Position numbers and translations under genes: made by a program. DNA of 63,854 bases, the filler included, from Octopus bimaculoides (taxonomy: Eukaryota), in the NCBI RefSeq assembly GCF_001194135.2. It is 5 parts of 5 records of this genome, joined end to end, with 100 filler letters (N's around TTAATTAATTAA, not from the genome) between each part and the next. Parts side by side here need not be neighbours in the genome. Positions count along the whole stretch, not along the records: positions 42,202 to 59,897 come from NC_068998.1; 4 more parts are not named here. One strand, written 5' to 3'. Under the pieces are notes generated by a model that was not told where the DNA came from, did no database searches, and saw only the letters and a program-made list of their open reading frames with translations. Of this stretch, positions 1 through 63,854 are shown piece by piece. Numbering within the stretch: position 1 is the first letter of the stretch; every line of letters begins with the position of its first letter.

Positions 1-13685: not shown

Positions 13686-13978
13686 TTTATATTTAACTGA
13701 AAGTAAACGAAACACGGAGCCTCCAGCTGTCTATAACAATCTCGAGAAATATATTTCATATTGCGGCGGTGGTGGTGGATGTGGCNNNNNNNNNNNNNNN
13801 NNNNNNNNNNNNNNNNNNNNNNNNNNNNNNNNNNNNNNNNNNNNNNNNNNNNNNNNNNNNNNNNNNNNNNNNNNNNNNNNNNNNNNNNNNNNNNNNNNNN
13901 NNNNNNGTGGTGGTGGTGGTGCTGAGTGGATAGTTAAAAGCGTATTTTCTTTTTAAATTGAACTAAGCTTTTTATATC

Positions 13979-14571
13979 ATCTATCACTTAACGGATGCGC
14001 ATAAGTGCAATTATTGATCATCTGCTCGCTTGAAAATTGATATTTGTTTATGATATATAGATGACAGACGATGTAAGCTGGCAACAAAAAGAATGAAACC
14101 AAATAGACAATGACGCAAAGAGAAACATAAGGTGGAAACACTAGAACAAGCGCGGGAGAAGAGAATCAACGTGTAGAAGGGAAAATATGATTGAAAGAGT
14201 ATGGAGTGAGCATTTACAACAGATAAGGGGACATATTCAAGCTAGAAGATAAAATGTAAATCAGAGAGAACGACCAAAAACAAACCTGTAGACATACGGT
14301 TGGAAGTTACATTAATGACATAAATATACTCCATAATCATTGTGAAACTCTTATATTTATAAATGAACCTCCGAACTTCTGAGACAAAGTACGAGAAATT
14401 CATGCTCCTTCAATTACAGCCTTATCTAGAAGATCTGAAATGTGTTTTTTAATGATATTATACAGAATATACAATTCAGAAAGGAACGTTAATTTTTATG
14501 TCTCTGTATAAACTTACAACCATCTAAAAAAATTTCGCATTTGCCGTGGACTTTCCACGGGTACTGCCAGT
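13979..14571 (+). mobile_element. Probable non-autonomous Helitron remnant
   Basis: 3' hairpin CCGTGG-acttt-CCACGG (14544-14560) about 6 nt before CCAG|T (variant of CTAG). Internal peptide remnants ETLEQAREKR and CETLIFINEPP...RIYN resemble the Helitron RepHel N-terminus. Confidence 0.5.
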
Positions 14572-15506
14572 ATTTATAGATAAGCGAATACTTGTTTCAA
14601 AGAATACCTATTGTCTATTATGAACTGAAAATATGATATTTGAAAGAAGATGAAATGAATGGAGCAAGGCTGAGGGAGGGAAACTATAAATTACTGAAAC
14701 TAAAGAAAATAAACCTTATTATTTTTGACGGGTACTACGCTAATTTATTTATAACTACGGTTCTCTTATAGCTATTTCAAATCTTTAATATCACATTCAG
14801 CCACCCCCTTTGCTTCTAGATTGTATGACTATGTATGTTTTTGTTCATTTGTGTGCGTATGTGTGCGTTTTTATGCCTGTTTATGTATGTGCGTATGGTT
14901 ATATGAGTGAACCTCTTTCTGTTTGTCGTATGTAGTATGTGGCGCACACTACATTTGTGTCTTTATGTGTATGTGTGTGTGAGTGCTTGTCTTTTGCATG
15001 TATCTTTGAGTGGCTGTTTTTTAACCTCAGGTCTGCTCTATTTGCGCTGGCCAATGATACACGACTTTCTAACTGTGACCCTCTCGTGTTATTAAACTAT
15101 AATAACTCTGCTTTGTTTTAAACGATCGGGTATAATTTCAGGAAGATATTCGACTGCTATTTCTAGTAAATCGAATGACCACTCAGAGTCCTCTCTATTT
15201 GGTTCGGCTGTCAGCGTGGTTACCTGTACGTGTGTGTTCAAGCGTTTGTTTATTGTCCGATATGAAATTTTCTTTATCAGCTTCGGTTTTCTGACGTTCT
15301 CTTAAGAAACTATGAAACATGTCAAGACACTTGCGTCAACACAACAAAAGAATAAAAGAGATTCTCCCCCACCCCTCTCTCTCTCTCTCCCTCTAAATCA
15401 AGACCGTAAATCACATCTCTGCTCACCGATAATACAGCTTGCCACTAATTTACAGAACTTTCTAAACTTAGAAGTACTACAAAAGGGATGTTGTTGTTGT
15501 TGTTGC

Positions 15507-15573
15507 TTCTGTTGCTAACTTTAACATAGATACTCTTCTGTTGCTAACTTTAACATAGATACTCTTCTGTTGC
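15507..15573. repeat. 29-bp minisatellite running into an N gap
   Basis: Unit CTGTTGCTAACTTTAACATAGATACTCTT, 2.3 perfect copies before the gap. Confidence 0.9.
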
Positions 15574-16018
15574 NNNNNNNNNNNNNNNNNNNNNNNNNNN
15601 NNNNNNNNNNNNNNNNNNNNNNNNNNNNNNNNNNNNNNNNNNNNNNNNNNNNNNNNNNNNNNNNNNNNNNNNNNNNNNNNNNNNNNNNNNNNNNNNNNNN
15701 NNNNNNNNNNNNNNNNNNNNNNNNNNNNNNNNNNNNNNNNNNNNNNNNNNNNNNNNNNNNNNNNNNNNNNNNNNNNNNNNNNNNNNNNNNNNNNNNNNNN
15801 NNNNNNNNNNNNNNNNNNNNNNNNNNNNNNNNNNNNNNNNNNNNNNNNNNNNNNNNNNNNNNNNNNNNNNNNNNNNNNNNNNNNNNNNNNNNNNNNNNNN
15901 NNNNNNNNNNNNNNNNNNNNNNNNNNNNNNNNNNNNNNNNNNNNNNNNNNNNNNNNNNNNNNNNNNNNNNNNNNNNNNNNNNNNNNNNNNNNNNNNNNNN
16001 NNNNNNNNNNNNNNNNNN

Positions 16019-16341
16019 CGGAACAGCCTGCTCGTGAAATTAACATGCAAGTGGCTGAGCACTCCACAGACACGTGTACCCTTAACGTAGTTCTCGGGGA
16101 TATTCAGCGTGACACAGTGTGACAAGGCTGACCCTTTGAAATACAGGTACAACAGAAACAAGAAGAAAGAGTGAGAGAAAGTTGTGGTGAAAGAGTACAG
16201 CAGGGTTCTCCACCATCCCCTGCCGGAGCCTCGTGGAGCTTTAGGTGTTTTCGCTCAATAAACACTCACAACGCCCGGTCTTGGAATCGAAACCGCGATC
16301 CTATGACCGCTGCTCTAACCACTGGGCCATTGCGCCTCCAC
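16019..16341 (-). mobile_element. SINE family C
   Basis: Reverse complement of gtggaggcgcaatggcccagtggttag...gcgttgtgagtgtttattgagcgaaaacacctaaagctccacg...; 3' end lost in the gap. Confidence 0.9.
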
Positions 16342-17091
16342 TTGTCACCTTATGGAAGTAGGTCAAACTGAAAGGATCCGTTCCTTTTTGTGAATTTCGA
16401 AATATTAAAAATATCAACAACCATGACATACTTGTGTGCGAAGTAACCTTCCGAATGGGGTAGATACATAAATATACATGGAGAACAGAATCGCTAGTAA
16501 TCATGTTATTATTCACACGAGATTTTACATATCAGAGTTCTGTTGTATCACAGCTAACCTGAAAAATCTTCCGGTTAAGTGGATAAAAATGATCAAGTTC
16601 GATTTACAGCAAATATACATAAACACAAGTTTTCACGCAAGTTTTCGCTCATAAAATTACATGAGAAAAAAAAATATTGATTGATCCTAAACTAGAGTTG
16701 AAGACACTTGCTCAAGATGCGGTGCTAAGTGATGGAACCCAAACTAACATCGTTGCAAAGCGACATTCCTAACCTCACAGCAAATATTTGCACCAAATTA
16801 TATTGAAATATGTTTTCTTTGAATTGTTAATAGACTTTTATAAATAAATCTTTATTATTAAAATAGAGAAGTCGATATTCATATATGAAGAAAATAGAAT
16901 AGAGATAACTAATTTCTATTTTGAAATTACTTGTTATTGATAATATTATTGTTTCATCAGAGCAGAATCGGTAAAGTCTCTGTCAACATTAGTTGATATT
17001 ATCTATTTAAGATGCTTTTTATTCCGACCTGAAATCCTGTCAGAATTGGGGAGTATTTTTTTTTTTGTACTTTTTCTTTCTTTTACATTTT

Positions 17092-19052
17092 CAGAATCAT
17101 TAGAGCGTCTTACAAAATGCCTTGTGGTATTTGTACCAGCTCTTTACTTCTAAGTCCAAATCCCGCCAAAGTTAGCTTTGCCTTTCAGTCTTCAATAAAT
17201 TAAAGTAGCAATCGAGTACTGGGGTAGATTTAATCGACTAATCCCTTCTCCAAATTTATGACCTTGTGCCTAAATTAGAAACTATTATAAGGACGGACGA
17301 AATGCAAACTGTATAACGACATTTTGTTCATTGCTACGTTCTGAGTTCAAATTCCGCCGAGGTCGACTTTACCTTTCATCTTTTCTGGGTCGATGGAATA
17401 TGTACCAGTGAAACACTGAGGTCGATATAATCTAACAGTCCCCTCCCCCCAAATTTCAGGCCTTCAGGAGAAAGGATTATTATTATTATTATTGCAAAGG
17501 AAGTGGGTTGACAGAAAAGTTAAAGCGTTGCATAAAATGCTTAGCGATTCTTACAGTTAGTTCTCTATGTTCTGAGTTTAAATCTCACTGAAGTCAACTT
17601 TATCTTTCTTCTTCCAGTGGTAGATAAAAATTGTACCAGTGAAGTACTGGTGTCGATGTAATCAACTACACGCCTCACCCAAATATGAGGCCCAATACCT
17701 ATGTTACAAATAATTCAAGGCGATGCATTGTAAGAATTGTTAGAGCGTTGCACAAAAGGACTTTGTAGTGTTTAGATATGACTCTTTACATTCTGAGTTC
17801 AAAATCTGCCGTGGTCAACGTTACCTTTCATCTCTCCAGAGTCAAAACAAGTAAAGCACCAGACAAGTACTGGGACCACTACAATTGAATACTTATGGTT
17901 CCGTGCCTATGTAAGAACTTGATATTTATGACTGTGAAGTGGTGAATGATAGAATAAATAAAGCATCGGACAGAAGGCCGAGTCCGGAACTCTTCGTAGC
18001 CTTTCGTGCTATTTCAGGCAACAAATTAGAGTACCAGGCAAGTACGAAAGGTAATATCGTCAAACAGAAGCGGCGAGCTGGCAGAAACGTTAGCACGCCG
18101 GGCGAAATGCTTAGCGGTATTTCGTATGTCTTTACGTTCTGAGTTCAAATTCCGCCGAGGTCGACTTTTCCTTTCATCCTTTCGGGGTCGATTAAATAAG
18201 TACCAGTTACGGATCTATTTCAAAACGGGGGCACCAGTATTTTCCTAACGAAACACTAACGAAACACTTTGAAACTTGGGACACTGGTAGAATGTGTCAT
18301 ATAAAACATCTTTTACTCTTAGTCTTCTTAACAAAAAAATGTACATCGCAAGTTATTCCATGTTAAAGTTGTCGTATTTCTGTNNNNNNNNNNNNNNNNN
18401 NNNNNNNNNNNNNNNNNNNNNNNNNNNNNNNNNNNNNNNNNNNNNNNNNNNNNNNNNNNNNNNNNNNNNNNNNNNNNNNNNNNNNNNNNNNNNNNNNNNN
18501 NNNNNNNNNNNNNNNNNNNNNNNNNNNNNNNNNNNNNNNNNNNNNNNNNNNNNNNNNNNNNNNNNNNNNNNNNNNNNNNNNNNNNNNNNNNNNNNNNNNN
18601 NNNNNNNNNNNNNNNNNNNNNNNNNNNNNNNNNNNNNNNNNNNNNNNNNNNNAACACAAAATAGATAAGTATACGAAGTTTGAAAGTCTTTCGGTACCAA
18701 AAACACTACATAAAACATAAATGAAAATTGGTGCCCCCGTTTTAAAATAGATCCCCAGTTACGCACTGGGGTCGATATAATCGACTTAATCCTTTTGTCT
18801 GTCCTCGTTTGTCCCCTCTGTGTGTAGCCCCTTGTGAGTAATAAAGAAATAAGAAATCTTAGCACGCCGAGCGAAATGCTTAGCGGTATTTTGTCTGTCT
18901 TTATGTTCTGGGTTCAAATTCTGCTGTGGTCGACTTTGCCTTTCATCCATTCGGGGTCGATAAATTAAGTACCAGTTGCGTACTTGGCCGATCTAATCGA
19001 ATGGCCCCCTCCCCAAAAATTTCAGGCCTTGTGCCTAGAGTAGAAAAGAATA
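17092..19052 (+). mobile_element. Head-to-tail array of about seven SINE family B copies of mixed divergence
   Basis: The core acgttctgagttcaaattccgccgaggtcgactttgcctttcatc recurs roughly every 200 bp in the same orientation. The copy at 18063-18855 is split by a MITE. Confidence 0.85.
18211..18754. mobile_element. Non-autonomous DNA transposon (MITE) with 26-bp TIRs and 8-bp TSD, Merlin-like
   Basis: Left GGATCTATTTCAAAACGGGGGCACCA; right reverse complement GGATCTATTTTAAAACGGGGGCACCA (1 mismatch). TSD CCAGTTAC at 18203-18210 and 18755-18762. Confidence 0.9.
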
Positions 19053-20479
19053 TCATCAAACTGTTTCCTAACCTTAAATTATGTGGCTTTGTATAAAATT
19101 TATTGCAGTAAAATTTATTACAATGGTGGGCAAAGAATTAGTAGAGCACTTGATAAAATATCTTGATGTATTTAGTTCAAATTACTTTCAGTGTAACATT
19201 GTTTCACATTCTTACAGTGTGAATAAAAAAATTTCCAATCATAAACTAGATTCAGTTTAATCGACATAAAGCTCTTTTATGAACGTATACACTTATACCA
19301 AAGTTAGAAATCATTTTATTTGTAATATTTAGATAAATCCTTCCGGGATCGATTAAATAAAGTGCCAATCAAATACTGGAATATTTTTGATTTAAAAAAC
19401 TGTTTGGCCTCGAGCCAATTAGAGAAATAATTATGAGACGAGTCTTGTAAGCTTTGTGTAAGAAATCAATATTATCAAAAAATGTCAAACACAAAAAAAA
19501 ATGAATTATTATGACACTTCTGATAATGCCTAAGATCCTTCGTCGTAGTCATCATCATCACCATTATCTTTATCATCATCATCATCAACAACAAAAACAA
19601 CAACGACAACATCAATGTCACTCTTATCACCACCACAAACGCCTTCAAACGATGTATGAAAATAATCATTTGTATCATTGGTTTCTGAAGCACCGTTTAT
19701 TTTTACAGTGGTGGATTGCTGGCCCAATGCCCACCCAACACTCAACGTCCAACAACCAACCCACCTTCTTTTGCAAAATAAGCCTTGATATATTGAAAAA
19801 TTGGAATTCGACACTTTAAATTTATGAAATACTCGTACACTTTGCGGTGTGCTACTGGTAGATGTGAACCTGATATTTTGGATAAATGTCTTCGTTACGG
19901 ACTCGTGAAAATGATATTAGTAGAACATGACTCGGTGGTCTTAATCCGTTGCTAGGAGTACGGCTTTTTTTAGTAGACGTTGCTATTGTTGTTCCTCTCT
20001 TCTTCTTCTTCTTCTTCTTCTTCTTCTTCCAGATCAGCTCTGATCTGGTAGCTCTAGTTTGTCTTTCTTCATTCCGAATTCAATAAAACTCGTCGTCGTC
20101 GTCGTCGTCGTCGTCGTAGTAGTAGTAGTTGATAAAAATAAGTGTAAATGCTGATTGCATCACCAATATCGTTGAAGGTGGTGCACCAGTATGGCCCTAA
20201 TCCAATGACTAAGGCTAGAGAAAGAGTAAATGAGTATTGGATAATATAGTTTGAGGTAAATTATGCCTAAAAAGACGTGATGGTCATGGCTAGAATGCCA
20301 TTGATCATAGCTCTATTTAATCAAGACTGGCCTGGTGGGATGACACAAAAGACAATAACTGCAGTAACAAACCTCACTCAATGTCTGGTCTGTTGATACC
20401 CTAGAAATCACAGCTAAATCTACCATGTCACAGTGTAGTGTCTTTATAAAGAAAGGACATATTGAATACCTTTTATCTG

Positions 20480-20903
20480 TTACTAATTCCAGTCTTTGGA
20501 CCGCGGCCATGCTGGGGCATCAGTTTAAAGATTTTAATCGAACGACTATGGCAAACTGCAAAGTTACGGAAATGTAAGCAAATTAACACCAGTTAGCGGG
20601 GGACATACACACATAGATAAATACACACACACTCACGCACGCACACACAACATATATATATATATATATATATATANNNNNNNNNNNNNNNNNNNNNNNN
20701 NNNNNNNNNNNNNNNNNNNNNNNNNNNNNNNNNNNNNNNNNNNNNNNNNNNNNNNNNNNNNNNNNNNNNNNNNNNNNNNNNNNNNNNNNNNNNNNNNNNN
20801 NNNNNNNNNNNNNNNNNNNNNNNNNNNNNNNNNNNNNNNNNNNNNNNNNNNNNNNNNNNNNNNNNNNNNNNNNNNNNNNNNNNNNNNNNNNNNNNNNNNN
20901 NNN

Positions 20904-20941
<38 letters not shown>

Positions 20942-21055
20942 GGCGGCTGTCTTTCAGTTTCTGTATCGGAGAAGACATTTGCCCATGGTGCCACGCAGAG
21001 GAATTGAACCTGGAACAATATGGTTGGGAAGCATGTTTCTTACCAAACAGTCGCG
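20480..21055 (-). mobile_element. SINE family A spanning a TA/N gap
   Basis: Tail at 20480-20620 and head gaagacatttgcccatggtgccacgcag...cttaccaaacagtc at 20940-21055. Confidence 0.75.
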
Positions 21056-21454
21056 CCTTTTGTCGTAAAAGCGGTTCGGTATAGTTAAATTAATGGATTT
21101 ATTGAAACAGAAAATACTGGTAATTTTATTAATGAACAGAAAGCTTCATGAATATTCATGATACAAAATGATTTTCCAAACCATATTTCTTCCTTTCTTT
21201 CTTTTAGTAATTCAACGAAGAATATATTATCATTCATTATTGATTACGATTTCAATTAAATATTTATGGCATGTTACTTACAGTTCACACTACATTCACA
21301 ACAACACGGGTGTTAATTTTTCGAAACGATTCTTCTTCGTTAAAAGTTGTTAAATCTTTAAAGCTAGAGCTGTTGCATGTCTTCGAAGAATTCTTTTAAA
21401 ATTCGATTAAAAATTCATTTACACAAAATATCGAGTTCTAGATATACACTCTGC

Positions 21455-21845
21455 AGTCTTTCATTTACTTGTTTCAGTCATAGGACTGCGACCAAGCTGG
21501 GGCAGCACCTTGATGGGTTTAGTCGAAAAAAATTGATCCCAGTGCTTATTTTTATATCTCTGGTACTTATTCTATCGGTCTCTTTAGCAGAAACTGCTAA
21601 ATTACAAGAACGTAAACAAGCCAACACCGGTCTTCAAGCGGTGAGTGGCTTACACACACAAAAATACACAAATACACGCACACATATACATACATACACA
21701 CAGACAGATATATACGATAGGCTTCCACACCGTTTCCCTCTGTCAAATTCACTCACAATGGTTTGGTACTAAGAAGACACTTACCTAAGGTGCCATGCAG
21801 TAGATCTGGACTCGAAACTATGTGGTTACAAACCGGGCTTCTTAA
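21455..21845 (-). mobile_element. SINE family A, near full length
   Basis: tttacttgtttcagtcataggactgcg...gtacttattctatcggtctc...cactcacaatgg...aagacacttacctaaggtgcc. Confidence 0.85.
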
Positions 21846-22019
21846 AGACAGTATGGTCATGGCTAGAATCTTTTTGAACGCTGAAGGATTACACGGGGGT
21901 GAGGGAACAGCAGTAACACCTGCTAGAAATGGCAGCTAGATCTTCCACGATTCATAATTCTTTTGCTTCCAAGGGCGAAAGCACAGGATACATTCGATAA
22001 CTTAATCCTTTTATTTTGG

Positions 22020-22264
22020 GGGTCTGTTATTTGTTTCGGTCATTAGACACTGGCCATGGTGGGGAACCCCTTTGGGGAGTCCAGTCGAACAAACCAAACC
22101 CAGTACATATATTTTTTTTTCCGGACCTGCTACTTTCCTACTTATTCTAACGGTCTCATATTACCGAACCGCAAAGTTACGGAAACGTAAATAAATCGAT
22201 CACGATTATCAAGCAGAGGTGAGGGACAAGCACAAACACAAAGACACACACTAATACAATTTCA

Positions 22265-22327
<63 letters not shown>

Positions 22328-23225
22328 CTACCTGGCGCGTGGTACACCGTGCACCAGTTCAGACAATGTCGATTTGATGGAGAGACCGAACTAATGTGCG
22401 GCACGAACATTTGACCACTATAAAAAAGTCATTTGCNNNNNNNNNNNNNNNNNNNNNNNNNNNNNNNNNNNNNNNNNNNNNNNNNNNNNNNNNNNNNNNN
22501 NNNNNNNNNNNNNNNNNNNNNNNNNNNNNNNNNNNNNNNNNNNNNNNNNNNNNNNNNNNNNNNNNNNNNNNNNNNNNNNNNNNNNNNNNNNNNNNNNNNN
22601 NNNNNNNNNNNNNNNNNNNNNNNNNNNNNNNNNNNNNNNNNNNNNNNNNNNNNNNNNNNNNNNNNNNNNNNNNNNNNNNNNNNNNNNNNNNNNNNNNNNN
22701 NNNNNNNNNNNNNNNNNNNNNNNNNNNNNNNNNNNNNNNNNNNNNNNNNNNNNNNNNNNNNNNNNNNNNNNNNNNNNNNNNNNNNNNNNNNNNNNNNNNN
22801 NNNNNNNNNNNNNNNNNNNNNNNNNNNNNNNNNNNNNNNNNNNNNNNNNNNNNNNNNNNNNNNNNNNNNNNNNNNNNNNNNNNNNNNNNNNNNNNNNNNN
22901 NNNNNNNNNNNNNNNNNNNNNNNNNNNNNNNNNNNNNNNNNNNNNNNNNNNNNNNNNNNNNNNNNNNNNNNNNNNNNNNNNNNNNNNNNNNNNNNNNNNN
23001 NNNNNNNNNNNNNNNNNNNNNNNNNNNNNNNNNNNNNNNNNNNNNNNNNNNNNNNNNNNNNNNNNNNNNNNNNNNATATATATACGACGAGCTTCTTTCA
23101 GTTTCCATCTACCAAATCCACTCGGCCGAGGATATGATAGAAGACACTTGCTTAAAATGCTATACAATGGGACTGAACCCAGAACCACGTGGGTGGGAAG
23201 AAATCTTAACACGCAACTACGCACG
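22020..23225 (-). mobile_element. SINE family A fragments on both sides of a gap
   Basis: Tail at 22020-22250; head tacgacgagcttctttcagtttccatctaccaaatccactc...gggactgaacccagaacc at 23080-23225. Confidence 0.7.
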
Positions 23226-24932
23226 CACCTTGAAAATAATATATGGAAGGCAATGTATATCGATCCAAGAAGCTGGCTGTGCATCTGCATAATTAAGTGT
23301 AGGATTGGGTACGGTTTGTTAAGGAAGATTCGCTTTTGCATTTGCTTGCAAATCTCCTTTCTCCATGACAACGATTTTTATTGAAGAGAAAGGCTACCGA
23401 TTTGAACCAAAACAGCTTGGCACCAGTGTTACCGCATACATTCTTCAGAACACAAAAAGCCGAATTAGACACCATAAGGTATTTAGGCCTACCCTCTACC
23501 AATTTCATTAATCTACATCCCGGATTGGTACAATTTTATCGATTCCCCAAGGAGATGAAATGCAAAGCTAACTTCGGTGAGGTACGAACTCAGAACTCAA
23601 AGAGTCTGAGTTCACAAAGAATTCTGTTCACCGTTCTAATGATTCTGTCAGTTTGCCATTTAAAAGATCGATTATGGTGAACGATTTCAACCCAGAGTGA
23701 TTATAGATGTTATTTGCTCCATATGAAAACAGTTAACTTTCAATATATCTTCACTGAGTTACATCATACAGTTGATGTCCTTTGTGCTTTGTTTTGTTGT
23801 GTGCGGAGTGGATGGGGGGGGGATTGCTTTGTGTTTGCTTCTTTTGTTTGTTTATTTAAACAGTGTTTAACAGATAACTTCTAGTTTCAATGCATATTGA
23901 AATAATAATACTCAACGATTCAATACTGGAAAACAACAACGACGAAGATGACGGCGATGACGACGACGACGACGATGACGACAACGATGATAACGTCGAC
24001 GACCATGGTGATGACGATGATGATGGTGGTGGTGNNNNNNNNNNNNNNNNNNNNNNNNNNNNNNNNNNNNNNNNNNNNNNNNNNNNNNNNNNNNNNNNNN
24101 NNNNNNNNNNNNNNNNNNNNNNNNNNNNNNNNNNNNNNNNNNNNNNNNNNNNNNNNNNNNNNNNNNNNNNNNNNNNNNNNNNNNNNNNNNNNNNNNNNNN
24201 NNNNNNNNNNNNNNNNNNNNNNNNNNNNNNNNNNNNNNNNNNNNNNNNNNNNNNNNNNNNNNNNNNNNNNNNNNNNNNNNNNNNNNNNNNNNNNNNNNNN
24301 NNNNNNNNNNNNNNNNNNNNNNNNNNNNNNNNNNNNNNNNNNNNNNNNNNNNNNNNNNNNNNNNNNNNNNNNNNNNNNNNNNNNNNNNNNNNNNNNNNNN
24401 NNNNNNNNNNNNNNNNNNNNNNNNNNNNNNNNNNNNNNNNNNNNNNNNNNNNNNNNNNNNNNNNNNNNNNNNNNNNNNNNNNNNNNNNNNNNNNNNNNNN
24501 NNNNNNNNNNNNNNNNNNNNNNNNNNNNNNNNNNNNNNNNNNNNNNNNNNNNNNNNNNNNNNNNNNNNNNNNNNNNNNNNNNNNNNNNNNNNNNNNNNNN
24601 NNNNNNNNNNNNNNNNNNNNNNNNNNNNNNNNNNNNNNNNNNNNNNNNNNNNNNNNNNNNNNNNNNNNNNNNNNNNNNNNNNNNNNNNNNNNNNNNNNNN
24701 NNNNNNNNNNNNNNNNNNNNNNNNNNNNNNNNNNNNNNNNNNNNNNNNNNNNNNNNNNNNNNNNNNNNNNNNNNNNNNNNNNNNNNNNNNNNNNNNNNNN
24801 NNNNNNNNNNNNNNNNNNNNNNNNNNNNNNNNNNNNNNNNNNNNNNNNNNNNNNNNNNNNNNNNNNNNNNNNNNNNNNNNNNNNNNNNNNNNNNNNNNNN
24901 NNNNNNNNNNNNNNNNNNNNNNNNNNNNNNNG

Positions 24933-25014
<82 letters not shown>

Positions 25015-25553
25015 AATACACACACATATGAACCCACAAACTCTCCCTCTCACACATACACACAAACACACATGTAATTGCACAATACTTAATATGTTAC
25101 TATGCAACTATTTTATCTAAACCCAGATCCTGATCTTTCTAGAAGAATAAACCAAAAACAAAAATGTCCTCTTGTTTATATTTGATGTTGTTTTAAAGCT
25201 GTTGAAAACATAAACGGAATATTGGTGGCAAAGAAATCAATTTGGTTTACGGCGTGTGACGAAGTGAGTTAAGTTATATTATCGCAGGACACAAATACAT
25301 GTATACACACACAAGCGTACACTCCTACACACACACACACACACACACGGTCGAGCATGCAGATTAAAAGAAGGGTTTGCCAGCGTTTGATGCATGTGTA
25401 TCTGTGTGTGAATGTGAATGAATGTATGTGTGTGTGTGTGTGTGAGAGTGTGTGTGTTTGTGTATGTGTGTGTGTGTACGTATGTATTTTTATTCGTATG
25501 AACACGTGTGCGAACGCAGATATCTGTCTATATATGTATATACATATATATAT

Positions 25554-25653
25554 NNNNNNNNNNNNNNNNNNNNNNNNNNNNNNNNNNNNNNNNNNNNTTA
25601 ATTAATTAANNNNNNNNNNNNNNNNNNNNNNNNNNNNNNNNNNNNNNNNNNNN
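25554..25653. other. Synthetic scaffold linker 1
   Basis: 44 N + TTAATTAATTAA (25598-25609) + 44 N. Confidence 0.97.
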
Positions 25654-25698
<45 letters not shown>

Positions 25699-26389
25699 CT
25701 ATGTCAGTCATGTTTAGCTCACTGAATCCCTTGCTGTCATTCCTCTTTCTGTCTTTCTTCTTACCGTTCTCCTATCGCTGAATCCATTAATTGCTTGCTT
25801 TTCTCTATTATGCATTATATCTGTTTCTCCATCTTTGTTTTTCTGAAATCCTGCACACTTATGCACATATTACGCACACGTACACGCACATATACGCATC
25901 AGTATAATTTGTGCATGTTTGCGCTTGTGTGTGTTTGTGTGTGTGTGCGTATGTGTGTAAATGTTTTTGTATCTGCTTAAAGATATTCGTCCTACTTTAT
26001 ATGTGTATATATATTTTTTTATCCTCCGCATTTTCCGCTTCGTACTGTATCTTGTGCAATATTTTCTGTATCACTTCGCTCAATATATTACTCTTGTTTC
26101 TCCTCTCTATGTGTTGCATTCAATTCTATTTTTCTCCTTCTGGCAAACTATATTTCTGGCAACAACATTTACCGGTTTATGCAGAGACACACGCGTATAC
26201 AGGCACTGAAGCAAGCGCGCGACGACATATATAAACACTCTATGCATCGCCACAGCCACCAAATAAATATCAAAATGGGAACACAAGATATCCAACAGTG
26301 TTTTCGTTCTAGCCTCAGTACTCTCTCAATAATCTTTTCGCCACCATTCATTCAATCGTACTCTTTACTATAAACCTTATAAAATGATA

Positions 26390-26570
26390 GTTTCAGATTT
26401 TGGCACAAGGCCGGTAATTGCATCAACTCAAGTGTTTCACTGGTACTTAATATATCGACGCTAAAAGAGTTAAAGGCAAAGTCCACCTCGGCAGAATTTG
26501 AACTTAGAACGTAAGAACGAACGAAATACCACGCGAGCTCAAGTTCTTGCCAGATCGCCGCCTTAGCGCT
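26390..26570 (-). mobile_element. SINE family B
   Basis: Reverse-complement core aaggcaaagtccacctcggcagaatttgaacttagaacgt. Confidence 0.8.
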
Positions 26571-27803
26571 ATGAAATGATAATATCGTTTTCACAAATAT
26601 TAAAATGATTAAGTTAATAAATTTAGAAAAACTTATACATACATGCATAAATACACACACATACACGCACACTCACACACACATATATTCATAGATATAT
26701 CAATATATATATATATATATATATATATTACATACATGCACACACACACACACACGCACACACATACACACACGCACACACACACATACACACACACACA
26801 CACATATCCACAAGGACACCGACTCTGATGTCAAAATCACCAGGTCTGTGGAAGCGGACGTAGCGATGTATCAAATATTCATAAATTCCATCCTGATATT
26901 ATAATTATATTCATCTCACATTATATCGGTATTACCATGATACAGCCCCGAAAATCTGACTCACTAGTCAGTATCATTAAACGGCAGCCGGCATAATGAA
27001 ACTGGAGCTTTATTTGCATACCCGTAATGTTACCTAAACAAATAAAAAAAAANNNNNNNNNNNNNNNNNNNNNNNNNNNNNNNNNNNNNNNNNNNNNNNN
27101 NNNNNNNNNNNNNNNNNNNNNNNNNNNNNTATATATATATGTATATATAAAATTCATTTTCGTGTTCTTCTCTCTTGCTCGTAGTATGAGTAGTATTATT
27201 GTTCTCAACACAAGTACACAGGTATCATACCAATGAATTCTCTTAGTTTGAGATGATTTTTGCTTATCTGGTCAGGACTTCGTTTTAGTACATTTTCGCT
27301 GTGAATATTGCTTCGTTGGGGATCATAAACAGAGAGGACTGGTCATTCCATTTTCTATGATACTGATAAAATATGTCCCAGCAAAGCTGTGACCTGACAG
27401 TCTCAATAATTTGATGAATCATAGACGAATATTTATCCCTTCCTGCCAGCATGAAGGACAATCTAGGTATGTGAGTATTTCTATGTGTACATGCGTGGGG
27501 GTGGGATGGTAGCAAAGGGAGGAATGATAGTAATATGGAGATGATGGTTTTTGTGGTGGTCTTGGATGTTTTTGCTATTCATCCTGAAGATTTTAAGGAT
27601 GGTCATTCATTCAACAGATTTAATGATAGTAGAACGTCTCTTCGTTCTATTTCAATCAAGACCTGACTCTTCATTAAATTCTGATCATGCCAGGTGATCA
27701 ACTACTATATAGTGGGGTTTGTTGACTCTGATGTCAAAATCATCTGGTCTGTGGAAACGTGCGTAGCGATGTATTAAACTTTTATAAATTCAATCCCGGC
27801 ATC

Positions 27804-27846
<43 letters not shown>

Positions 27847-28039
27847 CATTATATAATTTGGTTTAAGAAAATACGAAATTTATGTAATCATTCTGTAGTT
27901 ATGATTTACATTTACATAATAAATACATATTACACAATAATTATAGCTAGACAAGAAACATATCAATAGTTTATTTAAAATAGAAATAAGAATTACATAG
28001 GGTAAACATATACGTGAAAAGGATAAATACCTAAAGGCT

Positions 28040-28210
28040 GATTTATCTTTTCTACTCTATGCACAATTTATGTTATTTAATTTATCGACTCCGAAAAGAT
28101 GAAAGGCAAAGTCGACCTCGACGGAATTTGAACTCAGAACGTAAAAACAGACGAAATACCACTAGACATTTCGCCCGGCGTGCTAAAGTTTCTGCCAACT
28201 CACCGCTGTG
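28040..28210 (-). mobile_element. SINE family B
   Basis: gatgaaaggcaaagtcgacctcgacggaatttgaactcagaacgtaaaaacagacgaaatacc. Confidence 0.85.
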
Positions 28211-28559
28211 TAAAGGTTGATGTATCGATTAAAATTCATATAAAATTTAAGATTAAACGCGTTGACTTAGGAATTAGAAGTTGTAAGATACATCAGCGGC
28301 AGTGTGAAATTCTAGTGATGGATTTAAAAGTTTAAAAGAGTTCTAAAGAAATGTATAAAGTGGGTTATAGCACCATATATGGTGTAAATTATAACTATAG
28401 ATTGATTACATAAATTTTGTCTCTCCTTAAGGCAAGTTTTTTAATACGATGGAATATAGCCTATATATATGTGTGTGTGTGTGCGTGTTTGTGTGTGTGT
28501 GTGTGTGTATGTGTGTGTGGGTGTGTGGGTGTGTGTGCGTGTGTGTGTGTGTGTGTGTA

Positions 28560-29035
28560 TTTACGATTGAATATAGCCATCAACAACTTCCATTAAGAAA
28601 TCCAACTGCAAAATAGAAACAGACATATACTATAAGCCCACAGACTCCAGGCAATATCTACCACTCATTTCATTCCACTCCGGTCACACTAGAATGAATA
28701 TCACTTTCAACCTGGTAAAAAGGATTTGCACTATAGTATCTGATACAAACACCAAGGACAGTCGACTACATGAGCTAAAGGATACACTCATCAGCAGGAA
28801 TTACTTACCATCACTAATTGTTATAGGTTTTCAACGTGACCTACAGCTCAACATCTACGAACTCAGACATCCCAACCTAAAGAGTGCACCACAACCAAAA
28901 ACCTTACCGTACCTATTCACACACAACTCCTCACACAATGAGGCATTCCACACCATCCTTCAGAGCATTCCTTTACAAAAATGTGACCATAGATTCAATC
29001 AAATCCTCCAAACGCACACCACAAGGAAAGGGTAA
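28560..29035 (+). mobile_element. Penelope-like element, RT C-terminal/thumb fragment
   Basis: ETDIYYKATDS..YL.L.S.HSGHTRMNITFNLVKRICTIVSD...RLHELKDTLISRNY. Confidence 0.85.
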
Positions 29036-29789
29036 TAACAGTAGAACATAATGATAATGATTGACCAGTTATGGTATTCAGAGTGGAAGGAAATGGATAG
29101 CTACACTGTGAAGGGCTCTTGATTGTGGAGTTTAATAGGTCATCAGTTGTTCTAGTATTGAAGAGTGACTGCCAATACTGATCTTGTTGTTGCTAATGTT
29201 AAGTTATGGTAAGTTTAGTAGCAATAGAACATGATGTCACTGATGATGAATGGTGACTTGTGGTATTCCGAGGAATACAGATCAATTTTTGAACACTATT
29301 TTCTAAGCCTGAGAGAGGTATGGAAGTATTGCAATATTGAATTTTCCACCCTCACCCCCACCCTCACCACAAAATTTTAGGGGTGCAAGTGCATCCTCTG
29401 CACCGTTTTCGTGTCCTGTTCGCGGGCCCATGGTCAGAAAGAAAGAAATTAAGACTTAGAGAGACCTATCCATGCTTCGCTATGTGAATCTGAGATTGAA
29501 ATGCGTATGACTCTGGTGCACTGTTAATCTTTTAATAAGCGGTTGCGAATCTATATCTGGCTATTGTGTCTTCCTTTCTTTTTATGGCTAAAAGTTTTCT
29601 AAGGGAAGATACAGTCGTCATATTCCTTGTAATCTCAGGTTTCATAGTCTACAGGAAACCAATCCATAGTAAACGCGAATATTTATGACAACGATTTCTA
29701 GGTATTGAAAAGAATATGCTTTTAGCACACTCTGTTTATCTATTTCTCTCTGAATTCGTTTCCATTTCATCCTAATGTCATTTCTTTGT

Positions 29790-29834
29790 ATGCGTATGTA
29801 TGTATGTATGTATGTATGTATGTATGTATATATG

Positions 29835-29887
<53 letters not shown>

Positions 29888-29901
29888 GTCTGTCTGTCTA
29901 C

Positions 29902-29960
<59 letters not shown>

Positions 29961-30012
29961 ACTATCCATCTATCTATCTATCTATCTATCTATCTGTCTA
30001 TCTATCTATCTA

Positions 30013-30065
<53 letters not shown>
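29790..30065. repeat. Compound (TATG)n(TATC)n(TC)n microsatellite
   Basis: Three motif blocks in series. Confidence 0.97.
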
Positions 30066-30332
30066 TTATGTATCTGTGTATCTATATATATAGATACACA
30101 TACACATACACAGGCGACCATATATGTGTGTGTATATACATATGTTATGCATTTTATTTTCCCTGTAATAACGCTCAATATATCACTTAAATGAAACACG
30201 TCACTATTTCTTGTAACCATATACATGTGTATAAATGTACACTAATATGTGTATGTGTATATGTGCATGTGGTGTGCGTGTGTGTGTGTGTATGTATGTG
30301 TGTGTGTNNNNNNNNNNGTGTGTGTGTGTGTA

Positions 30333-30387
<55 letters not shown>

Positions 30388-30935
30388 CGTGGCAGCAGAA
30401 TGAGATGAATTCAGCATAGATATTTGATAATTCCATTATCTGTAGTTCTAAGCACTTCAGGTCATTCGTCAAGAATATTGTATACTCCTTATCATTCATA
30501 AATAGCTTCGACCATTCAGCATGTCATCCGCAGTGTTATATATCAGTAGTTACTCCTTGGGGAACCCATCCGTGACTTCGTCATCTGTCACGAAATAGAT
30601 GTGAAAATTGAATTTCGTTTTATCTTGTTACCAACGTGTGATCATTTCTGGGATCACAAGGAATTATTTACGCAACATTATCATACTTGATACTTGGGGA
30701 AAGAGATGCATGTGCAACACATCACTGCTATCAGCAGAATAAGCGATAAACGCAAAAAAATTAAAGGATGCAACGATAAAAGCTTCGGGTTACAAATATA
30801 AAAATTAATGAAAATCTATTATATGAAAGATTTACGTCGCAAAACGCAATCAAATATATGTGAAACTACGAAATGTAATGTGTTCGCAGGTGTCTGTACG
30901 TATGTTTGTGTATGTACGTATATATATATATATAT

Positions 30936-31085
30936 ATAAATTCAAAAAGGGATAAAACTCTTTTACAAGAAATTTATCAAGAAGCCAGTGTGTAAAAAAA
31001 TTCATAAGGGAAATTTGTATTCCCAAGATTATAATTATTCTTGATAAAATTCTTGTAAAAGAGTTTTATCCGTTTTTGAATTTAT
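30936..31085. repeat. 150-bp inverted repeat (MITE-like hairpin)
   Basis: 48-bp arms at 30936-30983 and 31038-31085 with 2 mismatches and a 54-bp spacer; left flank is (TA)n. Confidence 0.88.
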
Positions 31086-31159
31086 TTATCAAATATATAC
31101 ACGGAATATATTCAATATTGAATTTTTATTCCTGTCTCCACATGGGTACCCAAAACAAC

Positions 31160-31259
31160 CCGGAAGTATTCCCGCTTCTTTGATGAAGATATATACAGAT
31201 AAACTTCATTCCCTTTACTCTGTCGGATACGTAGTGTGTTCGTTTTTGGTGAGGTGAGA
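31160..31259 (+). promoter_or_regulatory. Candidate promoter / first exon: ETS motif, E2F-like motif and strong splice donor
   Basis: CCGGAAGT at 31160-31167, TTCCCGC at 31169-31175, ATG at 31183 open to donor GAG|GTGAGA (31254, phase 2). The sequence is locally CpG-containing and not a recognisable repeat. Confidence 0.3.
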
Positions 31260-31927
31260 ATTCTGCTCGTTTATATATATTTTTGGGACAATATTGTGCT
31301 GATGAACGAAATCTAGATTCATTCTAGTAATCGCGAAATCGGTCGATACACAGTTAAGTTTATTTAAAAGAAAGTTGGTCGTCTTCTGTTGGTTGTTTTT
31401 CCNNNNNNNNNNNNNNNNNNNNNNNNNNNNNNNNNNNNNNNNNNNNNNNNNNNNNNNNNNNNNNNNNNNNNNNNNNNNNNNNNNNNNNNNNNNNNNNNNN
31501 NNNNNNNNNNNNNNNNNNNNNNNNNNNNNNNNNNNNNNNNNNNNNNNNNNNNNNNNNNNNNNNNNNNNNNNNNNNNNNNNNNNNNNNNNNNNNNNNNNNN
31601 NNNNNNNNNNNNNNNNNNNNNNNNNNNNNNNNNNNNNNNNNNNNNNNNNNNNNNNNNNNNNNNNNNNNNNNNNNNNNNNNNNNNNNNNNNNNNNNNNNNN
31701 NNNNNNNNNNNNNNNNNNNNNNNNNNNNNNNNNNNNNNNNNNNNNNNNNNNNNNNNNNNNNNNNNNNNNNNNNNNNNNNNNNNNNNNNNNNNNNNNNNNN
31801 NNNNNNNNNNNNNNNNNNNNNNNNNNNNNNNNNNNNNNNNNNNNNNNNNNNNNNNNNNNNNNNNNNNNNNNNNNNNNNNNNNNNNNNNNNNNNNNNNNNN
31901 NNNNNNNNNNNNNNNNNNNNNNNNNNN

Positions 31928-31979
<52 letters not shown>

Positions 31980-33727
31980 GAGACCGATAGAATGCATAGG
32001 CTTAATCTATAGAAGTTGCTAGCTGCACTCATTTATGCTGCAGATGTATATATGTATAAATATCTATATAGACGGAGAATAGAAGAGGGGGACATTTGGA
32101 GAAAGTGTGGGAGGGAGAGTATTTCCTGCTTGAAGAAAACATTTCATATTTACACTGACTTTGACCCTTAATTTTCCAAGCTATTTCGAGATCTTCTGTT
32201 TTCTATTTTGGATCAACAACGTACATGCTATAGATAAACCTTTCAGAATGTTCTCTTTATATGCTTTATGAACACAAACGTAGAATAATTAAGGCCAAAC
32301 TGTCTTATTTCTCCAACTCAGTGTCTCTCGATATATCTGTGTTTCTTTCTACATTTCTCTTTCTTTCTCTCTGTCGTCTATCTATTATTTTCTGTGTTTC
32401 TTTCTTTCTCACTTTTTGTGTCTGTTTCTCTACATCTTTGCCTGTCTCATCGCATTTATCCTTATGTATGTATTCGTGATGTATATCATACATTTGCTTT
32501 ATGTTAAGCTAGGCTAGTAACAAAAGATTAGCCCATAAATCATCAATTTGAATGTTAAAAAAAAACAAGGCAATCGAATCACCGTATAAGCCAGAGAGAT
32601 CTCAGTTAACAGGCTCCTGCTTCGAAGTGCGACAAATTTCTGTAGGGTTTCGAGTTTTACACGTATCCGACGTTTTATGATCGGCAAATACGGTTAGAGA
32701 CTATACTAGGTAGATGTCTAATGAGATAAAATGCATGATGTTAACTGTTATCATATTCGCCCACAACTTCACACCAATCGGTATACTACGTTCAAATTGA
32801 GTTCTTGGACTTCTTGACATTTTTAGCTGGTAATTCATAAAGTTTTGCAAACTATGATATTAGATTTTTTAAATTGCCGCTCGAACTATAGTAACTGATA
32901 GTGCAGACTTAGGCATTTTTACAAGTACATAATTCATGTGTGTTCCTCTCAACAGCAGGTGTCCACACTATTTCATTCACTAAAATATTCATGGTACGCT
33001 TTCGCTGTAGGTATGAAGCAGTAGTATTCGTACTTATTTATAACAGGTTGCTGTCCAGCTTGACATAGTTCTTTTCATAAAAAAAAGAGATCCCTTAGTG
33101 ATAGATATAGCGCAACATATAAAATCATCGAAACACTTTAAATGTATAAAAAATTCAATAACAGGGATACTGCTATTTGATACTATTTCGATATTCAGTC
33201 ATTCTTTATTTCGCTTTTCAATTTTATTTGAGTTTATTTGAGAGAATTGCAGTCATTATATATAATCGTATTGTCTTTTTATTTCATAACTAATTTCCCA
33301 ACACGAATGGATGCCATGTTTTCAAAGTATCATACATTTTGTAGATTTCTCACAATATGTTGTAGAAGGTTCGCATTACATCTTAATAGTTTTGAGAGCA
33401 TTAAACTAATCATTTACAATAGATAGTAAGCTTAATAATTGCCCCCATTTCTAAACATAACAAAATCTTGAAAAGACACAGAAGATTGTGCATTGACATT
33501 TTCGTGCACTCATTGTACTGAAAATTAAAAAGAGAAAACAGATCACAATTCATGGAATATGTACAAATAATTAAGATGAGCGCTATTTAGAGAAATGACA
33601 TGATAATTAAATTTATTCTTTCCTTAGTCTTATACATTATTATTAGTTTTAATAACTTGACAAATGTCGTGACTCACAAAGTTTGCAAAAATACTGCAAT
33701 GAAATTAACATCAACAAAATTAAATGA

Positions 33728-33788
<61 letters not shown>
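33728..33788. repeat. (ATT)n microsatellite
   Basis: About 20 perfect units. Confidence 0.97.
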
Positions 33789-34499
33789 GGTGTGATGATG
33801 AATAGTATTATATTAATTCATGAAACTTCGATTTGTCAATTGACACGTTCGGCAAATTGCTTAATTGATTGATTGATAAAAATCTAGCTAATGTTTTATC
33901 AAAAATGATCTACTTGCCTGCAGACGGTAACTCGTCACTCTATATGACTGCTATTAAAATTAATTGAATAGATATAGATCTATCAAGATATGTATATCAT
34001 CATGACATGAAAGTTGATTATTAACAGCAATGCAGCAGATATTTAAATTCATTTTAATTTTTTAGTATTCGAACTCAAATAGATACACACAAAAGCATAA
34101 CTACGCACTCACACACATACACAAGCACACACACACACAGCACACAAACACACCCAAAAACAATACAAAGAGACACACATATATATACATATAAATATAT
34201 ATATAGTGAGAATTTACAAAAAAATAAAAGACGAAGACGGGTGTGTAAACAAAAAATAGATGTATTGGTTTAGCGCTTGAGTAGGAAGAAAGTCTTTTAC
34301 GTTTCGAACCTTCGCTCTTCGACAAAAAGAAACACAGAAATAATCATGGAAAGAAAAAAGAAAAACAATTAGTGGCTAGTGATCTATTATATATATACAT
34401 ATATATACACATATGTATATACATGCATACATTTATATATATCTCTCTATCTATCTATACATACATATATATACACATATGTATATANNNNNNNNNNTA

Positions 34500-35190
34500 T
34501 ATATTCCCACGTAAAGAGCAAGGTTGACTTGACCCGCAAGATGTGCTCCTGGATTCTGAGAACTTTCCGGTCAAGAGATGCGCACACCATCATCCTTTTC
34601 TACTCTTCTTTTAACCGACCCCAAATTGAGTACTGTTGCCCACTGTGGTCTCCCCATACAAAGAGGAAGCTCTTCAGAGGTCAATAACAAGAAAGATTGT
34701 GAGCAAGAGAGGCATTGACTCTCGGGGTCGACTAAAAATTCTCAATTTCTACTCTCTGTAACGCCGCCGGGAATGCTACATTTGTGTGAACTGGAAAGTA
34801 TTCCATCAATATTGCACAAATGATGTTGGCATAAATTTTAAAATCCATCCCAAACTTGACCCCCGTGCTATCTGCCCACTACAAAAATCGAACTCAGGAC
34901 ACATTACGTCACATCGCAACTACTTTACCGCAACCTGTCCAGCTCTCTTTAATACCATATCAAAATAGGTCAAAACGGAAACGGATCCCATAAAATCCAA
35001 ACGTTCACTGGACAAATTTCTTCAAAAAATTCCGGGCCAACCTCCTAAACCCGGATATGTCTCCAACAATAATAACTCTTTGCTAGAGTGGGCCATGCTA
35101 CCCCATATATGACTAAAAGACTTCACCAGGTGGTACTATTATGTGGCTTGGGCGTATACTGGCCGAAACCGTTCAAAGTTATCAATGTTA
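34500..35190 (+). mobile_element. CR1/L2-type LINE 3' fragment with 3' UTR
   Basis: KMCSWILRTFRSRD...FNRPQIEYCCPLWSPH, YSL*RRRE, PALFNTI, LDKFLQKIPGQP...NNSL; several stops. Confidence 0.85.
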
Positions 35191-35692
35191 TATATATATA
35201 TGGATGAGGAATGCAGCCAAAACACACACACATAAAAAGAAGTAAAATGTAGAGACGTACGCAGCAATGTATTAAAGAATTTAGGAATTTCCTTCCAAAA
35301 TTTGTCGTTATTACTGTACCAACCCGACGCTATAGGGCTACCAGACTAATATCCATCGCTTAACAATTAATCTGGAAGATGGGAATATATAGTGGTCGCC
35401 GTAATAAGTACGAACGCACTCAAAAACATCTCACATACACACACACACACATACACACACACACACATACACACACACACATATAAACACACATATATAG
35501 ATATACAATTGTCACTAATTGTAACTGAAAATGCCTGGTAGCACCTATGTTGCTAGAAATAAGAGTCAAAAACCCTGAAAAAAATATACTGACGAGTGAG
35601 CTAACCGCCCCTCAGTTACAACTAGTGGCAACTGAATTTTTTTGTTTTTGGTTTTATATTGCGTATACCTGTTTTCGTTATTTATTTATATA

Positions 35693-35755
<63 letters not shown>

Positions 35756-35884
35756 GTGTGTGTGTGTGTGTATGTATGTATGTGTGTATGTATGTATGTT
35801 TGAATGTGTATGTATATGTATAAGTTTGGTGAGTCAAAAAGGAAAATGGAATGCAATATGTAAGTTCTTAATTAATAATCGGTA

Positions 35885-36260
35885 GCATGGCAGCGAATTG
35901 GCAGAATCGTTAGTACAACCGGCAAAATACGTAGCGGCCTTTCTTCCGTCTTAACGTTTTGCGATCAAATTTCACCGAAGTCATTTTGCCTTTTATCATT
36001 TCGGTCTCAACTAAATAAGTATCAGTTGAGCATTGGAGTTGATGTAATCGCCTTATCCCGCTGCCCAGAACTTGCTGGCCTTCTGCCAAAATTTGAAAGC
36101 AATTAATAATCAGCAGTAGTTAGAGAAGTGGCTGTGTAGTATGTAGCTTGCTTACCAACCACATGGTTCCGGGTTCAGTCCCACTGGGTGTCATGTAGGG
36201 TAAGTGTCTTCTACTATAGCCTCAGGCTATAGTAGTGTCTTCTACTATAGCCTCAGAGTA
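35885..36260 (+). mobile_element. SINE family B followed by a SINE family A head with internal duplication
   Basis: B copy at 35885-36100. Head gtggctgtgtagtatgtagcttgcttaccaaccacatggttccgggttcagtccc at 36128; agtgtcttctactatagcctcag is duplicated. Confidence 0.8.
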
Positions 36261-37235
36261 GTGTTTCTCTCGATGTTATACTATTTTGAGTATGTAGATC
36301 TTGTCAGCACTACGGAAAGATTGAATGAAAAAGAAACAGAGAAAGGAGAAGGATGAAATGAATGCCAAGCTTGAGTAACTGGTTGGAAGAAAGCGGCATC
36401 AGGACGTTGGACTGTTGCAGAAGTCAAAGAAGAGAGAATTGTGGCAAGGAATGATTGCCTATGTTCTAAATTATGTTCATGGCACTGAAAATTAAAATAG
36501 AATAAGACGACTCTATTCTGCCCTCATTTCCAAATATGTTTCGAAAAATTGTCAGGGAATTTTCTCTTTGTGTAAACTATCGAATGCCTATACCAGTAAA
36601 CTGTCGTATTGTGTACATTTCTAACGCGACAATGTAAAATTTCGATTGCAAACATTTCCAGTACTACCTTCATACATCTTGCCAAGTAACTAGCAACGTC
36701 CTTTGTATCAAGTTGGCAGTTGTAAGTGTTCCTACATTTTCAAATGATGGATTGCTTCTGTACTAGGTCACAGTAAAAAATTTTGCAATGACATTAAAAA
36801 TCATTTCTATAAAAGACCTGATCATACCTATTATCAAATGAATTGATAATACTTAAAGAAACTCCTTAGCTATATTTCCACGAAAATTCAAGCAACAAAA
36901 TAGATAATACTAAAGCATTTTTCTATTTCCTTTTCTTTGTTTACGTGTTATTGCCCTCATATATTCTGTCGTACCTAAATTTGTTTCGCAATAGAAATGT
37001 GAAGCTTTTTAAAAAGCATTTACAACTCAAAATAGAGATCATATATCTCTTCCAACATAAGATACTAAATTTAGGAGAATGTTTGATGGATAATTCCAAA
37101 TTTTGGTTATATGAATTACCATTCAATGGTCATATTATACAGATATATGTATTTTATTGAATCTAATATCGTTTCCAAATACAGTTTTTCATACAAAATT
37201 ACTAAACGTTGAAACAATAAATTTCTAAACCTATC

Positions 37236-38195
37236 AACATTATGTTTTATTATATGTTCTAAGATAAACAATCTAAAATCTCTTCAGCCAACATAGGGAA
37301 TCTATTTTACATCAAATTTAAATTAATTAAACTAATGATTTGACACGTTTTCTCCTAGTCAATAAGATCCGTATTTACTCCAAACAATCTATCTCCAATA
37401 ATCTTTTTTACGAATACTCACTCTATTTACGTTAAACATTAGACACACAGAGTCTGCAGAAGGATTAGAAATGAGTACAATGAGATTAGTGATGGATAGA
37501 GCTTGTAAAGCATTAGTGACAGAGGAATAACTGTACAAAGGTTACATCTACATAATTAAATAATTTATTACAAACTAGATTTTATGTGGTGTATCAACAT
37601 AATAACGGTACCGATCGTAACTTTGCCGAAATCCTAATTGTAGGATGGAATAATCTACACTTAGGGAGAATTGAGAAATTATTAGGTCGTCAAGTATGAA
37701 ATTTGTTGTAAGTGTATATGGTAAACTTTGACAGATGCTCATTTTGCGCCATTATTTTATTTTGACAATCTTTATTTTTGGTTAGAAAGCTGACGCATCT
37801 ATTTCTTTATTCTAACTTATTTTGCGCTTTATAAAATATTTATAAATCATTTTTTGCTATTTTTGTTTAGAGTTGGATAAGACGGAAATTCGTACACTTT
37901 TGAAATATGAGTTCTTTCTTGGAAATACAGCACCACAGAGAGCATGGAATATTAATGGAGTATTTCGTTCTAATGTTATTACAGACAGTATCAAATTGGT
38001 TAGCAGAATTTCGTTCTTGTAACTTTGACCTCACAAATGAGGTTAAACATTATGTTTTATTATATGTTCTAAGATAGACAATCTAAAACCCCTTCAGCCA
38101 ACACTGGGAATCTATTTGCATCAAATTTAAAGTAATTAAACTAATGATTTCACACGTTTTCTCCTAGTCAATAAAATCCGTATTTACTCCAAACA
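37236..38195. repeat. Pair of about 150-bp direct repeats 810 bp apart
   Basis: 37236-37386 and 38046-38195, both aacattatgttttattatatgttctaagat...ccgtatttactccaaaca, roughly 90% identical by eye. Confidence 0.9.
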
Positions 38196-38301
38196 TGTAT
38201 TTACTCCATAAAATTTCACATCAGTAATTAAAAAAAGACATATAGTGACAGAAAATGGGATAATGACTTACAGCTGTTTCAGTCGAGCGGTGACATAAAT
38301 A

Positions 38302-38360
<59 letters not shown>

Positions 38361-38370
38361 NNNNNNNNNN

Positions 38371-38401
<31 letters not shown>

Positions 38402-39432
38402 GTATATGTTCTAACCAATAACTTGCAATTACCATGGGTCTCCCAATCTTCTCTGCATAACATTTTAAATTCGACAATGGAAATAACAATATCATCAAGC
38501 GACTTTTAAAATGTTCATACATTCGGAATTCACACAAGCATTTAAAAATATGTATACTTATGTGATTGTGTGTGTGTGTATTCGTGTGCGCGCGCACACC
38601 CACGCTTATGTGCGCTATTATGTAAAAACTGAGAAATAGATCGAATATAAATATAACAAGCTAAAACTTTAACAATGTAGTACAATCCGTTGTTAAACTG
38701 AATCTAAAAGCATAAAGCAATTATTTACCTGCCAATAGGTACTCGACAGAAGAAACCAGAAAAGAAAAAAATACATACATGAAGTGAAGAAAAGAGTGTA
38801 CAAAATTAACCTTCTATGCACTTGTAAGTTTCATTGCTTCATGGATCTTTTCATGAAGGTGAAAATAAGAAAATTCTATGAACGTATTTTTGAAGATTTC
38901 TTGACTCAGCGTAATATTGTAAGCCACTGCCAAGTATATTAGTTCAAGAAACCTCAGTTCTGTTAGTGATATTGACAATTTTGAATTGCCTGATAACGCA
39001 TGTATATGCAAACATACGCATATTATTATTTTATATAGAGAGAGCTAAATTATCTAATAATGTCCAAATAAAATACCTGAACGTGCAATGTTTGTAGATG
39101 TATAAAGTTATATTATTTTTTGCTAATAGGTAATTGTATTTTTGTTACAGCAAAATCAAATTTATAAGTGTCGCTGATATTAAAAGGCTGTTTATAGCAA
39201 ATACTGTGTCAGATAGCCGAACAAGTAAATTAAAGCCTTGATGTGTGCTCCACTTAGACCTTTCTGTCTTTTCTCTTTATTTAAAAACAGCAGAAATATA
39301 ACTGTTATAAAAAACTGTTACTTGGAGTTTCACGTTCCCGTTCATCGGACAGTTTTGTTAGAGCATATTAGTCTACCTCTAGCATTTGAGTACTCTTTTT
39401 TCCACCTTGTTGCACATTTATGTGCTTACTCC

Positions 39433-39463
<31 letters not shown>

Positions 39464-40665
39464 NNNNNNNNNNNNNNNNNNNNNNNNNNNNNNNNNNNNN
39501 NNNNNNNNNNNNNNNNNNNNNNNNNNNNNNNNNNNNNNNNNNNNNNNNNNNNNNNNNNNNNNNNTTTCACGATGTATATCCATGAACTATATAAAGACTT
39601 ATACATATATGAATGGCATAGTTTCTGTCTCTCAAAAACCATTTATAAGCTAATTATTAAACATGAATCTATGACAGGACGTATTAGTCTAATTTTCAGC
39701 TCAGTGGATCCGATCCAGTAACCAAATAATTGTAAAGTGAACTTCGTTAATCTACAACCGTGTCTCGGCGCTCATTATCTGCTACGTAAATTAATGCAAT
39801 TCCATTAAATTAATTGAAGCATATCTCAGCAACCTGCACAATGATTTACTAGTGAATAAATTCATACTAGCAATTTTAACAATATCTTTTATAAATTTTT
39901 CTTAAACTTACATGATAATCAAAATAAATACGAACTCTTAAAAATCTATATCAACTTAATATTTAAAACTGAGTTTCTCTCCTTGACTCATCTTTTTTTT
40001 CTCTCTTTGCTCCACTCTTTGTCTGCTTCTCTATCTCTGATTGTCTGTGTGTCTCCCTTTATGCCTCTTACACTCTCAATTTAAATTGATTTAAAATTCT
40101 GTGAATGTAATTTTCATACTCAATTTAAGATGTTTTTTTTCCTATTCTGTCTTCTCTGTCTTCTCATTATTTTCTTTTCTTTTTTCTTTTAATCTTGCTA
40201 CATGGTTTACTTTTTTCATAATTTGTTTTCGTCAGAAAGGAGGCTTGAAATTTTAATTTGCTATTATTTTCGGATTTGTATATTCTTTCTTTTATTATTT
40301 CTGTTAAATAATGCTTTTCGATAATCGGAAATTTTATTGCTTCTCTGCAGCTGTTCAGGGGTGGGACATGCTTCTTTATGTTCAACCACTTTATCCACAC
40401 AGTTCTTCTAACAAAATGAGAAACTAAGATAGAAAAAGAACACTAGTACACATAAAATATTGTACATAAAAGAAGCATTTATTTAGTAAACAGTTCATAA
40501 TATACTTTACTTGAAATATAAAACAAAAGAAGATTTGGAGGAGAAAAGTTTCTTAATGAGTTTCAGCCAAATGATCGGAGATTGCTTGCTGTCATAGAGT
40601 TCAAACGCTTCAATCTCTTATTCCGCTTAATTCTGACTATCTTCCTATCTGTCTTTGCTTCTCAG

Positions 40666-40833
40666 CGCCTCTGTTTCTCCCTGTATGGATATACGTATTT
40701 TCACATGTATGTATGATATTTCTGTGACTTTAATCAAGTTCTTCTTGAGAGAGTTCAAGCCGGTTGTTAACATAGCAACAAGACTTTTTGAGTTAACAAA
40801 TTTCACGGTGTTTGTAAATATGTGGTTGAGTTG
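40666..40833 (+). CDS. Candidate upstream exon of the BCL-2-family gene (lies across a synthetic linker)
   Basis: Acceptor ctgtctttgcttctcAG (40664-65), ATG at 40685, donor TG|GTATGT (40834). Phase 2 out matches exon A. Reads MDIRIFTCMYDISVTLIKFFLREFKPVVNIATRLFELTNFTVFVNMWLSW. No homology recognised. Confidence 0.3.
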
Positions 40834-42059
40834 GTATGTTTGGATGGACTGTCGGTACCTACACCCAAGTATGTACATCTATTCACATAAGAATGTCACA
40901 GAGAGAATTTCTTGAATGTTTTACAAATCTGCAATGTGCAACTAATAGATTGCATTAGGAGAATCCGCATCATTTCTTTTTTTTTACTTTTGCTCTGTGA
41001 AACCAAATGTTTCTTTGTTTTTATGAAAATGTGTTGTTACATAACGTGATGCAACTATGATGATAGGTATAAATGTCCAGGTGAAGCTATTCTTCTTGAC
41101 AAATATGTTGCTGCTCTCTAATTTACAGGATATGTACCCAGGCATTGCTTTTTGTTGGTATGAAGCCTGCTTCTCCTCCAAGCTTCTTTTGGTCGCATGA
41201 GACACTTGTACAGCCACAGTAACAGTACAGTAGTTCTAAAACACTGAAAATGTTGTTGCTCTTATGTTTGAATGTGTGTATGTATCTATGTATGTATGCA
41301 TGCATGTATGTATGTATGCGTGTATGTATGTATGCATATATGCATTATGTAAGTATGTATGTATGTATACATTTCAAGATAGAAATGACGTCCTAATGTT
41401 CCAGCCTGCGCCAGGAAAACCATGGTGCATTTTAAGTAACATTACGAATGTATTGTCGCTGCCTGGTGTCTTTTACATCAGGTACATACTACTGTTTAAT
41501 TGAGAGTAGTCCGCTGTAATAGAGCCTGACTAGCAAACAGAATATGAATGGAGATTGGAATCAGTGAACAACTAATGGCGTGCCCTACTAACCAATTACC
41601 TTAGCTAGATACATAGTAGTTTCCTTACGGTATCAGCAAACTCAAATTATTGTAGTGGCTGCAGTTGATAATAATCTCATTAGTGTATACCTGGTGCCAA
41701 TAATGGGCAACCGGCGCGCCAAGGATGGGATGTTAATTGTTTGGGATAAATAAATGAGTCATGAAGGATCGTCCGAGGAAAAATATGGAAGATGAACAAA
41801 GTGGAAAATGTAAAAAGAAAAAATAAGGTAACGGCATTAGGTTATGTGTATGAAATGAAATGTGTATGAAAATACACATGAATACACTAGTCCCCACAAA
41901 AATCTGAGTAGATGCACTCAGTATATATCTTTAACAAAACGCACACATAAAAAAAAACATGTAATCAAATATAAATACGTATGTCCATACATATGTATTT
42001 TTACATACATACAAACATACATACATATATATAAATCACAACCCCACTATTTACTCACT

Positions 42060-42101
<42 letters not shown>

Positions 42102-42201
42102 NNNNNNNNNNNNNNNNNNNNNNNNNNNNNNNNNNNNNNNNNNNNTTAATTAATTAANNNNNNNNNNNNNNNNNNNNNNNNNNNNNNNNNNNNNNNNNNN
42201 N
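42102..42201. other. Synthetic scaffold linker 2
   Basis: 44 N + TTAATTAATTAA (42146-42157) + 44 N. Confidence 0.97.
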
Positions 42202-42239
<38 letters not shown>

Positions 42240-42353
42240 CATCCAACTGCAGAAACTATGTCACATGGGGAAGTAACCTAGTGCAGCTCTCCAGCCTACT
42301 AGTTCCAGTGAAACCATGACAGCATGGAAATCAGGCGTTAAAGGATGAGGATG

Positions 42354-42420
<67 letters not shown>

Positions 42421-42452
42421 ATTTTCTTTATATATCTATCTATCTATTTCAG

Positions 42453-42583
42453 GGGCTTGCAACCAGCTGATATTATTAATAATGTCGAAGAACTCTTGCA
42501 GAAATATTTACAAGTACCGAAGAAATCTCCAGTCAGAACTAACAACTTAAAGGAAGATTTTGAACCTGCTGGTAGTGGTCTTC
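42453..42583 (+). CDS. BCL-2-family gene, coding exon A (helix 1/BH4-like segment plus loop)
   Basis: Acceptor tatctatttcAG (42451-52) and donor cttc|GTAAGT (42584). Reads (x)GLQPADIINNVEELLQKYLQVPKKSPVRTNNLKEDFEPAGSGL, phase 2 in, phase 1 out. NVEELLQKYL resembles Bak helix 1 (DTEEVFRSYV). An alternative phase-1 donor exists at 42572. Confidence 0.75.
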
Positions 42584-43099
42584 GTAAGTGGCGTTTAGTT
42601 ACCTTTAATGTTGGTTTCCTTTGTTTGTTATCTTTAATGTTAGTTACGTTTAATGTAGGTACAACTGAAATTCTTCTAGAGGCTATAAAATATATATTTT
42701 CTAATGTAGGCACAGTTGTTTTGGGGAGGGGTCATAGTCGATACCATTCACCATGATAGTTGACCGGTTCTTAATGTTATCGATGCTAGAGGGATGAAAG
42801 GCAAAGTTAATATAATCGACACTTGAACTCTGAACATGTACGCATGCGCAATATATTAAGTAACAATTATTTTATTTATTGTTTCTATGTATTTCTGTGT
42901 CACCCAAAATTCTACTTCAGCTTTAATCAAACTCATAATTTCAGGGACGATAATTAAAACTGCAAATCGTTTATTCAATCAGTATACATTGATTAAGATA
43001 TTACCCCATCCATGTGTCTCCCCAGCCTACACATTCCACACCCATCAATCCTACCAAAAATAGACCGAACATGGGCCAAACCAAGATAATAATAATAAT

Positions 43100-44608
43100 C
43101 TAGATAGGATACAACATACACAAATGAAAGAAAAAATAAAGAAAGAGTACTATAGACGAGTTAGATCAATACTAAAAACAGAGCTCAATGCTAAAAACAA
43201 GATAATGGGTATCAACACTTTAGCTGTCCCAGTTATAAGCTACAGCTACAACATCCTTAACTGGACACTAAACGAACTATCTAAAATAGACAGGAAAACA
43301 AGAAAAATAATGACAGGATATAGGATGCACCACCCAAAATCTGACATAGAAAGACTATATATACAACGCACAGAAGGTGGCAGGGGTCTTATACAGCTAG
43401 AAAACTATTATAAAATNNNNNNNNNNNNNNNNNNNNNNNNNNNNNNNNNNNNNNNNNNNNNNNNNNNNNNNNNNNNNNNNNNNNNNNNNNNNNNNNNNNN
43501 NNNNNNNNNNNNNNNNNNNNNNNNNNNNNNNNNNNNNNNNNNNNNNNNNNNNNNNNNNNNNNNNNNNNNNNNNNNNNNNNNNNNNNNNNNNNNNNNNNNN
43601 NNNNNNNNNNNNNNNNNNNNNNNNNNNNNNNNNNNNNNNNNNNNNNNNNNNNNNNNNNNNNNNNNNNNNNNNNNNNNNNNNNNNNNNNNNNNNNNNNNNN
43701 NNNNNNNNNNNNNNNNNNNNNNNNNNNNNNNNNNNNNNNNNNNNNNNNNNNNNNNNNNNNNNNNNNNNNNNNNNNNNNNNNNNNNNNNNNNNNNNNNNNN
43801 NNNNNNNNNNNNNNNNNNNNNNNNNNNNNNNNNNNNNNNNNNNNNNNNNNNNNNNNNNNNNNNNNNNNNNNNNNNNNNNNNNNNNNNNNNNNNNNNNNNN
43901 NNNNNNNNNNNNNNNNNNNNNNNNNNNNNNNNNNNNNNNNNNNNNNNNNNNNNNNNNNNNNNNNNNNNNNNNNNNNNNNNNNNNNNNNNNNNNNNNNNNN
44001 NNNNNNNNNNNNNNNNNNNNNNNNNNNNNNNNNNNNNNNNNNNNNNNNNNNNNNNNNNNNNNNNNNNNNNNNNNNNNNNNNNNNNNNNNNNNNNNNNNNN
44101 NNNNNNNNNNNNNNNNNNNNNNNNNNNNNNNNNNNNNNNNNNNNNNNNNNNNNNNNNNNNNNNNNNNNNNNNNNNNNNNNNNNNNNNNNNNNNNNNNNNN
44201 NNNNNNNNNNNNNNNNNNNNNNNNNNNNNNNNNNNNNNNNNNNNNNNNNNNNNNNNNNNNNNCAATACCAGCAGATGACAACGTTTCTTTAAACGAAATG
44301 GAAAAACTTTCAAAATACAAAGACCTGGAAATAGAGGTAACTCGAATGTGGAATCTAAAAACAGAAACAATTCCTATCATAGTAGGTGCCTTAGGTATAA
44401 TAAAAAAATATTCAGACAAATACATAACAAAAACACCAGGACTTACAAATATATATAACATACAGAAAATTGCACTACTGGGTACTGCACACATTCTACG
44501 CAAAACACTTTCAATACAGTAACCATAAGAACACCACAGCAAACCACAGCACATACCGAAGGCGCACAGAGCTGCGCTCGGTAGTGAAGTGAAAGCACGT
44601 TATAAAAA
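43100..44608 (+). mobile_element. R4/Dong-clade RLE LINE, 5'-truncated, inside intron A-B of the BCL-2-family gene
   Basis: MKEKIKKEYYRRVRSILKTELN...RLYIQRTEGGRGL and RLE end EKLSKYKDLEIEVTRMW...PIIVGALG...IALLGTAHILRK-stop, then a short 3' UTR. The 5' junction sits in (TAA)4. Confidence 0.9.
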
Positions 44609-44757
44609 CCAGAAGGAGTCACCGAGAACAAGGAACATAAGATACTGTGAGACTTTATACACTATTACCAATGTACACTATTATCAGTTTCAATTCTCAC
44701 GAAAGTTAGTCAATATCATGTACAAGTGTAATGTTTAGCTGTTAGCCTTCAGTTACT

Positions 44758-45113
44758 GTGGAGGTGCAATGGCCCAGTGGTTAGGGTAGCGGACTCACAG
44801 TCTTAGGGTCGCGGTTTTGATTCCCAGTGTGTTTATTGAGCGAAAATACCTAAAACTCCACGAGGCTCCGGCAGAGGGCGGTGGCGAACCCTGCTGTACT
44901 CTTTCACCACAACTTTCTCTCACTCTTTCTTCTTGTTTCTGTTGTACCTGTGTTTCAAAGGGTCAGCCTTGTCACACTCTGTGTCATGCTGAATCTCTCC
45001 GAGAACTACGTTAAGGGAACACTAAGGGCCACTTACACGTTAATTTTCACGAGCAGGCTGTTCCGTTGATCAGATCAACTGGAACCCTCGTTTTCGTGAC
45101 CCACCGTGTGCCA
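44758..45113 (+). mobile_element. SINE family C (intronic)
   Basis: gtggaggtgcaatggcccagtggttagggtagcggactc head and the full tail to gtgcca. Confidence 0.92.
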
Positions 45114-45263
45114 TGAGTATGTTGACTTATAGCAGATTCAGCATGAAGTTAATATAAAAGCTAAGTTGATTGCAATATGTTTAGGAATAATTTAATAAAT
45201 TGCAACACTGAAAATTGTGCATTTTCTTTTCTCTTTACAAAACACTTTCTTTTGACTTATTAG

Positions 45264-45490
45264 CTATTTGCTTTTTGGGAGCACAGGCATTTAGCAGTAA
45301 CAGGTATACTAGAGAAGTAACAGATACCGTCGCAGAAAATTTAAGGAGAATATCAGATGATTTAGAAAGAAATCATAGTTCGGAGATCAACAATGTTTTT
45401 CATCAACACAATTATAATTTGAATCAATATGGCACCTTCCGTTTAGCAGCTGAGAATTTGTTATCAAACATTCAAAGACCAATTCTACAG
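45264..45490 (+). CDS. BCL-2-family gene, coding exon B (BH3 helix 2, helices 3-4)
   Basis: Long pyrimidine tract ending ttattAG (45262-63) and donor CAG|GTAAAA (45491). Phase 1 in matches exon A; phase 0 out. Reads PICFLGAQAFSSNRYTREVTDTVAENLRRISDDLERNHSSEINNVFHQHNYNLNQYGTFRLAAENLLSNIQRPILQ. ISDDLERNHSSE aligns with Bak IGDDINRRYDSE. Confidence 0.88.
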
Positions 45491-45796
45491 GTAAAAATAA
45501 TTCTTTTCTTTTTTAAATTTTTTGTCTTATAACACAAAAATATATAACATCCTCATTTATGTTCTGTTTTATATTAATCTCTTTTTATTTAAGTTTTGTA
45601 TTTGTTGCTCTTTTAGGATTTTAGGATGTTTTATGGATACATTAAATGTTATATTTCAGTTACATTGTATAGGATCTTTTCTTGTCTTTTTGATTCTTAA
45701 ATTTATATACATACAATTTCAATTGATGTAATTTAAATCGAAATAACAGTTATACACACTAAATTATTCACTCGTACACAAACACACGCGCATGTA

Positions 45797-46435
<639 letters not shown>

Positions 46436-46689
46436 CCCCCTTTCTGTTATATTATTTTGCAACAGTTACATTAAGTGTGCATTCTACAGCCAAAGATGAT
46501 GAAGATTTTGGTTTCCATATTTTAGTTTGCTTTCTTTTTTTTTTTTTCTTCTCGTTCCACTTTTTGCATCAACTTACAACGAATTTTTTTCTTCTAGTTT
46601 TTTCTCATGTTTTCTCATAGACCAGCATCTTGGTTTGTAGATGCATCTGACCTTATGAAATGAATGTGAAAGATTACTTGGAGATACTC

Positions 46690-46889
46690 TCTCTTTACTC
46701 TTTACTCTTTTACTTGTTTTAGTCTTTTGACTGTGGCCATGCTGGAGCACCGCCTTTTAGTCGAGCAAATCGACCCCAGGACTTATTCTTTGGAAGCCTA
46801 GTACTTATTCTATCGGTCTCTTTTTCCGAACCGCTAAGTTACGGGGACATAAACACACCAGCATTGGTTGTCAAGCGATGTTGGGGGGA

Positions 46890-46921
<32 letters not shown>

Positions 46922-47470
46922 NNNNNNNNNNNNNNNNNNNNNNNNNNNNNNNNNNNNNNNNNNNNNNNNNNNNNNNNNNNNNNNNNNNNNNNNNNNNNNN
47001 NNNNNNNNNNNNNNNNNNNNNNNNNNNNNNNNNNNNNNNNNNNNNNNNNNNNNNNNNNNNNNNNNNNNNNNNNNNNNNNNNNNNNNCTTTCAGTTTCCGT
47101 CTACCAAATCCACTCACAAGGCTTTGGTCGGCCCGAGGCTATAGTAGAAGACACTGGCAGAGTCGGTAGCACGCCGGGCGAAATGCTTAGCGGTATTTCG
47201 CCTGCCGTTACGTTCTGTGTTCAAATTCCGCCGAGGTCGACTTTGCCTTTCATCCTTTCGGGGTTGATAAATTAAGTACCAGTTACGCACTGGGGTCGAT
47301 GTAATCGACTTAATCCCTCTGTCTGTCCTTGTTTGTCCCTTCTATGTTTAGCCCCTTGTGGGCAATAAAGAAATAAGAAGACACTTGCCCAAGGTGCGAC
47401 GCAGTGGGACTGAACCCGGAACCATGTGGTTGGTAAGCAAACTACTTACCACACAGCCACTCCTACGCCT
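46690..47470 (-). mobile_element. SINE family A, full length, interrupted by a SINE B
   Basis: Near-consensus tail (46690-46900) and head (47088-47155 plus 47376-47470). Confidence 0.92.
47156..47375 (+). mobile_element. SINE family B nested in SINE A with a 10-bp TSD
   Basis: TSD AGAAGACACT at 47146-47155 and 47376-47385. Confidence 0.93.
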
Positions 47471-47632
47471 ATGGCATATTACATGGCATATTATATAAGT
47501 CTGCCAATTTAATGTAGAAGCAGTTCTTTTGTAATTGTGTATATTAAATGATATTTATCTCTCACTAGATGGCGTACTTTTTTTGTTGATCCGCTTAGTG
47601 TAATCGTTATCTTCTTTCTTTTCTCCTTCCAG

Positions 47633-47758
47633 CTCGGTGCTGTATTTGAACTTTGTAGACGATATACATCTTCGTACCCTGCATTCAGTGGTGACGGTAT
47701 AATTGAACAGCATGCTATTAGATACATTCGTGATCATTTCACTCCAGATGGTACCTGG
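47633..47758 (+). CDS. BCL-2-family gene, coding exon C (helices 5-6 and BH2)
   Basis: Acceptor ttcttttctccttccAG (47631-32) and donor TGG|GTAGGT (47759). 42 open codons, phase 0/0: LGAVFELCRRYTSSYPAFSGDGIIEQHAIRYIRDHFTPDGTW. The intron falls right after the BH2 G-x-W, the conserved BCL-2-family position (GGW|). Confidence 0.88.
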
Positions 47759-48494
47759 GTAGGTTTTGATCCTTCTTGATATTTTTTGCTATACAATATT
47801 TTAGTAAAATTTAGATTATTTTCTAGACATCTTTGACATAATTTTGTGGACTATTTTCATTTTGTTTGAACAATCTGAGCTATTCTATTCTGTTAACTCT
47901 TCCTATTCCTATGTCCCTTTTTGAAGACCATTTCTTACAGATATTCCCCTGTGGATCTATTTCTGCTCTATTTCTTGACCATTCCGTAATGTTATTTTGG
48001 TCTATCTTTACCAGTTTCCCCTGCATTTTTCTAAACTATTTTTGGCCTTTTTGCTTAAACTTTTGTGGTATTGTTGTAGACTTCATAATATTTTCACTTG
48101 TAGATTATAATATGCCATTTCCTTTACATTTTTAATGTTATTATCTGATCTTTTGTGTTCCATTTATAGACTATGTAGCAGTTTCTTGTATACTCATTTG
48201 CATCATTCTTCCTTAGAATCCCTGTTGTAGTTATAGACGATTTCTGAACATTTTTGTAGACTTTTTGTATGTTATTTTCTTCTCTACATTTTTGTCTCGA
48301 GCCCCAAAACACCTGGTTATACGATTTCCATGGCGTCCAAGTGACCAATCTCACACATTTCCTCCAGAATAGGAAGCGATTCCTCCATGGGGCTATTCAT
48401 TGGCAGCTGGAGCCACGTGAAATGAATACATTGAATACACGTGAGTGAAGGGTTGTGTATAAAGTGTATTGTTGTAGTGAAGTTAAAGGAGGCG

Positions 48495-48720
48495 AGATGG
48501 CAGAATCATTAGCTTGCTGGGAAAAATGCTTAGTGGTATTTCATCTGCCATTACGTTCTAAGTTCAAACTCTGCCGAAGCCGACTTTGCCTTTTATCCTT
48601 TCGGGGTCCATAAATTAAGTACTAAGGAAACACCAGGGTCGATGTAATCGACTAGTCCCCCTCACGCTGAAATTTCAGGTCTTGAGCCTTTAGAAGAAAG
48701 GATTATTATAGCGATGTTAG
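48495..48720 (+). mobile_element. SINE family B
   Basis: ggcgagatggcagaatcattagc...acgttctaagttcaaactctgccgaagccgactttgccttttatcctttcgggg. Confidence 0.85.
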
Positions 48721-49118
48721 GAGCTAAAGAGACAGATTTGACAGAGGGTTGATGATGATGTAGTTTATGAATATAAGTGAAGGATAACTGCCTATGAGGA
48801 TTATTATTGAATACATTTGAAGTACAGTCTCGGATGTGTGACCGATACTTCTGCATAGGAATACTTCTGCATAGGAATGGGATACAAATACAACAGATAT
48901 AGGCTCTGCCTCCAGTTTGCTCTAAGTGTTTCTTTTCTCTGCAACTTTGTGGGAATACCATTGATATCATATATCTAATAACTTTACTTTTCCCTCCAAT
49001 ATATTTAGCAACCTATAATTGATATCGATATTAACATTGATCTCAAGTTTCTGGCTAACATAGCCATGCTTAATATGTAATTAACATATAAACACCACAT
49101 TTTCTTTTGTTCTTTCAG

Positions 49119-49136
49119 ACACCAGAGAGGAATTAA
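49119..49136 (+). CDS. BCL-2-family gene, probable terminal coding exon (TPERN-stop) followed by 3' UTR
   Basis: Strong acceptor cattttcttttgttctttcAG (49117-18). Phase 0 gives ACA CCA GAG AGG AAT TAA. Candidate AATAAA at 49341-49346. Confidence 0.65.
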   Translation, partial: TPERN

Positions 49137-49499
49137 GTAAATACGACAGACTTCAACGATGAGACAGATAAGCTGACTGAAAGACCGAATGAAGAAAGTT
49201 CTAGAGAAGAAAACCGAAGAGATGGTACCTCACCGACTATTGTTGAGAACAGTGATATCTACGACCCACAAGGATTTGCCTCCTTCAAGTGGTTGTGACA
49301 AGTTCTTTTTCTTACAAAAGAACTCAGACAAAGGACCTCCAATAAACATGATCGTTCATTGTAACAGGCAGATTTCCCAATGTTATACCAGTTATATTGC
49401 ACCTGTTCATCGATGTAGGTCAAATGAGGGTTTTTTTTTTACAACAACTGATGTTAAGACAAATGGGTCAAAGGTCATTCTTGAGACTGAGGGTCAGAA

Positions 49500-49720
49500 G
49501 ACCAGTTTCCAGGTTCTGTGGCGTAAATATTCTCCATCCCACCTTGTCCACTTCTTGGACGAGAAACTGGTCCATTGCAAATTACTCGTTTTTGCCAGCT
49601 GAGTGGACTGGAACAATGTGAAATGAAGTGTTTTGCTCAAGAATACAATGCATCGCTTGGCCCAGGAATCGAAACCGCAGTCATACGATCATGAGTCCAA
49701 CACCTTAACCACTAAGCAAT
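49500..49720 (-). mobile_element. tRNA-head SINE (D-related)
   Basis: Reverse-complement head ggttaaggtgttggactcatgatcgtatgactgcggtttcgattcctggg and tccagtccactcagctggcaaaaacgag. Confidence 0.75.
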
Positions 49721-50139
49721 TTACCTCCACTGTGATAATAACAGAAGGGTAAAACATTTCCACTTTTGTGCTGGGTGTAGAGTCGACATTTCCTCTGGGG
49801 TCCTTCACTATAAAAAAAACCATTAGTGGGTCTTTAATTCACTTAAAGTAGCGTTTAATATATTTGGTGAGGTTACTTTATACAGAGACACCATCTCATT
49901 GGATTAACCATAGTTAAGTTAGCATTCATATATTTAATATAATGAGTGTTAACATTTTAATTAGAAATGATTATGTAGAGAGGGAAAAAAACAACATAAA
50001 CTTACAATATTCTATATGTAACTATCTAATTAGAGATAATCTCATCACTGCTACGACATGTACAGTGAAATCTATACTTCACTGAGGAGGGCTAATAACA
50101 CCGAAACATACTTGGAATAGTCTCTCTTGTACAACAAAC

Positions 50140-50360
50140 AAATCCTTCGCGATATTGCAGTTCACCTATCACGGTTTACCTATCACGGGTTATTACTTAA
50201 GCTTTCCTAGATACTTCGTGGTGTTGTTTTAAATAAATATATACAAATTATAAAAATGATAAAAAAATATACAGTACTGTAGTGTTCCTACTTCGCGGAT
50301 TTTTACCTATCGCAGTGTGTTTTAGAACGTAACTCTCGCGATAATCGAGCGATCACTGTA
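50140..50360. mobile_element. Tigger/pogo-derived MITE
   Basis: Right end reverse complement TA-CAGTGATCGCTCGATTATCGCGAGAGTTACGTTC matches the Tigger CAGT...CTCG TIR type. The left TIR is degenerate (atccttcgcgatattgc). Confidence 0.6.
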
Positions 50361-51159
50361 CTGTCTTTTCCCTACCTTATAATTATTTTCTTATTACATT
50401 TCTGATACTCACTGTATTAACAATTGATTTTTCATTCAAGCTGACGACGTCTCCGGTGATCTTAGTCATTCCATTTCTTTAAATATTATAAAATTTTCAC
50501 ATTTTCACATTTTCATATATCGAATATAATTCGTGATTCCTTATTTTCTCAAAATGATTGCGTGTAAACTTTGTTGACGAATTAATTCTAGAGTTGCCTG
50601 CCTTATCAGCGAAAATTTTTAATAAATGTATAATAATTTCATTCGAAATATATTTTCGAAATATAAATACAGATAAAAGTAAAATAACAGTCACTCAGCT
50701 TATAGTGTTTTTTCTTCTAAGTAAAATATAATTACAGCTGGATATTTTATAGAGATACATGTATCAAATATTAAGATTATTAATGTTAATCAAGCATTTA
50801 CTTTTGTCTTTCATATATAATTTATGTAAACGTAGAAAGATGGCAGAGAGAGTTAAAAAGAGGGAATCTATATATTCAATCTTTTACTCATTGAACTACG
50901 GCTTAGCTGGAGTACGAACCTGAAGGGCTCAGTTGAACAAATCGACATGAGTACTTATTTTATTTTCAAAATTTGGCACTTATTCTATCGGATCCCTTTT
51001 GCTGCGTCGATAATTTACGGAGTCATAAACAAACCAACACCGGTTGTCAAACGGCAGTGGTGGATGGGTGAATATATACAAAAACAAACGCACGCGTGCA
51101 TACACTCCCTCCTACAGAAATGTACACATGTATATATGTATAAATGTACATATATAACC

Positions 51160-51190
<31 letters not shown>

Positions 51191-51249
51191 GATTGCTACT
51201 TCTTTACAGAAGAATCCCATCTCTTCAATTAATAAATACTGTCATGAGA

Positions 51250-51500
51250 TCTTATGTGACTAGCAACTCATGCTCTTGACAAACTTTACTGCAGATCTTA
51301 CAAATATTTTTAAGCAGATAAGTGTCTGGGATTGTAGTTAAGTCCCGTCTACGAAGTGCTCCTTTCAAGATAGATTCTTTAATTCTTCGAGCTTCAAATG
51401 CTTTACATCTATCGTAGATTATTTGTTTCCAAACCGATCGATCTTGCGTCATCTGCTCCCAGTCTTCAACTTTCACATCAAGAGCCTTAAGATTGCTTTT
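51250..51500 (-). mobile_element. RTE (BovB-like) LINE 3' end
   Basis: KSNLKALDVKVEDWEQMTQDRSVWKQIIYDRCKAFEARR...CKICSKVC. Confidence 0.8.
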
Positions 51501-51840
51501 GATGTAGTTCTCATTGCTTACACCGAGGGGGACATGCAGGCTATATTGGATCTCTTCTCTAGGACTTGTATTGCTTTTGGACTTACCATCAGTCTAAAGA
51601 AAACAAAGATCATGTCCTCTCAGCCACCAGGTCAACCTTATGTGGAACCTAACATCTTCGTCCAGGGTACAAGATCAGATGGTGGTTAACTCGTTCATAT
51701 ACCTTGGCAGCACTCTCTTTAGAGATGGATCCTTTGATTCTGAAATAAATGTGAGAATTGAAAAAAACAGCAAAGCATTTGGAAGGCTTGAAAATCGTGT
51801 GTGGTAAGATAGAGGTATCACCTTTAAAACCAAGCTGAGA
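51501..51840 (+). mobile_element. RTE LINE RT segment, inverted relative to its 3' end
   Basis: DMQAILDLFSRTCIAFGLTISLKKTKIM...AFGRLENRVW.DRGITFKTKL. Confidence 0.85.
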
Positions 51841-51857
51841 TCGTGTGCTGGAACGAA

Positions 51858-52139
51858 AACAATTGCAGCGTGGAAAGTGTTTATAAGCCATTTGAAATAA
51901 CATACAAAAACCGTTAAATTTAATTTGTCAACATATTTTCGTCACTTTGAGACCGCGACCTGTTCACTGACAAAATTCTGTGCTGAGATGCATCTCAGAA
52001 TTTTGTCAGTGAACAAGTCGCAGTCTCAAAGCGACGAAAATATTTTGAGACAAATAAAAATTTAAATGTTGAAGTGAATCTAACGGTTTTTGTATGTTAT
52101 TTCAAATGGCTTATAAACACTTTCCACTCTGCAATTGTT
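51858..52139. mobile_element. 282-bp fold-back MITE
   Basis: Outer arms of about 59 bp (aacaattgcagcgtggaaagtg... / ...cactttccactctgcaattgtt), inner arms of about 48 bp, central palindrome CTGAGATGCATCTCAG (51983-51998). Confidence 0.9.
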
Positions 52140-52609
52140 ATATATATANNNNNNNNNNNNNNNNNNNNNNNNNNNNNNNNNNNNNNNNNNNNNNNNNNNN
52201 NNNNNNNNNNNNNNNNNNNNNNNNNNNNNNNNNNNNNNNNNNNNNNNNNNNNNNNNNNNNNNNNNNNNNNNNNNNNNNNNNNATACATATATATGTATGT
52301 ATGTATACATTCCTGCAGTGTAGTATACCCTAGGGCTGTAATACAGGCATAAAGGCTATTTCGTGTGACTTATCAAGTCACCTACATTTTCAAAAGCTGA
52401 AATGTGTAAATGCTTTGGCAAGTGGAATAACTTTGTTAGAGTTACTTCCCTTAGACCGCAAAAAAAAGGAAATTGAAACGAACGCTGCAGTGTGACCGCG
52501 TTGAGTTATTAAATATCCTGTTTCAAATGAAGATTTTTCTCCGAATTTTCTTGAAATGTAAATTGCTTTTCGACTTGGCGGAACAATAATATAGGAGCGC
52601 ATATACATA

Positions 52610-52845
52610 CACAACAAGCATAACATAACATAACATACATAAATACCATTACATACATACATTCATACATAACACACGTGCATACATACATACATAACAT
52701 AATCCATGCATACATACATAACGTAACATACATATATACATAACATACATACATGACATACATACATGATATACATAACATACATACATGATATACATAA
52801 CATACATTCACACATAATATAATATAACATAACATACATATATAC
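52610..52845. repeat. Degenerate (CATAA)n/(CATA)n composite repeat
   Basis: Alternating 4- and 5-mer units. Confidence 0.9.
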
Positions 52846-53128
52846 AAAAATGTCCTGTTGTTGATGTTGAAATTTCAACGATGGAGCTTCGGATCTAGGT
52901 TAGAAACCAGCTCTTTCTCTATTGGCAAGAAATCTTGAAATAAAACTGGAAGTGGGGGAGAGGTTGTGTGGTAAGAAACTTGTTTCCCAACCACATGGTT
53001 CCTGACTCTCAATTCATGGTGAAGAGTTAGATTTGCCAACTTTGGTATATTGCATGTCCAGGGCACTTTTAGATCTGGAGAAGTTTATCGAAGAGCTCCA
53101 GATCTGGACAGAATTAATATCGTACAAC

Positions 53129-53557
53129 GAGAGAGAGAGAGAGAGAGATAGAGAGATAGAGAGAGAGAGAGAGAAAGAAAAAAGGAGAGAAGAGAGAGAG
53201 AGACAAAAGAAGAAAGAAAAAGGAGAGTGAGAATGAGAGAAAGAGAAAAGAGAGAGAGAGAGAGAGAGAGAGACAAAAGAAGAGAGAAAAAGGAGAGAGA
53301 GTAAAGAAGAGAGAATGAGAGAAAGAAAAAAGAAGAGAGAGAGAGAGACAAAAGGAAAAAGAAAAAGGCGAGAGTAAAGAAGAGAGAGAGAGAGAGAGAG
53401 CGAAAAGATGAAAGAGAAAAGAGAGAGAGAAAAGAAGAGAGAGTAAAAAGAAGAGAGAAAAAGAAGAGAGAGAGAGAGAGAGAGACAGAGAGAGAGAGAC
53501 AGAGAGAAAAGAAGAAAGAGATAGGAGAGGGAGAGAGAAAAAGTAGAGAGACAGATA

Positions 53558-53592
<35 letters not shown>

Positions 53593-53678
53593 AGAGAGAG
53601 AGAAAAAGAAGAGAGAGAGAGAGAGAGAGAGAAAGAAGAGAGAGAGAAAAAGAAGAGAGAGAGAGAGAGAGAGAGAGG
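53129..53678. repeat. About 550-bp polypurine (GA)n/AAAAGAAG tract
   Basis: Almost all A/G with recurring gagaaaaagaagagagag modules. Confidence 0.95.
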
Positions 53679-53823
53679 ACGAGCGGAGAATAAAATAAGA
53701 CTTGTACTTTATTTATCGACATCGAAATGATGAGAGAGCTAAGGAATAGGACGGTCTGAGCATTGAGCCAGTTTAATCTGCTTCTGTAAGTTCTGCATAC
53801 GGGTAGTTGAAGCTCGTATTTAA

Positions 53824-54305
53824 CCCTTCGTGGGCCGGCGGGGGTCTCTTGGGATCCCAGCAAATTGTAAAAGTTATGCAACTTTTACATTGTTTATTTA
53901 AATGATTTTAGATCTCATGATTTTTATTGTCAATATTTTATGTATACACATAGAAATTTTGAGTTAAACATTTCCAGTCATATGGATGTTATAGCATAAA
54001 GTATGGTAATTGGGGTCCAACTGGAACCCATTGGCCTTCTGGGAAATTATTTCTTCTGCTCCTTTTTCAGATATTTTCAGTAAATTTTCTTCGTATTTGT
54101 TCTATTTTGTAATTAATATAGTTTATAAAACTATAAAACAAAAGTGCTAAATTTCTTCTTCTGTATCATACACTCACACATATATCTACAAGATTAAACA
54201 AATATTACTTTATGGATAGTGCGGAAATGTGCAAAAAAAAGAAAAAAAGAAAAGGGAATCTCAATGGCCTTTTGTGTAATTCCAATCCCGCCGGCCCACG
54301 AAGGG
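53824..54305. mobile_element. piggyBac-family MITE, 482 bp
   Basis: Perfect 19-bp TIR CCCTTCGTGGGCCGGCGGG; TTAA TSD at 53820-53823 and 54306-54309. Confidence 0.95.
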
Positions 54306-54320
54306 TTAAAGCAGTTCAGT

Positions 54321-54703
54321 CGTTGGCACTCCGTCGGTTACAACGACTAGAGTTCCAGTTGATCCGATCAACGGAACAGCCTGCTCTTGAAATTAACGTG
54401 CAAGTGGCTGAGCACTCCACAGACACGTGTACCCTTAACCTAGTTCTCGGGGATATTCAGCGTGACACAGTGTGACAAGGTTGGCCCTTTGAAATACAGG
54501 TACAACAGAAAGAGGAAGAAAGAATGAGAGAAAGTTGTGGTGAAAGAGTACAGCAGGGTTCGCCACCACCCCCTGCCGGAGCCTCGTGGAGCTTTAGGTG
54601 TTTTCGCTCAATAAACACTCACAACGCCCGGTCTGGGAATCGAAACCGCGATCCTACGACCACGAGTCCGCTGCTCTAACCACTGGGCCATTGCGCCTCC
54701 ACG
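54321..54703 (-). mobile_element. SINE family C, full length with 11-bp TSD
   Basis: TSD AGCAGTTCAGT at 54310-54320 and 54704-54714. Confidence 0.95.
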
Positions 54704-55179
54704 AGCAGTTCAGTATCACCATTGCAAATGAAAGATAAAAACGAAAAAAAGAAAAAAATTAAATAAGCAGCGACCAAAGTAGTTGGGGAAGAGTTTACCG
54801 TAAATATAATTGCAACATGATATTCTAAATCAGAAGAGTTTCCGATTTTAAGCAATTAGGAAAGCGACCAGATTGTAATGTGCGTCTATATGGAATATAA
54901 TGCGTTATAAAACTGTTTTAACTTGTGCCTCAACCCTCTAACTACATAGCTGATTGGACAGTCATAAAAGAAAAATGGCTGATAGCGGATTGGTTGAAGT
55001 GATAACGTGACCAGCAAAATAAGTTTCACTGTTGGGACTCCGTACGTTCTGAGATCGAATCCATGCGCGGCAAATGAAACGTTGTGCCTATTCAAAAAAA
55101 AGTCGATATATCTGTTCTACGATTTTTCATGGATTGGCTGAGTCGGATTTTGTTTAATGATCGTTAAGGAATTTATTTG

Positions 55180-56155
55180 CAAAGCTTCAGCTTATGAGTT
55201 CGAATCCTATTAAGGTTGACTTTGCTTGTGTGCATTTCTATTTAGATATCGATAAAATGAATATCAGGCTGACGATTTCTAATCTACCAATTTCGAGAAC
55301 TTGTAACTACGTCATATCAGATAAGTACTAGTTAAACACTGGGGTCGATGTAATCAACTTAATCCGCCCCCTCCTCCTAGCAACTCTTGGCCTTGTGAGC
55401 CAAAGTTCTGATCCGATATTACTGTTAGGTGAAAGTTGGAGGGCGCGTGGCTCAGTGGTTAAGGTGTTGCACTCATGATCACCAGGCCGTAGTTTCGATT
55501 CACGGAGAAAAATACGTCATTTCCTTTTACTGCTGTCCATTCAGTAAATGAATAATCCAACGACGAATTGACATTTTGTTCAGCGGGTAGTGTTGTAATC
55601 TCAAGTACTTATATGTTGCCATGGAAACTGGGTAACCGGCCCCATGACCCCGAGGAATCGAACCTAGTTTACCTTTTCATGTAAAAGAAATCAGATGAAA
55701 CGCATGATTAGAACTTGTGTAAAAATAGTGGTTTCAAATTTTGGAACAAGGCTAGCAATTTCGGGGGAAGGAGTGAGTCAATTGCATCGGCACCCAGTGG
55801 TCAACTTGTACTCTTTTATCGACCCCCTAAAGGATGAAAAGCAAAATCGACCTTAGCGGAATTTGAACTCAGAACGTAAAGACTGACCAAATACCGCTAA
55901 GCAGTTTGTCTGGTGTGCTAACGATTGTACCAGGTCACCATCTTAACTTGTGTAAAAATATTCTTTTCCACTCTAGGTACAAGGCCCAAGATTTCTGGGG
56001 GAGGGGTCCAGTTGATTAGATCGACCCAGTACGCAACTGGTACTTAATTTGTCGACACCGAAAGGATGAAAGGCAAAGTCAACCTCAGCGGAATTTGAAC
56101 TCACAACGTAAAGACACGAAATACCGCTAAGCACTTCGCCCAGCGTGCTAACGAT
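55180..56155. mobile_element. SINE cluster: degenerate B (+), tRNA-head SINE (+, 55435), two B copies (-)
   Basis: B cores at about 55200-55400 (+), 55730-55930 (-) and 55965-56155 (-); head gggcgcgtggctcagtggttaaggtgttgcactcatgatc. Confidence 0.8.
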
Positions 56156-56311
56156 TTTGCTAACGATTCTTGTATAAAAATATTGAATTTGATAATATAG
56201 ACGCAAGTATAAAAAAAATTGCCTAGACGTGTTAAAAACAAATACATAATATCCGTTTCTCAACTCACTGCACATGGTGGAAAGAACAAATTTTTTCAGA
56301 CCTATTTTTGG

Positions 56312-56695
56312 CAGTTACGATGGGATTTTGCTCCACCAGGGTTTGCAAACCCTGGTGGAGCAAAATCCCATCGTAACTGTTGCGGAACTAGCAAAGAAGT
56401 TTGAATTTGGTCGTTCAACCATTCATCGACACCTTTGTGCCATCAGAAAAGCCAGAAAATTGGTTCATTGAGTTCCTCATAAACTTTCCGAGTCTAATTG
56501 CGCGCAGAGAGTGAATGTGTGCTCTTCTTTGCTGTCACATCTCACAAATGAACCTTTTTTGGACCGAATGGCGACGAGAAATGGGTTCTCTATAAAAATG
56601 TCAAGCACCGAAGACAGTGTGAAGGGAAAGGAAAAACATCGGTACCCTTAGCTAACGAAGATCTTCACCCACGTAAGGTGTTGTTGAAAGGTTTA
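56312..56695 (+). pseudogene. mariner transposase remnant
   Basis: LVEQNPIVTVAELAKKF...STIHRHL...KL.H*VPHKLS (WVPHEL motif), GDEKWVLYKN, LHPRKVLL; runs into the gap. Confidence 0.88.
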
Positions 56696-57270
56696 NNNNN
56701 NNNNNNNNNNNNNNNNNNNNNNNNNNNNNNNNNNNNNNNNNNNNNNNNNNNNNNNNNNNNNNNNNNNNNNNNNNNNNNNNNNNNNNNNNNNNNNNNNNNN
56801 NNNNNNNNNNNNNNNNNNNNNNNNNNNNNNNNNNNNNNNNNNNNNNNNNNNNNNNNNNNNNNNNNNNNNNNNNNNNNNNNNNNNNNNNNNNNNNNNNNNN
56901 NNNNNNNNNNNNNNNNNNNNNNNNNNNNNNNNNNNNNNNNNNNNNNNNNNNNNNNNNNNNNNNNNNNNNNNNNNNNNNNNNNNNNNNNNNNNNNNNNNNN
57001 NNNNNNNNNNNNNNNNNNNNNNNNNNNNNNNNNNNNNNNNNNNNNNNNNNNNNNNNNNNNNNNNNNNNNNNNNNNNNNNNNNNNNNNNNNNNNNNNNNNN
57101 NNNNNNNNNNNNNNNNNNNNNNNNNNNNNNNNNNNNNNNNNNNNNNNNNNNNNNNNNNNNNNNNNNNNNNNNNNNNNNNNNNNNNNNNNNNNNNNNNNNN
57201 NNNNNNNNNNNNNNNNNNNNNNNNNNNNNNNNNNNNNNNNNNNNNNNNNNNNNNNNNNNNNNNNNNNNNN

Positions 57271-57315
<45 letters not shown>

Positions 57316-57329
57316 ATAGCAACCGGTGC

Positions 57330-57720
57330 AATATAGTTTTCGAATTTTGGCACAAGACCAGCAATTTCGAGAAAGGTACTCATTTTATCGATCCCGTATA
57401 GATGAAAAGCAAGGTCGACCTCGGCTGAATTTGAACTCAGAACATAAAAGACAGATGGAATACCGCTAAGCCTTTTGTCTGGTGTGCTAACAATTCTGCC
57501 AGCTCGCAGACTAAGCAACGGAAGTAATATTGGTCTCAAATTTCAGCACAGGTCCAGCAAGTTCGGGGACGGGTTTAAACCGACTACATCGATCCCCAGT
57601 ATTCGACTGGTATTTATTTTTTCGACCTCGATAGGATGAAAGGCAAAGTCGACCCCAGCGGAATTTGAACACAGTATGTAAAGAAGGACGCACCACGAAA
57701 TGCCGCTAAGCATTTTGCTC
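57330..57720 (-). mobile_element. Two tandem SINE family B copies
   Basis: gatgaaaagcaaggtcgacctcggctgaatttgaactcag and gatgaaaggcaaagtcgaccccagcggaatttgaac. Confidence 0.85.
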
Positions 57721-57849
57721 TGTGTGCCACCTCACAGCTTCAACTACGGAAGTAATATTAATAACGAATGGCAATGTATCTTAATTAACGTGGATGCATT
57801 ATTAATATGCCTAATATTGCCTTATTCGCCTTCACTGTTGTTCGATATT

Positions 57850-59897
<2,048 letters not shown>

Positions 59898-59997
59898 NNN
59901 NNNNNNNNNNNNNNNNNNNNNNNNNNNNNNNNNNNNNNNNNTTAATTAATTAANNNNNNNNNNNNNNNNNNNNNNNNNNNNNNNNNNNNNNNNNNNN
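59898..59997. other. Synthetic scaffold linker 3
   Basis: 44 N + TTAATTAATTAA (59942-59953) + 44 N. Confidence 0.97.
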
Positions 59998-60006
59998 TAT
60001 ATATAT

Positions 60007-60672
60007 GGATCCAACACTCCTTGTACGCGTCACAGCATCTGCCGATAGTCTTCTCGGCACTTTCGATAATTGCCTCCTTGAACTTCCTAAAGCAGCCGTC
60101 GATGTCGACCTCGTCCATTTCTGCGAGATGTCTGAATCGGTCTCTCAATTCCAACTGGAATTGATTGACTGTCCTTCGGTCTTTAAATTTCTCCACTGTA
60201 CAGGGGCGGGGCGACTTTTTACGAGCAGCCGGCAAGCACCTCAATCGAAGCCGACACTTCGCGAGGCGGAGGTAATGATCAGAATCCACATCTGCTCCCC
60301 GGCACGTCCGCATGTCCAGAGGGCTGATCTCCATCGCTTACTAATACAGACGCAGTCGACTTCGTTAAAGGTCGTCGATCATCCGGTGATCAATACGTTT
60401 TCTTGTGGATCCTTTTGTACTCGAAGTAAGTGTTTCCGATCGTCAACCCATTTGTTGAGCAGAACGAGACCAATCGATCGCCGTTGCCGCTAGTATCGAA
60501 CCATGTATCAGGTGTTAGATATCCTGACGACTTTGATCCAACACCGTTATAGTAAGGTGGTCAGCTTCTCCGCGGTCAGTTTGAACATGTCGGTTTGGCC
60601 CTGCCGTTTTTGTAGCACTGAGGTTTTAACGGGGTCGGGTCGCTGGCCCGACGCCCAACCTCCATCCTTTTG
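60007..60672 (-). mobile_element. RTE LINE, inverted 5' piece (5' UTR remnant plus APE endonuclease C-half)
   Basis: NGDRLVSFCSTNGLTIGNTYF, RGADVDSDHYL, FQLELRDRF, ECWI; starts with the UTR-like ggttgggcgtcgggccagcgacccgaccccgttaaaa. Confidence 0.85.
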
Positions 60673-62045
60673 CTGCAGGGCTTGGGAACGAGATGTGGAA
60701 AAGGGGTGCCCATCAAGTACAAGAATGGGAAGACGTTACTGTTGGTCGAAGATCAGGCGACAAGATGGGTCGAACACTTTAAGGAGACGCTTAATCAGCC
60801 AGCCCCTGCGGACCTCTTTGCCCTTAATCCACCGATCCCCGACAACGATATGGCAGTGCACACGGGTGAGATCACGACGGCCGAGACGGTGGCGGCGATA
60901 CGGCTCCTGATGAACACGGTGCCGGGACTGGATATGGTGGCGGCGGAGGTGATGAAACACCCGTCGAACATCTGACGGCCCTCGTAAATGTATGCTGGGT
61001 AACAGGCCGAGTCTCACAGGATTGGCAACGGGGGGTGGGGGGATCGTCAAGCTCCCAAAGAAAGGAAACCTCGCCGATTGCAATAATTGGAGAGGCATTA
61101 CGCTTCTATCTGTCCCCGGAAAGGTCTTCTGTATCGTCCTCTTAAGACGGCTGCAATGGGTGGTGGATGAGAAGCTCTGAGAAGAAAAAGCCGGTTTTCG
61201 ATGCGGACGGTCGTGCAATGAACAAATATTCACCTTGCGCAATATTATCGAACAAAGCCTGGAATATCAGCAACGGCAATCAATCATTTTCATTGATTTT
61301 GTCAAGGTATTCGACAACGTACACCGGAGTTCGTTGTGGTGCATCGCTCGTGACTTCGACATTTCCGAGCGTTTCGTCGACGCTTTTCGGAATCTTTACC
61401 GCGAGTCTAGGTGCTGCGTTCGAACGGAGACGGGCTACACCGAGTACTTTGCCATTGAGACCGGTATAGGGCAAGAGTGCAATCTATTTCCTCCCCTATT
61501 TCTTATGGCCATTGACTTCGTCATGCGTGGGGCGATGCGTTAAAGCGGTTTCGGGATTCCGGGGTGTGGGCCGGGGCGCCTGACTAACTTCGACTTCGTC
61601 GATGACATCGCGCTCCTCGGTGCGACGACGAATGTCATTCGCACAGTGACAGAGATATTGGAACTGGAGGCGGCCAAGATCAGACTCCGCATAAGTGCAA
61701 ACAAGACGAAGAAATGAGGATTGGATATGTTGATGGGAACAACAATAGCATCCCCTTGATGATTGGACGACACCAAATCGAGGAAGTTGATGAGTTCACC
61801 TCTTTGGGCAGCATTGTGACCAACGAGGGAGTTGCCTGCCGGATTGGGAAAGCCTCGGCTATCTTTCAAAAACTCAAACGTATCTAGGCAAGGCAGGGCG
61901 ATCTCCACCAAGCCCAAAGTGCACCTCTCTTCAACAGCTTCGTCATGCCATCGGCAATATACGGCGGAAATGTGGAAGACATCGGCAAAGATCGCATGAA
62001 GGCTCAATGTATTTCAGCTACGATGCCTCCGGCGAATACTGCATG
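60673..62045 (+). mobile_element. RTE LINE reverse transcriptase, decayed
   Basis: RWVEHFKETLN, IVKLPKKGNLADCNNWRGITLLSVPGKVF, AGFR.GRSC..QIFTLR, FIDFVKVFD, LFPPLF, DFVDDIAL, KTKK, LRCLRRIL; several stops and frameshifts. Confidence 0.93.
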
Positions 62046-62317
62046 TATGTCTTTGGTGATTTTTTGATGGTCTCATTTATGATCTGGCTTTTGTGTATTT
62101 TTGGCAGACCATAGAAAAGGCTAGGCTTGCATTTGAAGTTTGTTAGAAAATCAATCTCCTTGGTTGTCAGTTCATTTCCATGTGTTTTAATTAGTGAGGA
62201 CTGGGTTTTCATTATTTTTTGTGGGGTGTAGTTTGTGACTTTTTCATAGTGTTGATTGTCATCCAGCATGGAGATTACTAGGTTTCTATAGTATAATGTG
62301 TCCATTATTACAACGGA
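62046..62317 (-). mobile_element. Penelope-like RT N-terminal piece, inverted
   Basis: SVVIMDTLYY...LDDNQHY...FYGLPKIHK. Confidence 0.88.
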
Positions 62318-62416
62318 CATATTTTACAAAACCACAGACGCCAAACAATATCTACTATTTGATTCATGCCACCCAAGACACACCAAGACAATCCCCTTCA
62401 ACCTTGCAAGAAGGAT
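62310..62416 (+). mobile_element. Penelope-like RT C-terminal piece
   Basis: TTDIFYKTTDAKQYLLFDSCHPRHTK then PFNLARR; cut by the linker. Confidence 0.85.
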
Positions 62417-62516
62417 NNNNNNNNNNNNNNNNNNNNNNNNNNNNNNNNNNNNNNNNNNNNTTAATTAATTAANNNNNNNNNNNNNNNNNNNNNNNNNNNN
62501 NNNNNNNNNNNNNNNN
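62417..62516. other. Synthetic scaffold linker 4
   Basis: 44 N + TTAATTAATTAA (62461-62472) + 44 N. Confidence 0.97.
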
Positions 62517-62764
62517 TATATATATATTCATATGTATACATATATTCATATGTATACATATACATATATCTGTACATACACACAAACACATAAAACCGAG
62601 TTGAATAAACTGTCGAATAGGCGGTGGGAAGAAAATGATAAAAGAAAAGTTATTTCTTGAAATATCGTAATATTGAAATATAACACTTTCATTGTAATCT
62701 GTGCGTAGTCCAACACCTTGTGCCGTGAAACACACCCTGTATCCCACATCGTAATGTCACTTAC

Positions 62765-62839
62765 CTTTATATCGTTTTATCGAGACTGGGCAATCTTCTC
62801 TAAATATCTTATCTGATTACAAGCATCTAGGAAGGCCGT
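62765..62839 (-). other. Candidate exon of a second, minus-strand gene
   Basis: On the minus strand: acceptor ttatctttcctatccttccAG and donor AAG|GTAAGT, 75 nt. Frame 0 reads TAFLDACNQIRYLEKIAQSR-stop; phase 2 reads RRPS-stop. Confidence 0.4.
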
Positions 62840-63064
62840 CTGGAAGGATAGGAAAGATAATAATTTGGAAGAATTTTAAACCATTTCTTTCTGCATTTCG
62901 ATAAATAGCTTCCTGTTAGCTGACCCTCCACAAAGCAAAAATGCAGCTTTGTTTGGAATGCGATTTATAAGTCCAGAACCGTGTTGTTGCCATTGTTGCT
63001 ACTCAGATAAATATCACATACTATTGAGGAAGGATCATCTAACTGATTGGCAAAGGATATCTAC

Positions 63065-63218
63065 CTCAGCAATATGTTACGATCAGTAATATACAACCGG
63101 GATTTCCCTCTCTCTATCTCTCCTTTCTTTTCTTCTATAGCTACTGACTGAGCTAACAAACTTGCGTGTGCCTCATTCAAGGAACCAACGAGGGAGTTAT
63201 TATACAATGACTCGATCT
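63065..63218 (-). other. Candidate upstream exon of the same minus-strand gene
   Basis: Acceptor gtattttAG, donor AG|GTAGAT. The only open frame reads EIESLYNNSLVGSLNEAHASLLAQSVAIEEKKGEIERGKSRLYITDRNILL. Ambiguous because a plus-strand acceptor-like pyrimidine tract overlaps it. Confidence 0.3.
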
Positions 63219-63259
63219 CTAAAATACATTTGATTATCTTTTTTAAAAAAAGCAATACA

Positions 63260-63440
63260 TTGGCAGAATTAGTAGAGCATCAGGAAAAATGCTTTGCGGT
63301 ATTTCTTCCAACTCGTTACGTCCTAAGTTCAAATCCTGCTGAGATCAACTTTACCCATCACCCCTTCAGGGTCGATAAAATTAAGTACCAGTCAAGTACT
63401 GGGCTGATGTAATCGATTTGTCCCCTCACCTAAAAATTGA
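63260..63440 (+). mobile_element. SINE family B
   Basis: tggcagaattagtagagc...acgtcctaagttcaaatcc...gggtcgataaaattaagtaccag. Confidence 0.8.
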
Positions 63441-63654
63441 TATCCTTGAACTCTCCAACGGACCGGCGTCCCCTTCCGAGAAATGTGATCTCAGTCAATT
63501 ACACGCCATGGAAATCGGATAGCAGACCTTATAAGTCCAAGGGTTAGGGCTTAGTGTGTTGTTTCTTCAGACTCGGGATAACCCAGCCCTTATGAATGAA
63601 ACTGAATATACGGAAACTGTATAGAAGCCCGTTGAATGAATTCTATTAGTAATT

Positions 63655-63805
63655 CAGGGAGTACGTCCTTGTCACACACGGTGAAATGCAGATTTTGAAT
63701 TATGCTGAAGATACACGTGTCCGTGGAATACTCAGCCACTTCGACGTTAATTCAGGAGCAGGTAATTCAGTTGTTTAAACAACTGAATCCTCATCGTCGA
63801 ACGAC
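63655..63805 (+). mobile_element. SINE family C tail
   Basis: ccttgtcacacacgg...acacgtgtccgtggaatactcagccact...ctcatcgtcg. Confidence 0.7.
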
Positions 63806-63854
63806 GGAGATCCACCACCGCTTTTGTTGTTGATGGTATTGCTGTTGTTTCAAT

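What the first reader, a model, noticed from the sequence alone, without database searches (positions are those of the whole stretch)
45341..45364. BAD-type BH3 with a built-in RRxS phospho-switch in a multi-helix BCL-2 protein
Seen: the BH3 reads LRRISDDL, with Ser (codon 45353-45355) where most BH3s have Gly (LxxIGD). Established: BAD has LRRMSDEF, and PKA phosphorylation of that Ser (mouse S155, human S118) blocks binding to BCL-XL. Inference: RRIS is a PKA consensus in the same register, so this protein may combine a full BCL-2 fold with a kinase-gated BH3, which is unusual.
Basis: partly seen in the sequence, partly recalled or inferred. Interest (0 to 1): 0.7.

Follow-up and report, generated by a model that had tools for sequence, protein, structure and literature searches.

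The report
Octopus BCL-2-like gene, unconserved RRxS
The LRRISDDL motif is real and lies in the BH3 helix of a small, very divergent, octopus-only BCL-2-like protein, but the two orthologs available read LRTIADEL, so the BAD-like RRxS "phospho-switch" is a species-specific variant rather than a conserved regulatory device.

Summary
Bases 45341-45364 (+) encode LRRISDDL, with Ser codon TCA at 45353-45355.

The motif lies in exon 3 of a five-exon gene. Four exons are in the piece: 42453-42583, 45264-45490, 47633-47758 and 49119-49136. The product is about 170 aa, all-helical and has no membrane anchor.

The gene is collinear, introns included, with Octopus sinensis LOC115219865, annotated as "uncharacterized protein". 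Four searches of billions of proteins found no relative other than the O. sinensis/O. vulgaris protein.

BCL-2 homology is real but remote:
- Pfam Bcl-2 scores 15-16 bits against a cut-off of 31.4.
- hhalign against eight human family members scores 34.9; the best of 200 column shuffles scores 22.1.
- Two low-confidence AlphaFold models find BCL-2, BCL-XL, BAK and BFK chains first in the PDB, but with E of 0.45 or more.
- An intron follows the Trp of "DGTW", the family's hallmark BH2 position.
- There is no NWGR BH1 motif and no transmembrane tail.

Both orthologs read LRTIADEL, lacking the Ser and the second Arg. The segment evolves at a near-neutral rate (dN/dS 0.81, against 0.14 for the other exons), and only the hydrophobic face and the Asp are conserved. 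Ser is one of the small residues (Gly, Ala, Ser) seen at this position.

Interest is modest.

The parts
42453..42583 (+). Exon 2 of the gene. It encodes GLQPADIINNVEELLQKYLQVPKK (the predicted alpha1 helix) and the start of the variable alpha1-alpha2 loop. The acceptor is tttcag|G and the donor C|GTAAGT. It ends with one base of a split codon. An in-frame alternative donor exists at 42571/42572.
   Evidence: Sequence. The 24 residues are identical to residues 9-32 of O. sinensis XP_029646019. The split codon matches the two bases that begin exon 3. AlphaFold helix at residues 12-26 of the ortholog.
45264..45490 (+). Exon 3. It encodes the end of the loop, the BH3 helix (alpha2), alpha3 and alpha4, ending ...NQYGTFRLAAENLLSNIQRPILQ. 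The acceptor is ttattag|CT and the donor CAG|GTAAAA. A second in-frame acceptor at gggag|CA (exon start 45282) is the position homologous to the O. sinensis acceptor.
   Evidence: sequence and translation. (DNA alignment with O. sinensis). (Pfam Bcl-2 profile positions 1-44, 15-16 bits). (hhalign in register with BAX/BAK BH3 through alpha4).
45341..45364 (+). The finding itself: BH3 core LRRISDDL (h2 Leu, h3 Ile, small-residue Ser, invariant Asp, h4 Leu).
   Evidence: The orthologs read LRTIADEL.
45353..45355 (+). Ser codon TCA at the BH3 small-residue position. O. sinensis has GCA (Ala). The neighbouring AGA (Arg, 45347-45349) is ACA (Thr) in O. sinensis. Each difference is a single-base change.
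   Evidence: (codon-level DNA alignment).
47633..47758 (+). Exon 4: LGAVFELCRRYTSSYPAFSGDGIIEQHAIRYIRDHFTPDGTW. It holds predicted alpha5 and alpha6 and the BH2-like DGTW. It ends exactly on the Trp codon, followed by the donor GTAGGT.
   Evidence: It is 93% identical to the O. sinensis exon. PMC8998228 describes the family's conserved exon boundary at the Trp of the BH2 GGW motif.
49119..49136 (+). Exon 5: TPERN plus the stop codon TAA. The protein ends five residues after the BH2-position Trp, so there is no C-terminal transmembrane helix.
   Evidence: The O. sinensis counterpart is KPERN*.

Best explanation
The 24 bases encode the core of a BH3-type amphipathic helix in exon 3 of a five-exon gene. 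Exon 1 lies upstream of the piece. The product is about 170 aa, soluble and all-helical. It is the ortholog of Octopus sinensis LOC115219865, annotated as "uncharacterized protein".

The protein is a very divergent BCL-2 homolog:
- It keeps an alpha1 helix, a canonical BH3, the alpha3-alpha6 helices, and a reduced BH2 (DGTW) with the family's hallmark intron directly after the Trp.
- Its BH1 has lost NWGR.
- It has no membrane anchor.

In architecture it resembles the soluble BH3-bearing members BFK (BCL2L15) and BID, rather than BCL-2 or BCL-XL.

The most likely mode of action is inferred, not shown. The BH3 helix is held in the helical bundle. When exposed, it would insert its conserved Val/Leu/Ile/Leu face and Asp into the groove of canonical octopus BCL-2-family proteins.

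The Ser is one of the small residues seen at this position (Gly in most BH3s; Ala in PUMA and BMF, Ser in BAD, from my own knowledge). The RRxS of the window species is a species-specific variant, two single-base changes away from the LRTIADEL of its orthologs. It arose in a segment that evolves at about the neutral rate. It is therefore not a conserved part of how the protein works, although phosphorylating it would plausibly block groove binding.
For: Gene model and orthology:
- In-frame exons with canonical splice sites.
- Collinear 80-90% nucleotide identity across introns and flanks with the O. sinensis locus L001.
- Exon-by-exon protein matches.

BCL-2 homology:
- Pfam Bcl-2 profile positions 1-44 match at 15-16 bits.
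- A local HMM built from eight human members hits only this exon among 731 six-frame fragments (E 0.0014).
- hhalign gives P 1.4e-4 over 89 columns, in register from BH3 to alpha6.
- The local rerun scores 34.9, against a maximum of 22.1 in 200 column shuffles and 13.4 for the reversed alignment.
- Two AlphaFold models predict six helices. Their top Foldseek PDB hits are almost all BCL-2, BCL-XL, BAK, BFK, BOK or MCL-1 chains, with TM 0.42-0.50.
- Exon 4 ends on the Trp codon, as described for the family in PMC8998228.

The gene is functional: dN/dS is 0.14 for exons 2, 4 and 5.

RRxS is not conserved:
- O. sinensis and O. vulgaris read LRTIADEL.
- The first 37 aligned codons of exon 3 have dN 0.22 and dS 0.27 (ratio 0.81). 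Their nucleotide identity is 80%, against 87.6% in non-coding DNA.
- V, L, I, D and L of the BH3 are invariant.

Physical plausibility of a block by negative charge: PMC9171138 reports that a Gly-to-Asp change at this position in the BECN1 BH3 strongly lowers BCL-XL affinity. PKA preferentially phosphorylates BAD Ser155 (PMC1368972).
Against: - No single BCL-2 test is strong. Pfam is below its cut-off, PDB sequence searches found no BCL-2 chain, the AlphaFold models have pLDDT 46-50, and no Foldseek hit has E below 0.45.
- The NWGR motif is absent, and the Arg that hhalign places on its Arg is Thr in O. sinensis.
- Only two closely related orthologs exist, so the ancestral state (RRIS or RTIA) is unknown. 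A lineage-specific gain of regulation cannot be excluded.
- The BH3-donor mechanism is inference by analogy. No binding partner, expression data or phosphorylation data were available.
Confidence: 0.65

Rival explanations
1. One reading: the window species has gained a working PKA-type (basophilic kinase) phospho-switch inside the BH3. Phosphorylating the Ser would gate groove binding, as at BAD Ser155.
For: - RRIS matches R-R-x-S in the same register as BAD's RRMS, with the same acidic P+1 residue. PKA prefers BAD Ser155 (PMC1368972).
- A negative charge at this position is known to damage groove binding (PMC9171138).
- Non-synonymous differences in this segment (17 at 89 sites) slightly exceed the non-coding difference rate of 0.124 (binomial P 0.045). 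That would be compatible with adaptive change.
Against: - Both orthologs lack the Ser and the P-2 Arg.
- The motif has low information content, and a second RRx[ST] (RRYT) sits in a predicted core helix of the same protein.
- The Ser lies in a predicted long helix of a folded bundle, which is a poor kinase substrate unless unfolded. BAD is disordered, and access to Ser155 depends on prior Ser136 phosphorylation. I saw no counterpart of BAD's 14-3-3 sites when reading the sequence.
- The selection signal is marginal (Fisher P 0.07).
Confidence: 0.12
2. The gene is not a BCL-2 homolog. It is an orphan octopod helical protein that carries a chance BH3-like short linear motif.
For: - Pfam is below its cut-off and covers only 44 of 100 profile positions.
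- No BCL-2 chain appears in PDB sequence searches.
- There is no NWGR and no GGW.
- The similarity is concentrated on the BH3-alpha4 stretch.
- The AlphaFold models are low-confidence and all Foldseek E-values exceed 0.4.
- No relatives outside Octopus were found in four large searches.
Against: - The hhalign score is far above 200 shuffles and the reversed control. The alignment runs in register for 86-89 columns, beyond the BH3.
- Two independent models both retrieve BCL-2-family chains first out of 350,542 chains.
- The exon boundary falls directly after the Trp at the BH2 position.
- An alpha1 helix and a variable alpha1-alpha2 loop lie where the family has them.
Confidence: 0.15
3. Exon 3 belongs to a decaying gene, and the variation at the BH3 is simply loss of constraint before pseudogenisation.
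For: - dN/dS is 0.81 in the BH3 segment.
- The 5' 38 bases of exon 3 are only 42% identical between species, with indels and a shifted acceptor.
Against: - The reading frames and all splice sites are intact in the window and in O. sinensis, and the O. vulgaris protein is complete.
- Exons 2, 4 and 5 are under purifying selection (dN/dS 0.14).
- Within the BH3, every hydrophobic position and the Asp are conserved while the intervening positions vary.
Confidence: 0.05

Closest known systems
BAD BH3 (LRRMSDEF; mouse Ser155 / human Ser118)
   Same: - An Arg-Arg-x-Ser-Asp-acidic-hydrophobic core in the same BH3 register.
- Ser at the small-residue position.
- The R-R-x-S basophilic-kinase consensus.
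   Different: - BAD is an intrinsically disordered BH3-only protein. It has additional 14-3-3 sites (Ser112, Ser136) that control access to Ser155 (PMC1368972).
- The octopus protein is a predicted six-helix bundle.
- Its RRxS is absent from both orthologs.
- There is no sequence similarity outside the motif.
BAX / BAK / BOK (multi-motif effectors)
   Same: - This is the best profile similarity: hhalign scores 27.6 against the effector subset and 19.1 against the pro-survival subset.
- The BH3-alpha3-alpha4 stretch aligns in register.
- The multi-exon gene has the BH3 on its own exon and an exon boundary after the BH2 Trp.
   Different: - No NWGR BH1.
- BH2 is reduced to DGTW.
- alpha5 to alpha8 are compressed: 46 residues from the BH1 position to the BH2-position Trp, against 53 in BAX.
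- No C-terminal transmembrane helix.
- Ser or Ala instead of Gly in the BH3.
BFK (BCL2L15, PDB 7ccl)
   Same: - About 165 aa and soluble, with BH3 and BH2 but no recognisable BH1.
- The protein ends five residues after the BH2 Trp (GGWENLES against DGTWTPERN).
- BFK chains appear among the Foldseek hits.
   Different: - No detectable sequence relationship: hhalign P is 0.32 with the wrong register.
- The Foldseek TM-score to BFK (0.29-0.36) is lower than to BCL-2 or BCL-XL.
- BFK has Gly in its BH3 (LRMLGDQF).
BID
   Same: A soluble helical-bundle protein with an internal BH3 and no BH1, BH2 or transmembrane signature. Its BH3 is latent and is exposed after activation.
   Different: - hhalign is not significant (P 0.11).
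- BID lacks the BH2 Trp and its intron.
- No cleavage-activation evidence exists for the octopus protein.

Membership tests
BCL-2 family (multi-motif, Pfam PF00452) | BH3 motif: h1-small-x-x-h2(Leu)-x-x-h3-small-Asp-acidic-h4 | tested here: met
   VAENLRRISDDLE at 45329-45367. Val, Leu, Ile, Asp and Leu are conserved in all three species.
BCL-2 family (multi-motif, Pfam PF00452) | Pfam Bcl-2 domain at or above the gathering score | tested here: not met
   The window protein scores 15-16.4 bits against a cut-off of 31.4, covering profile positions 1-44 of 100 only. O. sinensis has no Bcl-2 hit and O. vulgaris scores 13.3 bits.
BCL-2 family (multi-motif, Pfam PF00452) | BH1 with the NWGR signature | tested here: not met
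   No NWG[RK] or W[GA][RK] occurs in any frame of the piece. The aligned position reads IQRPILQLGAVFEL, and the Arg is Thr in O. sinensis.
BCL-2 family (multi-motif, Pfam PF00452) | BH2 (W..GGW) with the conserved exon boundary at the GGW Trp | tested here: inconclusive
   The motif is reduced to DGTW. The exon ends exactly on TGG followed by GTAGGT, in the window and in O. sinensis. The boundary rule comes from PMC8998228. The hhalign alignment stops six residues before the Trp.
BCL-2 family (multi-motif, Pfam PF00452) | Profile-profile similarity beyond the BH3 | tested here: met
   hhalign gives P 1.4e-4 to 5.4e-5 over 86-89 columns. The score is 34.9, against a maximum of 22.1 in 200 shuffles and 13.4 for the reversed alignment.
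BCL-2 family (multi-motif, Pfam PF00452) | BCL-2 fold (helical bundle around a central hairpin) | tested here: inconclusive
   The AlphaFold models have pLDDT 46 and 50 and pTM 0.40 and 0.44, with six helices. The Foldseek top hits are BCL-2-family chains, but with E 0.45-3 and TM 0.4-0.5.
BCL-2 family (multi-motif, Pfam PF00452) | C-terminal transmembrane anchor (present in most members, not all) | tested here: not met
   The protein ends TPERN* or KPERN*, five residues after the Trp.
BAD-type phospho-regulated BH3 | Ser at the BH3 small-residue position within R-R-x-S | tested here: met
   LRRISDDL in the window.
BAD-type phospho-regulated BH3 | Conservation of the phospho-acceptor and the basic residues in orthologs | tested here: not met
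   O. sinensis and O. vulgaris read LRTIADEL.
BAD-type phospho-regulated BH3 | Disordered BH3-only architecture with companion 14-3-3 sites | tested here: not met
   Six helices are predicted. Reading the sequence by eye, I saw no RSxSxP-type site that is conserved: RRYTSSYP is KRYTSAYP in O. sinensis.
BAD-type phospho-regulated BH3 | Actual phosphorylation that blocks groove binding | not testable with these tools
   This needs kinase assays, phosphoproteomics and binding measurements.
BFK / BCL2L15 | Sequence homology to BFK | tested here: not met
   hhalign P is 0.32 over 14 columns in the wrong register. The BFK sequence I used was checked against PDB 7ccl.

The most novel reading that the evidence does not exclude
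An octopod-restricted, soluble BCL-2-fold protein whose loop and BH3 surface are under diversifying selection has, in this species, acquired a BAD-like R-R-x-S phospho-acceptor at the groove-contacting small-residue position. That would be an independent, convergent origin of kinase gating of a BH3, inside a folded family member.
Probability: 0.1. Interest if true: 0.55.

Novelty: new member of a known kind. Interest (0 to 1): 0.3.

Why it matters
The practical gain is an annotation. A gene listed only as "uncharacterized protein" in O. sinensis and O. vulgaris, with no Pfam domain on record, is most likely a very divergent, soluble, BH3-bearing BCL-2 relative. It appears to be confined to octopods among the sequences searched.

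This adds a lineage-specific member to the mollusc apoptosis repertoire. [quoted passage not shown]

The fast evolution of its loop and the non-hydrophobic positions of its BH3 is a small but testable lead. The headline claim of a built-in kinase switch in a BCL-2-fold protein would matter if true, but it is undercut by the lack of conservation.

Tried and rejected
- **Word-indexed protein search with the exon alone** found nothing. With the spliced protein and with the three-species profile it found only the O. sinensis/O. vulgaris cluster. The full HMMER scan of 1.84 billion representatives gave that cluster plus three repeat-protein false positives.
- **PDB sequence searches** with the exon and with the profile returned no BCL-2 chain.
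- **Search for BH1/BH2 exons.** tblastn with eight human family members found only the BH3 exon. The later exons were found only through the ortholog, because BH1 and BH2 are degenerate.
I replaced it with a local HMM search of 731 fragments.
I modelled the O. sinensis ortholog instead, once with the window exons as alignment rows and once alone.
- **A specific BFK or BID relationship** was rejected by hhalign.
- **Literature.** No paper contains LRRISDDL or LOC115219865. The supplement held for PMC8998228, whose Figure 5 lists an O. bimaculoides BH3-only candidate, contains none of this gene's peptides.
- **tRNA-derived origin of the repeat upstream of exon 3.** ARAGORN found no tRNA genes in the piece.

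Full report
**1. Observation**

The piece is AT-rich, repeat-laden animal DNA with assembly gaps. On the + strand, 45341-45364 reads TTA AGG AGA ATA TCA GAT GAT TTA, which is LRRISDDL. Ser is TCA at 45353-45355. With its flanks (VAENLRRISDDLE) it fits the full BH3 signature.

The relaxed pattern L..[IVLM][GAS]D[DE] occurs once in all six frames of the 17.7-kb piece. By my own estimate from residue frequencies, about one such hit is expected by chance. The motif alone therefore proves nothing; the context decides.

**2. Gene model**

The motif lies in an open stretch bounded by a good acceptor (ttattag|CT, exon start 45264) and donor (CAG|GTAAAA, exon end 45490).

A full HMMER scan of 1.84 billion representative proteins with this exon's peptide found one true relative, P0001, at E 8e-21 and 71% identity. 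P0001 is XP_029646019, "uncharacterized protein LOC115219865" of Octopus sinensis, 165 aa. Its cluster also holds an O. vulgaris "hypothetical predicted protein".

The P0001 sequence revealed the other exons in the window:
- Exon 2, 42453-42583: GLQPADIINNVEELLQKYLQVPKK, identical to P0001 over these 24 residues.
- Exon 4, 47633-47758: LGAVFELCRRY...HFTPDGTW, 93% identical.
- Exon 5, 49119-49136: TPERN and the stop codon.

The splice phases fit. Exon 2 ends with one base of a codon and exon 3 begins with two. Exons 3/4 and 4/5 join at codon boundaries.

Exon 1 encodes MSSAMVNQ in O. sinensis and lies 8.4 kb upstream of exon 2 there. It falls outside the piece.

The O. sinensis locus (L001) is collinear with the window through introns and flanks at 80-90% nucleotide identity. 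These genes are therefore orthologs, not paralogs. The window species is an Octopus about 0.17 synonymous substitutions per site from O. sinensis. I could not name the species.

**3. What the protein is**

Sequence evidence for BCL-2 homology is weak when each test is taken alone, but the tests agree.

- *Pfam.* The Bcl-2 model matches profile positions 1-44 of 100 at 15-16 bits, against a cut-off of 31.4.
- *tblastn.* All eight human family members place their BH3 on this exon and nowhere else.
- *Local HMM.* A profile of those eight sequences hits only this exon among 731 six-frame fragments (E 0.0014).
- *hhalign.* The three-octopus alignment against the eight-member alignment gives P 1.4e-4 over 89 columns, in register from BH3 through alpha6.
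- *hhalign controls.* My local rerun scored 34.9. The maximum over 200 column-shuffled controls was 22.1, and the reversed alignment scored 13.4.
- *Subfamily.* Similarity is highest to the BAX/BAK/BOK subset (27.6) and lower to the pro-survival subset (19.1). There is none to BFK or BID alone.
- *Structure.* Two AlphaFold runs on the ortholog were low-confidence (pLDDT 46 and 50). Both gave six helices: 12-26, 35-53 (35-39 in one model), 58-92, 98-110, 115-132 and 141-153.
- *Fold search.* In both Foldseek searches of 350,542 PDB chains, the top hits were almost entirely BCL-2, BCL-XL, BAK, BFK, BOK and MCL-1. TM-scores were 0.4-0.5, but E was 0.45 or more. This is suggestive, not significant.
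- *Exon boundary.* Exon 4 ends exactly on the Trp codon of DGTW. PMC8998228 states that the family's conserved exon boundary falls at the Trp of the BH2 GGW motif.

Evidence against full membership:
- There is no NWGR. The aligned stretch is IQRPILQLGAV, and its Arg is Thr in O. sinensis.
- The BH2 is reduced.
- There is no transmembrane tail, because the protein ends five residues after the Trp.
- PDB sequence searches find no BCL-2 chain.

I conclude, at roughly 80%, that this is a very divergent, soluble, BH3-bearing BCL-2 homolog. In architecture it is closest to BFK or BID. In residual sequence it is closest to BAX and BAK. It is not a "full" canonical BCL-2 protein.

None of the four large protein searches found any relative outside O. 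sinensis and O. vulgaris.

**4. The RRxS**

Both orthologs read LRTIADEL (O. sinensis VAENLRTIADELERGY; O. vulgaris VTENLRTIADELERDY). At the DNA level, AGA(R)/ACA(T), TCA(S)/GCA(A) and GAT(D)/GAA(E) are single-base differences.

Gly occupies this position in most BH3s (PMC9171138). From my own knowledge, PUMA and BMF have Ala there and BAD has Ser. S/A exchange is thus conservative for BH3 function.

The motif lies in the fastest-evolving part of the gene, measured against O. sinensis:

| Region | Measure |
|---|---|
| Exons 2, 4 and 5 | dN/dS 0.14 |
| First 37 aligned codons of exon 3 (end of loop, BH3, alpha3) | dN 0.22, dS 0.27, dN/dS 0.81 |
| Last 26 codons of exon 3 | 96% nucleotide identity |
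| 5' 38 bases of exon 3 | 42% identity, with a 9-base indel and a shifted acceptor |
| Collinear non-coding DNA | 87.6% identity on average |

The non-synonymous excess over the non-coding rate is marginal (binomial P 0.045; Fisher P 0.07). I read it as relaxed or mildly diversifying evolution of the non-contact positions. Within the BH3, Val, Leu, Ile, Asp and Leu are invariant, as are the flanking AEN and ER. This is the pattern expected of a working amphipathic BH3 whose other positions are free to vary.

RRx[ST] is also a low-information motif. A second one (RRYT) occurs in the predicted core helix encoded by exon 4.

**5. Mechanism**

*Shown:* the gene structure, the orthology, purifying selection on most of the gene, a conserved BH3 hydrophobic face, and remote BCL-2 similarity.

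*Inferred by analogy with BFK, BID, BAX and BAK:* the BH3 helix is packed in the bundle and acts as a ligand for the grooves of canonical family members once exposed.

A phosphate on the Ser would probably block such binding. A Gly-to-Asp change at this position in BECN1 strongly reduces BCL-XL binding (PMC9171138), and PKA preferentially phosphorylates BAD Ser155 (PMC1368972).

However, BAD is disordered, and access to Ser155 depends on prior Ser136 phosphorylation. Here the Ser sits in a predicted long helix of a folded protein. I saw no companion 14-3-3 sites when reading the sequence. The site is also absent from the sister species. I put a functional switch in this species at about 10-12%.

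**6. Novelty and verdict**

The useful result is the recognition of an unannotated, apparently octopod-restricted, divergent BCL-2-family member with a fast-evolving loop and BH3 surface. That makes it a new member of a known kind.

The "built-in phospho-switch" is most likely an incidental species-specific variant.

Interest is 0.3.

Noticed in passing
window 42453-49136 (whole gene); L001 10001-30502: The gene is annotated only as "uncharacterized protein" (O. sinensis) or "hypothetical predicted protein" (O. vulgaris), with no Pfam domain on record. Four searches of up to 5.8 billion proteins found no relative outside these two species. It looks like an octopod-restricted, unrecognised BCL-2-family member.
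   Followed up: yes
window 45264-45412 against L001 about 23217-23360: The loop end and the BH3/alpha3 part of exon 3 are less conserved between species than the surrounding introns. The first 38 bases are 42% identical and the next 111 bases 80%, against 87.6% for non-coding DNA. dN/dS is 0.81. The rest of the gene has dN/dS 0.14. This could be diversifying selection or local relaxation; the statistics are marginal.
   Followed up: partly
window 45262-45283; L001 about 23205-23217: The exon-3 acceptor appears to have shifted by 18 bases between species. O. sinensis uses ctctag|TA. The homologous window position is a weak gggag|CA. A stronger ttattag|CT lies 18 bases upstream in the window and has no AG counterpart in O. 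sinensis. Both window acceptors are in frame, and the products differ by the hydrophobic ICFLGA. RNA data are needed.
   Followed up: partly
window 45320-45331 (EVTD|T); O. sinensis residues 57-64 (DTGDIID|G): An Asp two residues before the first BH3 hydrophobic position is invariant in all three species. In O. sinensis and O. vulgaris it closes DxxD motifs (DTGD, DIID followed by Gly) that resemble caspase sites. Cleavage there would free the BH3, as in BID. This is speculation from reading the sequence.
   Followed up: no
window 43124-44522 (intron 2), interrupted by the N gap 43417-44262: Open frames MKEKIKKEYYRRVRSILK...GGRGLIQLENYYK and MEKLSKYKDLEIEVTRMWNLK...LRKTLSIQ look to me like the C-terminal part of a non-LTR retrotransposon ORF2 (from memory of such elements). 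Pfam gave no hit.
   Followed up: partly
window about 44780-45130 (+) and 54333-54702 (-); L001 22662-23020: An interspersed repeat, present as an inverted pair in the window, ends about 130 bases upstream of the exon-3 acceptor. Its counterpart is at the same place in O. sinensis, at 82% identity. Its frames translate to ...EAPAEGGGEPCCTLSPQLSL.... ARAGORN found no tRNA genes in the piece, so it is not obviously a tRNA-derived SINE.
   Followed up: partly
window 42355-42450; 45790-45905; 53090-53720; 57900-58300; 59200-59897: There are several simple repeats. (CTAT)n runs up to the polypyrimidine tract of the exon-2 acceptor. (ACGC)n/(AC)n lies 300 bases into intron 3. A 630-base purine-rich GA block and long CA-rich tracts lie near the piece end. 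O. sinensis also has about 3.2 kb more sequence than the window just upstream of exon 2 (window 42212-42450 matches L001 15044-15291).
   Followed up: no
window 51342-51686 (+) and 51255-51941 (-); 56250-56648 (+): There are degenerate mobile-element remnants downstream of the gene. One is a reverse-transcriptase tail (Pfam RVT_1, 18 bits, below cut-off). The other is a helix-turn-helix fragment followed by VPHKLSESNCAQRV..., which resembles the N-terminus of a mariner-type transposase (HTH_11, 22 bits, below cut-off).
   Followed up: partly
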